DNA of 61,857 bases, counting the filler, from Candidatus Woesearchaeota archaeon (GTDB lineage Archaea; Nanobdellota; Nanobdellia; Woesearchaeales; CAZJJJ01): the NCBI GenBank assembly GCA_046538795.1. It is 7 parts of 7 records of this genome, joined end to end, with 100 filler letters (N's around TTAATTAATTAA, not from the genome) between each part and the next. Parts side by side here need not be neighbours in the genome. Positions count along the whole stretch, not along the records: positions 19,636 to 29,274 come from JBKHIF010000054.1; 6 more parts are not named here. One strand, written 5' to 3'. The notes below the pieces were generated by a model, which saw only the letters and a program-made list of their open reading frames with translations, did no database searches and was not told the DNA's origin. The position numbers and the translations under genes were made by a program. The stretch's first letter is position 1. Each line of letters opens with the position of its first letter. Below, piece by piece: positions 1 to 61,857 of the stretch.

Positions 1-170
1 AACCACTGGGTTATATGTATCTCCAGACCATAATCCTGAAATTTTGAAAGTACAAGAAAAAGTATCATGGCAGAGTTGAGTATCGCAACATAAGAAAGAG
101 TTCTCTGTATAAGGATTTTGCTTCTGACAATGCGCTTCCTGTATTTTCTGAATAAGTTTATTATGCTCAT
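1..170 (-). CDS. Hypothetical membrane protein, N-terminal part (runs off the window)
   Basis: Read by hand: ATG at 170, open to position 1 (MSIINLFRKYRKRIVRSKILIQRTLSYVAILNSAMILFLVLSKF...). Hydrophobic segment; TATA-like element upstream. Confidence 0.55.
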   Translation of the reverse strand, partial: MSIINLFRKYRKRIVRSKILIQRTLSYVAILNSAMILFLVLSKFQDYGLEIHITQW

Positions 171-309
171 TTTTCTTCACTAACAGATAAGTATTTATAA
201 ATCTTATTCAGAATCATGTTCTATTGTCTGAATTTTGCATGTTTACTGCCGCAAATAATAAATACTAGCATTTTCTAAATCAATCCAACATACTTAATTG
301 GTGATATTT

Positions 310-561
310 ATGAAACAAGAAATTATTGTTGGAATCAATGTTCCTGACAGAGAAAACCTGGCAGTTGATGTTCAGAAAGTAATAAGTGAATTTGGATGCA
401 GCATAAGAGCAAGAATAGGTCTTCATGAAGTACAGGAAAAGACATGTTCACCGCATGGCCTTATAATACTTCACATGATTGCAACAGACAAGGATTGCAC
501 AACTCTGCTTTCAAAACTTAGAAAAGTAAAAGGCGTAAAAGCAAAAAAGATGATTCTTTAA
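310..561 (+). CDS. Small ACT/NikR-C-like protein resembling the TM1266 (iron-only hydrogenase system regulator) family
   Basis: Motifs DRENLAVDVQKVISEFGCSIRARIGLHE and GLIILH; about 83 aa; ATG at 310. Confidence 0.6.
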   Translation: MKQEIIVGINVPDRENLAVDVQKVISEFGCSIRARIGLHEVQEKTCSPHGLIILHMIATDKDCTTLLSKLRKVKGVKAKKMIL

Positions 562-944
562 GGCTTTTTTTCCTGAACTTTATTTTTTTTTGGCGTTATG
601 CAGTTTGATCTTTCACATCCTGCCTGCATGAATGCGACTTTTCTGATAACATCTTCCATCTTCTTGTTAAGCTTTTTGTTATTATCATACAGCTTGAAAA
701 TCACGATTGAAAAAAACATCAGTGCAGTTGCGACAAAAAAATCAGCAGTGCGTTCTATCTTAAGAGCATACATGATGCCATATACTGTTCGGGGAAATGA
801 GACTAAGACAAGAAATGCGCTCCATATGGCAAACCATACAAGAAATCCGAAAACCCCATAATCATCTCTCTTGAAATAGAGAAAAGTAAGGTAAAGCATG
901 AAAAGTGCAAAAAATATTCCTACGATTTGTATTCCTGCAATCAT
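558..944 (-). CDS. DUF2304-family small membrane protein (glycosylation-associated)
   Basis: Three TM helices plus C-terminal coiled coil (LNKKMEDVIRKVA); overlaps the stop of the GT2 gene, a typical pairing. Confidence 0.75.
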   Translation of the reverse strand: MIAGIQIVGIFFALFMLYLTFLYFKRDDYGVFGFLVWFAIWSAFLVLVSFPRTVYGIMYALKIERTADFFVATALMFFSIVIFKLYDNNKKLNKKMEDVIRKVAFMQAGCERSNCITPKKNKVQEKKP

Positions 945-1621
945 CTTTTAAGTCCCCACATTATAGTCTCAAAACCTATCTTAAGACCATTTAAAAGTGT
1001 TGTTCCCTTGTATCTGTCAAGGTATATTGTTTGAATTGGTATTTCAGCGTACTTTAAATTGTTTTTGGCAATCTTTGAAAGCATCTCAGATTCCATAGAA
1101 TAATCATTTGATTCCCATCTTATCTTTTGATATGCGTATTTTGTGAATGTCCTGAATCCTGATTGCGTATCTCTTACATCTATGCCATGAAAAATGCTTG
1201 TAATCTTGTTGAGCATCATATTTCCGAATTTTAATATGCCTGGCATGTTTTTGTTTAGTTTTCTTGCTCCAAGCACGATATCAAGATGTTTGTCTTTAAG
1301 TTCTGCAACAAGCCTTATTACATCTTTTGGCTTGTGCTGTCCATCAGCATCCATAAGAACAAGAATATCTGCACCGGATTTTATTGCATAATCACATCCT
1401 GTCTTTGCAGCAGCTCCCTTTCCCATATTTACTATGTGTTTGATTACTTTTGCGCCTGCTGATTCTGAAACTTCTGATGTTTTGTCATTTGATCCATCAT
1501 CGACAACTATGATATTTTTTGTATATTCTATGAGGTTCCTTATAACATGACCTATCCGTTTAGATTCATTTCTTGCAGGAATAATCACAAACACATCTTC
1601 AGAGAGGATTTTTTTCACCAT
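941..1621 (-). CDS. GT2 glycosyltransferase, polyprenol-phosphate mannose synthase-like
   Basis: IIPARNE, VVDDGSND, NMGKGAA, MDADGQH, DTQSGFR motifs. Confidence 0.9.
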   Translation of the reverse strand: MVKKILSEDVFVIIPARNESKRIGHVIRNLIEYTKNIIVVDDGSNDKTSEVSESAGAKVIKHIVNMGKGAAAKTGCDYAIKSGADILVLMDADGQHKPKDVIRLVAELKDKHLDIVLGARKLNKNMPGILKFGNMMLNKITSIFHGIDVRDTQSGFRTFTKYAYQKIRWESNDYSMESEMLSKIAKNNLKYAEIPIQTIYLDRYKGTTLLNGLKIGFETIMWGLKR

Positions 1622-1702
1622 ATCCTGTGAAGAAAGAAGATTTTATTTAAAAGATTAATCAAAAAAAGAAGAAAAAAGAAGAAAACACCTGAAGGCAAAA
1701 CT

Positions 1703-4700
1703 TTAGGATAAGTTTTCAAGACTTATATTTGAAACAATGGACTCTTCAGGCACATTTTCAGCAATTTCGTGTGAATTTTCGTTTTCTGAATAAGTTTCAT
1801 TCAGGACTGTTTCTTCAGAAACACCTTCCCAATTAATCTTCCAGATGATTATTCTTCCGCCTGTAACTTGGACTGAATCATAAAGCTTGTCAAAATGATT
1901 AAGCCCTTTTCCTTCATGATAGAATAATCTTGTAAACATTCCGCCGACAAGAAGAGGATCAAGCATTATAGTGCTGTACGTGTTGCCATTATCAATCATA
2001 GTGAATGAATAACCTGGATCTTGTCCAGGAAATTCTACTATAGTGAATTTTCCTTCGTCATTATAATAAGATACTGAATTAGGCCTTACCTGACCATCAG
2101 GTGTTTGAATATGTGTATCTCCTGTCTCTTCATTGAAAACAAGCTGTATCTGTCCGTCCTGCACAGCTACCTTGCATTGATGAGTGCTGTTGTCTTTCCT
2201 TGAACAGCCTGAAACTCCTGAGTAATAGCCAGGCCATGGGCTGATCCATTGGTCTGGATTAGCATTTTTTATCTCATAATATAGTGTAGATGCCTCGCTT
2301 TGTGTCTTGTTGTAATTTTCAACAAGATGGTTTATTCCTTCTTCTGGATCAAGCCTGTTTATCTCGAAGTACTGAGTTGCTTTTTCAAAATCCCATGCTC
2401 CAAAATGACCCCAAACACCTGCTTTTCCTACCATATCCTGTGATGTAATATAATATCCTTCAGGAGGATTTTCACAATGTGTGTTTGAGAGAAGTTCAGT
2501 TATTTTTTCTTCTGAAATATTTTCTTCTAGCAAGATTTCTCTTGCATCTTCTTTTGATTGCAAAGGCAATATCTTATCAAGGATTTGTATTGCCTTAAGG
2601 CCGCCATACTCTTCTTCCAATAATTCATAAGCTGAGTTCCATGAGCAATCAATCATTCTCAGTATTCCTAATGAGGTATTCTCATCTTTTTCCAGAAGGC
2701 TTCTTCCTACCCAGTGAGCCATAGGTGTATTTTGAGATGCACCGTCAAAGGTTACGCCCCTATTAGCTATAGCCCTGAACCAGTGCCCGAAATCCCACCA
2801 GGAGGTTATGATTGCATCTGGCTGCGAATCTGCTTTTATTGTCTCAAGACCATTCCACCATGCATCATTCATGCTTGGAATTTCATTCCTTGCTGTTACA
2901 AGTGCATCCTGCCAAGGAGGTGCAAGCACTAAGAGATATATAAGTACCAGCAAAATAGGAGCAGTGATAAATCTGCTTAGGTTAAGCTGCTTTTCTGTAA
3001 CTCTCGTAATAAGTTTGTATGTTATTCCTGCAAACAGTCCTATTGCAATAGCAAATGCAGGCATAAGAAGCATAATAAACCTGACTCCTCTTGTTGAGCC
3101 GAAAATTGTTCCTGCAAACCAGATTATAAGTATGGAAGCATATCTTATGTCTATGTTCTTGGTCTTGTTACGTAAAATAAGAATGCCCTTTATCAGTATA
3201 GGAAGCATCATAAGGATAAGGAATGTTATGTCTCTCATCCCATTCATGACCCTTTCTATAAGGAATATGTAAAATACAGTTGACGCTGAAATATATATAA
3301 TGTCTCTTTTTCTCTGTTCTTTTGAAACATCTTTTTTCAGAAATGAGCACAGTGTCAAAGATATGCCTGTAAGAGAAAGAAGGAACAATAATTTGCCTCC
3401 AATATTATTTATTGTCTGAGGTATGGATGATGGATTAAGTTCAGCAACTGTTGTGAATACATTAGGCCATATTTTTGTGGTTGCAACATCCTTAAGTTCA
3501 ATTATTACTTTTGGAGATGCAAAAAGTATATCTTTTAGGTATCCGAACCCTCTTCCCCAGGTTACGACTATCAAAGAAAGTACAAGAAACTGGCCAATTA
3601 TTATAAGGGATCTCTGAACTTTCTTGATCCTGAAAAATTTCTTTATGTTTTTTCTTACTATGTGAAAGTGGCTTGCAACAAGATATGTAAGATATACTGC
3701 AATAGATAGCAGGAGGAATAAATATACGAACCACCAGCCTGCCCATGCAAACTTGAAAAGGGCAAGAGTAAGGCATGAGAGTACAACAAGTCCTGTCGCT
3801 TTTTTAAGGTCCTTTGATTCAATTGCCTCTAAAAAGAACCATATTATGAATAGAGGAAGCATTACATTGTATGAGTCTGTGTCTGCAAACCCGCCTGCGG
3901 TTCTTGAAAGGAAAGAAGGATGTATAGCAACGATTGTTGCAGCTACAAAACCCGCAAGATTTCCTCCTCTTTTTTTTGCTATGAAAAATGCAGGTATAAC
4001 TCCCAGTGTTGCAAGTATTATAGGTATATAAAAAGTGCTTGTCCATATATCTGCATCTGGATTGAAAAAAGACCATACTTTATAGAAATAAGCATCAAAA
4101 TACATGTGAAATTCAGAATTTATTGTTGTTCCTCTTGGTGCATACATGTGTTCTGTAAATGGTTTTCCGTTTCGTAATTCTGTTCCCGGGTGGCCGTTTT
4201 CAAGTATGTTTCTTGCAAAATAGACCCAGAAGTATGGGTCGATCGCAAGAAGATATGTCTGTCCTGAATCATCTTTCATCCTTGATTTGAAATAATTAGA
4301 TGCTTCGGTTATTGCTGTCTCGTACTGTTCTTTATTATTTTCAATATAATCATTAATCTGCTCGTTAATGAGCTGGTTTTTGTTTTGCTGGGGAAGATTT
4401 GGATATTGCTGATTGATCTGCGCTGCAATTTCATTTCTTAAATTTGTTCTTATGGTGTTTTCTGCCCAATCGTCTGTTATTGGAAGATAAAGAGGCATAG
4501 CTCTAAGGAAAATGCTTAATATTATTGGAATAAGGATAAGAAATAATGTGCTGTACCTTTTAGTGAATATCTTTATGCTGTTCCATGTGTTTTTAAGATC
4601 AATTTCTTCATCTTTTTCATCATTGTTAGTTTTTTGTTCACTTTCATGATGTTTTTTATGATGTTTTATTTCATGGATGTTTTCTGCATCTCTTTTTTCT

Positions 4701-4807
4701 GCATGATCATGGGAATTCGCTTTGTTTTTTGCTTTGTCTTTGGAGAAAAAAGTTTTGATTTTTGAAAAATCAATCACAACATCATCATCTCTTTCATTAT
4801 CAGCCAT
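1703..4807 (-). CDS. aglB: Oligosaccharyltransferase AglB (STT3 family)
   Basis: LLAIDPY, GFADTD, TVAEL, WWDFGHW and DMVGK motifs; multi-TM N-terminal half; 1034 aa. Confidence 0.95.
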   Translation of the reverse strand: MADNERDDDVVIDFSKIKTFFSKDKAKNKANSHDHAEKRDAENIHEIKHHKKHHESEQKTNNDEKDEEIDLKNTWNSIKIFTKRYSTLFLILIPIILSIFLRAMPLYLPITDDWAENTIRTNLRNEIAAQINQQYPNLPQQNKNQLINEQINDYIENNKEQYETAITEASNYFKSRMKDDSGQTYLLAIDPYFWVYFARNILENGHPGTELRNGKPFTEHMYAPRGTTINSEFHMYFDAYFYKVWSFFNPDADIWTSTFYIPIILATLGVIPAFFIAKKRGGNLAGFVAATIVAIHPSFLSRTAGGFADTDSYNVMLPLFIIWFFLEAIESKDLKKATGLVVLSCLTLALFKFAWAGWWFVYLFLLLSIAVYLTYLVASHFHIVRKNIKKFFRIKKVQRSLIIIGQFLVLSLIVVTWGRGFGYLKDILFASPKVIIELKDVATTKIWPNVFTTVAELNPSSIPQTINNIGGKLLFLLSLTGISLTLCSFLKKDVSKEQRKRDIIYISASTVFYIFLIERVMNGMRDITFLILMMLPILIKGILILRNKTKNIDIRYASILIIWFAGTIFGSTRGVRFIMLLMPAFAIAIGLFAGITYKLITRVTEKQLNLSRFITAPILLVLIYLLVLAPPWQDALVTARNEIPSMNDAWWNGLETIKADSQPDAIITSWWDFGHWFRAIANRGVTFDGASQNTPMAHWVGRSLLEKDENTSLGILRMIDCSWNSAYELLEEEYGGLKAIQILDKILPLQSKEDAREILLEENISEEKITELLSNTHCENPPEGYYITSQDMVGKAGVWGHFGAWDFEKATQYFEINRLDPEEGINHLVENYNKTQSEASTLYYEIKNANPDQWISPWPGYYSGVSGCSRKDNSTHQCKVAVQDGQIQLVFNEETGDTHIQTPDGQVRPNSVSYYNDEGKFTIVEFPGQDPGYSFTMIDNGNTYSTIMLDPLLVGGMFTRLFYHEGKGLNHFDKLYDSVQVTGGRIIIWKINWEGVSEETVLNETYSENENSHEIAENVPEESIVSNISLENLS

Positions 4808-5089
4808 CTAAACTCACACCGGTTTGTTTTTGTTTTGAAAAACCAAGGTGTTATTTAAATTTTTGCGTTTGACAAAAGTGTAAAATAAGAAAAATTACTT
4901 TTCAAGAATATCCTGGCATACTTCAAAGAGTGTTTCCTCATAGGCAAAGAGCGAGATTTTAACACTTTTTTCAAGAAGCGATTTACTAATTGAAAACGTC
5001 TCGGATCGTATCATCACGCATAGGAACCAGGTATTTTTTAGAGTTTTGAATAAAATTGTTCAAGCCAAAAGTCGCTTTATTACGCTTTA

Positions 5090-6220
5090 TTATTGTATAA
5101 GCTTAAAGACATACCTAATAAGCTTTGGTTTTTTAAGAAGCATCTTTATTGCAAGGATTCTTAAATTTTCACGGGAGATTGTTCCAATAAGTTTTTTAAT
5201 TTGCCTGGAATTTAGATCATCTATTAAGTTATCCCAGTCTTTTTTATTCATCCTGGAAAATATTTTGTAAGCTGTAAGGTGGGTCATTAGTTCTTTTTTC
5301 AATGCTTTTTTTGATTCTTTGTTAAACTCCAGATTGTTGATAATGCACTTTTTAAGAATCTTTGCTGACTTGAGTCCTGGAATTATTCCTCCTCCTGTTG
5401 TTGCCTTGACAAAAGATGCAGCATCGCCTATGGAATATAACCTTAAGTCTCTTCTTTTGTTTTTAATATGCCTGAAAACTTTGAGTTTAGGGTCATAAAT
5501 AGGTATCAGCCCTCCCTGTGTACTTATGATCTTATTTTCATATTCAGGATATAGTTTTTTTAGAAATGGTTCAAAATCTGGTTTTTTGATTTTTCTTCCA
5601 AATATTCCCACTCTGGCTGTTTTGTCTGTTTCAGGAACAACCCACGATATTTTCTTTTTTTCAGGAAAGAACTCGACATGATTATTATGTTTAACATTAA
5701 GAACATACTGCCAGCCGATGAAAAATTTTTGTTTTCTTCTTGTTTTTTCATTGATAAGTTTTGTCACAAGAGAACCAGGACCATCAGCACCTATAACTAT
5801 GTCTTTTTTCTTAAGCGGGAAGCTTACTGTCTTTCCATTTTCCTTCTTGAATACCATGCTTCTTTCTGTGATCTTCAGAAGCTTGTGATTAAGATAGAAT
5901 CTTATCTTAGATCTTCTTGATTTTGCTTTTGTGTAGAAATATTTGTCAAATTTTTCTCTATCTATAATTATTTCAGGCTTTTTGATATTAATATCCAAAG
6001 AATTTCCTGTTGGAGAATATATTACTGCCTTATTAAGCCTTCTTATGATTGTCTTGTTGTTTTCAGGTATGAAGTTTAGTATATCATTTGCAACTATCCC
6101 TGTGCATTGCACAGGTTTTCCTATTTCTGCATGTTCTTCAAACACTCTTACATTTCTTTTTTTAGCAAGAAGATATGCTGCATAACATCCTACAGGTCCT
6201 GCACCAATAATGTAGATCAT
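5090..6220 (-). CDS. Geranylgeranyl reductase family FAD-dependent oxidoreductase
   Basis: IIGAGPVG, PVQCTG, IDREKFD, IGADG, SWVVP, IGDAASFVKATTGGGI. Confidence 0.88.
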   Translation of the reverse strand: MIYIIGAGPVGCYAAYLLAKKRNVRVFEEHAEIGKPVQCTGIVANDILNFIPENNKTIIRRLNKAVIYSPTGNSLDINIKKPEIIIDREKFDKYFYTKAKSRRSKIRFYLNHKLLKITERSMVFKKENGKTVSFPLKKKDIVIGADGPGSLVTKLINEKTRRKQKFFIGWQYVLNVKHNNHVEFFPEKKKISWVVPETDKTARVGIFGRKIKKPDFEPFLKKLYPEYENKIISTQGGLIPIYDPKLKVFRHIKNKRRDLRLYSIGDAASFVKATTGGGIIPGLKSAKILKKCIINNLEFNKESKKALKKELMTHLTAYKIFSRMNKKDWDNLIDDLNSRQIKKLIGTISRENLRILAIKMLLKKPKLIRYVFKLIQ

Positions 6221-6393
6221 TTTCAGTCCTTGTTTTCAACTTTTGTGTTTGTTGTTCTTTTATAAATCTGATGATTTTCTCGACGTATTTATTTAATTTT
6301 AGTGTTTGTTACTGTGTGATAGCGAAACTTTTTTATATACTTTGTGGATTTGATCTGAAAAATTAATGCTGCTTAATCATCGGAGGCTGAAAG

Positions 6394-7635
6394 ATGCAAA
6401 GACAAAATAATCAGGAAGAGAGTCTTGATAGGCGATATCACGACGCATTGGAAAGACGTTCTAATCAAGATAAAAAGAAAAGATACGGAAGAACTGCTTT
6501 TGCTTTATCAGGTATAGCGATAGGTGCTGCTGCGGTTCTTTCTCTTGTTAAATGGGGAGATGATATATCTGATTTTCTGGAAATAAACAGGACTTCTTCT
6601 GAACCTGGTCAAGAACAATATTTTGATTCTGAGATGCTTGACGAATTAAAAGGCATAAATGAGAATACCAAAGGCATTTATGGTCTTCTTTTAGATGGCT
6701 TTGCCAGTAATGATGGAACAGCAGAAAATAATGATTTAAGAGGCGGCACAGCTACATCTTCAGGCGCTGACAGTCAGGATTCTCCAGATTATGAAAACTT
6801 GATGAATGATATGCAATCTGAATTATCGCAGTTAAGGACATCAAGAGAGGAGCTTTATAGCAGGATTGATTCTCTTGAAAGAGAAATTACAGTTCTAAGA
6901 GAGCAGGATCAATATATCGGACGTGAAGGAAGAGATATACTTGATACGATTGTATCAGATATCGAACAACTATATCAAAATGATTCTTTATTTGATCAAG
7001 ATATTTCCGGTTTCAACCAACGCGTATCCGGGCTTGAAAATGAATTATCAGGCTTATCAGAACGCCTTGCAGGACTTGAAAGACATACTGCTTCTGATGA
7101 ATATGAATTCCAGAGACACAATATAGATGTTTTTTATGGTCCTGATGCAGATGATGATTTCAAGGCCAGATATAACCTTGAAGGATATGATGAAGGGATC
7201 ACAGTTCCTGAGCTATTGGAAACTTTTGATTCATGGCTTGGTATAAATGGCAATGAATTGAGATTCGCTGAGCTTCCGAATGGAGGCATGGTTGTTCTTT
7301 ATGGAAATGACAACCTGAATGAAAGGCTGACTCAGCTTGATCTTGTAAAATCAGATTATAATGGAAACCAGCTTGATGAATTTGGCCGTGTTATAATAGG
7401 ATCTATGGTTGACGATGGCAGATATCTGGGAAATGATGTTTTCTTTGAACCAAATAACGAAGGAATGATTGCACTGGATCATAAAATAGAACAATACGGT
7501 GCAACAATTATTCCAGGAACCATGCAATTTCCTTGGGGAACACCTGATCTTGTACCTTTTATGTACATAGGAAACAAAGATGATGTTAGAATTCTCAGAG
7601 GAAATGATGGAGTTTCCTGGGTATATGACAATTGA
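6394..7635 (+). CDS. Hypothetical acidic membrane-anchored coiled-coil protein
   Basis: 413-aa ORF, GGAGG RBS, one N-terminal TM segment, heptad-like central region. Confidence 0.75.
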   Translation: MQRQNNQEESLDRRYHDALERRSNQDKKKRYGRTAFALSGIAIGAAAVLSLVKWGDDISDFLEINRTSSEPGQEQYFDSEMLDELKGINENTKGIYGLLLDGFASNDGTAENNDLRGGTATSSGADSQDSPDYENLMNDMQSELSQLRTSREELYSRIDSLEREITVLREQDQYIGREGRDILDTIVSDIEQLYQNDSLFDQDISGFNQRVSGLENELSGLSERLAGLERHTASDEYEFQRHNIDVFYGPDADDDFKARYNLEGYDEGITVPELLETFDSWLGINGNELRFAELPNGGMVVLYGNDNLNERLTQLDLVKSDYNGNQLDEFGRVIIGSMVDDGRYLGNDVFFEPNNEGMIALDHKIEQYGATIIPGTMQFPWGTPDLVPFMYIGNKDDVRILRGNDGVSWVYDN

Positions 7636-7691
7636 TTGTCTCTTTCAGGGTCTTGTTATTACTAAATGGAGAAAACTTTAAATAGAGTGCT

Positions 7692-8690
7692 ATGTTTCAA
7701 TTGACAAACATCGGGGCGTGTTGTATAATGGTGGTAAAAGACGATTTGAAATGTGAAAGAGTAAATTACAGTGATTTTTCTTCTGAGAGCTCTGCTAAAA
7801 AGTCGACTTACAGCCAGGTTAAAATGCGGTTATATGCTGCTGCCGGATTATTGCTTCTTGCAAATGCTCAAGGATACACAGATGAACAAAATTCTTTAGA
7901 AATGATCGAAAATAATTCTGATTATGAGATGAGAGTTAAGGATTATTCAGATCAGGCATTTGATAATCTTGATGAGCTTGTATCAGGATATGATTTTGAT
8001 GAATTGGAAAAAATCATTTCTGAGCATGAAGGTTCTGGATTTGATTCTGCTGCAATCTATGAAGGAAGCGTGCAGGGAAAATCAGGAGATATATACCCTT
8101 TCATTGTTATTAATCCAGGGAATTATTGCGACGAAGACAGCATTAAACTGGGCATAGAGATTATAAAAGCAGATGAATCTCAAAGCTATGGTACCGGATA
8201 TATCTTTACCATGGATCCATCAAGGAATTATAATAATACAGAAGTTGGTTTATCCTTTATTTCAGGCACAGATTCTATTCGTGATCTTATCGATTCTTAT
8301 CTTTCATCGCATTCAGGCTATTCAGTCATACACATAAACACTGAAAGAAACGAATTCAGGCTGTTCAGGGATGATTTTCAGGCTTATAAGTCGTTAATAT
8401 TTCTCCTGCCTGATGATTATGACGAGATACCAATAAGAGTTGCAGAAGTTGGAAAAAACAACGCTTTTGTGGGCTTTCCTGATATTTCGGGTATAATGCC
8501 TGCTGCTGATTACTCAGAAAGAAGAGATCAGGATGATCATGAAGGGGATGATTATATTCCTGTTGAGGACAATAATGATCCCGAGACAGATACACCTGAA
8601 AATCCTGAAGACGAAGGAGGATCTGGAAAAGATAGGGGCGAAGATCTGTTTGAAGGACTTGATCCTGAAGACTTATTTGGAACAGACTAA
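7692..8690 (+). CDS. Hypothetical acidic exported protein
   Basis: 332-aa ORF with hydrophobic segment LYAAAGLLLLANAQG and a D/E/P-rich tail; start may be 7728. Confidence 0.7.
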   Translation: MFQLTNIGACCIMVVKDDLKCERVNYSDFSSESSAKKSTYSQVKMRLYAAAGLLLLANAQGYTDEQNSLEMIENNSDYEMRVKDYSDQAFDNLDELVSGYDFDELEKIISEHEGSGFDSAAIYEGSVQGKSGDIYPFIVINPGNYCDEDSIKLGIEIIKADESQSYGTGYIFTMDPSRNYNNTEVGLSFISGTDSIRDLIDSYLSSHSGYSVIHINTERNEFRLFRDDFQAYKSLIFLLPDDYDEIPIRVAEVGKNNAFVGFPDISGIMPAADYSERRDQDDHEGDDYIPVEDNNDPETDTPENPEDEGGSGKDRGEDLFEGLDPEDLFGTD

Positions 8691-8707
8691 TACAAGAGGA
8701 TGATTAT

Positions 8708-9746
8708 ATGATATCAGCAAAAAATATCCAGACAAGAATTTCGATCATATTGATGATTTTATTATCATTAGTTATTTTTAGCTTTCCTGCATATGCAGAT
8801 TCAGTCTGCAGAAATTGCGAGAAAAGCACTTATTTTCTCCTTACAGAACTAAAAGATATGGAGACAGATGAATATATCCATGATGGTAATGTAAGGATTG
8901 AGGCAAGAGATGGAAGCTATTCTCAGGAACACCACACATCAGATACACCTGAAAATGATCCCAGGATAATATTTTATGATGTCCCGAGTGATACTTTTCT
9001 TGACGCAGAATATTCCTCTCCCGGATATCTTACTGATGATGATGATTATTATTTTGATTCAAGGCTGGATTCTTGTGTCGGTCCATTTGGAAGCACTTGT
9101 ACGCTGGAACAGCCTGGATATGTAACTGAATGCGAAAATTATGAGGCAAATAACAGACATTATCTATATTGCTCTTTATATAGCAATGACCAGAGTATTG
9201 CATTCATATACAGCCCTGAATACAATGTTATAGGAGTTGGGAATCTTATGGTATGCATTGATTCAGATGGCGATGGCATATGCGATAAGGACGAGGACAA
9301 TGAATGCATCGGAGATAATGCAAGTAATGTGCCTGACGATACGTCCTGCAGGGATTGGTCTTTTGATTCAGAGACCGGATGCCATGTTTTTGATGATGAC
9401 CCTGGAATAAGTGTTTGCGATCCTGATTATGATTCTGAACAGGTCTGTATGCCTGACAATGCTTTTGGGGATGTTTATCAGATAAATTATGAAAGATACT
9501 GCGGAAATGAGACAGGGCAGTGCGATGGAAATATAGTCAAAACAGGTCAGGAAATGGTTCAGGAATGTACTGATTCTGAAGAATGTCTGGATGGAGAATG
9601 CATATCATGTTTTGATTATGATAATGATGGTGTTTGTGACAACAAAAATGATGATTGTTTATTTGAAGGTCCTCAGGACTTGAAGCAGAATACAACCTGT
9701 TTCAAAAATTGGTTCAATTACAATACTGGTTGCATAGAAGAACAAT
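8708..9746 (+). CDS. Secreted Cys/Asp-rich protein with thrombospondin-type-3-like Ca-binding motifs (3' truncated by contig end)
   Basis: Signal peptide ending PAYA; CIDSDGDGICD and CFDYDNDGVCD motifs; many cysteines. Confidence 0.75.
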
Positions 9747-9846
9747 NNNNNNNNNNNNNNNNNNNNNNNNNNNNNNNNNNNNNNNNNNNNTTAATTAATT
9801 AANNNNNNNNNNNNNNNNNNNNNNNNNNNNNNNNNNNNNNNNNNNN
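9747..9846. other. Artificial contig linker
   Basis: N run with central TTAATTAATTAA (stops in all frames), 100 bp. Confidence 0.99.
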
Positions 9847-10397
9847 AAATAACATCATGGGTAGATGAAAAAAAAGTGCCACTGTCAAGATTCATAGGTT
9901 TCTCACCACAAAGTAATTCTCTTTATCCATTTCTTACAGTAGAAGAAAATATCTATACATTCGGAAGGCTCTATAGCGTAAAGCACCACATCATAAAAGA
10001 AAGAATGAAAAAATTACTTTCAGAACTAAGACTTGATAAAAACGAAAAAAAGAAGATAATCCAGCTTTCAGGTGGAATGCAGAAAAGAGCAGATCTTGCT
10101 GTAACACTGATCCATGATCCGAAAATAATATTTCTTGATGAGCCCTTTGCAGGCCTTGACATATCACTTAGAAAATTCTTATGGAATTTTCTCAAAAGCC
10201 AGGCAAAAGAGGGAAAGATAATTGTGATATCAAGTCATGCAATAGGTGAACTTGAAAAGAACTGCACTCAATTCGGACTAATTACAAATAACAGGTTCTA
10301 TAATACAGAACAGATCAAAACTACAATGAGAACAGAAAAACAAAGAGATCTTACAACCTACCTTACAGGATTATTTTCACATTCAGAGAGGATATAA
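9847..10397 (+). CDS. ABC transporter ATP-binding protein (5' truncated)
   Basis: Q-loop GFSPQ, LSGGMQKR signature, IFLDEPFAGLD Walker B, SSH H-loop; frame open to the contig edge. Confidence 0.92.
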
Positions 10398-10399
10398 AG

Positions 10400-12157
10400 A
10401 TGGGAAAGATACTTCCACTTGTTGGCGCAAGCCTGAAAAACTTTATGAGAAACTGGAAAAGTGTTATACTTCTCATAGTTTTTCCCCTAATACTTATAGG
10501 AAGCATCTTTCTATCATTCAATCCAGATGGAATACAGAAAATACCAGTGGGAGTGATAAATAATCAAGATCTTGAAATAAGCGAGTTTACCGATGCTGCA
10601 TCATATTTCCTTAAGGTGACTGAATTTGATGATCTTGGAACATGCACATCTGAACTTAAGAAATACAACCAGTACGCCTGCATAAATGTAGTTTATAACA
10701 ATTATATTCTTCTAAACGTAAATTTCGATAACACCCGAGAACCAATAATATGGGAGGTAGTCCAAAGGATAAAATCAGCAGTCGATTATCTCCAGAAAGA
10801 AAAGAGCAAAGAGATGGCATACAGCATGCTTGACTCTTTCAAAGACTCAGTAAACGAAATTGATGAGATCAAAGGCGAGATCAAAAGCGTAAATATCAGG
10901 ATAAAATCATATATTAATTCGATTGATGCAAGTATAGATGAGTTTGATTATATAAAAGAATATACTCTTGACAGTATGGATGAAATTGAGAAAAATATAG
11001 ACCAAATTGATAATTCCATAACAAGCATCGAAGATGAATATACATCCATCCACAATTCAAACATGAATGACATAAACTATCTTCAGATGGAAGCAGATTC
11101 TATAACAACAGTTGATGGAGAAGATTTCATCACATTGGAAAACATAATTGACACATCTCAAGACATGGAGATAGATAACACAATAAACAATAATCTTATC
11201 TCAAAAGAATTCCAAGATACAAGAAACTACATAAGCCACTATAGGAAAGAAAATAATGAGATTAAACAATCAATAGGCTCTATGGACTCATCAGTTTTCG
11301 ACCTTGAATATACTAAAGAAGGCCTATCTTCTATAAAAGATGATCTTGATTATGTAGAAAAACAAATAGTAGATGCTCAGGAAGTAAATCAGATAATAGA
11401 CCAGCTTGATCCTGAACTTCTGATAAACCCAATCATTGTAAGAAACAATCAGACTTACATTCCAAAAGTCGAAGAATATATCATAGGCAAGACTTTTAGG
11501 AAAAATAATAATGAAACTGAAGAGAATCTTCTCGAGTCAATAGTCAAAGGAATAAATCTAATAGGCCTTCAGACACTTTATCCAAACATACTTATCCTTA
11601 TAGTCATGTTCTTGTCATTGTTAATATCAAGCTTTATCTCGTTAAACGAAATAAATTCCACTGCAACCCAAAGGCATAACCTGATAAGAGGCATATTTTT
11701 TCCTGAAATAATATCGGTTTATTTCTCATCTTTAATAGTCATATCAATTCCACTGATCTGCATAGTGCTTTTGGGCCAGTATTTATTCAGGCTGCAAATT
11801 TTCCAGAATGCGCTTTACATATCCATGATACTCTTACTTTTGATAAGCATATTTATACTTCTTGGCATGGCATTGTCATATCTGATTAAGAAAGAATCAA
11901 TAACACTTCTCATAAGCACATTCATCCTTGTGTTTCTTGTCTTTTTTTCAGGATTCATGCTTCCTATAGAACGCATGAGCAATACAGCAAACATTGTTGC
12001 AAGCAACTCTCCCAGTACAATAAGCCTTTCTGCATTCAACAGGATAATTTTCTATAGTCAGGGATTTGAAGTGATCGCTCCAAATGTATACCAGCTTATC
12101 ATATGGTTTGGAACATTGCTTTTACTCACAACATTAATAAAATCAATGAAGAAATAA
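10400..12157 (+). CDS. ABC-2 type permease with large extracellular coiled-coil insert (YhgE/Pip-like architecture)
   Basis: N-terminal TM, about 350-aa soluble helical region, five C-terminal TMs with FFSGFMLPIERM. Confidence 0.8.
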   Translation: MGKILPLVGASLKNFMRNWKSVILLIVFPLILIGSIFLSFNPDGIQKIPVGVINNQDLEISEFTDAASYFLKVTEFDDLGTCTSELKKYNQYACINVVYNNYILLNVNFDNTREPIIWEVVQRIKSAVDYLQKEKSKEMAYSMLDSFKDSVNEIDEIKGEIKSVNIRIKSYINSIDASIDEFDYIKEYTLDSMDEIEKNIDQIDNSITSIEDEYTSIHNSNMNDINYLQMEADSITTVDGEDFITLENIIDTSQDMEIDNTINNNLISKEFQDTRNYISHYRKENNEIKQSIGSMDSSVFDLEYTKEGLSSIKDDLDYVEKQIVDAQEVNQIIDQLDPELLINPIIVRNNQTYIPKVEEYIIGKTFRKNNNETEENLLESIVKGINLIGLQTLYPNILILIVMFLSLLISSFISLNEINSTATQRHNLIRGIFFPEIISVYFSSLIVISIPLICIVLLGQYLFRLQIFQNALYISMILLLLISIFILLGMALSYLIKKESITLLISTFILVFLVFFSGFMLPIERMSNTANIVASNSPSTISLSAFNRIIFYSQGFEVIAPNVYQLIIWFGTLLLLTTLIKSMKK

Positions 12158-13708
12158 CTATTTTTTAAGATATGAAAATTTTTTTTTTCCAGAGAATAGA
12201 TCCTTTAATGTGTCATGAAGATTGCTAATCTTTACTCTTACCTGCTCTTCAGAATCGCGATCTCTTATTGTACAGTCTTCTTTTTCCAAAGAATCAAAAT
12301 CTATAGTAATTGCATAAGGTATTCCCTGCTCAGCAGCTCTCTGATATCTTCTTCCAATAGAACCTGAAATATCAAAGACAGCATTATATTCTTTTGAAAG
12401 ATCATCAAATATCAATTTTGCCTTTTCAGGAAGACCATTTTTTTTCAACAAAGGATATATCGCAAGATCAACAGGAGCCATATGATAAGGCACAGCAAAC
12501 ACTGTCTTTCCTTCTTCTTTTGACTTTTTCTCATAGAATATGTCAAGAAGTGCAAATAACGGCCTGTCAACACCAAAAGCGATCTCAATAACATTAGGAA
12601 CCTCTTTTTTATTTTCAGGATTTAAAGCAGTTAATTCTTTTTTTGAAAATTTTGCATGCTGTTTAAGATCATAATCAGTTCTGTCATGAACACCGCAAAC
12701 TTCTGTCCAGCCAAAACTTTTCAGATTGATCTCCACATCCCATGCATCATCAGCATAAAAAGCCTTTTCATCAGGAAAGTGTTGCCTTAATCTTATTCTT
12801 TCCTTTTCAATGCCCATCTCTAAAAACAGATTATATGCAAGATTAAGAGAATAAGCATAAGCCTTGTTTTTCAGAAAATTCTTTTTCACAGCATCATCAA
12901 GAGATATCTCTTTTATAGAATCTTTTTTTTTCTGTGCCTGGTAAGACCAAAAAGGCATCTTCTGATCCTTAAAAGAATCATAACGATCAAAAGTGTCTTT
13001 GTCTGCCTTGAATATGAAAAGCTGTGCTTCAGCCTGGGTGAACTCTCTCATCCTTAACATATATTGTCTTGGACTGATCTCATTTCTGTATGCTTTTCCG
13101 ATCTGAAAGACTCCAAAAGGAAGCTTTTTTCTGAAAAAATCGACATACCTAAGGAAAGGAAGATAAGTAGTAGTAGCTGTTTCAGGCCTGTTGTATGCCT
13201 CTGTATCAAGACCTATTGTAGTTTTCATCATAAGATTATGTCGTTTAATTTCCTGCTTAAAAGAGCCCTTGCACGAAGGACATTTAATCTGTTTTTCATT
13301 GATAAGCTTAAGAATATCTTCATCTTTTGTGGGTATCTGTATATCAGGAAATTTTTCTTCAAGAAGATTATCTGCTCTGAAAGTTGCCTTGCATTTATCA
13401 CATTCGATAACAGGATCAGAAAAACCGCCAAGATGTCCTGATGCTTCCCAGACCTCTTTTTGCATGACTGTAGGACATTCAACTTCCCAAAACAGATTTT
13501 TTCCAAAAACAGTTCTTATTACTTTCTCAACCTTGTTTTTTAGAAGTTTTCCTAAAGGAGCATAAGTATAAAATCCAGCCATTCCGCCATAAATCTCAGG
13601 ACTTGGTCCCCAAACATAACCCTTTTCCTGCATAAATGATATGAGTTCTTTCCTGAAGTCATCTCTTGCCTTGCCGGAATCAGATATTTCTTTATTTTTT
13701 TCTGCCAT
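12158..13708 (-). CDS. glyS: Glycine--tRNA ligase (alpha2 type)
   Basis: EIYGG, WEASGH, RPETA, IGKAYRNEISPR, REFTQAE, SGSIGRRY anticodon-binding domain. Confidence 0.97.
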   Translation of the reverse strand: MAEKNKEISDSGKARDDFRKELISFMQEKGYVWGPSPEIYGGMAGFYTYAPLGKLLKNKVEKVIRTVFGKNLFWEVECPTVMQKEVWEASGHLGGFSDPVIECDKCKATFRADNLLEEKFPDIQIPTKDEDILKLINEKQIKCPSCKGSFKQEIKRHNLMMKTTIGLDTEAYNRPETATTTYLPFLRYVDFFRKKLPFGVFQIGKAYRNEISPRQYMLRMREFTQAEAQLFIFKADKDTFDRYDSFKDQKMPFWSYQAQKKKDSIKEISLDDAVKKNFLKNKAYAYSLNLAYNLFLEMGIEKERIRLRQHFPDEKAFYADDAWDVEINLKSFGWTEVCGVHDRTDYDLKQHAKFSKKELTALNPENKKEVPNVIEIAFGVDRPLFALLDIFYEKKSKEEGKTVFAVPYHMAPVDLAIYPLLKKNGLPEKAKLIFDDLSKEYNAVFDISGSIGRRYQRAAEQGIPYAITIDFDSLEKEDCTIRDRDSEEQVRVKISNLHDTLKDLFSGKKKFSYLKK

Positions 13709-13797
13709 AGACGTGGGATTATTGATTATAATTTAAAAAGGTTTTTGTTTGAAAATTCTAAGTAACATTTAAAAATAAATATCCAATACTTTACAAC

Positions 13798-14493
13798 ATG
13801 ACTGATAACGACGAGAAAGATCAGATATATCATAGTTCACAACAAGAAATTGCAATAGATTTTGCAGTACAAAATGATTCTGGTAATTTTGATGATCTTA
13901 AAAGATCACAGCTTGAAGAAGTTCTTAGAGAAACACCTGGAATAATACCCGAAAGAATAGAAGAAGCACTTGATTATGCCTTGGGAACAGAAAATAGATT
14001 GCAAAGTAAAGCAAAACAAATATCACAATCTCTTGCAAGATCTTCTGAATCATTTTCTGACATGCTTGAAAATATTTATCAATCGCTTGAGACAGCATAT
14101 AAAGGTCAAAAAGAAAAATACCGTGTTATTCTGAATAACCTGGGTCAACCTGTTGATGGAAATAATCATTCGGCAGAATTAATTTTTGATCCCTCAAAAA
14201 ACAAGCTTAGTATCAAAATACAAAGGTATAGTCGTCAATTAGGGAGATATCTTTCTCAGGTAGTTGAAATAAAAAAAGGACGAAAAGGCCTAAGAAACAG
14301 GTTTATGACTTTTGACGAAGATTCTCCAGGTTTAGGCCATAGAATCTATAATAAAGAAAAATATTCAGAAGAACAATACCTTACCCATGTAAGATCACAT
14401 AATGACATACTTACATCTTGGCAGGATCTTCCAGAAATACTTGAAAAACATTTTGATTTCAAAGACAGGCAATACAAAGAATGTGAATTCTAA
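13798..14493 (+). CDS. Hypothetical protein, paralog of 14494..15273
   Basis: 231-aa ORF with upstream TATA; shares N- and C-terminal motifs with the next ORF. Confidence 0.7.
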   Translation: MTDNDEKDQIYHSSQQEIAIDFAVQNDSGNFDDLKRSQLEEVLRETPGIIPERIEEALDYALGTENRLQSKAKQISQSLARSSESFSDMLENIYQSLETAYKGQKEKYRVILNNLGQPVDGNNHSAELIFDPSKNKLSIKIQRYSRQLGRYLSQVVEIKKGRKGLRNRFMTFDEDSPGLGHRIYNKEKYSEEQYLTHVRSHNDILTSWQDLPEILEKHFDFKDRQYKECEF

Positions 14494-15273
14494 ATGAAAG
14501 ACGATTATTTGACACCTGAAGAGGAAAAAGAAGTAACTGATCTCGTGTTAAGCAGAGGAATAGATCTTGAATCATCAAATACAAGAGTATCTGAACTTGA
14601 AGAAACACTCAAAGAGATGATAACTGAATTTGGCGGTGATGAGACAAGAATAGTTCCGGCACTTGAATATGTCTTAGGTAAACGGGATCTATCTTTTGAA
14701 TCAATATCAGATAAAGGAGCAAGTTCAAAAAAGCGGGCGATTGAAAATCTAAGAAATTCATTGATCTCAGTAAATGATGCTATTATGGGAATGTATCCTG
14801 AAATATTTTCATATGAAGAGATTTACATTCCATCAAACCTATTTGACGGTCATAGTTATAGGATCTACCTAAGAAAACATTCTCCAGATTATCAAATTCT
14901 AAGAAAAAACCATGAAACTAAAAACAGTACACTAGAGATTGATTTTAGAGATGAATCTCCCGGAAACAATGAAACGTTATCAAACATAACAATTTACGAT
15001 GACCTTTTGATAGAAGATACATTGCTTGCAAGATTAATCAAAAAATTAGAACTATTTGCAACAATAGATTTCAAAACAAGACATAAATATGAAATCTCTT
15101 TGAAAATACATGGAAACCCAAGAACCTTGGAAAATGTTTTTGATTTCTTATCACCAAATGATAAAAGACACAAAAAAATAATACAAGGATTAACAGAACT
15201 TCCTAAAGCAGTAAAAAAATATATAGAAAAAAAATCTGATTACTACGATTCTTTTTCTTTCGAAGAGATCTGA
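14494..15273 (+). CDS. Hypothetical protein, paralog of 13798..14493
   Basis: 259-aa ORF starting immediately after the previous stop (TAAATG). Confidence 0.7.
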   Translation: MKDDYLTPEEEKEVTDLVLSRGIDLESSNTRVSELEETLKEMITEFGGDETRIVPALEYVLGKRDLSFESISDKGASSKKRAIENLRNSLISVNDAIMGMYPEIFSYEEIYIPSNLFDGHSYRIYLRKHSPDYQILRKNHETKNSTLEIDFRDESPGNNETLSNITIYDDLLIEDTLLARLIKKLELFATIDFKTRHKYEISLKIHGNPRTLENVFDFLSPNDKRHKKIIQGLTELPKAVKKYIEKKSDYYDSFSFEEI

Positions 15274-18114
15274 TCATTCAACCAAGATTGCCGGTTTTCC
15301 GGGCATTGCTTGTTTTGATTTATTTTCGTCTGAATCTTGTGCCTTGATTATTTCAACATCACAATCAAATTCAGATTTAATTGAATCAGATATTTCATTT
15401 AAGAAATTAAATTCTTCTTCAGCAGATAAATATTCAGGAAGACCTTTATTCAAGAGATTCGGAAGCATCTTTGTAACATCTTTTGAACGTTTTTTCAGGT
15501 TTTCATCTGACATGACTTTTCCGATGACAGACTTGAAATCACGATTATTATTTTCAAATTCAGTTTTCAGAACTTCATAAAGATCATATTTCCAAGCTTC
15601 TGAAATAAATATCCTTATCTTTGATAGTGTATCAAGCTTTGCAAGATTTTGTACAGTCCTTATATCACTAATAGTTCTATCAGCAAGCTTTTCCTTGATA
15701 TTAAGTTCTTCATTTATCTTTGATTCATCAGCTAAAGGCCATTTTGCATTTGAAATATAACCATCCTTTCCTATAGCTTCCCATATTTCTTCGCAGATAT
15801 GTGGCGTATAAGGAGAAAGCATGACTGCCTGGTCTTCTATGAATTTATTGATAAGCCATTCATGAGGATCATTATTTGTTCTCTTAAGATAATATTTCAA
15901 AGATGACTGCATCTCAAAATATATCTTCTGTAGAGCAGTACGGAAAAGAGTCTGTTCCATTGCAGATGTCGCTTCTTTGATTATCCTATTAATTTCTGAC
16001 TCAAACCAAGAATCGATCTGAGTCCAGTCTTCTCGTTCATGTTTTCCATAGTTATCTTTTGCAAAATCAAGCATGTTAAGAAGTTTTCCGACAATCGATT
16101 TAGCAAAATCAGTATCCCAGTTAGGATCATCAAGCTCTTCTCCTCCATTAAGTATTGTCATCCTGGAAGCATCAGCCGTAAAATCAGTAGCCATGCGTCT
16201 CATAGGTATCATATTCCCTAGTGATTTTGACATCTTCTGGCCATCTACAGTAACCCAGCCGTTTGCACCGATTCCTTTAGGCCATTTGTCTTTTGGAAAT
16301 ATCGCTACATGATTAAAGATGAAAAATGTAAGATGATTCTGTACAAGATCCTTGCCAGAATTTCTGAAATCCATAGGATAGAAATATTCAAAATTCTCTT
16401 TCATAGAATCAATACCTTCTATATCCGGCTTGGTTCCTTGTGAAAGAAAAATATAGTCAAAGAAATTATCATCTATCTTTTCAAGATCAACAGATTCTAT
16501 CATGTGAGCTATAGTATAATATGCCATGTAGATGGTACTATCTGAAAGAGATTCTATAATCCATTTTTCATCCCATGGAAGCCTTGTTCCAAGACCTTCT
16601 TTTCTTGTACATGCCCATTCATGAAGCCAGTCAATAACATAATCAAACTGCGCTCTTGCCTTTTCAGGATAAAGCTCCATCTGATCAAGACACTCATGCG
16701 CAAGCTTTTTCCATTCAGGATCATTGTAGTTCATGAACCACTGGTCATCGACAATCTTTACTACACATTCAGTAAGCGTTCTTGAAACAACCTTTCCTGT
16801 AAGTTCATAGAACTTGTATATCATGCCTTTTTCAAGGAGATCATTTTTTATTATCTCCTGACCGTCTTTTACAAGCATTCCTGAAAGATCCTTGGAAAAT
16901 CCTTTTTTGTACTTATCATTGAAAGTTGATTTGTTGAAAGTTAATGTATAAAGCTCTTTTTTGATATTATCAAGTTTTTTTCGGTCATTTTGTGATTTCA
17001 CACCATACTTGTCAAGAAAGTTTTTTGCGGGTATCTTTCCAAGACCAGGTGTTTCAAATATTGCAATAGGTTCAATTGACTTTATCTCCTCTTTATCAAG
17101 ATTATATTTCTCAAGAAGCTTGTCATCGTCCTGGATATTTCTTAAAGCAATAAGATCATCTGCAGAATCAGAAGGAACAGAATGAACCACGCCCGTACCA
17201 TAATTGCTGTCAAGGAAAGTTGCCGGAAGAACAGGAACTTCCAATGCTGAAAATGCTTCAGTAACCTTTTTTCCAACAAGATCTATTCCTTTGACAGTTT
17301 CCTTTTCGCTAACATCAAAATCCTGATATTTCAGTTTTTCAACAGCGGGCTTTCCAACGATCCATGTTTCATCCTTAGTCTCGATCTCAACATATTCCTC
17401 GTCTGGGTTCACATAGACATTTGTGATTCCCATCAAGGTATCAGGACGAAGCGTTGCTGTAACAAGATATCTTCCATCATCAAGCTTAAATCTAAAAAGG
17501 CAGAATTCCTGAGGAACCTCTCCTTCTCCTTCTACTCTTGCATGATCCCCTACAGCACATTTCTCAACTGGATCCCAGACAACAGGAAATTTTCCTTTTA
17601 TTACATACCCTTTTTCCTTAAGCTTTCTGAACTGCCATCTTATAAACTTGTCATAATATGGATTAAGAGATGTAGTATAGAATGTTCTTCGCCAGTCTAT
17701 AGAAAGGCCCATGGCCTTGTAATCCTTATGATATTCAGGTGCAAAGAACTCGACCCAATGCTCAGAATCTTCAAATTTAGGAATATCTTGCTCTGATATT
17801 CCCATATCATTCATGATTTTCATTTGTTTGGGTTCACGTGTCTTCACTCTTTTTGCAGCATTAACTATAGGAGAACCTGTAATGTGCCAGCCTTGCGGAA
17901 ACAAAACATTATGGCCCTTAAGCCTCTTGTATCTTGCAAAAGCCTCTACACGCATCATGGTATAAAGATGACCTATATGAGAAAAACCATTTATGTACGG
18001 ATAAGGAAATGATACAAAAAACTTATCTTTTGAATTGTCAGGATTTGCTTCAAATATCTTAGCTTCATTCCATTTCTTCTGCCACTTGTCCTGAATTTCT
18101 TTTAAACTTGCCAT
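15274..18114 (-). CDS. leuS: Leucine--tRNA ligase (archaeal type)
   Basis: FPYPYING-HIGH, ATLRPDT editing domain, GTGVV, SGKDLVQNHL, KMSKS, C-terminal AMPGKPAI. Confidence 0.97.
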   Translation of the reverse strand: MASLKEIQDKWQKKWNEAKIFEANPDNSKDKFFVSFPYPYINGFSHIGHLYTMMRVEAFARYKRLKGHNVLFPQGWHITGSPIVNAAKRVKTREPKQMKIMNDMGISEQDIPKFEDSEHWVEFFAPEYHKDYKAMGLSIDWRRTFYTTSLNPYYDKFIRWQFRKLKEKGYVIKGKFPVVWDPVEKCAVGDHARVEGEGEVPQEFCLFRFKLDDGRYLVTATLRPDTLMGITNVYVNPDEEYVEIETKDETWIVGKPAVEKLKYQDFDVSEKETVKGIDLVGKKVTEAFSALEVPVLPATFLDSNYGTGVVHSVPSDSADDLIALRNIQDDDKLLEKYNLDKEEIKSIEPIAIFETPGLGKIPAKNFLDKYGVKSQNDRKKLDNIKKELYTLTFNKSTFNDKYKKGFSKDLSGMLVKDGQEIIKNDLLEKGMIYKFYELTGKVVSRTLTECVVKIVDDQWFMNYNDPEWKKLAHECLDQMELYPEKARAQFDYVIDWLHEWACTRKEGLGTRLPWDEKWIIESLSDSTIYMAYYTIAHMIESVDLEKIDDNFFDYIFLSQGTKPDIEGIDSMKENFEYFYPMDFRNSGKDLVQNHLTFFIFNHVAIFPKDKWPKGIGANGWVTVDGQKMSKSLGNMIPMRRMATDFTADASRMTILNGGEELDDPNWDTDFAKSIVGKLLNMLDFAKDNYGKHEREDWTQIDSWFESEINRIIKEATSAMEQTLFRTALQKIYFEMQSSLKYYLKRTNNDPHEWLINKFIEDQAVMLSPYTPHICEEIWEAIGKDGYISNAKWPLADESKINEELNIKEKLADRTISDIRTVQNLAKLDTLSKIRIFISEAWKYDLYEVLKTEFENNNRDFKSVIGKVMSDENLKKRSKDVTKMLPNLLNKGLPEYLSAEEEFNFLNEISDSIKSEFDCDVEIIKAQDSDENKSKQAMPGKPAILVE

Positions 18115-18166
18115 AAGAATTTGATAATTATTGTTTATTTAAAAATGTTTATGGTTAAAAAATAAT

Positions 18167-18904
18167 TTAAAGAGAATATTCGCTTTTTATTTTCATTCCA
18201 GTAAATTCATCATCTTTCTGGAAGCGATCAACTTCATATATCTTGAATTTTCCTTCCATGGTTGCTTTAAGTATGTGCGGATCATCAGGAAACAACTTGT
18301 ATTTTTCAAAATCTTCAATCTTTATCCATTCAAAAGTACCTTCTCTATTTTCTGGAGTAATCTCTCCTTTTGGATTTTCAGCCTTTATTATAAACTGTGT
18401 ATGATGATAGCTCAATTTATCATTATTGTATGTAACAAAATTATAAAGAGAAGCTATTTTTAGGTCAGCAGTAAGACCTGTCTCTTCCATGAGCTCTTTT
18501 TCTGCTGCTTGAAGGATCTCTTCTCCAAAATCAATCTTCCCGCCCGGAAAGCCATAATAATCATAAAACGGTTCTTTAAGCCTGTGATGAAGAAGAACCT
18601 TTCCTTTGCCATCAAAAGCAACAATCAGAAGGCATATCAATGGTTTTTTCTTTTTTGAACCGTCCTTTCCTTCAAGAAACACAGCAATCTCTTTTCCGGC
18701 TGCACTTAAGAAATATCTTCCTTCTTTCTTTTCGATAAGGTCTTCTTCTTCAAGCTGCTTTATGTGGTATGCAAACTTGTTTGATTCGATCTCATCTTTT
18801 TTCCAGAGTTCATTAAAAGTACTTCCAGGATAATGAATCAATTTCTGTATTATCGATTGTCTTACTGGATTATTCACAAGCAAATCATTATTTTCTTCTG
18901 CCAT
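18167..18904 (-). CDS. Winged-HTH (ArsR-like) / Nudix hydrolase fusion
   Basis: N-terminal RQSIIQKL..STFNEL..KFAYHIKQL; Nudix box GGKIDFGEEILQAAEKELMEETGL. Confidence 0.85.
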   Translation of the reverse strand: MAEENNDLLVNNPVRQSIIQKLIHYPGSTFNELWKKDEIESNKFAYHIKQLEEEDLIEKKEGRYFLSAAGKEIAVFLEGKDGSKKKKPLICLLIVAFDGKGKVLLHHRLKEPFYDYYGFPGGKIDFGEEILQAAEKELMEETGLTADLKIASLYNFVTYNNDKLSYHHTQFIIKAENPKGEITPENREGTFEWIKIEDFEKYKLFPDDPHILKATMEGKFKIYEVDRFQKDDEFTGMKIKSEYSL

Positions 18905-18939
18905 AAGAACAAGAAATCAGTTGCAATATAAAAATAGAT

Positions 18940-18959
18940 ATCTCAAAAAATCTTGAGAT
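18940..18959. promoter_or_regulatory. Palindrome ATCTCAA-N6-TTGAGAT, candidate operator next to the TATA box of the wHTH-Nudix gene
   Basis: Perfect 7-bp inverted repeat just upstream of TTTTTATA on the minus strand (about 18927-18934). Confidence 0.35.
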
Positions 18960-18967
18960 TAAATGAA

Positions 18968-19441
18968 CTATTCAAGATGAAAATCTCTGCAGATCTCAAC
19001 AAGTCGTGATGCAGTATTATCAAGCTCATGAGTATCTTTAATCCTTGGACCTATCTGCGTATAACTGCCATCAGAACTTTTAAGGATCCTTGCCATATCT
19101 CCTGAATCTCCAGTTTCATGATATATATCATAATTCTTTTCGTCCTGAAAATTTCCAGAATACATTACATTGAAAGTCATGGAGCCAAATATCCTGTTTT
19201 CAAAGAAAGCAACTTGCGAATGCTTATGATTTTTCAAATAAAGATCATCTGGATTATCCTGAAGCGCCTGTTTGTCGCATTCGTCAAGAAGAAAACCCGG
19301 TTCATATCTGACTCGATCTCCATCTATTCTAAAACCATTATTGATAAGAACTCTTGAAAGCCTCTGTGCGTTTCTTTTTCCCCGGTCATATCTTCCTAAA
19401 AAGAAAGACATGTAGTCATCGTTGTCAAAACAACCGTCCAT
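18968..19441 (-). CDS. Hypothetical protein
   Basis: 157-aa ORF, ATG about 25 bp downstream of a TTTTATAT box. Confidence 0.65.
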   Translation of the reverse strand: MDGCFDNDDYMSFFLGRYDRGKRNAQRLSRVLINNGFRIDGDRVRYEPGFLLDECDKQALQDNPDDLYLKNHKHSQVAFFENRIFGSMTFNVMYSGNFQDEKNYDIYHETGDSGDMARILKSSDGSYTQIGPRIKDTHELDNTASRLVEICRDFHLE

Positions 19442-19535
19442 TTCTTAGAAAAAAGATATTTTATATAAAAAAATTTTGGTGATATAATCAACAATAAATC
19501 AAAAACAAACCATACAAAAATATAAATTAAGATGA

Positions 19536-19635
19536 NNNNNNNNNNNNNNNNNNNNNNNNNNNNNNNNNNNNNNNNNNNNTTAATTAATTAANNNNNNNNN
19601 NNNNNNNNNNNNNNNNNNNNNNNNNNNNNNNNNNN
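19536..19635. other. Artificial contig linker
   Basis: N run with TTAATTAATTAA. Confidence 0.99.
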
Positions 19636-19636
19636 A

Positions 19637-20734
19637 ATTCATGACTCAAATAGTGAGGGATTAAATCTTAGATTATACGACTATATCGTTGCTTACAATA
19701 ATCTATTCAATAATACTAACAACATATTTTCCTGGGATTTTGATGAAGATAATTTGAACACATGGAACACAACTCTTCAGACAGGAAACAGGATTACTGG
19801 TGCAGGAAGCTATATCGGAGGAAACTATTACGCAACTCCTGCAGGAACCGGATTTTCAGAAACATGTGCAGATGCAGACACAGATGGAATATGTGATTCT
19901 CCTTTCAACTTACTTAATGAATCATCATGTACAGCAGGAGTCGATTGCTCAAACAACACTGATTACCTTCCTTTAAGTAGCGGTTTCGTACCAAATAGTC
20001 CGCCAACAATAGAACTAATATATCCTGGTGACGGAAACTCAACAATAAATAGGACACCTACACTCATATGGAATGCAACTGATGATGATGGAGATCAGAT
20101 GAATTTCACAATAAACATAACTTGCCATCCTGCATGTTCAGATGATAATAGGTATTATGAGACTGGATTTACAGACCAGTTCAACTACACGATACCAGTT
20201 GATCTTAAGTATCTCTGGGATGACAACTACTATTACAATTGGACTGTCAGGGCCTATGATGGAATGTTATATAGTGACTGGGCGCCTGAATGGAATTTCT
20301 CTGTTAAATCGCTTGTGATGTTAACTTTAGATCCAAGTACAATACACTTTGGGACAGCATCTGTAAACGAGTCAAATTCAACAACAGACGACATTCCTCT
20401 TCCTATAGGGATACATAATGATGGAAACTGTTATCTTAATATCAGCTTTGAAACTGATGATTACCTATGGGATTCGGTCGAGTCTCCAAGCGACTACCAT
20501 TTATTAAAGACAGATTATCTTGGGACAGAAACAAGCGCATTTGATTATGCACAGTCAACAACATCGTGGACACAGGTAAGTACGGCAAACAACACAATAG
20601 TAGCTTACTTAAATTATTCAGAAAACAACAACTCTGCTGAACTAGACATGAACCTGACTGTTCCCTTTGCAGAACCGACAGGACTAAAGAATCTTACATT
20701 TACTATAGTAGGTGAGTATGTTTCAGTCAATTAA
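19637..20734 (+). CDS. Surface protein, 5' truncated: end of NosD/CASH beta-helix, Ig/Fn3-like domain, C-terminal pilin-like beta-sandwich
   Basis: YNNLFNN..GGNYYATPAGTGFSETCADADTDGICD (NosD-type end); NSPPTIEL..WNATDDDGD..YNWTVRAYDG; C-terminal IHFG..IHNDGN..LTVP..G; frame open from the contig edge. Confidence 0.8.
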   Translation: MHDSNSEGLNLRLYDYIVAYNNLFNNTNNIFSWDFDEDNLNTWNTTLQTGNRITGAGSYIGGNYYATPAGTGFSETCADADTDGICDSPFNLLNESSCTAGVDCSNNTDYLPLSSGFVPNSPPTIELIYPGDGNSTINRTPTLIWNATDDDGDQMNFTINITCHPACSDDNRYYETGFTDQFNYTIPVDLKYLWDDNYYYNWTVRAYDGMLYSDWAPEWNFSVKSLVMLTLDPSTIHFGTASVNESNSTTDDIPLPIGIHNDGNCYLNISFETDDYLWDSVESPSDYHLLKTDYLGTETSAFDYAQSTTSWTQVSTANNTIVAYLNYSENNNSAELDMNLTVPFAEPTGLKNLTFTIVGEYVSVN

Positions 20735-21959
20735 CTTAAAGAGGAACTGTATGATTATTTTATTAATCCTGGCTTTAGCAGTATTATCTGCAAAATCCTC
20801 ATCTGCGCTTGGAGTAAGCCCTGGAAAAGCTACGATACATTTTGAGCCTGGGCTTGAAAAAACAGTTGATGTTGAGATATATAATAACGATAACAAGGCA
20901 TTTACTGGAGTTATATATGTGGAAGGCGAGCTAAAAGATTATATCACTTTATCGACAGAAGAGATTGTTTTTGGAGATGATGATAATATCAAGTCTTTTT
21001 CATATACAGTTTCTCTTCCTCAAGAGATGGAAAAACCAGGAGTATTGGCAGGAGATATAAAAATCGTGCAAAAGATTGATGATAGTGATGAAAATCTTAA
21101 TCTCAGGGCAAATGTTGCAGTTAAGACAAAAATATATCTAAACATACCATATCCTGGAACATATGCAGAAGCAGAATTCAAGCTAAGTGAATTTATGAAA
21201 CCAGAGGAAAATCTTGATTTCTTCATCTCAGTATTTAATCTTGGAAAAGAGAACATAAAAAAATATTTTGCAACTGTTGAGATATATGATCCTGATGGAG
21301 AACTCATAAAATCCATAACAACAGAACCAAAATCAGTGAGCAAGGCGCAGAAAGGAGAGCTTGTGATATCCATGCCTCCTCATTCTCTTCCTTTAGGCGA
21401 TTATACTGTTAAAGCTATCTTGTCTTATGATGGAAAGACGCTTGAGCTTCCTGCAAAACCTTTTAGGCTTGAAGGTTCATTTATTGATCTTCTCTTTGTG
21501 ATTGCAGATGAATACTCTTTAGGAAGTGTTGCGAAATTCACTTTCTTGCTGAAAAATGTAGGCAACCGGATGGTCAAAGATGTTTTTTCCAGAATGGTTC
21601 TGAATGATAACTCAGATAATGTTGTCGCTAATATAAAGAGCTATAGTGTTGATCTGAATAAAGAGGAAACAAAAGAAGTCGTAGCTTACTGGGATACCAA
21701 GAATATTGATATTGGAGAATATCATGGAAAAGTGAATGTTAACTATGAAGATGAGGCTTTTGATAGAGAAGTAAAACTTATGCTTGAAGAAGACAATATA
21801 GAAGTTGAAGTGATCGATCAGATATCAGGTATGGTTGCAGGAGATCAGGTTGAAACAAATTTTGCAGACAGTTCTATTATAAAGATAAGTCTGTTCCTTA
21901 TAATCACTCTTCTTGTCGTGATCCTTGTAGTTATGCTTAGGAAGAAAAAAGAAAATTGA
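20718..21959 (+). CDS. Secreted multi-Ig-fold protein with C-terminal membrane anchor (DUF916/chaperone-like), paralog of 23176..24360
   Basis: Signal peptide then ALGVSPG; IPYPGTYA linker; C-terminal TM followed by RKKKEN. Confidence 0.75.
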   Translation: MFQSINLKRNCMIILLILALAVLSAKSSSALGVSPGKATIHFEPGLEKTVDVEIYNNDNKAFTGVIYVEGELKDYITLSTEEIVFGDDDNIKSFSYTVSLPQEMEKPGVLAGDIKIVQKIDDSDENLNLRANVAVKTKIYLNIPYPGTYAEAEFKLSEFMKPEENLDFFISVFNLGKENIKKYFATVEIYDPDGELIKSITTEPKSVSKAQKGELVISMPPHSLPLGDYTVKAILSYDGKTLELPAKPFRLEGSFIDLLFVIADEYSLGSVAKFTFLLKNVGNRMVKDVFSRMVLNDNSDNVVANIKSYSVDLNKEETKEVVAYWDTKNIDIGEYHGKVNVNYEDEAFDREVKLMLEEDNIEVEVIDQISGMVAGDQVETNFADSSIIKISLFLIITLLVVILVVMLRKKKEN

Positions 21960-22109
21960 CCTTAATAATTTTATGATATCAATTAATTATAAATATTAAT
22001 ATCTTTATTTTCTGAACAAAAAACGGTTATTTTCATCCCTTGCTGGTTAATAGTTATCCTGTTTAAAAATCAAAAACTATTTAAACCATTACTTTCATAG
22101 AAATTAGAT

Positions 22110-22334
22110 ATGGAACAGATTCCAAACAAGCTGGTATTGACTCTATTAGTGTTAATGACACTTATAACTATGATCAGTACATTCTCATTTTTTCACGCTC
22201 ATAACAGCCTTCCTTCAGATGATAATCCTTCAGATGGTATTCAGGGTCTTGCAGTGCAGACAAGTTCTCCTGAATCAGGGCGGGTTGCTATAAAGATAAT
22301 CAATAATAATCTTAATAAAAGCATCAATGATTAA
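22110..22334 (+). CDS. Small membrane protein with IQGLA motif and terminal beta-strand
   Basis: 74 aa, TTTAAA box about 30 bp upstream, one TM, GIQGLAV...SGRVAIKII. Confidence 0.65.
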   Translation: MEQIPNKLVLTLLVLMTLITMISTFSFFHAHNSLPSDDNPSDGIQGLAVQTSSPESGRVAIKIINNNLNKSIND

Positions 22335-22470
22335 AATGGCAAAACATAGCAGTTTTTGATTGCAGGTGTTACTATTTTTTGAACAAGAGGTCAAAAAATG
22401 GCAAAACAAAGCAATCGTTGATTGCAGGCTTTACCATTTTTTAAATCGGAGATTAAAAAAATGGCAAAAA
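22333..22470 (+). repeat. Degenerate tandem repeat (62-63 bp period); each full unit is a hairpin carrying a 7-codon mini-ORF
   Basis: AAAATGGCAAAA with ATG at 22336, 22398 and 22461; TTGATTGCAGG conserved in units 1 and 2. Confidence 0.8.
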
Positions 22471-23162
22471 AACAAAAGACAAACAACTTCAGCATATCTA
22501 ACCAAACTGTTATTGTAACATTACTTATTGCTATGGCGATATCTATAGGCGGAACTCTTACTGTTCTGATAAAACTATCAAACCTTCCTGATGCAAGAAC
22601 TCCCATTACAGGAATGGCAGATACTCAGTATGGTTCAGCATCTATAGAAATATCTCAGCAGGTTTCAATTGAACTTGATCCGAACAATAATTCTATTGAT
22701 TTCGGGACATGCAATGCTCCTGATAATCCTTATGTTGTAAATATATCTTCAGACATGACTGCACAGGAAATAAATGATACTATAATAATAAACTGCACAG
22801 ATGCAAATACTCCTTCAAAGATAAGGATTCTTAATACTGGAAACGTTGAAACAGACATAAATGTTGTATCTGACAGAAATTCACAGCAGCTTCTGACTTC
22901 GGCATCTGCAGAATTCAAGTGGTTTGCAAAAAATTCCACATTAAACGGCGGCTGTCCTACTCCTGGTCCTTCAGGAGGAATAGACCAAGGCAATTTTGAT
23001 GGAACTGGAGATGACACAGCTGATAATGTCTGTGATGAACTTGGTTTTGGTACTAACAATGCTGTAGATTTTTTTGTCAACTTAACGATACCTTATGATG
23101 CAAGTACAGGTGGATCAGAAGATACCGCAACACTTACATTTTCTGGTTCGGCAGATGACTGA
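22461..23162 (+). CDS. Secreted pilin-like beta-sandwich protein (candidate major fimbrial subunit)
   Basis: MAKKQK start after GGAGA; TM; ITGMA motif; IDFG..ILNTGN..NLTIP..ATLTFSG. Confidence 0.7.
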   Translation: MAKKQKTNNFSISNQTVIVTLLIAMAISIGGTLTVLIKLSNLPDARTPITGMADTQYGSASIEISQQVSIELDPNNNSIDFGTCNAPDNPYVVNISSDMTAQEINDTIIINCTDANTPSKIRILNTGNVETDINVVSDRNSQQLLTSASAEFKWFAKNSTLNGGCPTPGPSGGIDQGNFDGTGDDTADNVCDELGFGTNNAVDFFVNLTIPYDASTGGSEDTATLTFSGSADD

Positions 23163-23175
23163 TTTTAACTGATTT

Positions 23176-24360
23176 ATGATGAGATCTTATAATCTATTTT
23201 TTGTGATTTTCTTAGTATTTTTTTTAAGTTTGCCTATTTCATATGCAATAGGCATATCACCTCCTAATTATAAGGTTGATTTCAAACCAGAATTAAATAC
23301 TTCTTTCCCTTATGTAATATCTAATAACAGAGATTCTAAGATAGAAGTTGAAGTTGTTATAAAAGGAGATCTTTCTGATTATTTATCTCCTTCTGAAAAA
23401 AGTTTCATATTATATGCAGGAGGGTCAAAAACATCTGTCATTAATCTGGATCTTCCACAAAAGCTTGATCCTGGAAATTATACTTCTACTATTCAGTATA
23501 TCGACAGCACCAAGGTGGGTGAAGGAATGTTTCAGGCAAGGACTGCGGTTATCGCATATATAACTGTGATTGTTCCGATTCCAGGAAGATATGCAAAAGT
23601 AAACCTCGAGGTTCCCAATATTAATGAAGGGGAAACAATAGCTTATTTCGCAGAGATTGAAAATATTGCAGAAGAAGACATTGAAAATGCAGTCCTTAGC
23701 ATGAAAATCATTGATTCCAATGGAAAATATATTCGTGAGTTTTCTCACAGGGACATTTCTGTTGACTCACTGAAGAAGACAGTTGTTAACGATTTTTTTG
23801 AAAGTCATGATTTTATCCCTGGAGAATATACTGCTTTCGCAGAACTTGATTTCGGAGGCAAAGAAATGTCTTCAGATGAAGTAACATTTAATATTGGATC
23901 TTATGATGTTGATTTTGTCGGTCATTCTGATACGCTTTATGCAGGCGAGATTTCTCCTTTCAGATCGGTTGTGAAAAGCAAATGGAACTCTCCTATTAAA
24001 GATGTTTCAGTTGATGTAACAATTAATGGTAAAGAACACAGATCTTTGGAAAAAACACTCAAGCCTTTTGAAGAAACAGAATTTCTCATATATGTCGATG
24101 AAAAGTCGCTTGAACCAGGAGATATTGTAGATGCTATCGTTACTGTTCATTTTGGTGATTCAAAAAAATCAGAGAGCCTGAAATTGGATGTGGTTGAAAA
24201 TCCAGAAAAACAGCTTGAAACCGATAATTCTGATGATGAAGACAAAATCGATCTTGCATATATCATGACACTTCCTACAACATACCTTATGATTGCAGTA
24301 ATGATCCTTGTCCTTGTCAACATATATGTGATAATTAATAAGAATAAGAAAAAAAGATAA
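23176..24360 (+). CDS. Secreted multi-Ig-fold protein with C-terminal membrane anchor, paralog of 20718..21959
   Basis: Signal peptide then AIGISPP; VPIPGRYA linker; C-terminal TM followed by KNKKKR. Confidence 0.75.
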   Translation: MMRSYNLFFVIFLVFFLSLPISYAIGISPPNYKVDFKPELNTSFPYVISNNRDSKIEVEVVIKGDLSDYLSPSEKSFILYAGGSKTSVINLDLPQKLDPGNYTSTIQYIDSTKVGEGMFQARTAVIAYITVIVPIPGRYAKVNLEVPNINEGETIAYFAEIENIAEEDIENAVLSMKIIDSNGKYIREFSHRDISVDSLKKTVVNDFFESHDFIPGEYTAFAELDFGGKEMSSDEVTFNIGSYDVDFVGHSDTLYAGEISPFRSVVKSKWNSPIKDVSVDVTINGKEHRSLEKTLKPFEETEFLIYVDEKSLEPGDIVDAIVTVHFGDSKKSESLKLDVVENPEKQLETDNSDDEDKIDLAYIMTLPTTYLMIAVMILVLVNIYVIINKNKKKR

Positions 24361-24361
24361 G

Positions 24362-24775
24362 ATGAAATTATCAAGGTTTATTATTTTAGGGGTGCTTTTA
24401 GTAGTTATTTTGTCGAGCGCAAGCTATCTTATCATGAAGGATTATTATATCTATGATATTGTGATAATACCTGCTGATCTTGAAGTGAATGATTATGTAG
24501 GGTTCAATCTTGATAACGATGCTCTTCATTTCGGTTCTATAAAGAATCAGGGAAATTCCAGAAGAAATATCACAGTAATCAATACCTATGGAAAAACATC
24601 TTTGGTCGTAATTGAAGCTGAAGGTGAAATCGCTTCATGGATTTCTGCTTCTGAGAACTCTTTTTTGCTTGAAGAAGATACATCAAGACAGGTTGAATTC
24701 ATGATCGAAACTCCTGAATTTGTTGATTATGGGAATTATACAGGAAATGTCACGATAACTTTTAAACGTCCATAG
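24362..24775 (+). CDS. Small membrane-anchored Ig/pilin-like protein
   Basis: N-terminal TM; LHFGSI..ITVIN..TPEFVDYGNYTGNVTITF. Confidence 0.7.
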   Translation: MKLSRFIILGVLLVVILSSASYLIMKDYYIYDIVIIPADLEVNDYVGFNLDNDALHFGSIKNQGNSRRNITVINTYGKTSLVVIEAEGEIASWISASENSFLLEEDTSRQVEFMIETPEFVDYGNYTGNVTITFKRP

Positions 24776-24886
24776 TTATTTTATTCACACTTTTTAGTCT
24801 TAAAATTGTTAATTTTTAATTTATTTTGTTTGTTATTTTGATTTTTTTGCAAATCTTTATATAATATTTAGTCTTATTTATTTGAT

Positions 24887-25156
24887 ATGGTTGTTGTTGA
24901 TTGCCCTGGATCTGGATTTCATGAGGAGCTTCTGGATGAGATAGAGGAAATAATCAATGTTGAAAAAGACTCTTTTTCTAAAAAAAAAGTACCTATCATA
25001 TTTGATGGAAAACAGTATGCTATTAAGATTCCGAAAAAAATTGCAGAATCAGCAGGGATTTCTGAAAATGATCAATTTGAATTCTATATCAAACAAGATG
25101 TGAAGGAGAAGATAAACACAGAATTACGAGGCAAGCTGGTAAAAGATGAAACATAA
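24887..25156 (+). CDS. AbrB/MazE/SpoVT-like DNA-binding protein
   Basis: IIFDGKQYAIKIPKKIAESAGISENDQFEF swapped-hairpin pattern; TTTATATA box upstream. Confidence 0.7.
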   Translation: MVVVDCPGSGFHEELLDEIEEIINVEKDSFSKKKVPIIFDGKQYAIKIPKKIAESAGISENDQFEFYIKQDVKEKINTELRGKLVKDET

Positions 25157-25409
25157 TATATTACACAGGACAGAAAAAGAGCTTATCCGCATCTTGTTTA
25201 GGGAAAGAAGGCCTCTTACCATAAGAGAGATTGCTATGATTTCTGATATGAGCTGGATAACTGCAAGAAAATATCTAAACAGTCTTATCAAAAATAATAT
25301 CTGTGAAACAATAGTGGAAGAAAAAAGGCCTAAATTCAGATTGAATCCTGATCTCATATGTGAATTATTACGAAGAAAGCAGGAAAATATGGTGAAGAAT
25401 GAAGATTGA
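25146..25409 (+). CDS. Winged helix-turn-helix protein
   Basis: EKELIRIL..PLTIREIAMISDMSWITARKYLNSL; overlaps both neighbours by 11 bp. Confidence 0.75.
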   Translation: MKHNILHRTEKELIRILFRERRPLTIREIAMISDMSWITARKYLNSLIKNNICETIVEEKRPKFRLNPDLICELLRRKQENMVKNED

Positions 25410-27762
25410 TAACAAGACTATACTGGAAATTGTAATTTTCATGGTATTTGTATCCATCATGATGAATTTTTTGACTCTTAGTCTTATAAGCCATTCATAT
25501 AGTGAAAAAACAGGACTTCAGGGCAAGGCCATAGATGGAGAAGCGACAGTTGGCATATGTATTAATCATCGTCCTGTATTCAACTGGCAGACTTGTGACA
25601 ATCTTAGTTTGATTGCATCTGTTAATGGAATCTTGATAAAAAATTATAGATGCCATGTAAACGTTACTGATCCAGATCCTGATCAATCTTTGATATTTAG
25701 TACAAATTCATCCTATTCAGCTATAGGTCCCTGGCCTGGAAACATAACTTTGTTCGGAAATATAAGCCAGCCTGGAAATCCTGCACCAGACAATATCACA
25801 ATGTGGATTAACGTATCAGATAATTCCAGCTGCTCTAATTCTGAAATTATCGTTGATGTTTTGTTTTCTAATCTTACATTCATAAGCGGTGGTGTTTATC
25901 TGATTCAGGAATATCCGTCTGATGATAATGATGAGCTTAAGTTAAAAGAAGGATTCACCACGTTCCATAGATCTTTGGATGAATATTTTTTAGATGCAGA
26001 TGGCTTTCCTCTTGATTTCGAGTTCATATATCATGATATGCACTGCTTAAATATTGAAGTCGACATAGACAATGTATCTAATTTTGTAAGATACAGTGTT
26101 CCTTATGGCTTTAATACAGAAGATACCGGACCTTGTCATGCTCAGTTCAAAGCGACAAATCCATTTAAAATTTGGAATGAGACAAATACTTTTCTGATAG
26201 AAGTTGAGGCAACTGAACAGCCTGAAGAACAGGATGATACCTCTGAAAATACAGAGGACAATTCAGATGGTGGTTCAGGATCAAGTTCTGGCGGCGGAGG
26301 TTCAAGCGGCGGCGGAGGTTCAGGTGTGCCGCAGCCATCAAGGCAATGCTGGCTTAGGGATGTTGTATGTGATGACTGGAGCGATTGCAGCTATGTCCCT
26401 AATTCGACTGATAATGTTGACTATTATGATATTTTACACGACGGGGAACAAAGAAGAACATGTACCTGGTCCACAAATTGTCCGGGAGAGATGCAGCCTG
26501 ATCTTAAGAAAATCTGTGATTACAAGCCTAATTGTCATGATTCTATGAAAAACTGCCATGAGCTTCCTGATGGAAGCCTTTTCTGTGAAGAAGGAATAGA
26601 CTGCGGAGGGCCATGCCAGACTCCTTGCCCTACATGTGATGATTTAATCAAAAATCAGGGTGAAACAGGGATAGACTGCGGCGGCCCTTGCGACCCTTGT
26701 CCAACTTGTTCAGACGGCATACTTAACTGTCATAGGATTTCTAAGGATGAAGAATTATGCGAAGAGAAAATAGACTGCGGAGGTCCTTGCTCTCCCTGCG
26801 CAACATGCGATGATAAGATCAGGAATTGCCATATGCTTGATAACAATACATTATCCTGTGAAGAAGATGTTGATTGCGGAGGTCCCTGCGATCCCTGTCT
26901 TACGGATAAGCAGAAGCAGACAAGACGAATAATCTCTATTTCAACAATTGCCCTTACTTCGCTATTGTTTGGGCTTTCTATTGTTACAGGAAAAGTAGCT
27001 TATGCTAAAGCTCTTATTTTTATTCAGAAAAAATACATGGATTTTATCAAGGCAGCAATAATGAAAAGGCGTGATATGTATAAAAATAAATACCTTGCAT
27101 TCTTTGATTCTCAGATAAGGCAGCTGATCCCTGATTTTGATGCTGTTACAAATAAAGAAACTAAAAAATATGGAGACCTGCTTCTCCTTGATGACAGCAA
27201 TGCGTTATATAATATTGATCGTTATTCAGTTTCTTTCAACAATGATTATGCAAACATATTGCTGGATGATTCTATACGGACGATAAACTATGCTATTGAT
27301 ATTAATGATATTGATTCGGGAAAACAGGTCCTTGAAGAGATGCTGAAGCGCAGCCTTAAACCTGAATACAGGATAAGCAAGAGAAGCACAGCAAGAGTAT
27401 GGAATCCATCATGGGGTTTCAGGGACGGTGTTCAGTATGATACAGTGGGAGACAAGACCATAGCAAGATCTGTTGAATATATTCTTTCATTTATGCCTAA
27501 GAATCGTGATGAGGCTCAGCAGATAATAAACATTCTTGAGGAGTATGCTCCTAACAAAGAGGGAATAACAGTTATGCGTTCTCAGGACATACGCGTTACA
27601 GGAGACCATCCGATACTTGACTATGAGCGTGTTGATCTGAACGTAAAATCAGTCAATGGACAAAAGATCATGGTAATCACAAGAGACAAGCCGCTTACAG
27701 GATTCAAGAGCAAGAAGATATGGGTAAATCCGAAACTATTAAGAGCAATGAAAATTGAATAA
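25399..27762 (+). CDS. Membrane-spanning surface protein: Ig-like domains, Gly/Ser linker, four Cys-rich repeats, TM, predicted cytoplasmic domain
   Basis: N-terminal TM with LQGKA motif; DPDPD and DADG motifs; GGSGSSSGGGG linker; four E-x-[IV]DCGGPC repeats; second TM at about aa 512-540. Confidence 0.8.
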   Translation: MKIDNKTILEIVIFMVFVSIMMNFLTLSLISHSYSEKTGLQGKAIDGEATVGICINHRPVFNWQTCDNLSLIASVNGILIKNYRCHVNVTDPDPDQSLIFSTNSSYSAIGPWPGNITLFGNISQPGNPAPDNITMWINVSDNSSCSNSEIIVDVLFSNLTFISGGVYLIQEYPSDDNDELKLKEGFTTFHRSLDEYFLDADGFPLDFEFIYHDMHCLNIEVDIDNVSNFVRYSVPYGFNTEDTGPCHAQFKATNPFKIWNETNTFLIEVEATEQPEEQDDTSENTEDNSDGGSGSSSGGGGSSGGGGSGVPQPSRQCWLRDVVCDDWSDCSYVPNSTDNVDYYDILHDGEQRRTCTWSTNCPGEMQPDLKKICDYKPNCHDSMKNCHELPDGSLFCEEGIDCGGPCQTPCPTCDDLIKNQGETGIDCGGPCDPCPTCSDGILNCHRISKDEELCEEKIDCGGPCSPCATCDDKIRNCHMLDNNTLSCEEDVDCGGPCDPCLTDKQKQTRRIISISTIALTSLLFGLSIVTGKVAYAKALIFIQKKYMDFIKAAIMKRRDMYKNKYLAFFDSQIRQLIPDFDAVTNKETKKYGDLLLLDDSNALYNIDRYSVSFNNDYANILLDDSIRTINYAIDINDIDSGKQVLEEMLKRSLKPEYRISKRSTARVWNPSWGFRDGVQYDTVGDKTIARSVEYILSFMPKNRDEAQQIINILEEYAPNKEGITVMRSQDIRVTGDHPILDYERVDLNVKSVNGQKIMVITRDKPLTGFKSKKIWVNPKLLRAMKIE
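26533..26898 (+). repeat. Intragenic Cys-rich repeats (4 units, C-x-D..N..E-x-x-DCGGPC-x-PC)
   Basis: GACTGCGGAGG/GATTGCGGAGG-type DNA units and DCGGPC peptides recur four times. Confidence 0.85.
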
Positions 27763-27765
27763 AAG

Positions 27766-29274
27766 ATGTTGAAAAAAGAGACTATTTCAGGAAAATGCAG
27801 GATTGGGATTTTTCTAGTTGTTTCCATGTTATTTTTTGTGTTTTTTTCAGGTTTTGTCTTTGCAGCAGATCCTGTTTTTATAGATCCTTCGACTACCACA
27901 ACATTCAATATAACAGAAGATGAGTTGTTTACTTATAATATAACTGCAATTGATTCTGATGGAGATTATCCTATAAATTTCACAGATACTTCACATGATG
28001 CAGGTATTGGATTTTTTTGTTTTAACAAAAAACAATTTAATGGATCTATAACAACAATAAATTTTACTCCGACAAATGAATATGTAGGTTTTTACAGCAT
28101 AGATATGATCGCTAAAGATTCTGTTGATGAGTCAGATATTCTGACACTTAAATTCAATGTATCAAACTCAAATGATAATCCTTATGTAATCTCGGCTTAT
28201 CCTTCTCAGGATGTATTTCTAGATGAAAATTCAACAATCTTTTTTAACATTACAATAGGAGACGATGACCTTATACATGGAGATAATCTGAGTTTTGCCT
28301 GGTTTATAGATAATGAAACAAATCCTCTTCTTAACTCAAGCAAGATTAATTCTACATTTTCAAAAGCAAACTTCACACCTACATTTTTTCACTACAGACC
28401 TTATCCTTATGAGGTAACTGTTGTTGTGAATGATTCTTCTTTTGGACAGATAAACTATACCTGGAACCTGACAGTAAACAATGTTAACAGAGAACCTGTT
28501 TTCAGCGGAATTATAGAAAACATAACCTGGTGGGAGGATACTGACCTTGTAAACAATATAACTCTTGCTGATTATTTTTCTGATCCAGATGTCAATTCAA
28601 GTTATTGTGAACCAGACACAGGAAACTGCCTTGATTTTTCAAGAAATCTTGTTTCAGGAGATCTTTCTGACATAAATGTTGATATAAATGATTCAACATC
28701 AAATGTCAGTTTTTATCCGTCTGAAAACTGGTTTGGAACCCTTAACATAACTTTTTCTGTTACTGACGGATTTGATTCAGCACAAAGCAATGATATTATG
28801 CTTGAAGTTATCAATGAGAATGATCCGCCTATAATTAGTCCTATTGAAAACCAGACCACATTTGTATCTTCATTATTTTCCTATCAGGTGCAGGCGACAG
28901 ATCCTGATTTTCACACCATGACCTATTATGTCGATTCACCGACTCTTGGAGGTATTGATATTAATTCAACCACAGGTCTTATTGAATATGAGCCGCTTCT
29001 TGCTGATTCAGGAAACCACACAATTAATGTTACTGTGGCAGATGAGTTCAGCCTGAACAGTTCAGTCGAATTTAATCTGGAAATAATAGGAAACAGCCGG
29101 CCTGTTATACAAGATTTTGGAAATATCTCTGTTATGCAGTTCCAGACTCTTGACATACAAATTAATGCAACAGATGCAGATGGCGATGATCTGTTTTTCT
29201 GGATGAACTCATCTCTTCTTTCAAAAAATGCATCTGACAGTACTTCTGCAAATTATACAATAACGCCTGTAGAT
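27766..29274 (+). CDS. Large secreted cadherin/Ig-like repeat protein (3' truncated)
   Basis: Signal peptide; repeated N-D/R-x-P starts and D-x-D-G-D motifs about every 100 aa; many N-x-S/T sequons. Confidence 0.85.
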
Positions 29275-29374
29275 NNNNNNNNNNNNNNNNNNNNNNNNNN
29301 NNNNNNNNNNNNNNNNNNTTAATTAATTAANNNNNNNNNNNNNNNNNNNNNNNNNNNNNNNNNNNNNNNNNNNN
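29275..29374. other. Artificial contig linker
   Basis: N run with TTAATTAATTAA. Confidence 0.99.
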
Positions 29375-29931
29375 ATAATGGAATTGGAAAATATCCTCAT
29401 AAGGATTATATATGGAAAATAGCACATTCAATAAACAAAATAGAAAACAAAGCAGAAAGAAGAGAGCATTTTGAACTTCTCCCAAAAGTATTGGCAACAA
29501 TGAGATACAATGGCGAATTATGGAGAATCTCCCCAGCACCAGATTATGAAGATTGTGTTTCACATTATCCTAATGTCAAGGCTTTACAAAATTCTATAAA
29601 TTCTACCGAAGAAAAAAACTTTATTCTTCTAGATAATTATAACTCAGAAATAGAATTAGGTGATTTTGAAAGACCCTATATGTATTTCAGACATCCAAAC
29701 AAACCAAGTTACGGAAGTGTTGGAGATTACTTTGAATCTAAGGCAATAGAATTCGTACTTCTTCATGAACTATGCCATTTGACAGTAGACATAAATAATG
29801 ATGTCGATAGTCCAAACACAGATGATAACACACAATTAATGTGCGCTCCACTTTCTTATAGAAGATTTAATCCAGAAAAACTATCTGTGGAATCTATTAG
29901 AGAAGCATATGCAAAATTGATAGAAAAATAA
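29375..29931 (+). CDS. Putative zinc metallopeptidase domain (5' truncated)
   Basis: VLLHELCHL zinc motif followed by a QLMCAP Met-turn-like segment; frame open back to the contig edge. Confidence 0.55.
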
Positions 29932-30238
29932 GGCTCTCCAAATTTCATGCCAAGTTATCTGAAAAAGAAACCCTCAGTTTCTATTTAAGCATCAAATTCT
30001 ATTGGACTTTAGTCTTTCACCGAGTATTATTGGACGCCAAATTTAATAATATACACATTTTTTTCTCCTGTAATCTCTCTTAAGAAAGTCTTTACTGAAT
30101 CCTTATATTCGTTTGTTAAATTCATTATTCTAAATAGTACTAAAGCTTAATTAAAAAAGTTGCCTAAAATATTTAGTTTTCCTAGAACCACAAACAAAAA
30201 AGTTTATATACCAATATACTTATTTGTATATTGATCTC

Positions 30239-30991
30239 ATGAAAAAGACATCTGAATATCTCCTTAATCTGTTTAGGACTTTTAATCCATTTTCATACAG
30301 TCATCTTTCCGAAAGCATAAAAGCAAATGCCATAAAACATTTTCTTGCGACGCTTTTCCTTGCAACATTGATCATGTCTGCTCTATATGTTCCGAAAATA
30401 ATAGGTTCAAAACAAAGCTTTGATGAGATAATAGGAAATTTCAGCACGCTTAAAGCTGATGTGATACTGGAAACAAAAAGTCCTGTCAACATAACTCTTC
30501 CCGGAAATCTCATACTAGGTTCAGATTCCATAGTTATAGACACGCAAGGAAATGTACTTCCAAACCAGACTGAAGTCCTGATAGATGGAAAAAACATATA
30601 CTATAACAAAGGGAACAATGTAAAGTATTTTGATGAGTTTACAAATATAATCAAGAACAAAGAAGCCATAAAAAAGACAATATACACGCTTATTACTCTT
30701 CTCTTTCCTGCGCTTGTAGCGCTTTCATATGTTTTTTATGTGATTGCGTTTGGTCTTATCATACTTTTATCATCCCTTATAATGTCAGGGATTCTGAAAA
30801 TATTAAAGCTTGAAGACAATATTAGTTTAAATCAGATTTCAAACATAGGATTATATGCATCAACATTCCTCTCTTTTGGAATCATTATGAAGCCTGTAGT
30901 CCCTGTTTTAAAAGCATATTTTTACGTACTTTTTGCAGTATTTTTTGTATTGGGCTGCATAATGTCACTCGGGCCAAACCGAAAGAAATAA
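30239..30991 (+). CDS. DUF1189-like membrane protein
   Basis: FNPFSYSHLS..AIKHF start, TM, soluble loop, several C-terminal TMs with IGLYAST. Confidence 0.65.
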   Translation: MKKTSEYLLNLFRTFNPFSYSHLSESIKANAIKHFLATLFLATLIMSALYVPKIIGSKQSFDEIIGNFSTLKADVILETKSPVNITLPGNLILGSDSIVIDTQGNVLPNQTEVLIDGKNIYYNKGNNVKYFDEFTNIIKNKEAIKKTIYTLITLLFPALVALSYVFYVIAFGLIILLSSLIMSGILKILKLEDNISLNQISNIGLYASTFLSFGIIMKPVVPVLKAYFYVLFAVFFVLGCIMSLGPNRKK

Positions 30992-31031
30992 AAAGCCCTT
31001 TTAAGGGTTAAACTTATACAAGGTCATATCT

Positions 31032-31529
31032 ATGAGATTCAACGAGATCGCAAACCCAAGGCAGGCTGTACTTGTCACATGCAAAGATGAAGATTCAAGA
31101 GACAGCAAGGACAACATAATTGCAGTCACATGGCACAGCCCTGTATCTTTTGAGCCTCCGTTGTACATGATAAGCATAGGAAAGACAAGGCATTCTAAAG
31201 AAATAATCTCTAAGTCAGGATGCTTTACAATAAATTTCATGTCCTATGAATTAAAGGACAAGGTATTTTTTTGCGGAACCCACTCAGGTGCGCATGTTGA
31301 TAAGTTCAGGGAATGCGGTTTTACCAAAGATAACGCTCAGACAATAGATTGCCCAAAGATCAAGGAAGCGTCAGCTCATATCGAGTGCGAAGTAGTAAAC
31401 CAGATTGATTCAGGCGATCACATCATATTCATAGGCAAAGTCAATGTTTTCAACCAGAACAAGGAATCCGAAAGAACAATACATCTTGGAAAGGACAAAT
31501 TCACGACAACAAGGACTGATCTTGCTTAA
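31032..31529 (+). CDS. Flavin reductase family (flavoredoxin-like) protein
   Basis: NIIAVTWHSPVSFEPP, FCGTHSG..DKF, IECEV, GDHIIFIGKV. Confidence 0.9.
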   Translation: MRFNEIANPRQAVLVTCKDEDSRDSKDNIIAVTWHSPVSFEPPLYMISIGKTRHSKEIISKSGCFTINFMSYELKDKVFFCGTHSGAHVDKFRECGFTKDNAQTIDCPKIKEASAHIECEVVNQIDSGDHIIFIGKVNVFNQNKESERTIHLGKDKFTTTRTDLA

Positions 31530-31571
31530 ATGATAAAAAAGGCCAAACAAAAAAACAGAAGGTGAACATTC

Positions 31572-32801
31572 ATGGATAAAGAGGAACAGATCAAAAGACT
31601 TGCTGAAAACCTTAAAAACTGCGGCAGCTGCGCAAGCATGGAAGATGCAATAAGGACAGCTACACGCATGCTCGGATTTGATGATTCAATGCTTACAAAT
31701 GATCTCATGAACAAGGAAATGAGCAAGTTTTCAGGTCAGAATCTGGTAACTGTCCAAATCAATTCAGGGGTTGTAGCCCAGCCTCCGAAAAAAGAAGAGC
31801 CATCAAAGGTAAGAAGTGCTAAAGATCTTTCAAGAGAACTTAGCATGCAAAAGGCTTTTGATACTCTTTCGCAGAGGATGTCATTTTCTGATTACCAGAG
31901 AAACAGCATGATGAATGAAATCAACTCAGGAATAAACTCCCTGGGATCAGACAGAAGCCAGGAAAACAACAAAAACAACAACATGGATAACGCAAACAGC
32001 ATGAATATCCATGAGACACAGTTTCCGCCTCAGTTCAGGAAACCTGAAATCATCCAAAAAGAGCCCTCATTGATAAATGAAAGACAAAATCAGGACTTCA
32101 GGCAGGAAAACATGCAAAACCAAAATAGCAATAATAATTATGATAATATGAATTATAATAATTACAACAATAATGCAACACAAAACCAGGGATTTCCTTC
32201 TCAGCAGTCAAATCAAAGGCAGGCTGAACAGGTAAGCAATAACAATTTCATCAACGAACAATCCAGTACTTTCGGTCATAACCATGTTGCTGAACAAGAT
32301 ATATTCAGTTCACAAAATACATCAGAAAACAAAAAAGAAGAATTCTCTTTGTTTGAAGACATCCCTGAAATAAATGAAAGCCAGTTCAAAGAAAAAAACG
32401 AAAAAACAGGAAACAACAGTCAGGAAGATATATTCAATCAATACAGCCAGAAAGCGCAGACAACTTCAGGAAATCAGGTATCTTTTGAAGAGAAAAAAAT
32501 TCCTGATGAGGATTTCTTTGGTGAACCTTCCAAAAGCATAATGCAGGAAAGAAATGAAATGCCTGCTAATAATTTTCAGAACAATTCGTTTCAGCAGCCT
32601 CAGTCAATGAATATGCATCAAAACAGCATGCAAAAGCAAAGAGAAAGCTTTTTTGAAAAAAAGACGATAAACCAAGCTGATTTGAATAACAGCAGCCAGG
32701 ACAAAAATCAAGCAAACAATCAGCAGCAGCAGCCAAAGCAGTCTGCTGAAGAAAGTATTGATCTTACTGAGATGTTTAATTTTGCTAAAAGAAACAGGTG
32801 A
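31572..32801 (+). CDS. Q/N-rich low-complexity hypothetical protein
   Basis: 409 aa, AGGTGA RBS, helical N-terminus, long N/Q tracts, C-terminal IDLTEMFNF. Confidence 0.8.
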   Translation: MDKEEQIKRLAENLKNCGSCASMEDAIRTATRMLGFDDSMLTNDLMNKEMSKFSGQNLVTVQINSGVVAQPPKKEEPSKVRSAKDLSRELSMQKAFDTLSQRMSFSDYQRNSMMNEINSGINSLGSDRSQENNKNNNMDNANSMNIHETQFPPQFRKPEIIQKEPSLINERQNQDFRQENMQNQNSNNNYDNMNYNNYNNNATQNQGFPSQQSNQRQAEQVSNNNFINEQSSTFGHNHVAEQDIFSSQNTSENKKEEFSLFEDIPEINESQFKEKNEKTGNNSQEDIFNQYSQKAQTTSGNQVSFEEKKIPDEDFFGEPSKSIMQERNEMPANNFQNNSFQQPQSMNMHQNSMQKQRESFFEKKTINQADLNNSSQDKNQANNQQQQPKQSAEESIDLTEMFNFAKRNR

Positions 32802-32808
32802 AAAAATA

Positions 32809-33513
32809 ATGAATTACAACGAAGATTGCAGCACAGAAAACCTATTGAAAGAAAAAAGAGAGCGTGTTATGAATACACTTGGAATACTCAATAACGGCAG
32901 TGTCAACCTTGATCAATCAGAAAACCATGATATGAACAGCAATATCCCGCAGGATCAGCCAAATAATGTCATGAATGAGAATCCTGTGATAAACCAGCAG
33001 GCAGAAACAAAGCCGCAGAATATCCAGGCTGTACAGAACACACCCTCTCAACCCACTTCAGCAAGGGAAATGAGCAATAATCATGATATAAATCAATCAA
33101 TGCAGATGATAAATGAATTCATGAACATGAAAAAAGAAATCAAGAATATACTTGACTGCTTTAACCAAAACATCTCAGGCATAAGACAGGAAATTGAAGG
33201 ATTAAAATCACAGTTTTCATCTTTAAAAAGTTCAGGCAATGCAATGCATCCGCAGATGAACCAGCAGTCAAATCAAAATAATCAAGATTTCCATAATAAC
33301 AATCAAGGACATAATCCTCAGCAAATGCAGATGCAAAACAACAATTCCAGCCAGCAGATGAATGCTCAGGCTTCACAGCAGAAGGTTTTCTCCCAAAGCC
33401 ATCAGGTAGATTCTAAAGAAGTCTCACAGTCAAGTGGCAATCATCCAAGGACAGGCATGTTCGGTTCTGATGATGTTAAGATAGAAAACATATTTTATTA
33501 TGGAAATAAGTAA
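32809..33513 (+). CDS. Q/N-rich hypothetical protein with central coiled coil
   Basis: AGGTGA RBS overlapping the previous stop; heptads IKNIL..IRQEIEGLKSQFSSL; C-terminal HPRTG..DVKIENIFYYG. Confidence 0.8.
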   Translation: MNYNEDCSTENLLKEKRERVMNTLGILNNGSVNLDQSENHDMNSNIPQDQPNNVMNENPVINQQAETKPQNIQAVQNTPSQPTSAREMSNNHDINQSMQMINEFMNMKKEIKNILDCFNQNISGIRQEIEGLKSQFSSLKSSGNAMHPQMNQQSNQNNQDFHNNNQGHNPQQMQMQNNNSSQQMNAQASQQKVFSQSHQVDSKEVSQSSGNHPRTGMFGSDDVKIENIFYYGNK

Positions 33514-33577
33514 TTTTTTCTAATATTCTTTTTTTCTTTCGTTATCTTTAAAAATAAAAGACAATACCTTCTCTAAA

Positions 33578-34270
33578 ATGCCAAAATTATCTGTAATTAT
33601 TCCTGTATATAATGAAAGAGAAACACTTATCAAGCTTCTGATGAAAGTAGAAGATGTAAAGCTTGGCATGGTGAAAAAAGAGATAATCTTAGTAGATGAT
33701 TATTCGACAGATGGAACAAGAGATATAATAAAAGATCTTCCTGAAAAATACAAGGTAATATTTCACAAGAAAAACAGAGGAAAAGGAAGAGCCATAAGAA
33801 CAGGCCTGAAATATGCAACAGGCGATATAATTGTCATACAGGACTCTGATCTGGAGTATGACCCTCAAGACTACAAGAAACTCATAAAACCCATACTAAA
33901 GGGTAATGCAAAGGTAGTTTATGGCTCAAGATTCATGAAAAACAACAATAACTGGGCGATACCATCTCATTATGTCGGAAACAAGATCCTTTCCATTGCA
34001 ACCACGATATTATTCTTCAGGTATGTAAGCGACATGGAAACATGCTATAAGATGTTCACAAAAGACGTCCTGAAAAAGATAAAAAAACTTAAAGCACAAA
34101 GATTTGACTTTGAGCCAGAAATAACAGCAAAGATAATAAAAGCAGGTTTCAGGATAAAAGAAGTTCCTATAAATTATCATCCAAGAGATTTTTCAGAAGG
34201 CAAGAAAATCAACTGGAAAGACGGAGTCCAGGCACTTCTATATCTGATAAAATACAGGTTTATCAACTAA
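33578..34270 (+). CDS. GT2 glycosyltransferase (DPM-synthase-like)
   Basis: LSVIIPVYNE, VDDYSTDGT, QDSDLEYDP, DMETCYK, EGKKINWKDG. Confidence 0.92.
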   Translation: MPKLSVIIPVYNERETLIKLLMKVEDVKLGMVKKEIILVDDYSTDGTRDIIKDLPEKYKVIFHKKNRGKGRAIRTGLKYATGDIIVIQDSDLEYDPQDYKKLIKPILKGNAKVVYGSRFMKNNNNWAIPSHYVGNKILSIATTILFFRYVSDMETCYKMFTKDVLKKIKKLKAQRFDFEPEITAKIIKAGFRIKEVPINYHPRDFSEGKKINWKDGVQALLYLIKYRFIN

Positions 34271-34284
34271 GGTTCACCAAAATA

Positions 34285-34292
34285 TTTATAAA
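34285..34292 (+). promoter_or_regulatory. TATA box of tRNA-Gly
   Basis: TTTATAAA about 30 bp upstream of the tRNA 5' end. Confidence 0.55.
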
Positions 34293-34318
34293 CAATCTCA
34301 AATTTTCATGAAAGATAC

Positions 34319-34389
34319 GCGATGGTGGTTTAATGGTATAATTCGTCCCTGCCACGGACGAGACGCGAGTTCGATTCTCGCCCATCGCA
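34319..34389 (+). tRNA. tRNA-Gly (GCC)
   Basis: Acceptor stem GCGATGG/CCATCGC; anticodon arm CGTCC-CTGCCAC-GGACG; T-arm GCGAG-TTCGATT-CTCGC; no encoded CCA. Confidence 0.95.
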
Positions 34390-34462
34390 TATTGAATAGG
34401 GCTACATTTTTGTATGCCCTACACGATTAGCTTGTCAACAGAGCTTGCAGTTACGTAACATT

Positions 34463-34499
34463 GATTCTCGCCTCAAACGCATATTGAATAGGAGTACAT
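34463..34499 (+). repeat. Degenerate copy of the tRNA-Gly 3' end and trailer
   Basis: GATTCTCGCC-tcaaa-CGCATATTGAATAGG-ag-TACAT versus GATTCTCGCC-cat-CGCATATTGAATAGG-gc-TACAT at 34373-34407. Confidence 0.75.
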
Positions 34500-34508
34500 C
34501 TACAGTGC

Positions 34509-34627
34509 ATTGCTCCAAAGGAATACCCTTTAAGGGCAAACCCCGCAAAAACGAAAAGAAATTTTTTAAATTTCTGCACACAGTTGAAACAATGTTTCAA
34601 TCGTGTTTCATGCAAAATTTTCAACAA
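34509..34627 (+). repeat. Dispersed multi-hairpin intergenic repeat, copy 1
   Basis: Closely matches copies at 38971, 40848 and 59345 (core AAAACGAAAAGAAATTTTTTAAATTTCTGC..TTGAAACAA-GTTTCAATCGTGTTTC). Confidence 0.9.
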
Positions 34628-34689
34628 ACAAAATAATTCCGGAAATCATTCCAAAAGTAATAAAAAGAAGCTATACTAAATCAATCTCT

Positions 34690-35514
34690 ATGGGAATGAT
34701 ATTTGATAATCTCAAAGATTCTTTAAAAAGCATAAGGAAAAAGCCTCTGTTGTTTTTTTTCTGCATCCTTATCGATATATTTGCTGTTTTCCTGTTCGGA
34801 GTCATAAGAAGCTTTTTTGCAAGAATCATAATTGCTCCATTAAACCAGCTTATGATTTCAGCCCAAAAAAGAAGCCAGATAAGCATACTTGAACAAGCAG
34901 CAGCAGAAGATATAGGAAACTTCGGCCTTGAAGCTGCAAAGACAAAACAAGAGATCCTTCTTATAACCCTGCTGTTCATTGCAATACTTGCAATACTCTG
35001 GGGAATTGTTCAGGGCTCTTCATGGTTTACTGCAACAAGGATCGCAGAAAAAAAGAGAAAAGAAAAATTCTTCAAATATATCCTGAGATTTTCTCTTGCA
35101 TCACTTATCTGGATTACAGCATTAGGATTGATCTTTATAATTATACTTGCAATATCAATACCTAAAGATATCTATTCACCACTTAATCCCCTGCAGACGA
35201 TAACACTATATTTTGCAGGCTATGTTCTCCTGCCTATAGTACTCTTTTTTGCTCCTATATCGCTCTCTCTTGCGACAAAACATAAGAGCATCAAAGAAAA
35301 TCTGAAAAACACAATAAGGATAGGAATCAAGAATTTCTTCCTGTTCATAATGCTCTATGGAATAATCATAATGGCTTCATATATTATCATGTATTTTCAG
35401 GCAGTAATATCAAATGCCTGGGCAACGCTTTTCTTAGGTCTTTTCTTAAGCCTGCCCCTTATTGCATTTGCCAGGATATTTCTCATAAAACTTCTTGAAA
35501 AAAGCACCTTATAG
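34690..35514 (+). CDS. Hypothetical multi-pass membrane protein
   Basis: About 6 TM helices; start moved to ATG 34690 because the upstream extension overlaps the repeat. Confidence 0.75.
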   Translation: MGMIFDNLKDSLKSIRKKPLLFFFCILIDIFAVFLFGVIRSFFARIIIAPLNQLMISAQKRSQISILEQAAAEDIGNFGLEAAKTKQEILLITLLFIAILAILWGIVQGSSWFTATRIAEKKRKEKFFKYILRFSLASLIWITALGLIFIIILAISIPKDIYSPLNPLQTITLYFAGYVLLPIVLFFAPISLSLATKHKSIKENLKNTIRIGIKNFFLFIMLYGIIIMASYIIMYFQAVISNAWATLFLGLFLSLPLIAFARIFLIKLLEKSTL

Positions 35515-35644
35515 TTTCCTTAAGGCATATTTTTTGGCTTAATCTCCTTTTAGAGAATCATCATATAGATTATATGCGTTTTCTGTAAATATTCCGGATT
35601 TCATAGAAACCAAAAATTATCCGGAAAAACAAAAGGTGATTTAA

Positions 35645-36109
35645 ATGGATATCAAAAATGAAGACATGAAAATCGTATCCCAGCTAAGAAAAAATTCAAG
35701 AGAATCTTTGACAAAAATAAGCAGGAGTACAAATATTCCGGTAAGCACAATATTTGACAAGCTAAAGAACAAGACAAACTCAGTCATTAAGAAACATACA
35801 TGCATAATAGATTTTCCAAAGATAGGGATGACAACAAGGGTCAAGATGATACTAAAGGTACTTCCTGATGACCGAGAGCCTGTAAGGGATTTCCTGAAAA
35901 AAAGCTGCAACCTTAATTCCCTGTATAAGATAAATAACGGATATGATTATTTTGCAGACATGGTCTTCAGGAGCCTGAAAGAATTAGAAGAGTTTCTAGA
36001 AAAGCTTGATGACAATTACAGGATCAAGACAAGGATGATATTCTATGTAATAGAAGAACTTGAATGCGAAAGATATCTTTCAGGGTCAGAAATAGATTGC
36101 ATGCAATGA
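35645..36109 (+). CDS. Lrp/AsnC family transcriptional regulator
   Basis: DMKIVSQLRKNSRESLTKISRSTNIPVSTIFDKL HTH; LYKINNGYDY RAM-domain motif; AGGTGA RBS. Confidence 0.9.
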   Translation: MDIKNEDMKIVSQLRKNSRESLTKISRSTNIPVSTIFDKLKNKTNSVIKKHTCIIDFPKIGMTTRVKMILKVLPDDREPVRDFLKKSCNLNSLYKINNGYDYFADMVFRSLKELEEFLEKLDDNYRIKTRMIFYVIEELECERYLSGSEIDCMQ

Positions 36110-36111
36110 AC

Positions 36112-37800
36112 CTAGCCTTTGTTTATGATCTCAAGGATATCTGAACCATATTTCAGTATCTTATTGTCTCCCAGTCCATATATGGACTGGAGTTCATAAA
36201 ATGAAGAAGGCTTCTTTGATACAATCTCTTGCAATGTCTTGTCTGAAAAGATCATATAAGCTCTTATCCTTTTTTTGTTTGCAGTTTCAAGCCTCCAATC
36301 CTTAAGCCTGAAAAAAAGATCATTGTCAGAAGAGGAGCCTTTCTTGTTTTGCTTGTATAAAGGCACATCCTTATCATTTGAAGATGATCTTTTAAGACAT
36401 CTGGAAGAGACTGCTCCTGAAAGTGAAGCATCTCCTACTTTAGTAAGAAATGATAAGACATCTGAAGTTATGAATCTTGAAAGAGTGTTGTAATAGCTTA
36501 TAACAAGCTGTTTCTTCGCCCTTGTAAGACCAACATAAAGAAGCCTTAATTCTTCTGCATATTTGTCGTACTCGTCATCAACCTTTACAAGGTTCAGGAA
36601 AGGATGTTCTGATGCCATGCACGGATACATCTGGGAACTTACACCAATCATATATACAATTTCAGCCTCAAGGCCTTTTATCGCATGGACTGTTGATAAT
36701 GTTACTTCATCTTCTTTAGGCACAAGGTTTTCTTTTTTTTCTTCAACAGTTCTTTTAAGGAACTTTATTGAATTTTGCTGCAAAATCCTTGAAATGTTTT
36801 CAAGCTGCTTGTTGGTTCTTGCAAGCACAAATATCTCGTTTCTTGGTATGTTCTGCGAAAGTATGCTTTGCGCAACAAAAAGGCTTTCAGCGTTCTCATC
36901 AGAATGAGATACTAACATTATCGGACATGTTTGATCTTCTTTGCCTGATGGAGTCTCAAGTCCGGGAAGTCCCATTGATTTTATCACCTTGTTTCCGATC
37001 TCAACAATTTTTTCTGTGCTTCTATAATTTTTTGTAAGCTGTATCACAGAAGGATTGCCATATTTATTTGGAAAATTAAGGATATTTTCTATCTTTGATC
37101 CTCTCCATCCATATATGCTCTGCCTGGGGTCGCCTACAACAAAAAGATTTTTCGGATCAAGTATATCAATAAGCTTTACCTGTATGTTGTTTACGTCCTG
37201 ATACTCATCAACCAGTATATGCTCAAATTCAGGGATTGAATCTGGATTTTTCTCAAAAAGCTCTATAGAATGCGTTATCTGGTCTGTATAATCACGTAGT
37301 CCCTTTTCTTTCTTGAGATCAGAGATGGTTGATATGAGCTTGTAGATAAACTCTCCAAGCCTTCTTTCAGAAGCTGTTGATGTATTATTTGAAATATCTT
37401 TAACAAAAGAAATTGATTTTTCATTATGCTTGTAGTGATCCATGAGACTGAACATGTCATTTACAAAAGTAAAATAAAGATCTCTCTTATTTTCTCTGTA
37501 GAAACGCTTCTTTGAAAAATATTCTGAAAGAGCATCATCGATTCCCCAGCCGATCTGTCCTAATGCCTCATTCACAATCTTTATTTTTGCCTGATAATCC
37601 ATGACCCTGTATTCCTTGTCATAGGCAATATCAGCGTTCTTTTTTAGAATCTTTTCACAGAAAGAATTGAATGTCTCAACCTGCACCAGATGAGCGCTTT
37701 CAGGTATCAATTTTGAAAGCCTTGTTATCATCTCCTGCCTTGCCTTTCTTGTAAATGTTATCGCAAGTATCTTTGCAGGATCTGAATTCCTGTATCTTAC
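36112..37800 (-). CDS. UvrD/Rep-family SF1 helicase with C-terminal HRDC domain (5' truncated)
   Basis: ILAITFTRKA, TFNSFC, LVDEYQD, VGDPRQSIYGWRG, NYRST, STVHAIKGLE, YVGLTRAK; HRDC LKDWRLETA..AYMIFSDKTL..GLGDNKILKYG. Confidence 0.92.
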   Translation of the reverse strand, partial: VRYRNSDPAKILAITFTRKARQEMITRLSKLIPESAHLVQVETFNSFCEKILKKNADIAYDKEYRVMDYQAKIKIVNEALGQIGWGIDDALSEYFSKKRFYRENKRDLYFTFVNDMFSLMDHYKHNEKSISFVKDISNNTSTASERRLGEFIYKLISTISDLKKEKGLRDYTDQITHSIELFEKNPDSIPEFEHILVDEYQDVNNIQVKLIDILDPKNLFVVGDPRQSIYGWRGSKIENILNFPNKYGNPSVIQLTKNYRSTEKIVEIGNKVIKSMGLPGLETPSGKEDQTCPIMLVSHSDENAESLFVAQSILSQNIPRNEIFVLARTNKQLENISRILQQNSIKFLKRTVEEKKENLVPKEDEVTLSTVHAIKGLEAEIVYMIGVSSQMYPCMASEHPFLNLVKVDDEYDKYAEELRLLYVGLTRAKKQLVISYYNTLSRFITSDVLSFLTKVGDASLSGAVSSRCLKRSSSNDKDVPLYKQNKKGSSSDNDLFFRLKDWRLETANKKRIRAYMIFSDKTLQEIVSKKPSSFYELQSIYGLGDNKILKYGSDILEIINKG

Positions 37801-37900
37801 NNNNNNNNNNNNNNNNNNNNNNNNNNNNNNNNNNNNNNNNNNNNTTAATTAATTAANNNNNNNNNNNNNNNNNNNNNNNNNNNNNNNNNNNNNNNNNNNN
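37801..37900. other. Artificial contig linker
   Basis: N run with TTAATTAATTAA. Confidence 0.99.
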
Positions 37901-38047
37901 GGATTATTTGCATTATCTCTAAAGTATTTTTCAATATTTTTTGCTTTATCAGCGCATATTTTTAGATATTCCATAAGCGTGGTTATTCCGTTTGTCAACT
38001 TAGATCACCTTATAATCATATATAAATATGGATTGGCCTGATCCTTT

Positions 38048-38914
38048 TTATTTTTTCCTGTTTTTCATTGGATCTACATGTATAAATGCCTTGTTTATGT
38101 CATGCATGTCTTCAAGCTTTTTTTGGACTGCTTTTCCTATATCATGGGATCTTTTGGTATTTATCTTTTCATCTACTTCTGCATGAAGTTCTACATTTAT
38201 CTTGTTTCCCATGAAGTGCGCCCTTATGTCATTGACTCCTATTACGCCTTTACATGAAATGGCTTTTTCCCTTAGCTTAAGAAGAAAATTATCTGAAGGA
38301 GATTTGCCCATGAGATAATCAAGGTTTTCAAGTGCAAGCTTGTAGCCTGAGATGAAGATAAGTATGCTTACAAGTATTCCTGCAATTGCATCAAATCTGT
38401 TTAATCCCAGATAAGATGTGAACACTCCTGCAAGAGCAACTGTTGATGCCAGTATATCGTTTTTGCTGTCAATCATGGCTGCACCTATAGCAGGGCTATT
38501 TGTAGAGCTTTGCACTTTCTTGAAATAAATATAAAGCACTGTTTTTGCAGTGATCGAGATGATAAGGGCTGAAATTGCTATCAGGCCTGCGGATTCTTTG
38601 ATAGGCGTAATAAGCCTCATTATGGATTCCCTGAAAAGTTCAAAACCAAGGACACCTGTAATTATTGCAATTATAAGCGCTCCTATTGGTTCTGCTCCGT
38701 GATGCCCGAACGGATGATCTTTGTCAGCCTTTTTTGATGCGACCTTGACAGATCTTGATATGACAAACGAAGAAAAAATATCGATAAATGAATTTGCTGC
38801 ATCTGATATAACTGCAATGCTGTTCGATAACAATCCTGCGGCAAGCTTTACTGAAAAAAGTATTATGTTTGAGATCAGTCCTATGATGACTGCTGTCTTT
38901 GTCTGTTCTTTCAT
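38048..38914 (-). CDS. Cation diffusion facilitator (FieF-like) transporter
   Basis: SIAVISDA, ADKDHPFGH, DSKNDIL, DAIAG, HDI..VQKKL..FIHVDP. Confidence 0.92.
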   Translation of the reverse strand: MKEQTKTAVIIGLISNIILFSVKLAAGLLSNSIAVISDAANSFIDIFSSFVISRSVKVASKKADKDHPFGHHGAEPIGALIIAIITGVLGFELFRESIMRLITPIKESAGLIAISALIISITAKTVLYIYFKKVQSSTNSPAIGAAMIDSKNDILASTVALAGVFTSYLGLNRFDAIAGILVSILIFISGYKLALENLDYLMGKSPSDNFLLKLREKAISCKGVIGVNDIRAHFMGNKINVELHAEVDEKINTKRSHDIGKAVQKKLEDMHDINKAFIHVDPMKNRKK

Positions 38915-38970
38915 CAATTATATATTCATAATACTGATTTAAAAAGTCTTTGGTTGCTGTGTGCTTTTCT

Positions 38971-39089
38971 TTATTGAAAATTTCGCACGAAACACGATTG
39001 AAATCTTGTTTCAATGTGCGCAGAAATTTAAAAAAATTTCTTTTCGTTTTTGTGTGGTTTGCCCTGAAAGGGTACTCCTTTGGAGCAAT
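38971..39089 (-). repeat. Dispersed multi-hairpin intergenic repeat, copy 2
   Basis: Reverse complement reads ATTGCTCCAAAGGAGTACCCTTTCAGGGC...GAAATTTTCAATAA. Confidence 0.9.
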
Positions 39090-39119
39090 ACCCCGCCTTT
39101 GAATACGAATTTTGAAATT

Positions 39120-39242
39120 AGAAAATCACGTCAGCTGCGAAAGCCGTAATACCCCACACTTCAGTGTGGGGATATCTAAGACTTTCAGTTTTAAGGATTA
39201 GAAATTTTTTAAATTTCTAATAGGCTTGAGCAGTGATTTTCT
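39120..39242. repeat. Branched palindromic element with 10-bp terminal inverted repeat
   Basis: AGAAAATCAC/GTGATTTTCT ends; internal CCCCACACT-TC-AGTGTGGGG and ATTAGAAATTT-TTT-AAATTTCTAAT hairpins. Confidence 0.75.
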
Positions 39243-39698
39243 TTATTTGTCAGAAAGTCTTATAGAGTATTCTCTTAAACCCATCTTTTTCCAGAATTCC
39301 AGTGCATTATTGTTTGCAAGCACATCAACGAGTATCCAGTCAACCTGATTTTCTTTAAACCAAGCTTTAAGTCTCTCTATTAGTTTTGATCCTATTCTTT
39401 GCTTCCTGTAAGTTTTCTCGACAAAACACTCGGCGATAATGCCTTTTGCCTTGTATCTATAGATATAAGTACTCTCTTCTATCCATCCAAGAACATATCC
39501 AATTGGGATGTCATTATTTTTGGCAATGAAGCATGAAGACATTCTTTCAACCAGTTTTTTTGAGTAGCTTCTCATGAACTCTTCTTTAGGAACATTGGGA
39601 TCCACCTTAATATCATGCTTTGCTTCTTCTGCTGCAAGTTTCTTGTTAAGTTCATATATTGTTTCCAGATCCTTAACTCCTGCTTTTATTATTTCCAT
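39243..39698 (-). CDS. GNAT family N-acetyltransferase
   Basis: FVEKTYRKQRIGSKLI acetyl-CoA motif; NNNALEFWKKMG. Confidence 0.9.
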   Translation of the reverse strand: MEIIKAGVKDLETIYELNKKLAAEEAKHDIKVDPNVPKEEFMRSYSKKLVERMSSCFIAKNNDIPIGYVLGWIEESTYIYRYKAKGIIAECFVEKTYRKQRIGSKLIERLKAWFKENQVDWILVDVLANNNALEFWKKMGLREYSIRLSDK

Positions 39699-39800
39699 CT
39701 TGATTCATGGCTTATTTTATATTATATGTGGGCTCATATTGTTATTATTATTAATCTTTTTGTAACAGGATTTATATATCCTGCCCTAATATTTTAGATA

Positions 39801-40844
39801 ATGATGAAAGAAGCTATGTTTTACAAAAATATAAACGATGATATAGTTCAGTGTTACTTATGTCCACATAGCTGTGTCATAAATCCTGGCATGAGAGGCA
39901 AGTGCGGTGTAAGGGAAAATCAGGCAGGAAAATTGATTGCTCTATCTTACGGGAAAACCATAAGTACAGCAGTAGATCCAATTGAGAAGAAACCTTTGTT
40001 TCATTTTCTTCCTGGAACAAAGACATATAGCATCTCAGCAGTCGGATGCAACATGACTTGCGAATTTTGCCAGAACTGGGAGATTTCTCAGATGCCAAAA
40101 CCCATGAAACCTGTTTTTGGAAAAGAGATGTCGCCTGAAGAGATTGTTGAGGATGCGCTTGAGTCTGGATGCAAAAGCATATCATATACTTATACAGAAC
40201 CGACTATATTTTTTGAATATGCATATGATATAGCAAAGATTGCTTATGAGAAAGGTCTTGCGAATGTTTTTGTAAGTAACGGCTTCATATCAAAAGAAGC
40301 AATAGATAAGATCTCTCCATATCTTGATGCTATAAATATTGATCTTAAGGGATTTACAGAAGAGTTCTATGAAAATGTATGCGGAGCAAGGCTTGAACCT
40401 GTTCTTGATGCAATCAAAAGATTTCATGAAAAATGTGTCTGGATCGAGCTTACCACGCTTATAGTTCCTGGACATAATGACAGCTCTGAGATGATTGACA
40501 ATATGGCTGATTTTATCTACAAACTTGACAAGCGCATCCCTTGGCACATATCAAGGTTCCATCCGCAGTACAAGATGCAGGGCCAAAAACCTACTGATAT
40601 AGAGACTATAAAAGAAGCATATGATGCAGGGATCAAAAAGGGACTGAAGTATGTTTATACAGGTAACATATATGAAGGAGCTTCAGAAGATACTGAATGT
40701 CCGCGATGCGGAAAAACAATTATGAGGCGCGACATGTTTGATCTTGTGGAAACAAATCTTAACAAGACAAAATGCGGTTTTTGCAATGAAGATATTGATC
40801 TTATAATTGATGTGAATACAAAAGACTCTCTTAGGACAAAATAG
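39801..40844 (+). CDS. amrS: AmmeMemoRadiSam system radical SAM enzyme
   Basis: CYLCPHSC..GKCGVR, DPIEKKPLFHF, CNMTCEFCQNWEISQ, YTYTEP, PWHISRFHP, C-terminal CPRC..CGFC. Confidence 0.92.
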   Translation: MMKEAMFYKNINDDIVQCYLCPHSCVINPGMRGKCGVRENQAGKLIALSYGKTISTAVDPIEKKPLFHFLPGTKTYSISAVGCNMTCEFCQNWEISQMPKPMKPVFGKEMSPEEIVEDALESGCKSISYTYTEPTIFFEYAYDIAKIAYEKGLANVFVSNGFISKEAIDKISPYLDAINIDLKGFTEEFYENVCGARLEPVLDAIKRFHEKCVWIELTTLIVPGHNDSSEMIDNMADFIYKLDKRIPWHISRFHPQYKMQGQKPTDIETIKEAYDAGIKKGLKYVYTGNIYEGASEDTECPRCGKTIMRRDMFDLVETNLNKTKCGFCNEDIDLIIDVNTKDSLRTK

Positions 40845-40847
40845 ATC

Positions 40848-40992
40848 TTATTGAAAATTTTGCATGAAACACGATTGAAACCTTGTTTCAATGTGCGCAG
40901 AAATTTAAAAAATTTCTTTTCGTTTTTGCGGGGCAAACTCCGCAAGGGTGCTCTTCGAGCGGGTCGGAGAATGGCTATTGGTTTGAGTTATT
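40848..40992 (-). repeat. Dispersed multi-hairpin intergenic repeat, copy 3 (long form)
   Basis: Reverse complement AATAACTCAAACC..ATTCTCCGACCCGCTCGAAGAGC...TTTTCAATAA; collinear with 59345-59489. Confidence 0.9.
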
Positions 40993-41007
40993 TTTAACAA
41001 TCAAGGG

Positions 41008-41712
41008 GTGTTTAAGATGATAAAGATTGATAAAAAAGTAAATGGAGCTATAATTTTATGTGGCTTTCAAAGCAAGTCGCTGGTAGGTCCTGTAGTATTG
41101 CAGTATCTTGAAGAAAGGATGAATTTTGAAAAGATTGGCTTTGCATGGGATGAAGAGCTTCCTCCTATATCTGCTCTTATGAAAGGGGAGTTACTTAAAC
41201 AGATAACTATTCTCTATAACAAAGAAAAGAATCTTATTATATTGAAAAGCCTTGTTCCCGGCACAGGCAACGAATGGAAGCTTGCAGAAATTCTTAACGA
41301 TATCTCAGAAAAAATAAACCCTGAAAAAATAATATATCTCGACGGGATGCAGGGAGGAGAAGATGAAAGCAATGATATCTTTTATATCGGAGACAGTGGC
41401 GATGCTGAAAAAGCCGGAGCTAAGAAACTTGAAGATGCAGTACTTTATGGTCTTTTGTCGGCTATTTTGCTTAGAGATATAAAACCTGTTTATTATATTT
41501 TTGGACGCATATATGATGTTTCAAGTGAATCAAAGATAATGATTCCCTCAAGCGCCCAGACCTCATCAAACATGATTTCTTTTTTGAACCGGTTTATCGG
41601 TCTGGAGATATCGACTCAGGAACTTACAGAAAAAGGCAAAGAGATTGAAGGGCAATTGATGAATCAGATGAAAAACATGCAGGTTCCAGAACGACCTGAA
41701 TATTTGGGATAA
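41008..41712 (+). CDS. PAC2 / proteasome assembly chaperone family protein (divergent)
   Basis: IILCGFQSKSLVG, ELPPI, IIYLDG, L..KGKEIE and C-terminal YLG resembling the HbYX-type tail. Confidence 0.7.
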   Translation: MFKMIKIDKKVNGAIILCGFQSKSLVGPVVLQYLEERMNFEKIGFAWDEELPPISALMKGELLKQITILYNKEKNLIILKSLVPGTGNEWKLAEILNDISEKINPEKIIYLDGMQGGEDESNDIFYIGDSGDAEKAGAKKLEDAVLYGLLSAILLRDIKPVYYIFGRIYDVSSESKIMIPSSAQTSSNMISFLNRFIGLEISTQELTEKGKEIEGQLMNQMKNMQVPERPEYLG

Positions 41713-41793
41713 ATTTTGCTTATAAATTGAATTTATTATTTTGCAACAATTGATGGATAAGTTTTATAAATATACTTTGATAGTTTTTATGAA

Positions 41794-42267
41794 TTGGAGG
41801 TGTGTCAGTTGGTAGAGATAAAAGAATTAAGTCTGCCTGTAAGAAAAACAATAAATCTTCAGGATTTTGTTGGCAGAAATATAATCGACAAGAAAGGAAA
41901 CGTTATTGGCATAGTTGAAAGTTTTCGCCTTGATCCCAAAGACCTTACATTGGAAGCAGTAGAAGTTACAAAAGGATTCTTTGCAGAAGACCATTTTATA
42001 GGAAAAGATTATATCGCCGAATTTAATCGTGATGGAATTAAGCTTAATATTGTTCCTGTTACTGAGTTTATAAATAAGACTGTTTTTGATACAAGAGGAA
42101 ATAAAATAGGTTCTGTGAAGGAATTGAATAAGGCTGGTCCCACAAATCAGATAAATTCACTTATAGTTAATAGAGGTCTTTCCAGAGAAGATGTTGAAAT
42201 TAATGTGAGCGACATAAGAGAGATCGGAAAGAACGTCCATCTTAATATAGCTATAGATGGCACATAA
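41794..42267 (+). CDS. Tandem PRC-barrel domain protein
   Basis: Two repeats, FVGRNIIDKKGNVIGIV and FINKTVFDTRGNKIGSV; the true start may be TTG 41809 after GGAGGTG. Confidence 0.8.
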   Translation: MEVCQLVEIKELSLPVRKTINLQDFVGRNIIDKKGNVIGIVESFRLDPKDLTLEAVEVTKGFFAEDHFIGKDYIAEFNRDGIKLNIVPVTEFINKTVFDTRGNKIGSVKELNKAGPTNQINSLIVNRGLSREDVEINVSDIREIGKNVHLNIAIDGT

Positions 42268-42413
42268 TAATATTGAAACTATTATGCTGCCAATGACTGA
42301 ATTGTCTAGGATTATTTTGCTTTCTAAAAAATGGAACTTAAAGGGGAGTTATGCTCTTTGCAGACCCGAAATAGCTACGCAATTTGGGTGCTGAATTTGA
42401 ACAAATTTGTTGC

Positions 42414-42661
42414 ATGTTCAAAGCCCGGCGGACATGAGTGAAACGAATGCTCCGTCCGGGATTATTTTGCTTTCGTAGAAAGGAAAATTCAAGGATAACT
42501 TGTTATCCGCCGATGTTCAAAGCCCGGCGGACATGAGTGAAACGAATGCTCCGTCCGGGATTATTTTGCTTTCGTAGAAAGGAAAATTCAAGGATAACTT
42601 GTTATCCGCCGATGTTCAAAGCCCGGCGGACATGAGTGAAACGAATGCTCCGTCCGGGATT
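42414..42661 (-). repeat. Exact 99-bp tandem repeat (2.5 units) containing the last 16 nt of tRNA-Glu
   Basis: ATGTTCAAAGCCCGGCGGACATGAGTGAAACGAATGCTCCGTCCGGGATT at 42414, 42513 and 42612; a degenerate partial unit at about 42309-42360. Confidence 0.92.
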
Positions 42662-42720
42662 TGAACCCGAGTCTTTGCCTCGAGAGGGCAAAATGATTGG
42701 CCGGACTACACTAACGGAGC
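42646..42720 (-). tRNA. tRNA-Glu (CTC)
   Basis: Acceptor stem GCTCCGT/ACGGAGC; anticodon arm TTGCC-CTCTCGA-GGCAA; T-arm TCGGG-TTCAAAT-CCCGG. Confidence 0.95.
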
Positions 42721-42840
42721 ATAATTATATTCATGTTGTTTTGATTTACTTTAAAAAGATTTCTGATTAGGTTGTGATTTTTTGATAATTGATTAACTAT
42801 ATAGTAAAGTATATAAGTGTCTTTTTTGAAAATAAATATC

Positions 42841-43830
42841 ATGATCATACTTTTTGCCATACTTTTGTTGATTGTAGGGATGATACTTATCTGGGTCGGT
42901 TCAGACTGGATGACTGATTCACTTATTCCTGTTGCAAAATTTCTTGGTACAAGCTATGTGGCTGTTGCATCAATCCTTGTTTCTATAATGCTTTCCATAC
43001 CTGAGATATTTACGTCAGTATATTCATATTACATGGGTTATCTTGACATATCGTTGGGAGTTATAATAGGATCTATTATGTGTAACATTGGACTTATGAC
43101 AGGGCTTTCTGCCATAATAAAACCATTGCATGTGGATAAAGAGATGGTTGTTCGTGATGGTTTTTTTGCATTGGTTGTATGTGCGATAATTTTTGTTTTT
43201 GGAATTGACTTAACTTATGAAAGTTCTGAAGGAATTGTACTTCTTCTTTTGTTTTTGCCTTATGCTATGAATGTCTGGTTTGCTGAAAAATGGAGAAACC
43301 CAGAAGAACAGAAAAAAAGACTGAAAGAGCTTGAGATTGATCTGGAAGAGATTGGTATGGGTCCTGTAAGGCTAAAACCCGGCATGATAACATTTTTGTT
43401 TGGAACAACAGTTCTTTTAGGAGGATCGTACTTGTTTTCAAAATCTCTTACTATGATTGCAAGCCAGACTACAATACCTGACATGATAATCGGACTTACA
43501 TTAGGAGCAATAGGTCCTTCGGTACCAAATATAATCTCGGCAGTACAGGGAACACTAAAAAATTACAAGACAATTGCGATAGCAGAAACATTTGGTTCAA
43601 ACATATTTACAATGCTTGTCACATTAGGTATCCTGATCACTCTTAGCCCTGTAAAAATAACTCCAAGAATATTATTTTTTGACATAACCTGGATGGGAAT
43701 CATGCACCTTCTTATGATTTCTTTTATCATAAAAGGATTCCTTGCAAAAGAAAGTCCGATAATACGAGTTGAGGGAATAAGCCTTATTCTGTTTTATGTT
43801 GTACTGCTTTTAGTTAATGTATTTTTGTGA
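42841..43830 (+). CDS. Ca2+/cation (Na+/Ca2+) antiporter, YrbG-like
   Basis: Alpha repeats SIMLSIPE..GVIIGSIMCN and AIGPSVPN..ETFGSNIF; about 10 TMs. Confidence 0.88.
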   Translation: MIILFAILLLIVGMILIWVGSDWMTDSLIPVAKFLGTSYVAVASILVSIMLSIPEIFTSVYSYYMGYLDISLGVIIGSIMCNIGLMTGLSAIIKPLHVDKEMVVRDGFFALVVCAIIFVFGIDLTYESSEGIVLLLLFLPYAMNVWFAEKWRNPEEQKKRLKELEIDLEEIGMGPVRLKPGMITFLFGTTVLLGGSYLFSKSLTMIASQTTIPDMIIGLTLGAIGPSVPNIISAVQGTLKNYKTIAIAETFGSNIFTMLVTLGILITLSPVKITPRILFFDITWMGIMHLLMISFIIKGFLAKESPIIRVEGISLILFYVVLLLVNVFL

Positions 43831-43962
43831 AATAACCATAGAACTTGTCCCACTAAAACGTCATTGTACCTTGATTTTAATAGTAACTTCAAAAAGTGGA
43901 GCAATTACTCCAAAAACAGAAGTTAGAGGATTTATCGAAAATAGCATCATTTTGAATAGATC

Positions 43963-44724
43963 TTATCTCCAAAACACAAAATTTTTATCTGCATATTTTG
44001 GATATATCTTTGTAGCGTCATCAGATTCTATTTGGCTTAGTTCTGACTCCCTGAACTTTGCATCAAAAGTTTTTTTAAAACCATCGACTATAGCTTTCCA
44101 CACATCTTCCTTAGTGATACTTTTATAATCTAACAATCCTGTTACAAGATCATTTACAGTCTTCACTTTTTTTTCAAGGAGTTTCTTATCATCTATTTTC
44201 AGATATTTAAACATTTTTTCAACTTCAGGCTTAAGAAGTATTGTTCCATGATGAAGCAATACATTATCGATTCTTGTCTGTGCATTTCCAGATATTTTCT
44301 TTCCATCTAACAAGATATCATTTATAGGTTTGAATTCTGTTTTAAAACCAATTTTTTCTAATCCTTTGATTATTGCACCACATAATAAGTCGTATGAGGC
44401 TTCAACATCTTTTGGTATTTTTTGATCATCTTCTCGTATGATGAAGCTGTAATTTAACTCGAACTTTGGAGATTTATACACTGCTCCGCCTCCTGTTATT
44501 CTCCTAAATATTTCTATTCCATCTTCGTTACAGACTTTGATATCAAGTTCTTTACTTGTTTCTTGGAAATAACCAAGAGCGACAGCAGGTTTATTCCATG
44601 CATAAAAACGAAGAGTAGGAGGACTTATTCCTATTCTTACAGAATTCATGATGGCTTCTTCTACCGCCATCTTCATGAAAGAATCTTGTTCCTTTTCTAA
44701 AGGGATTACTCTCCATTCATCCAT
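43963..44724 (-). CDS. lplA: Lipoate-protein ligase A family protein (catalytic domain only)
   Basis: MAVEEAI, PTLRFYAW..LGYFQ, RRITGGGAVY, NDILLDGKKISGNAQ, HHGTIL. Confidence 0.9.
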   Translation of the reverse strand: MDEWRVIPLEKEQDSFMKMAVEEAIMNSVRIGISPPTLRFYAWNKPAVALGYFQETSKELDIKVCNEDGIEIFRRITGGGAVYKSPKFELNYSFIIREDDQKIPKDVEASYDLLCGAIIKGLEKIGFKTEFKPINDILLDGKKISGNAQTRIDNVLLHHGTILLKPEVEKMFKYLKIDDKKLLEKKVKTVNDLVTGLLDYKSITKEDVWKAIVDGFKKTFDAKFRESELSQIESDDATKIYPKYADKNFVFWR

Positions 44725-45055
44725 CTGAAAATTCCTCTAGAGCTTCTTTGACATAATTCATATATACAAGTGAAGGACCTCCACCCATAAGGACTGCAAC
44801 CCATGCTATCTCTAAGATTTCTTCTTTTGAGAATCCTTTCTCTAATGCTTTTTTAGTATGAAATGCAATGCATCCTTTACATTGAGCTTTAATTGCAATC
44901 CCTAAAGCGACAGCTTCCTTGATTTTTGATGAGACTTTACCATCCTTTTCTACTGCTTCCATAAAAGAGGCAAAAGTTTTTGTTTGTTCCAATGAATTTT
45001 TTCCAAGATAACTGAATAATTCATCAATCTTTTGTACTTCTTCTTTTTGATTCAT
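44717..45055 (-). CDS. Carboxymuconolactone decarboxylase / AhpD-like protein
   Basis: KIKEAVALGIAIKAQCKGCIAFH, EEILE, LMGGGP. Confidence 0.9.
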   Translation of the reverse strand: MNQKEEVQKIDELFSYLGKNSLEQTKTFASFMEAVEKDGKVSSKIKEAVALGIAIKAQCKGCIAFHTKKALEKGFSKEEILEIAWVAVLMGGGPSLVYMNYVKEALEEFSDG

Positions 45056-45465
45056 CTTTGTTCTCCTCCCTTTATTGTTTTATCAAGCCAATCAATTATC
45101 TCATCGGGTTTGAAAAGTTTTTCAAGCGCTTTTTTATCATCAATCTCCATTTTCAAAATCCAAGACTCATAAGGTTTTTCATTGATCTTGTTTGGTTCAT
45201 CATAAAGAGATTCATTTGTTTCTATTATCTTGCCTGTTAATGGTGACGTAAGATGCCCTGACCACTTGAGTGTTTCAAGAGATACATATACTTCTCCTGC
45301 TTTGATCGTTTTTTGTTCTGGAAGTTTTATAAATAAAAATTCCTTAAGCACTTTTGCTATAGGTTCAATCACCCCTATTGCTGCGATATCACCTTCAATT
45401 TTTATCCAGCTTGAATCTTTATTATATAATAAATTATCAGGCAGTTCAGAATCATTATATTTCAT
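45052..45465 (-). CDS. gcvH: Glycine cleavage H-like lipoyl carrier protein
   Basis: PDNLLY..SW, LETLKW lipoyl-lysine turn, SPLTGKIIETN, P..IN..PYESWI. Confidence 0.85.
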   Translation of the reverse strand: MKYNDSELPDNLLYNKDSSWIKIEGDIAAIGVIEPIAKVLKEFLFIKLPEQKTIKAGEVYVSLETLKWSGHLTSPLTGKIIETNESLYDEPNKINEKPYESWILKMEIDDKKALEKLFKPDEIIDWLDKTIKGGEQR

Positions 45466-45839
45466 TGTTTTCCCCTCCCTTTTTTAGTTTTTTTCTTACT
45501 AGCAATATGATTCCTGTTACAAGCAATGCTGAAAATATTGTTCCAACTGCAGCAAATATGTTATTTAAAAGTCCAGGTGCAAATACCAGCATACTTCCTA
45601 ATGCTAACATCATCATTCCTGAAAGTAGCTTTAGTGCTTCTCCTTGTGATTGCGATAATTTTTTTGCTCCAAAAGTATAAGTGAATATTAGCACTATCGT
45701 AAGTAATGGAATTATGTATACTATATTGTAAAACAGCAAATAGGAGTAATAGCTTACGGTATTTAACTCATTTAATACAAGTACTTTCGTAAACACCATA
45801 GGAAATCCTGCAGTACATAATAGTTCATACATATTTGCA
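45455..45839 (-). CDS. CcdA/DsbD-like thiol-redox membrane protein, C-terminal part (5' truncated)
   Basis: YELLCTAGFP and LLFYNIVYIIPL..LKLLSGMMMLALG resemble glutaredoxin-fused cytochrome-c-biogenesis-type membrane proteins. Confidence 0.65.
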
Positions 45840-45939
45840 NNNNNNNNNNNNNNNNNNNNNNNNNNNNNNNNNNNNNNNNNNNNTTAATTAATTAANNNNN
45901 NNNNNNNNNNNNNNNNNNNNNNNNNNNNNNNNNNNNNNN
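45840..45939. other. Artificial contig linker
   Basis: N run with TTAATTAATTAA. Confidence 0.99.
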
Positions 45940-45998
45940 AAAAACTTCTGAAAGTACTTTTGCAAGAACAACAATAAGTATTAGTGCAAGAAGAAAAT

Positions 45999-46487
45999 TC
46001 ATTGGATAAGTTCCTCCTTGTATTTTTTTATAAAATCAATTATGTTTTTCTGGAAAACAACACCAAGAAACTTGTTTGTTTCCTTGTCAACTACAGGAAG
46101 GCATCTAACATCGTGCTTCCACATGAGATATGCTGCATCTTCCAAAGTATTTGTCTTTTCAACTGTAAGCTCATGCATATTCATTATGTCTCCAACACGA
46201 GCGCCAAAGATTGTCTGTATCCTTGTACCTAAAGCTCCTATAATATCGTGTTCACTTAACCTTTCAGTGCTTATCGCAAAAGGCATCATCTGATTCTCTG
46301 TTATCTCTCCGATCAGTTTTCCTTTTGAATTCACTACAGGAAAGGCTTCAACATCATACTTATGAAAAAGTCCAAGAATCTCTTTTATCTCAGTACCCTT
46401 ATGAACAAACCTGAATGATTTTTTCATGATCTTTGATACAGGTATTTTCTTTGTATCAGGAAGATTTTGTTTATTCTTTTTAGGCAT
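45999..46487 (-). CDS. CBS-domain pair protein
   Basis: VSKIM..FPVVNSKGKLIGEIT and VGDIM..LPVVD..FLGVV. Confidence 0.88.
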   Translation of the reverse strand: MPKKNKQNLPDTKKIPVSKIMKKSFRFVHKGTEIKEILGLFHKYDVEAFPVVNSKGKLIGEITENQMMPFAISTERLSEHDIIGALGTRIQTIFGARVGDIMNMHELTVEKTNTLEDAAYLMWKHDVRCLPVVDKETNKFLGVVFQKNIIDFIKKYKEELIQ

Positions 46488-46578
46488 GAATGTATTTTTG
46501 AAAATAAAGAATATAAAACTTTCCCAAATATCACCTAAAAGGATTAGTTTTATAAACAATCACCAACTTCTTCGAATT

Positions 46579-46989
46579 ATGGATTACGAAAAGCTTCTTG
46601 AAAGAGGACGTGAAAAGCTTCCTGAAAAGGAATCTCTTAGTGAAAGATTCAATATTCCAAAAGCTAAAGGACACATACAGGGAACAAAGACAGTCATTTC
46701 AAATTTCCAGCAGATCGCACAGATACTTGGAAGAGATGCAAATCACATCCTTAAATTTGTCCTAAGAGAGCTTGCAACTCCCGGAGATATGAGAGGACAG
46801 CTTGTGATCTTCGGAAGAAAAGTTTCTGCGTCTGCTGTAAATAACGCAATCGCAAAATATGCTGAGACATTTGTAATGTGCAAAGAATGCGGCAAGCCTG
46901 ATACAAAGGTAGTAAAGAAGTCAGGAATACCATATCTTAAATGCATGGCATGCGGTGCACAAAACGTGATTCGATCAAAGATTAAATAA
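46579..46989 (+). CDS. eif2b: Translation initiation factor aIF-2 subunit beta
   Basis: MDYEKLLERG..ERF, KTVISNF, ELATPG, CKECGKPDT..CMACGA zinc ribbon. Confidence 0.93.
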   Translation: MDYEKLLERGREKLPEKESLSERFNIPKAKGHIQGTKTVISNFQQIAQILGRDANHILKFVLRELATPGDMRGQLVIFGRKVSASAVNNAIAKYAETFVMCKECGKPDTKVVKKSGIPYLKCMACGAQNVIRSKIK

Positions 46990-47274
46990 GTTATATAGTT
47001 CTTACTATTCTTTTTTCTATTGAAGGTATTTTACAAATTTTAAGAAAAATAGGAAAAAGAAGTTCTCTTCTTATTTTTGTCTCGATCAAAAAATGTGCAC
47101 TCTTATGTGTTTTTTTTATTCTTATCCAATTTTCAAAGGTTTTTCTTAAAGCAGAATAATTACATTTTCCAATAATAGAACCTGTGCCAACCTATGTAAA
47201 GTCCTTATTAGGCAAAATCCAAATATATGCCAAATTATTTGAATATAATTCTTAATATTTTACTTCATATTTTA

Positions 47275-47898
47275 TCATATATTAAGTGATTCTTCTGCTT
47301 CTTTGGGATGCATACCTAGCGTTATGAAAAGACTTTTCAGATCATCAGGTGAACGCATCTCATAAGGATCTTTTGCAAAACTTGCGATTAATGCCTTGAA
47401 CTTGAATTTTCTCATGAACCTTATGTTCTGGGATATTCTTCCAAATATAAAGTCCCTGCTGTTTGTATGAAGTATAAGGCTGAAAGAAAACCCTAAAACT
47501 ATATTGTTCTCTTTCATGAATCTTGCTGTGACATGATTCAGACCAGAATTCCTGTGATGGATAAAATCCTTTTTCTGGTACTCGAGATTATATATCATGA
47601 AAGGGTTCTGCTTTTCTATCAGATTTCTTATCTTATCATCATCATGTTCTTTGGAATCAATAAAGATTTTTTTGGTAATTTTTCTTGCTTTCTGGTAATC
47701 TTTTGAAGCTACGATGATTGCAGGAGATATTTCAAGTTCTGTCTTTTTTGAAAGCATCTCAAGATTTTTCTTTATATCTTCAAATTTCATATTCTTTTCA
47801 TATCTGTATAGAAATATCAGTTCTTTATAACCCAATTTTTCAGCGATGGTTATGAATTTTTGTTCATTTTCTTTTGGAATAACTATGTCTGTTCTCAT
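47275..47898 (-). CDS. rnp3: RNase P protein component 3 (Rpp30)
   Basis: SGLNHVTARFMKENNI, LIASFAKDPYEMRSPDDLKS..LGM..EA..SL. Confidence 0.8.
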   Translation of the reverse strand: MRTDIVIPKENEQKFITIAEKLGYKELIFLYRYEKNMKFEDIKKNLEMLSKKTELEISPAIIVASKDYQKARKITKKIFIDSKEHDDDKIRNLIEKQNPFMIYNLEYQKKDFIHHRNSGLNHVTARFMKENNIVLGFSFSLILHTNSRDFIFGRISQNIRFMRKFKFKALIASFAKDPYEMRSPDDLKSLFITLGMHPKEAEESLNI

Positions 47899-48773
47899 TT
47901 TTTTGCCATACCATATCTAACAAGCATAGAGCATGCATTGCATATTTCTTTTTTTGATGGATATCCGCACATATCACAGTATCTTATGCTTCCCTGATTT
48001 TTGTACCTTTTTTTTATATCAGGAAGGATCTTCAAAAAATTTCTTATTATATTTTTCTTGATTCCAGGATTTTCTGATTCTTTCCTGTTTATGAAATCCC
48101 TTACAAAATTTCGATATGATTTATGTGCATATGGACATTCGACAAACTTGTCCTGGAATCCTTTGAGTGTCGAATATATCTTTATCTCTTTTTCTGTAAG
48201 AAAATATAAAGGTTTCACTCTTCTTGTAAATTTTTCTGATCTTTCAAGCCCTGTAACAGGACCCAGCCTTGATGAAATCTCAAGGTTTCCTCTAAGTATG
48301 TTCATCATTATGGACTGCACTTCATCATCAAGATTATGACCCAGGACAACAACATCATAGTTTTTTGAATACTTGTTTATCATAAACCGTCTTATAATGC
48401 CGCAAAAAGTGCATGGATTAAGCTCTTTGTTTTTCTTTAGAACTGAATCAAGAGTGTTTCCAAATTCTTCTTTGAATGATTTTATGACAAGTCTGATCTT
48501 ATGCTCTTTGCAAAAGTTCACAAGATCCTGTCTTGAAAATTCCCTGTATCCATAGATACCCTCATCGATAAGCAAAGCATCGACATTCTTGAAATGCTTA
48601 TTTACATTATATAATGCTGTGAGTGAGTCCTTTCCTCCTGATGCCGCAACAGCAATTCTGTCTTTTTTTTTGATAAGCTTATAATCTTTTATGGTTTTGA
48701 ATATCATATATTCTGCATATTCTATGAATTTCTCTTTAGAAACCTTATTTTTTGACAAAAGATTCTTTTCCAT
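47895..48773 (-). CDS. tRNA 2-thiolation protein (NcsA/TtuA/Ctu1, TIGR00269-like)
   Basis: SGGKDS PP-loop, IDEGI..YR, PCTFCGIIRR, GHNLDDE, ECPY, C-terminal CDMC..ICNAC. Confidence 0.9.
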   Translation of the reverse strand: MEKNLLSKNKVSKEKFIEYAEYMIFKTIKDYKLIKKKDRIAVAASGGKDSLTALYNVNKHFKNVDALLIDEGIYGYREFSRQDLVNFCKEHKIRLVIKSFKEEFGNTLDSVLKKNKELNPCTFCGIIRRFMINKYSKNYDVVVLGHNLDDEVQSIMMNILRGNLEISSRLGPVTGLERSEKFTRRVKPLYFLTEKEIKIYSTLKGFQDKFVECPYAHKSYRNFVRDFINRKESENPGIKKNIIRNFLKILPDIKKRYKNQGSIRYCDMCGYPSKKEICNACSMLVRYGMAKK

Positions 48774-48841
48774 GGCATAAAAAAATTTTCTGTAATATAA
48801 ATAATTTTAGTAGAATCAGATAACAATGATGATTTTTTTAA

Positions 48842-49036
48842 TCAACCTCCAGAGATCACAGAAAGTATCTTTATATCATCTGAATCATTAAGATCATAAT
48901 CATCAAAAACAATCTCATCATTGCAGGAAACTATTACATCTTCAGGAACAATACCTAACTTTTTCAGAAGATCTTTTACGCTTCCTGAAAAAGTTATTTT
49001 ATTTTCTTTATCTTCTTTTTCTATATAGATTTTCAT
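48842..49036 (-). CDS. Ubiquitin-like sulfur carrier (SAMP/ThiS/MoaD)
   Basis: 64 aa ending VISGG; adjacent to the thiolation enzyme. Confidence 0.9.
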   Translation of the reverse strand: MKIYIEKEDKENKITFSGSVKDLLKKLGIVPEDVIVSCNDEIVFDDYDLNDSDDIKILSVISGG

Positions 49037-49045
49037 TTTGGATCC

Positions 49046-49909
49046 TTATTTGATTTCGTCTAATTTATTGCTTATCTCTTTTTTATCCATGAAAATGAGC
49101 GGTGAAAAATTTACAAGAACAGTATCCAGATTTTTTTTATCTTCAAGCGTATGCCCTGTTACTATGGCATTTATCTTAAATCTTTTCTTTAGGTCATCCA
49201 GATCATCAAACTTATTGATCCTTTTTAGATCAAGTATTTCAGGAGAATATTTTTGGAGAATTGCCATTTGTTTTTCATGGTCTTTTTTGTCTTTTGCAAA
49301 AGGTATTATCTTGCATCCTCTTTTCATCATCATCCAGGATGCAAGAACAGATTTTTCATCTTCTATCAATGCAAAGAGCGCTCCTTCAACACCATAAGGA
49401 AGACCAGCATGTGCCCTTATTTTGTGATCTGATAAATATGCATTTTCATCTATTATCTCTATCATAAGTTCATAGTCAGGATCTTTAAGCCTTACTTTTT
49501 TTCCTGATTTTTCATGCACAAATTTTCCTATTTCATTTTCAACTTCGGGAGATAATTTTCTGAATTTTTTGTTAAGGCGCTGGCAGCTTATTCTGAACGA
49601 ATCTTTTTCTTTCATGTTAATTATGAATTTTTGAGACATTTTTTTGATTTTTTCCATCTCGAGATCGGCCTTCACAGCCCTGCTGTAAGAAGATATGCCA
49701 AAAACTTTTGTAAGATCCACTTCATCTTTTGACTCAAATATTACCCTTCCTCTGGGTCGTTTCACATTTTTTATAACTTTTTTCTGAAAATATGCCTGCC
49801 TCTTTATATTATCAATAAGCTTTCTTTCAAAAAAAGACCTGTTCTTTTTTTTGAGCGCAATCTCAGAATACCTTACAATGTATGAATCAAATTTTATTTC
49901 CATCATCAT
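49046..49909 (-). CDS. thiI: ThiI-like THUMP-domain protein with degenerate PP-loop domain
   Basis: IVRYSEIALKKKNR..FE, VFGISSYS, THUMP domain (SFRI..R..K), GLPYG, WMMMKRG; SGGIDS absent. Confidence 0.75.
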   Translation of the reverse strand: MMMEIKFDSYIVRYSEIALKKKNRSFFERKLIDNIKRQAYFQKKVIKNVKRPRGRVIFESKDEVDLTKVFGISSYSRAVKADLEMEKIKKMSQKFIINMKEKDSFRISCQRLNKKFRKLSPEVENEIGKFVHEKSGKKVRLKDPDYELMIEIIDENAYLSDHKIRAHAGLPYGVEGALFALIEDEKSVLASWMMMKRGCKIIPFAKDKKDHEKQMAILQKYSPEILDLKRINKFDDLDDLKKRFKINAIVTGHTLEDKKNLDTVLVNFSPLIFMDKKEISNKLDEIK

Positions 49910-49926
49910 GTTCAAGAAAAATGCGC

Positions 49927-50241
49927 TTATTTTATTTTTTTGTTTTTTTCTTTCTGGTTTTTTTTTGATATGCTTTTATTCCTGCTGTTTCTTTTTATTT
50001 CAGAAATAGTATATATGAAATTGATTATTGCAAGCGCAGATGCAAAAAGATTTAGTCCAACAAAGACAGGATCAGTTATCGCGATGCTGTAGAAAAGAAG
50101 CATTAGAGAGCCCAACATATATATTGATATGAACCTTATTTCAAGCCCTGTTGATTTTGTCTTTATTGTCCTTATAGTTTCAGGAATCCATGAGATGCCC
50201 AAAAGCAGCGCTCCGAGTATGCCCAAAATCCTGTCTATCAT
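49927..50241 (-). CDS. PQ-loop / SemiSWEET-like small transporter
   Basis: LGILGALLLGISWIPETIRTIKTKS; three TMs. Confidence 0.75.
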   Translation of the reverse strand: MIDRILGILGALLLGISWIPETIRTIKTKSTGLEIRFISIYMLGSLMLLFYSIAITDPVFVGLNLFASALAIINFIYTISEIKRNSRNKSISKKNQKEKNKKIK

Positions 50242-50347
50242 AAATCATCTTATGAACTACTCATTTAATAGTCTTTGGTATTTTGGAAAATCTAGATTTT
50301 CAAAATGTAGTGTTTTCGAGGATAAAACTCTCTTTAAAAAGAAAGGA

Positions 50348-50401
50348 TTTATAAATAGACCCTGATTATATCCTTTATAAAGCCTTATAAATGGTTATAA
50401 A
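50348..50401 (+). promoter_or_regulatory. tbp promoter (purine-rich BRE-like tract plus TTTATAAA) followed by three phased TTATAAA boxes
   Basis: TTTATAAA at 50348; TTATAAA at 50375, 50385 and 50395. Confidence 0.55.
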
Positions 50402-50414
50402 TGGGGGTTAGAAA

Positions 50415-50954
50415 ATGGCTGAGAAAAATATTGAAGTTGTAAACATTGTTGTTTCTACATCTCTTGAGCATGACATACCGCTTGAGAAAATGGCAGCTAC
50501 ACTTTCAAACACAGAATACAATCCAGAACAGTTTCCAGGCCTTGTAATAAGAATAAAAGACCCAAAGACATCTGCACTTATATTCAGTTCAGGAAAGGTC
50601 GTATGCACAGGTGCAAGATCACTTGACAAGGTTGAAGAATCAATAAAGAAGATTATAGAAAGTCTTGAGAAGATAGGTATAAAAATAACTATAAAACCTG
50701 AGATAACTATCCAAAACATTGTTGCATCAGGAAGTGTCGGAATGGATCTAAATCTGAACACGCTTGCACTTAAGCTTGAAAATACAGAATATGAACCTGA
50801 ACAGTTCCCTGGTCTTGTATACAAGCTAAATGCTGCAAAGGCTACATTCCTTCTTTTCAGCAACGGAAAAATCGTATGTACAGGAACCAAGTCAGAAGAT
50901 GAAGTTCACTCTGCATTAGATATGCTTATCGATAACCTAAAAAACCTTAAGTGA
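50415..50954 (+). CDS. tbp: TATA-box binding protein
   Basis: Two repeats of NIV(V/A)S..EY(N/E)PEQFPGLV..L(I/L)FS(S/N)GK(V/I)VCTG. Confidence 0.98.
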   Translation: MAEKNIEVVNIVVSTSLEHDIPLEKMAATLSNTEYNPEQFPGLVIRIKDPKTSALIFSSGKVVCTGARSLDKVEESIKKIIESLEKIGIKITIKPEITIQNIVASGSVGMDLNLNTLALKLENTEYEPEQFPGLVYKLNAAKATFLLFSNGKIVCTGTKSEDEVHSALDMLIDNLKNLK

Positions 50955-52169
50955 GGCTTTCTTATTTTTTTTTATTTCAAAATATTTCTTTGGTATTCTA
51001 TAATATTTGAACAGCATTAGAATTGTTATAGGAAGAAATACAAACCCAACAATCTGGATAGATTTGAGAATTCCTAATCCATCGACCATTATACCTATGA
51101 ATGGTCCAAAAAATGCCTTTATCATCCTTCCGAAAAAGCTTCCTGCAGAAAGTACTGTTGCTCGTTTATTCTCAAATGTGTGTTCTAGTATCTTATGTTT
51201 TATTATTGGTGAAAATGCTCCTCTGATAAACTGGTGTGCAAATATGAATGCTACACTAAATAATCCCAAAAAGAAAGGCATGGTAAAAAAAGGAAGCAAA
51301 AACAACACTGAAAAAAATATCCATAATCCTGATCTGCCAAAAAATGTTTCAATCTTATGCGATAATCTACCGGCTATTGCTGCAACTATATTATAGATCA
51401 AAAAAACAACTCCAAAAAATCTAAGTTCTATGCCAACCAAAGAAAAATAAGGCTGATATAGCCAAAGTATAAGATTCATCGAAGAAAGCAAAGCCCAGAA
51501 TCCTATATACCATCTGATAAGCTTGTGCTTTTTAAGAAAAATTATGCTTTCTTTCAGGATGCTCATATAGTGTGTTTTTTTAACATCAGTATAATGTCTG
51601 GGTTCTTTTGTAAACAATATAAGAACAAAAGTCACAAGTACGCTTAATGCTGTTGCATAGAAAGAATATTCAAAATGTACAGATGCAATAAAACCTCCAA
51701 AAAATGCTCCGGCGCCACATCCAATAAATCTTAATGATTCCGCTCTGCCTTCTATCCTTTTGAAATCATTTTCCCTGCCTACTGATTTCAATGAATTATA
51801 TAAGAAAGCAGAATCAGCCCCGCTCAAAAATGATATTCCTATGGCAAGTATTCCTTCTGCTATGAGAAATTGGATAAATGTATAGGATAAGGCATACATG
51901 ATAAATCCTGCAATCAAGCTTATTGCCGCTATCACCATAGTCAGTTTCTCTCCAAACCTGTCTGCAAAGGTTCCTGAAGGTATCTCAAGAAGTATCACAA
52001 ATACTGCGAAAAAGGATTCTATAATATAGATTTCAGTCATGCTAAGCCCACGAGATTGCCAAAACAAGACTACAACAGGTACGAAAAACCAAAACTCTCT
52101 GAAAAAAGAGATCAGTTTGTAAAGAAATATATTTCTGGAAATATCTGTCGAACCAGAATAATTTTTCAT
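50937..52169 (-). CDS. MFS transporter
   Basis: LEIPSGTFADRFGEK motif A, FLSGADSAFLY, RATVLS; about 12 TMs. Confidence 0.9.
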   Translation of the reverse strand: MKNYSGSTDISRNIFLYKLISFFREFWFFVPVVVLFWQSRGLSMTEIYIIESFFAVFVILLEIPSGTFADRFGEKLTMVIAAISLIAGFIMYALSYTFIQFLIAEGILAIGISFLSGADSAFLYNSLKSVGRENDFKRIEGRAESLRFIGCGAGAFFGGFIASVHFEYSFYATALSVLVTFVLILFTKEPRHYTDVKKTHYMSILKESIIFLKKHKLIRWYIGFWALLSSMNLILWLYQPYFSLVGIELRFFGVVFLIYNIVAAIAGRLSHKIETFFGRSGLWIFFSVLFLLPFFTMPFFLGLFSVAFIFAHQFIRGAFSPIIKHKILEHTFENKRATVLSAGSFFGRMIKAFFGPFIGIMVDGLGILKSIQIVGFVFLPITILMLFKYYRIPKKYFEIKKNKKASLKVF

Positions 52170-52251
52170 ATTATAACATAAGCAATCATTATAATTAAAC
52201 ATTTTGATTTTAAACATATTTTTTATATGTGTTTCCTCATTTTATAGAAAA

Positions 52252-52674
52252 ATGGCATATGAACTAAAAACAAAAAAGAATGATTCTGATGTGTCTGCAT
52301 TCATAGAAACACTTCCTGAAAAAAGGCAAAAAGATTGCAAAGAACTTGTCAAACTTATGAAAAAAATAACAAAAGAAGAACCAAAAATGTGGGGAAAGAG
52401 GATTGTCGGATTTGGCTCGTATCATTATAAGTATGCTTCAGGACAGGAAGGTAATTGGATGCTTATCGGTTTTTCTCCAAGAAATAATGATCTTTCTATC
52501 TACACTATGTGCGACATTAATACAGAACAATCTCTTCTTGATAAATTAGGAAAACATAAACATGGAAAATCATGCCTGTATATCAAAAGACTAAGTGATA
52601 TTGATAAAGATATTCTTCAAAAAATTCTTGAAAATTCTATTGAATATACATTAAAGACTTATGCAGTAAATTGA
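52252..52674 (+). CDS. DUF1801 (YdhG-like) protein
   Basis: PKMWG..IVGFGSYHYKYASGQEG, GFSPR, LGKHKHGKSCLYIKRLSDID. Confidence 0.9.
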   Translation: MAYELKTKKNDSDVSAFIETLPEKRQKDCKELVKLMKKITKEEPKMWGKRIVGFGSYHYKYASGQEGNWMLIGFSPRNNDLSIYTMCDINTEQSLLDKLGKHKHGKSCLYIKRLSDIDKDILQKILENSIEYTLKTYAVN

Positions 52675-52679
52675 TTATC

Positions 52680-53513
52680 CTATATGTCTTTAAGAAATTT
52701 TATCACAGCATAACTCCACCCTTTCGGCCCTATACCTTTTGCATGACTGAATTTTTCACTTGCATAAGATCCATCCTGTCTTTGAACCAAAAAAGAATCA
52801 TTGCATACTTTAAGCATAGGAAAGTCATTAGGTGAATCTCCCACCCCCAGAGAAAATATCTTTGTATACTCTGCTTCCATAAGCTCAAGAAGAATTTCTG
52901 TTGCTTTTCCCTTATCGCAGCCTTTGTTTATACCAATAAAAAATCCGCCTACTTTTGTATCAAATCCATATTCTTTAGCTTTTTTTATAAATGCAGAAAG
53001 TTTTTCTTTTGTCAGATCTGGTATCCTGCATCCATCAGCATAGTATTTTTTCAAAGAACGTCTTGCCATATCTATAGGAATATTCATGTATTCATTAAGC
53101 TCTTTCGGAGTGTGATCTGTATATATCTTAATCTCAAAATAAAGTCTATCCTGAATTTTTTTTAGGGTATTGTATGTTTCTTCATGAGGCACATTTAGTT
53201 CAATTATGTCATAGTCTTCTATTTCTTTTATGTTTCTTATTTTGTATTCTTTTTTCCAATTGTACTTTTTTAATTTAAACGAAAAATAATCTTTTGGCAC
53301 ATAAACAGCTGAGCCATTCTCTGATATGAAAGGATCTCTATTTTTTAGAATATCTGAAAAAAACTCTATTTCTGGAAAAGATTTTGATGTACAGAAACAA
53401 ACAGGTATCTGATTTTCTTTTGCTCTTTTGTAAGCATCTATGGAATCATCAAAAGAATAATCATCTGCACTTATGAAAGTTGCATCCATGTCTGTTATTA
53501 TTATATTTTTCAT
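52680..53513 (-). CDS. HAD-IIB mannosyl-3-phosphoglycerate phosphatase family protein
   Basis: ITDMDAT, CTSKS, PFISENG, DKGKA, GVGDSPNDFPML, GPKGW. Confidence 0.85.
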   Translation of the reverse strand: MKNIIITDMDATFISADDYSFDDSIDAYKRAKENQIPVCFCTSKSFPEIEFFSDILKNRDPFISENGSAVYVPKDYFSFKLKKYNWKKEYKIRNIKEIEDYDIIELNVPHEETYNTLKKIQDRLYFEIKIYTDHTPKELNEYMNIPIDMARRSLKKYYADGCRIPDLTKEKLSAFIKKAKEYGFDTKVGGFFIGINKGCDKGKATEILLELMEAEYTKIFSLGVGDSPNDFPMLKVCNDSFLVQRQDGSYASEKFSHAKGIGPKGWSYAVIKFLKDI

Positions 53514-53518
53514 AAATA

Positions 53519-53861
53519 TCACTTTTTTGAAAAAAAATCTATAAGATAACTGTTGTCAACTTCATAAGCTATAGGATTTTTCATGAGAGATCTGCCCTTG
53601 TCTATTACAGATATTAATCTTTCATAGTAGCCTTTAAGAGAAAATTGTTCTGATATTATTTTTTTATTGTTGTTTATTATATCTTTGTCGGGATCCATTA
53701 TATTTACAATAAGATTTTTTATTTCTGGCTGTTCTTTAATCTTATCAAAATAAGGATTATCAAGAATCTTAAGCTGTTCTTTGCAGGAATATTCTGGAAA
53801 ATCCTTATCATCTATTATCAATGAACCATAGAACCCTGGAAATCTTATTTCTTGATTTTCA
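53519..53861 (-). CDS. C-terminal fragment, possibly of a GT4-type glycosyltransferase (5' truncated)
   Basis: Frame open to the contig edge; IINNNKKIISEQFSLKGYYERL resembles GT-B C-termini; abuts the phosphatase gene. Confidence 0.4.
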
Positions 53862-53961
53862 NNNNNNNNNNNNNNNNNNNNNNNNNNNNNNNNNNNNNNN
53901 NNNNNTTAATTAATTAANNNNNNNNNNNNNNNNNNNNNNNNNNNNNNNNNNNNNNNNNNNN
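53862..53961. other. Artificial contig linker
   Basis: N run with TTAATTAATTAA. Confidence 0.99.
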
Positions 53962-54656
53962 AAAACCCTTTTCTTAAGATCAGCAACATTTTCTTCCTGG
54001 AAAGGATCTGCCAAGTGGGCAGGAAATGTTCCATCAAGCTCAAAATTCATCTTTACAAGTTCACATGAAAGATTGCCAAACAATTTTTCAAGATAAGGTG
54101 AACCCATGGCATTTGCAGTATCACATACGATCTTCATCTTCTTGATAGCATCAGGCTTCCCATGTTTCAGAGCAAACTCAACCTCTGAATCAAGTATTCC
54201 TTCTTTGTTTTCAACAGCACCCTCTTTTTGTGATTCAGGAAATTCTCCTGCCAAAGCCATTTCTTCTATAGTATTAATGCCGGTATCATAACCGACAGGA
54301 TATGCCTTTTCACCAACAATCTTAACACCATTATATTCCTTTGGATTGTGCGACGCAGAAACTTGCATTCCTCCATCAGCACCAAGAAAAGAAACCGCAT
54401 AATAAAAAGTAGGAGTGCTTGAAAGACCTATATCTATAACATCAACACCCTGTGTTGTTATCCCTTTTTTCAGGCTTTCAGAAAGTTCAGGAGATGAAAG
54501 CCTCATGTCTTTTCCAACAACAATTGTTATTTTGTCTTTAGATAATTTCTTTTTTAGTATCTCAGCATAAGCTCTTCCTATATTGAATATCAGTTCAGAA
54601 TCAAGCTGATTTGGATAAATTCCTCTTATATCATAAGCCTTAAAAATTCCTCCCAT
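53962..54656 (-). CDS. Phosphomannomutase/phosphoglucomutase (3' truncated)
   Basis: IFKAYDIRG, GKDMRLSS, SASHNPKEYNGVK, DGTFPAH. Confidence 0.93.
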
Positions 54657-54694
54657 GTTCTCACCCAAATTATTTTTTAAAATTCCTGTAGACC

Positions 54695-55534
54695 CTAGCC
54701 TTTTATATCTTTCCAATTGTCAAGAGCATATTCATATCTTTCATGAGTGTCAGTAGCATACCATTGGCCTGTAAAAGGGTAACCGATAAGCTTCCCCCTA
54801 CCTGCAATCTTAGGAAAGATATCTGTTTCAAGCATTGACTTTCCCTCAGGAATCATATCTATAACAGACATGTTCATTATATAGAAACCAGCATTCACAA
54901 GATTTGATCGCTTTGTTCCAGGTTCTGGCTTTTCTGTAAAATTAAGAATATGATCTCCCTGCATCTCTGCAACTCCAAAACATTCAGTATCGCTTAGCGT
55001 AGTAAGTGCAATAGTTGCCATCGCATTGTGTTCTTTATGAAAAAGCATCATATCTTCCACGTTTATATCTTTTAATTCATCAGCATTGCAGACAATGAAA
55101 TTTCCCTTGAGAAATGGTCGTGCAAGCCTTAAAGGTCCTGCTGTTCCCATAGGCTCATTCTCTTCTATATACTGTATCTTCATGCCAAATTTAGAACCAT
55201 CGCCAAAAAATTCTTTAATCTTATCACCAAGATAACCAATACTTAAGATAACATTTCTTATATGATATTTTTTCAGAAGATCAAATATGTGCTCAAGTAG
55301 AGTCTTGCCATGAACGGGAATAAGAGGCTTTGGTATTTCTCGTGTTATAGGCCTTAACCTTGTTCCTCTTCCTCCTGCAAGAATAAGCGCCTTGCTTGCA
55401 ATTGAATCTTCAAGAGCCTCCTTAAGAAGAACCTCGATTGCATGGCTCCTGTTTTTCACCTTAATGCCATCTACATAATGATCGACAATATTGATTATGT
55501 CCTTATCTATCGTTACTGTAAGTCTTTCTTTCAC
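54695..55534 (-). CDS. Ribbon-helix-helix domain fused to sugar-phosphate nucleotidyltransferase
   Basis: N-terminal KERLTVTIDKDIINIVD..NRSHAIEVLL; ILAGGRGTRLRPIT..PKPL, EPMGTAG, FTEKP, NAGFY. Confidence 0.9.
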   Translation of the reverse strand: MKERLTVTIDKDIINIVDHYVDGIKVKNRSHAIEVLLKEALEDSIASKALILAGGRGTRLRPITREIPKPLIPVHGKTLLEHIFDLLKKYHIRNVILSIGYLGDKIKEFFGDGSKFGMKIQYIEENEPMGTAGPLRLARPFLKGNFIVCNADELKDINVEDMMLFHKEHNAMATIALTTLSDTECFGVAEMQGDHILNFTEKPEPGTKRSNLVNAGFYIMNMSVIDMIPEGKSMLETDIFPKIAGRGKLIGYPFTGQWYATDTHERYEYALDNWKDIKG

Positions 55535-55652
55535 ATTAAAACCTCTCAGATAGATTATTCGGATGTTATTTTATTATATATATTTTATGAAACCTTCAAC
55601 TAAAACAAAGCCATCAAAAGATTAATAAACATGTTAAGATACTTCCAAAAAC

Positions 55653-56135
55653 ATGTTTCAGAACAAAAAGATCGGTGTCGTCATAAAAGGGGTCGTACAA
55701 AGCAAGAACGGTGAATTCCTTTTGGTGAAAAAAGGGGCAGACGATGCAGATTCAAAACTATGGGACCTTCCAGGAGGGATGATTGAGTTCGGTCAGAATC
55801 CTTATGCGGCTTTATATGGTCATGTGAAAAAGACAACAGGCCTTGAAGTAGATGTATTAAAACCAACAAATGTCTGGAGCCACATGAAAAAAGACACACA
55901 TCTAATAGGAATAACCTTCCTTTGCACTACAGACGATGATAAGATGCTTTCAAATTCTTCAGAAAAAAAACACAGCTGGGCTGATTCAAAGACCATACTA
56001 AATTCAAAAATCCCGAAATGGCTAAAAGACGAGATAAGGGTAGCACAGCTTGGAAAAGAAGAATCTATGCTTGACATAGAGTTGCCCGAAGAGAAAAGAT
56101 CGTTTGATAAACTCTATAAAAAATTCGGATTATAA
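55653..56135 (+). CDS. Nudix-fold protein with degenerate Nudix box
   Basis: FLLVKK..WDLPGGMIEFGQNPYAALYGHVKKTTGLEV. Confidence 0.75.
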   Translation: MFQNKKIGVVIKGVVQSKNGEFLLVKKGADDADSKLWDLPGGMIEFGQNPYAALYGHVKKTTGLEVDVLKPTNVWSHMKKDTHLIGITFLCTTDDDKMLSNSSEKKHSWADSKTILNSKIPKWLKDEIRVAQLGKEESMLDIELPEEKRSFDKLYKKFGL

Positions 56136-56159
56136 AAAATTAAAAAAATAATTTCTGTT

Positions 56160-57980
56160 CTATTCAACTGTAACTGATTTTGCAAGATTTCTTGGCTTAT
56201 CTACATCAATTCCTTTCAGGTCTGCGACATGATATGCAAGCATCTGGAGAGGAATCACATTAATTACAGAAGAAAGCTCATCAATAGTCCTTGGCACTAC
56301 AAGAATTTCATCAGCAAGGGTCCTTAGAGCAGGATCAGAATCATCATTTGTAATTGCAATTATTTTTCCACCACGTGCTTTTATCTCCTGCATATTGCTT
56401 AATATTTTCTCATAGGTATGATCTCTTGGAGCGATGAATACTACTGGCATGTTCTTGTCGATAAGAGCAATTGGCCCATGCTTCATCTCTGCAGCAGGAT
56501 ATCCTTCTGCATGTATATATGATATCTCTTTAAGTTTCAATGCTCCTTCAAGGGCAACAGGAAAGTTAAATCCTCTGCCAAGATATAGTATATTATTGAA
56601 ATCCTTGATTTTCTCTGCAACCTTTCTTACATTTTCAGATTGAGACAATACTTTATCTATATTTTCTGCAAGCTTTATGATCTCATCATGACAATACGAA
56701 GGCATGCAAAGACCCTTTTTCTCCTGCATCTCAAGCGAGAAAAGCAAAAGATCTACAACCTGTGTTGTAAACGCCTTTGTGCTTGCAACACCAATTTCTG
56801 GACCTGCATGAAGATACATTCCTGAATCAACCTCTCTTGCGATTGTTGAGCCTACAACATTCACTATACCAAATGTCTTTGCTCCTTTTCTCTTTGCTTC
56901 GCGTATGGCTTCAAGAGTGTCAGTAGTCTCTCCTGATTGTGATATCGCAATCACAAGATCATCAGAAGATATCATGGGATTTCTGTATCTGAATTCAGAG
57001 GCATAATCAACCTCTACAGGAATCTTGTTGATCTTTTCTATGATAAGTTTTCCAATAAGTGCCGAATGCCAGCTCGTTCCGCAGGCAGTTATGATTATCC
57101 GTTTTACATTTTCCAAATCTATATCTAAATCAAGTTTCACCTTCTGGTCCCTTAATCTACCCTTCAGAGTATTCGATATAGAATAAGGCTGTTCAAATAT
57201 TTCTTTGAGCATAAAATGCTTATATCCCTTTTTTTCGATTTCCTCAAGATCCCATTTAATATCATGTATGGCCTTATCCTTATTGTTACCCTTTATATCC
57301 ATGACATCATATCCATCAGGCCTAACTGATGCGACTTCCCCATCATCAAGGTAGATAACTTTTCTAGTATGCTCAAGAACAGCAGAAACATCTGACGCGA
57401 CAAACATCTCGCTTTCTCCTATTCCAAGTATGAGCGGAGAACCTTTTCTTGCAACCACGATCTCATCATCTTTCCTGCTCATAACGGCTATTCCAAAAGT
57501 ACCTTCGAGAAGCTCTACGGCCTTTGCGACTGCATCTTTCAGGTTTTCAGAATAAAATCTTTTGATTAGATGTACAATAACTTCTGAATCAGTCTCAGTT
57601 TTCATGGAAAATCCTTCACGCATCAAAAGTGTGCGCAGAGCATCATGATTCTCGATAATACCATTGTGTACGATTGCAAAGTCAATATCTTCATCTGTAT
57701 GCGGATGAGCATTGATTTCATTTGGTTCTCCATGAGTAGCCCACCTTGTGTGAGCTATTCCTATTCCACCATGATTCTTTACAGATGAACTAAAATCAGA
57801 TATATCTTCCTCCACTTCAGAAATTTTTCCCTTTTTTTTAAGAAGATTAAGCCTGCCTTCAGCTGACACACAGATCCCATAACTATCATATCCCCTGTAC
57901 TCAAGCCTTTTTAATCCTCTTACTAAAAGATCGGTGATTTTAGCATCTTTTTTTCCCGCATATCCAATTATTCCGCACAT
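56160..57980 (-). CDS. glmS: Glutamine--fructose-6-phosphate transaminase
   Basis: MCGIIG, LEYRGYDS, HTRWATHG, SQSGET, VASTKAF, LKLKEISYIHAEG, PRNLAKSVTVE. Confidence 0.98.
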   Translation of the reverse strand: MCGIIGYAGKKDAKITDLLVRGLKRLEYRGYDSYGICVSAEGRLNLLKKKGKISEVEEDISDFSSSVKNHGGIGIAHTRWATHGEPNEINAHPHTDEDIDFAIVHNGIIENHDALRTLLMREGFSMKTETDSEVIVHLIKRFYSENLKDAVAKAVELLEGTFGIAVMSRKDDEIVVARKGSPLILGIGESEMFVASDVSAVLEHTRKVIYLDDGEVASVRPDGYDVMDIKGNNKDKAIHDIKWDLEEIEKKGYKHFMLKEIFEQPYSISNTLKGRLRDQKVKLDLDIDLENVKRIIITACGTSWHSALIGKLIIEKINKIPVEVDYASEFRYRNPMISSDDLVIAISQSGETTDTLEAIREAKRKGAKTFGIVNVVGSTIAREVDSGMYLHAGPEIGVASTKAFTTQVVDLLLFSLEMQEKKGLCMPSYCHDEIIKLAENIDKVLSQSENVRKVAEKIKDFNNILYLGRGFNFPVALEGALKLKEISYIHAEGYPAAEMKHGPIALIDKNMPVVFIAPRDHTYEKILSNMQEIKARGGKIIAITNDDSDPALRTLADEILVVPRTIDELSSVINVIPLQMLAYHVADLKGIDVDKPRNLAKSVTVE

Positions 57981-58107
57981 GTTTTTCAGAAAAAGTCAGT
58001 TTTATTAAAAAACTATTCTTTTACCTGGACAAAATCAAAATTTCTATTCGTGATTTTTTTTAACATTCAAGATAATGATTATAAATGGACATTTGCTGTT
58101 ATATTTG

Positions 58108-59349
58108 ATGTCTGTAATAACATTTTTTGAAAACAGCTCAAAAAAAAGATCAAAACAAAATTCAAGAATTGCAATAATAGTTACCCTGTTTTTTTCAGCA
58201 CTTGTCTTATCAGGATGTTCACATACTGCATCACAGGGCAATCTTTTCAACAACAGGAGGGATATGAGCAAGATGGAAACTGCAACAGAACAAAAACAAA
58301 GCATATCTGTAGATATAAGCAAAGCAAGATATGAAAAAGCAACATTTGCAGGAGGCTGTTTCTGGTGTGTTGAATCATCTTTTGAAAAACACGAAGGAAT
58401 AGTCAATGCAGTATCAGGATACTCTGGAGGAAAAGAAGAAAAACCAACTTATGAAACTGTTTCAGCCGGTAGAACCGGACACAGGGAAGCAGTCCAGATA
58501 ACATACGATCCAGAACTGATAAGCTATGAAGATCTTCTTGAAATATTCTGGAAATCTATTGATCCGACAGATGATATGGGACAGTTTGCAGACAAGGGAT
58601 TCCAATACACAACTGCGATATTCTATCATAATTACGAGCAGAAAAAAATAGCAGAAGAATCAAAAAGACAGCTTGATAAATCAGGCAAGTTTGATAAACC
58701 GATTGCAACGCAGATAATACCATATGAAAAATTCTACAAAGCAGAAGAATATCATCAGGATTATTATGAAAAAAATCCTATGGAGTACAGCAGATATGAA
58801 AAAAATTCAGGAAGAAAAGATTTTATCGAAAATACGTGGAATGAAAAAGAAAGTATATGGGATTATAGTTATTGCACAAGATGCCAGGATGCAAATCAAT
58901 CTCAGGAAGATAAATACCAAAAAATATATGATGATGACCTTAAAAAAAAGCTTACTTCGCAGCAGTATGAGGTTACCCAAAAAGGCGGTACTGAAAGGGC
59001 TTTTGACAATGCATACTGGGACAACAAAGAAGAAGGGATATATGTGGATCTAGTATCAGGAAAGCCACTTTTCAGCTCAAACGACAAGTATGATTCAGGC
59101 ACAGGATGGCCTTCTTTCACAAAACCTATAGACATGAAAAACATAAAGACAAAAGAAGATAAAAGTTTTCTCATGACAAGAACAGAAGTAAAATCAAGCA
59201 ATTCAGGTTCGCATCTGGGACATGTATTTGATGACGGACCAGGACCTGAGGGAAAACGTTACTGTATAAATTCAGCAGCCTTAATATTCATACCTAAAGA
59301 CAAGCTTAAAGAAGAAGGATATGAAGAATACCTTAAGCTATTTGAATAA
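58108..59349 (+). CDS. msrAB: Bifunctional methionine sulfoxide reductase MsrA/MsrB with lipoprotein-like signal
   Basis: LVLSGC lipobox; [37 protein letters not shown]. Confidence 0.93.
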
Positions 59350-59489
59350 CTCAAACCTATGACTATTCTCCGACCTGCTCGAAGAGTACCCTTTCAGGGC
59401 AAACCCCACAAAAACGAAAAGAAATTTTTTAAATTTCTGCGCACATTGAAACAAGGTTTCAATCGTGTTTCATGCGAAATTTTCAATAA
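59345..59489 (+). repeat. Dispersed multi-hairpin intergenic repeat, copy 4 (long form)
   Basis: AATAACTCAAACC..ATTCTCCGACCTGCTCGAAGAGTACCCTTTCAGGG...TTTTCAATAA; begins at the msrAB stop. Confidence 0.9.
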
Positions 59490-59513
59490 TCAAGAAATAA
59501 GTGTTTTTTTGGT

Positions 59514-60803
59514 TCATGTCCTAAGATCTGTGTCTGTTGTCTTTTTTATCTTTACGTTAATAATATTTCCAAGACTATGATCACCCTCTAAAATAATAGG
59601 CTTATAAGAATCATTTCTTGCGATCATGCCGCCTTTTTTTCCTTTTTCATCTATCATTGCATTTCCTTCCCAGCCAAGCCAGTATTTATTTCTCTTGAGG
59701 CTTATCTCTTTATGAAGAAGCGTCATCTTTTGTGATCTGTTCTTTATTGTTTCTGAAGGAAGCTGTTTAAATCCTGACGCATCAGTAAGATCCATAGAAG
59801 AATATTTTGAGATATTAATTATGTCAGGCATGGTTCTTTTCATGATATCAAGAGTCTCTTTAAAATCATTTTCTGTTTCTGTAGGAAATCCGCATATAAT
59901 GTCGGTTGCTATGGTGATATCTGGAAATTTGTTTCTTAGCACAGATATTATCTCTTCATATTCAGATGAAGTATATTTTCGTCTCATATCTTTTAGAACA
60001 TTATCGCTTCCGCTTTGCAAAGGCACATGAAGAAATCTGAACATCTTTTCATTTTCAAATATCTTTGCAAACCCATCAAGATATTTATGCACAAAATCAG
60101 GGTTTGCCATGCCAAGTCTTATCTTAAAATCTTTTTTGATAGCAAGTATTCTTTCAATAAGGTCTATTATGCTAATCTTAAGATCCTGACCATATGCACC
60201 TGTGTCCTGACTTGTAAGCCATACTTCTTTTATGCCTTCATTCAATCCTTTTATTATATGCCTTATTATGTCCCTGGGATTATAGCTTCTTAAGGTTCCT
60301 CTTGCAAATTTCACCTTGCAGTATGAGCAGCTTCCAAGACAACCCTTACTTACAGGGACAATGTCTATGATCTCATTTCGCCTGACTTTAGGAAGATCAA
60401 GCCTCTTTAAGTCCTTTCTTGAAGTCATCTGAACTACATTTCCCAAAAGCGTCTCAGAAACAACTTCAGTAATCTTATCAATTTGCTCGACGCCTACAAG
60501 AGAAATATCTTTTATCATCTCAGGATTTGTCTGGGTTATGCATCCAGCAACTATTATCTTTTTTCCTTTAGATGCATATTTTTCACCATATTTTTTCAGT
60601 ATGTATCCAAAACGATTGAATGTAGAAAGCTTTACTGTACAAGAATTTATTATTATCACATCTGATTCATCTATGTTATTTGTGAAAATAAATCCATCTT
60701 TTTCAAGAATTGCTCTCATAGTCTCAGAATCAGCAGTATTCAAAGCACAGCCATATGTCTCCATATAGACCTTATTTTTGTTATTATTTTTCTTAGATAT
60801 CAT
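59514..60803 (-). CDS. mtaB: tRNA t6A37 methylthiotransferase (archaeal MtaB/CDKAL1-like radical SAM)
   Basis: ETYGCALN, NSCTVK, AGC, GCLGSCSYC, QDTGAYG, RLGMANP, C-terminal TRAM domain. Confidence 0.88.
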   Translation of the reverse strand: MISKKNNNKNKVYMETYGCALNTADSETMRAILEKDGFIFTNNIDESDVIIINSCTVKLSTFNRFGYILKKYGEKYASKGKKIIVAGCITQTNPEMIKDISLVGVEQIDKITEVVSETLLGNVVQMTSRKDLKRLDLPKVRRNEIIDIVPVSKGCLGSCSYCKVKFARGTLRSYNPRDIIRHIIKGLNEGIKEVWLTSQDTGAYGQDLKISIIDLIERILAIKKDFKIRLGMANPDFVHKYLDGFAKIFENEKMFRFLHVPLQSGSDNVLKDMRRKYTSSEYEEIISVLRNKFPDITIATDIICGFPTETENDFKETLDIMKRTMPDIINISKYSSMDLTDASGFKQLPSETIKNRSQKMTLLHKEISLKRNKYWLGWEGNAMIDEKGKKGGMIARNDSYKPIILEGDHSLGNIINVKIKKTTDTDLRT

Positions 60804-60974
60804 TTTTATCAAATATAACCAATATTTGAAAAAAATATAATTTTTATATAAGGTTTTTCTTGATAAGCAGCGATCATCCAGCACAACATAATCGATAGAC
60901 TTAAATAAGAGTTTTTTATAAATGAATGTGAAATTATAATTTTTAAAGTCTAAAAAAAAGAGGTTGATGATAAA

Positions 60975-61805
60975 GTGCCGAGCAAAAAAAAGAGTTCTGT
61001 CTCAAAAGCAAAGGGCAGCAAGAAATCTGCTGCACAGGTTATAAAAGACCTGAAATCAAAAGTTGTTTCTGCAAGAAAAGGAATTACAAAAGCTAAAGAA
61101 GATGCAAAAAAGATACGTTCTGAGATGAAGAAAGAGAAATCAAAGATAGAATCCGAGCTAGACAAGCTTAGCAAGGAAAAAACACAATCAAAACTTGCAA
61201 CTCAAAAAATATCTAGTGCTGAAAAAGCTGTTGCAAAAAAAAGAGCCCAGGTGGTTCATGCTATAACAAGACTTAAAGAAAGGGTCACCAAAGCAAAATC
61301 AGAAGTCAAGAAAGCAGAAAGCAAACTTGACGTTAGCAAAAGAGCAGAATCAAGAGCAAAAGAGCTTAAGAGAAAAACAGAATCAAATGTCAAGCAGATG
61401 CTAAAGAAAGCCAACCAAAGACTGAAAAGCGCATCAGATGACGTAAAACGAAATACAACGAATCTGAACAAGCTTAAAAGCGAAGCTAAAAAGCTATCTG
61501 ATCAGCTTTCGTCAGTAGATACTCTGCCTGCTCCTGTTTCAAAGTCTGCAAAAAAGAATTCGTCTGCTAAGAAAGCTTCAAAAAAAGCAGCGCCTAAAAA
61601 ATCAAATAAAAAGGTTGCAAAAAAAGCAGCACCTAAAAAAACAGCAGTAAAGGCACCTGCAAAACAAAAAGCAAAAGCAGTGAAAAAGGCGCCTGCTAAA
61701 AAAGTGCAGAAAAAAGCAAAAGCACCGGCTAATAAAGCTTCAAAAAGGCCTGCCAAAAAAAAGGCAGCGCCTAAACAGGATGTCCCGGCTGCTCCTGCTG
61801 CATAA
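60975..61805 (+). CDS. Lys/Ala-rich coiled-coil protein with histone-H1-like tail
   Basis: GAGGT RBS and GTG start; coiled-coil N-terminal region; AAPKK/PAKK repeats; T-rich tract after the stop. Confidence 0.75.
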   Translation: MPSKKKSSVSKAKGSKKSAAQVIKDLKSKVVSARKGITKAKEDAKKIRSEMKKEKSKIESELDKLSKEKTQSKLATQKISSAEKAVAKKRAQVVHAITRLKERVTKAKSEVKKAESKLDVSKRAESRAKELKRKTESNVKQMLKKANQRLKSASDDVKRNTTNLNKLKSEAKKLSDQLSSVDTLPAPVSKSAKKNSSAKKASKKAAPKKSNKKVAKKAAPKKTAVKAPAKQKAKAVKKAPAKKVQKKAKAPANKASKRPAKKKAAPKQDVPAAPAA

Positions 61806-61857
61806 AAACTAGTTTATTTTTTTTATTCTCTTTTTTATTCTTTAATTCTCAACCTAA

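Follow-up and report, generated by a model that had tools for sequence, protein, structure and literature searches.

A gene cluster of a Woesearchaeota-type archaeon predicted to encode a chaperone-assisted donor-strand pilus

The window, i.e. the whole stretch of DNA that was analysed, comprises 61,857 nucleotides of joined contigs from a Candidatus Woesearchaeota genome, filler included. The contig of interest (C34 of genome G000; 9,639 bp) occupies window positions 19636-29274 and carries ten open reading frames, all on the plus strand, which are designated A to J.

A, 19637..20734, plus strand: 3′ end of a gene for a large secreted protein, 5′ cut; predicted tip adhesin
B, 20718..21959, plus strand: signal peptide, three Ig domains and C-terminal transmembrane (TM) segment; paralogue of E; predicted chaperone
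C, 22110..22334, plus strand: membrane peptide of 74 aa; predicted donor-only base anchor or terminator
Tandem repeat, 22333..22456, plus strand: two 62-nt copies, 79% alike
D, 22461..23162, plus strand: predicted major pilin
E, 23176..24360, plus strand: signal peptide, three Ig domains and C-terminal TM segment (residues 367-392); predicted fold-complementing chaperone
F, 24362..24775, plus strand: N-terminal TM segment, one strand and an ASH/PapD-like Ig domain; candidate membrane adaptor or co-chaperone
G, 24887..25156, plus strand: AbrB/MazE-like small protein; insert
H, 25146..25409, plus strand: winged-HTH-like small protein; insert
I, 25399..27762, plus strand: N-terminal TM segment, donor-like strand, Ig domains and second TM segment; predicted donor-only membrane anchor
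J, 27766..29274, plus strand: cadherin/Big_9 repeat surface protein, 3′ cut

The initial annotation had described the whole contig as a set of co-oriented envelope genes. The common orientation and the positions of the motifs that it quoted were confirmed, and the envelope assignment holds for most of the genes, with the exception of 24887 and 25146. The products of these two genes match PF04014 (G, E 9e-5) and HTH_24 (H, E 1e-3), both below the Pfam cut-off, and homologues were present in none of 48 loci searched. G and H were therefore rejected as conserved parts of the cluster and are cytoplasmic inserts. As had been stated before, neither a sortase nor a type IV pilus ATPase is visible on the contig: the ten products gave no match to sortase or secretion ATPase families, and no type IV pilus class III signal peptide, assembly ATPase or platform family was found among them. 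An outer-membrane usher family is likewise lacking in the ten products and in the conserved classes of 68 loci. Two PF00437 ATPases are located on other contigs (C26 and C3), and the sole signal peptidase that was found is encoded on contig C36, outside of the cluster. A run from a second study yielded the same stretch in pieces with four single-base differences. A scan with a sigma-70 promoter/terminator model, which is unsuited to archaea, gave results at chance level. The copies at 22333..22456 are probably relic duplications of the translation-initiation region of D.

D comprises a TM/signal helix (residues 14-40), a TGxA motif (residues 50-53, 22608-22619), a donor strand G58-x-A60-x-I62-x-I64 (22632-22652) and, according to the structural model, an incomplete Ig acceptor domain (residues 66-233). 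The protein has two conserved Cys pairs and eight N-glycosylation sequons, and the median sequon density of its family is 4.4 per 100 aa. The monomer model reached an overall pLDDT of 86.6, with the blocks spanning residues 41-60 at 58-64 and without assigned secondary structure. Thus, as modelled, D would be an Ig-like domain without its last strand, and its N-terminal strand would be free in the monomer. The two copies of the tandem repeat each begin like the start codon context of D.

A search with the single sequence of D recovered only D itself, and a HMMER library search yielded 237 relatives, 125 of the best 150 of which were aligned. The donor motif scored above the 95th percentile of shuffled sequences in 93 of 99 D proteins, 46 of 62 C proteins and 12 of 28 I proteins, as compared to F (2/56), B/E (9/89) and J (1/24) at the same threshold. 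A cleavage-like GxA motif, which lies about 10 residues beyond the helix of D, is present in 79 of the 99 D proteins and missing in the other 20, versus 7 occurrences among 62 C proteins. Covariation between donor strand and groove was observed for I62-L208 (z 5.7) and A60-A231 (z 5.1); the five best pairs had a mean of 4.36, compared to 3.19 in 40 shuffles (maximum 3.87). This signal is shallow (Meff 225), the best single donor pair was equalled in one of the 40 shuffles, and the shuffling ignores kinship. The free donor strand and the acceptor domain of the model, together with the conservation of the motif, support the earlier proposal that 22461 is the major subunit, which would carry both donor and acceptor.

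The 19637 product had been named a beta-helix protein, and its residues 16-70 indeed match NosD at the end of a beta-helix. Only this last piece of the helix is visible, since the gene is truncated at the contig start. Pattern scans for D in the genome contigs and the metagenome contigs gave no matches and no contigs overlapping either end of C34 were found, so the full-length A was not recovered. A also appears to contain an FnIII-like domain. The C-terminal 144 aa of A (about 20300-20731) are homologous to D (hhalign 99.3%, E 2e-20), in line with the proposed domain sharing of the two proteins, and a search of the genome with the D profile retrieved A at E 2e-13. The NxGN motif occurs in 75 of 99 D, 29 of 33 A and one of 56 F proteins. 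None of the 23 A proteins in which the domain boundary was located has a donor motif in front of the acceptor. In the fetched loci A homologues reach 3,206 aa, LamG is present in 13 of the 22 that were scanned, and the payloads (lectin-like LamG, beta-helix, subtilase and others) vary atop a constant acceptor domain. Judged from sequence, A is therewith a predicted acceptor-only tip with a variable payload, which lends support to the tip role originally assigned to 19637.

B and E are paralogues (25% identity, E 8e-19), as had been noted for 20718 and 23176. E is not related to D, a relationship that was ruled out by profile comparison (0.8%). The AF2 model of E (pLDDT 93.2) shows a donor hairpin at residues 113-128 (23512-23559). 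Among 48,161 chains (VIA) the top match was WxLIP (9i1y; Z 14.8, rmsd 9.7, 212 residues aligned, 19% identity), which was also found by Foldseek (E 9e-11, 17-18% identity). The chaperones FimC, SafB, CfaA, PapD and CsuC of chaperone-usher systems followed with Z 10-12 and 7-11% identity, and Hydin/ASH, MSP and transglutaminase domains are also on the list. One E/B homologue is labelled as a DUF916 protein by NCBI.

Complex models of E and D scored 0.80, 0.78 and 0.80 and the best of three controls 0.00; 116 of 157 solved pairs reach the score mark, as do 2 of 215 mismatched ones, a calibration that is rough for the alignments used. The runs share at least 94% of the contacts, with a pLDDT of at least 77 for the partners. 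In the model, residues 120-126 of E run parallel to the final strand of D (224-229), a chaperone register as reported for ElrE (10.64898/2026.10.17.759780). The pass of E:D may reflect likeness to solved chaperone-pilin complexes. Fold and complex model together support E as a membrane-anchored fold-complementing chaperone, and the same function is supported for B by its paralogy to E, so that the chaperone assignment of both proteins is upheld. We infer that B is the chaperone dedicated to A.

C combines an N-terminal TM segment with a donor-like strand (residues 56-64, 22275-22301) and is without an acceptor domain; 36 of 62 C proteins have two donor motifs. A GxA-like stretch is present in the C protein of the window, in contrast to the majority of its homologues. 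I carries a GxA motif, a donor-like strand (residues 46-54), Cys-rich repeats, a second TM segment near residue 510 and a cytoplasmic tail. It is matched by the D profile over the first 57 positions (E 0.003), and the second TM segment is present in all 26 I homologues shorter than 1,000 aa. This architecture makes C and I candidates for donor-only anchors, an assignment predicted from sequence features.

The initial annotation had regarded 24362 as a third, weaker copy of the D domain. This was not borne out. F matches D profiles with 94% over 62 columns only (TM segment, strand and FG) and domain 1 of E with 97% (E 4e-11), Hydin/ASH PapD-like repeats were matched as well, and its Ig domain ends without the chaperone hairpin. 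F was rejected as a third D-type pilin, being closer to domain 1 of E and poor in both NxGN (1/56) and donor motif (2/56). For J, a 5′-open reading frame of contig C71 matches positions 382-1186 of the J profile (E 1e-145) without DNA overlap, and J probably continues there, ending in a TM segment. F, like J, is an accessory component that is conserved. Of the three genes considered to encode minor or anchoring parts, 22110 and 25399 fit as anchor candidates, and 24362 may encode a membrane adaptor or a co-chaperone.

The order A-B-C-D-E-F-I-J is kept across Nanoarchaeia, and conserved synteny was seen in several orders. Within the order, 104 of 201 genomes have D, as do 93 of 177 near-complete ones. 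In 68 loci, hand-picked for strong D matches on long contigs, C-D are adjacent in 57, D-E-F in 54 and A-B-C-D-E-F in 18, in agreement with the expectation that the gene set is conserved together. A is followed by a B/E-class gene in 31 of 33 cases, C by D in 61 of 62, E by F in 54 loci and I by J in 21 of 28. Strong E/B homologues were found in 16 of 17 genomes with a D-type domain and in none of 16 without, counts in which kin are not independent and 11 of the first 16 are part of the profile. Within the window's own family, D was not matched in six genomes (72-98% complete) when the single protein served as query, nor in the two that were searched with the D profile, and the six genomes gave no strong E/B match. 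Among the outcomes named beforehand as speaking against a fimbrial system, neither a self-contained 22461 monomer nor a scattered gene set was seen, and unrelated domains were found only for 24362.

Structurally, D is closest to TasA, CanA and Hyper2, along with FimG/FimF, Saci_0406 and CsuA/B. The comparison with fold libraries that had been suggested for 22461 hence places donor-strand pilins nearest, albeit weakly: all matches have Z < 8 and none passes Foldseek E 0.001, so the likeness may be that of a common beta-sandwich. Archaeal strand-donation filament subunits gave weak matches (Z 5.5-7.4), and a PDB sequence search with the D and E profiles nothing significant. The 9i25 long-WxL chain and Pam pilins are absent among the fold matches listed for D, but may resemble it nonetheless. 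The TasA, CanA and Hyper2 matches would suit a fibre of TasA, AbpA or cannula type, in which D self-assembles and the part of E and B is limited to nucleation or anchoring, like that of TapA or AbpB, and the archaeal strand-donation fibres reported to date have no identified chaperone (PMC9245690, PMC9715654, PMC12337348). We regard this as very unlikely, given the WxLIP fold of E, the parallel chaperone register of the model and the co-occurrence of strong E/B homologues with the D-type domain, with the above reservation on kinship. Moreover, PF12389 is found in 0 of 125 D members at E 0.01, although TasA is a top fold neighbour (E 7e-3; Z 6.3, rmsd 3.7, 136 residues aligned). The highest VIA scores of D belong to subunits of tubes, namely cannula/Hyper2 (Z 6.9-7.4, rmsd 4.5-4.8, some 139 residues aligned), and D is rich in sequons, as might be expected if strand donation led to a wider structure such as a lattice, a tube or an S-layer-like coat. 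We give hardly any credence to such a structure: the tube scores tie with that of FimG (Z 6.6) among the linear pilins, one acceptor-only giant protein and donor-only anchors would suit the opposite ends of a linear fibre, and about half of the near-complete genomes are without D, unlike what an essential coat would demand.

We consider it probable that the product of the cluster is a donor-strand-exchange pilus that is assembled with chaperones and without an usher. Sec would export the subunits, and the housekeeping signal peptidase would free D at or near TGxA. The hairpin strand 120-126 of membrane-anchored E would then fill the groove of D, as in the model and not in its controls, until the N-terminal strand of the next D (G-x-[VA]-x-[LIV]-x-[IV]) displaces it in antiparallel orientation and the chain is extended at the membrane. 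This exchange step is deduced from motif conservation, the weak covariation and the Elr precedent. A, with a groove and no donor, would be handled by B, initiate the fibre and become its tip with a lectin or beta-helix payload; C and/or I, with a donor, no groove and a retained TM segment, would stop growth and tether the fibre. Its likely use would be adhesion to a host cell or surface. A larger claim, possible but doubtful, is that true fold-complementing chaperones are met here for the first time in an archaeal pilus pathway, which would occur in roughly half of the genomes of the Woesearchaeota type and in many of the Pacearchaeota type. Each subunit class would then have a chaperone of its own (B serving the tip and E the shaft), C with its two strands could hold a pair of fibre ends, and the giant tip protein would be exchangeable and decide which host is bound.

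Modelling covered one interaction, that of E with D as a heterodimer; a long hydrophobic helix opens each of D, C, F and I, and no peptidase is encoded in the cluster. All this would also be expected of a static, membrane-tethered display platform according to the older WxL-cluster model, with D keeping its helix, E and B completing folds permanently and A held in a short fixed complex. Such a platform is unlikely in our view. It leaves unexplained the conserved free donor strand of D and the split between acceptor-only A and donor-only C and I, it does not sit well with the different frequency of GxA in D and C, and for Elr it is reported to be superseded by a pilus (10.64898/2026.10.17.759780).

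Better precedents for the proposed pilus than TasA or AbpA, and the best ones overall, are the Elr/WxL pilus and the Pam pili found in CPR bacteria. In the Elr/WxL pilus, known from Enterococcus faecalis and further Bacillota, the reported roles match (ElrA to A, ElrD to D, ElrE to E/B and ElrB to C/I), there is no usher, and the donor pattern is similar (G/A-x-V/I-x-hydrophobic); the system is described as confined to Bacillota (10.64898/2026.10.17.759780). Shared features are the WxLIP fold of E, its top match, with a C-terminal TM anchor and, by architecture, an acceptor-only tip and a donor-only terminator. In contrast, D lacks PF13731 (0/125 at E 0.01) and W-x-L in the last 30 aa (0/99), and its WxL neighbour in the Atlas scores 0.79 by features with TM 0.45. 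PF11797 (DUF3324) was found in 8 of 60 E/B members at 16-24 bits versus a cut-off of 28.9, WxLIP_HBD scores below the cut-off, and PF06030 (DUF916) is absent among the matches listed. LPxTG is absent from the last 60 aa of C, D, F, I and J homologues, in keeping with the lack of a sortase in the ten products. Furthermore, the chaperones here have three Ig domains and are two paralogues, one adjoining the tip gene, and F, I and J are additional conserved genes.

Pam pili, reported as CPR-only, resemble the archaeal system by description in belonging to an ultrasmall symbiont, in usher-less donor-strand exchange and in an acceptor-only tip (PMC13278184). Their two TM-anchored PapD-like chaperones PamC and PamD would correspond to B and E, of which E was folded here, and the terminator PamR (N-terminal strand, Ig-type domains, C-terminal TM segment) resembles I (PMC13278184). 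The pilins of the Pam system (39-55 kDa) have two domains and an internal linker strand (PMC13278184), whereas in D the N-terminal strand is followed by a single domain of about 170 aa, and the predicted tip of the archaeal system is, unlike that of Pam, a giant adhesin of many domains. Chaperone-usher pili (Fim, Pap, Csu, CFA/I) share the incomplete Ig pilin, the fold of chaperone domain 1 and the logic of tip adhesin and terminator, but the archaeal system has no usher or outer membrane and its chaperone is membrane-anchored. Cannulae are reportedly archaeal non-type-IV structures joined by a donated strand. AbpA (PMC9245690), the thread subunit Saci_0406 (PMC9715654) and Tafi (PMC11821415, PMC12337348) form non-type-IV fibres with a donated strand, as proposed for D; unlike the system with E/B, no identifiable chaperone is reported, and Tafi has its own signal peptidase and Tat export (PMC11821415, PMC12337348). 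DPANN are not mentioned in the accessible text of these papers (PMC9245690, PMC9715654, PMC11821415, PMC12337348). The Mth60 fimbriae of Methanothermobacter are Sec-dependent and non-type-IV, and modelling hints at a chaperone role of Mth59; they are, however, reported as self-assembling, the role of Mth59 is described as largely unknown, and the structure as unsolved (PMC10370314). Compared by description, Mth60/Mth59 may be an earlier archaeal example. Among the papers listed in a literature search that covered mostly openly accessible work, none is on the present system in Woesearchaeota, Pacearchaeota or any archaeon.

Woesearchaeota- and Pacearchaeota-type archaea are abundant and presumed to be symbionts. 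The gene set most likely builds a thin surface fibre in a symbiont-type archaeon, and the cluster, which roughly every second genome searched possesses, is a concrete candidate for an attachment organelle, whose tip payload domains could serve as probes for hosts. A fibre in which the subunits donate strands to one another with the aid of membrane-tethered chaperones, and which ends in a large, variable adhesive protein, has so far been shown experimentally only in bacteria. If the proposed pilus is confirmed, usher-less assembly by membrane chaperones, described in 2026 for Bacillota and CPR bacteria, would extend to Archaea, and it could be asked whether it is shared or convergent in the ultrasmall symbionts of both domains. 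E-like Atlas clusters also occur in Methanobacteriota.

The contig that carries the predicted pilus cluster is 9,639 bp in full, and both of its ends break genes. It is spanned in pieces by the assembly of a second study, with 4 base differences. As stated in the initial annotation, the genes are co-oriented (10 of 10 on the same strand), and all motifs quoted there were found in the products.

Genes of the cluster contig (window coordinates)
19637-20734, + strand: A, cut at the contig end
20718-21959, + strand: B, paralogue of E
22110-22334, + strand: C, transmembrane (TM) segment plus one or two donor strands
22461-23162, + strand: D, predicted shaft subunit
23176-24360, + strand: E, predicted membrane chaperone with three Ig domains
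24362-24775, + strand: F, related to domain 1 of E
24887-25156, + strand: G, small, AbrB/MazE-like
25146-25409, + strand: H, small, winged-HTH-like
25399-27762, + strand: I, donor-like strand plus second TM segment
27766-29274, + strand: J, cadherin/Big_9 protein, cut at the contig end

Domain architecture, synteny, folds and a model of the E:D complex were obtained by computation; from these we infer cleavage, D-D exchange, an order of assembly and an adhesive function. The cluster probably encodes a donor-strand pilus that is assembled with chaperones and without an usher. In such a pilus A would be located at the tip, D would form the shaft via D-D strand exchange, E and B would act as membrane chaperones, and the donor-only proteins C and/or I would provide the anchor.

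In the Atlas, most neighbours of D and E come from Nanobdellota, and named B-type homologues occur in Nanoarchaeia, Woesearchaeota and Pacearchaeota. A D profile built from 125 sequences found matches in 104 of the 201 genomes searched from the order, probably Woesearchaeales; three of the 104 are unpublished, and weak hits could be to A-type domains. Of 251 genomes sampled from the phylum, 131 match, 24 of these belonging to other orders of the class. With a profile of the A acceptor, the incomplete Ig domain with a groove, 41 of 151 genomes drawn from the class match at E 1e-10. Thirty-three relatives were covered by the D search and the B/E search alike. Of these, 16 of the 17 that have a D-type match also show a strong B/E match (E below 1e-50), versus 0 of 16 without; 11 of the 16 positive genomes had supplied sequences to the profile, and 7 relatives less than 85% complete were absent from the D-profile search. 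The distribution is patchy, since the searches gave no D or strong B/E match in any of the six genomes from the family to which the window belongs.

Gene order is conserved across related archaea. In 68 loci, hand-picked from strong D matches on long contigs and with gene classes assigned by our own profile cut-offs, C and D are adjacent in at least 57, D-E-F run together in at least 54, C-D-E-F in at least 45, A-B-C-D-E-F in at least 18, and the complete order through I-J is kept in at least 7; these are lower bounds from a biased sample, because the loci are at most 20 kb long and many reach a contig end. D directly follows C in 61 of 62 cases, a B/E gene follows A in 31 of 33, and J follows I in 21 of 28. 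Several genomes of other orders have an extra TM protein of 165-171 aa between A and B (L107:7988-8491, L111:12309-12806, L113:7747-8262, L114:11573-12088), which is absent from the window.

The AlphaFold2 model of D (pLDDT 86.6 overall) consists of a helix (14-40), an extended stretch of low confidence (blocks 41-60, pLDDT 58-64) and a beta-sandwich from about residue 68. Its nearest folds are TasA, CanA/Hyper2, FimF/FimG, Saci_0406 and CsuA/B, all of them weak (best Foldseek E 7e-3; best VIA Z 6.9-7.4, none reaching 8). The family keeps TG-x-A at 50-53 and the donor strand G58-x-[VA]-x-[LIV]-x-[IV]64. Scored with a PSSM of the donor strand, 93 of 99 D, 46 of 62 C and 12 of 28 I proteins exceed the 95th percentile of shuffles, versus 2 of 56 F, 9 of 89 B/E and 1 of 24 J proteins. 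After the helix, 79 of 99 D, 16 of 28 I and 7 of 62 C proteins carry a GxA-type motif, which is read as a candidate signal-peptidase site; the same genome encodes an archaeal signal peptidase on a different contig.

Direct-coupling analysis of D (243 sequences, Meff 225) recovered plausible strand pairings; the donor-groove pairs I62-L208 (z 5.7) and A60-A231 (z 5.1) rank 11 and 17, and E63-G217 has z 3.7. The top five donor-body pairs averaged 4.36 versus 3.19 (maximum 3.87) in 40 shuffles, which ignore kinship and equalled the single best value once. Judged from topology, the coupled pairs would lay the donor strand lengthwise in the groove, residue 63 being at the end distant from residue 68, an arrangement that suits the groove of a neighbour better than that of its own subunit. 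A tube or lattice built from the subunits is very improbable. In the loci L017, L053, L076, L083 and L065, D is present as two to three paralogues in tandem or the C-D unit is repeated, and some genomes contain 8-12 D-type matches, which suggests variable shaft subunits.

The model of E shows three Ig domains and a C-terminal helix (pLDDT 93.2). Compared with 48,161 chains, E is closest in fold to Enterococcus faecium WxLIP (Z 14.8, rmsd 9.7, 212 aligned residues, 19% identity), followed by Vpr (Z 12.7) and chaperone-usher chaperones (Z 10-12); in Foldseek the list is headed by Hydin-type chains of cilia, with WxLIP in rank 10 (E 9e-11). PF11797 was matched by 8 of 60 E/B members, each below the cut-off. 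The complex of E(25-245) with D(52-233) scored 0.80, 0.78 and 0.80, while the best of three controls reached 0.00. The mark applied is reached by 116 of 157 solved pairs and 2 of 215 mismatched pairs, and the pass may be owed to likeness to similar complexes already solved. At least 94% of contacts are shared between the runs, and partner pLDDT is at least 77. The interface joins E25-31 and E113-128 to D65-72, D77-82 and D221-233, without naming D52-64, and E120-126 runs parallel to D224-229. A parallel chaperone register that leaves the pilin donor strand free is described in the accessible text on the Elr pilus (10.64898/2026.10.17.759780). A chaperone-free fibre of the TasA/AbpA type, to which the weak TasA likeness of D could be referred, is set against this E:D model and appears unlikely. 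B and E had been proposed as paralogues, which the comparison bears out; the role of B with A is suggested by this paralogy and by adjacency.

The D domain recurs at the C-terminus of A, as had been proposed (homologous by profile-profile comparison, 99.3%, E 2e-20). In 23 of 23 A proteins with a boundary found (33 examined) the acceptor lacks a preceding donor motif. The longest A homologue in the fetched loci has 3,206 aa. Payloads in 22 scanned of the 33, several being cut at locus edges, were LamG (13), beta-helix/NosD (5), none recognised (5), subtilase plus FG-GAP (1) and tail-fibre-like (1). C carries two donor strands in 36 of 62 proteins, and the second TM segment of I is found in 26 of 26 homologues. 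The cluster might instead encode a static tethered platform, a reading to which we assign a low probability, though the highest among the alternatives to the pilus.

F had been taken for a third copy of the D domain. This was rejected, as its alignment to D is limited to the TM segment, strand and FG, NxGN occurs in 1 of 56 members, and F aligns better to domain 1 of E and also to Hydin/ASH repeats. Its N-terminal strand is not D-like. In 33 of the 40 members (of 56) that have the GxYxG motif, F stops 7-12 residues past the strand bearing it and so lacks the chaperone hairpin. A 929-aa ORF, open at its 5′ end on the minus strand at the start of another contig (G000:C71), matches the J family over its C-terminal two thirds and is probably the continuation of J.

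As judged from genes and models, the cluster works like the Elr/WxL pilus of Bacillota (10.64898/2026.10.17.759780) and the Pam pili of CPR bacteria (PMC13278184). Nevertheless it lies outside both, because a WxL motif, Pfam matches above the cut-off and LPxTG are lacking, in contrast to Elr/WxL, and its pilin D has a single domain, in contrast to Pam. According to the accessible parts of these papers, Elr is confined to Bacillota among 4,698 RefSeq genera, and neither mentions a DPANN system. For archaeal threads, bundling pili and Tafi, the available texts describe no chaperone (PMC9715654, PMC9245690, PMC12337348, PMC11821415), and Mth59 was modelled as a suggested chaperone of Mth60 fimbriae (PMC10370314, in part). 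Filaments of unknown make-up were reported on Nanobdella (10.1101/2023.10.27.564410, in part). Our literature search, weighted to open access, found no description of such a pilus in these archaea; the Mth59 suggestion limits any claim to a first in Archaea. E-like clusters (Atlas features 0.90-0.93) in Methanobacteriota could represent a related system near Mth60-type fimbriae.

The AbrB/MazE-like and winged-HTH pair (24887-25409) is inserted between F and I, and G and H have no homologue among 48 related loci. A lone MazE-like gene also lies near the Pam operon (PMC13278184, accessible text), probably a coincidence. Sequons are abundant in D and A, and a 1,034-aa STT3/AglB oligosaccharyltransferase is encoded at 1703-4807 on another contig. 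A 409-aa Asn/Gln-rich low-complexity protein without Pfam match is encoded at 31572-32801. Several giant A and J proteins have in common a basic cytoplasmic segment (GPY-Y motif) at their start, ahead of the first TM segment (L104:3301-12921, L107:1-7980, L111:12808-18774, L112:12060-17942, L113:16021-20001). The stretch 22333-22456, directly upstream of D, consists of a 62-nt sequence repeated in tandem; the two copies are 79% alike, and each opens like the start of D and contains a 7-codon mini-ORF; tandem C-D or D-D gene repeats are frequent in relatives.
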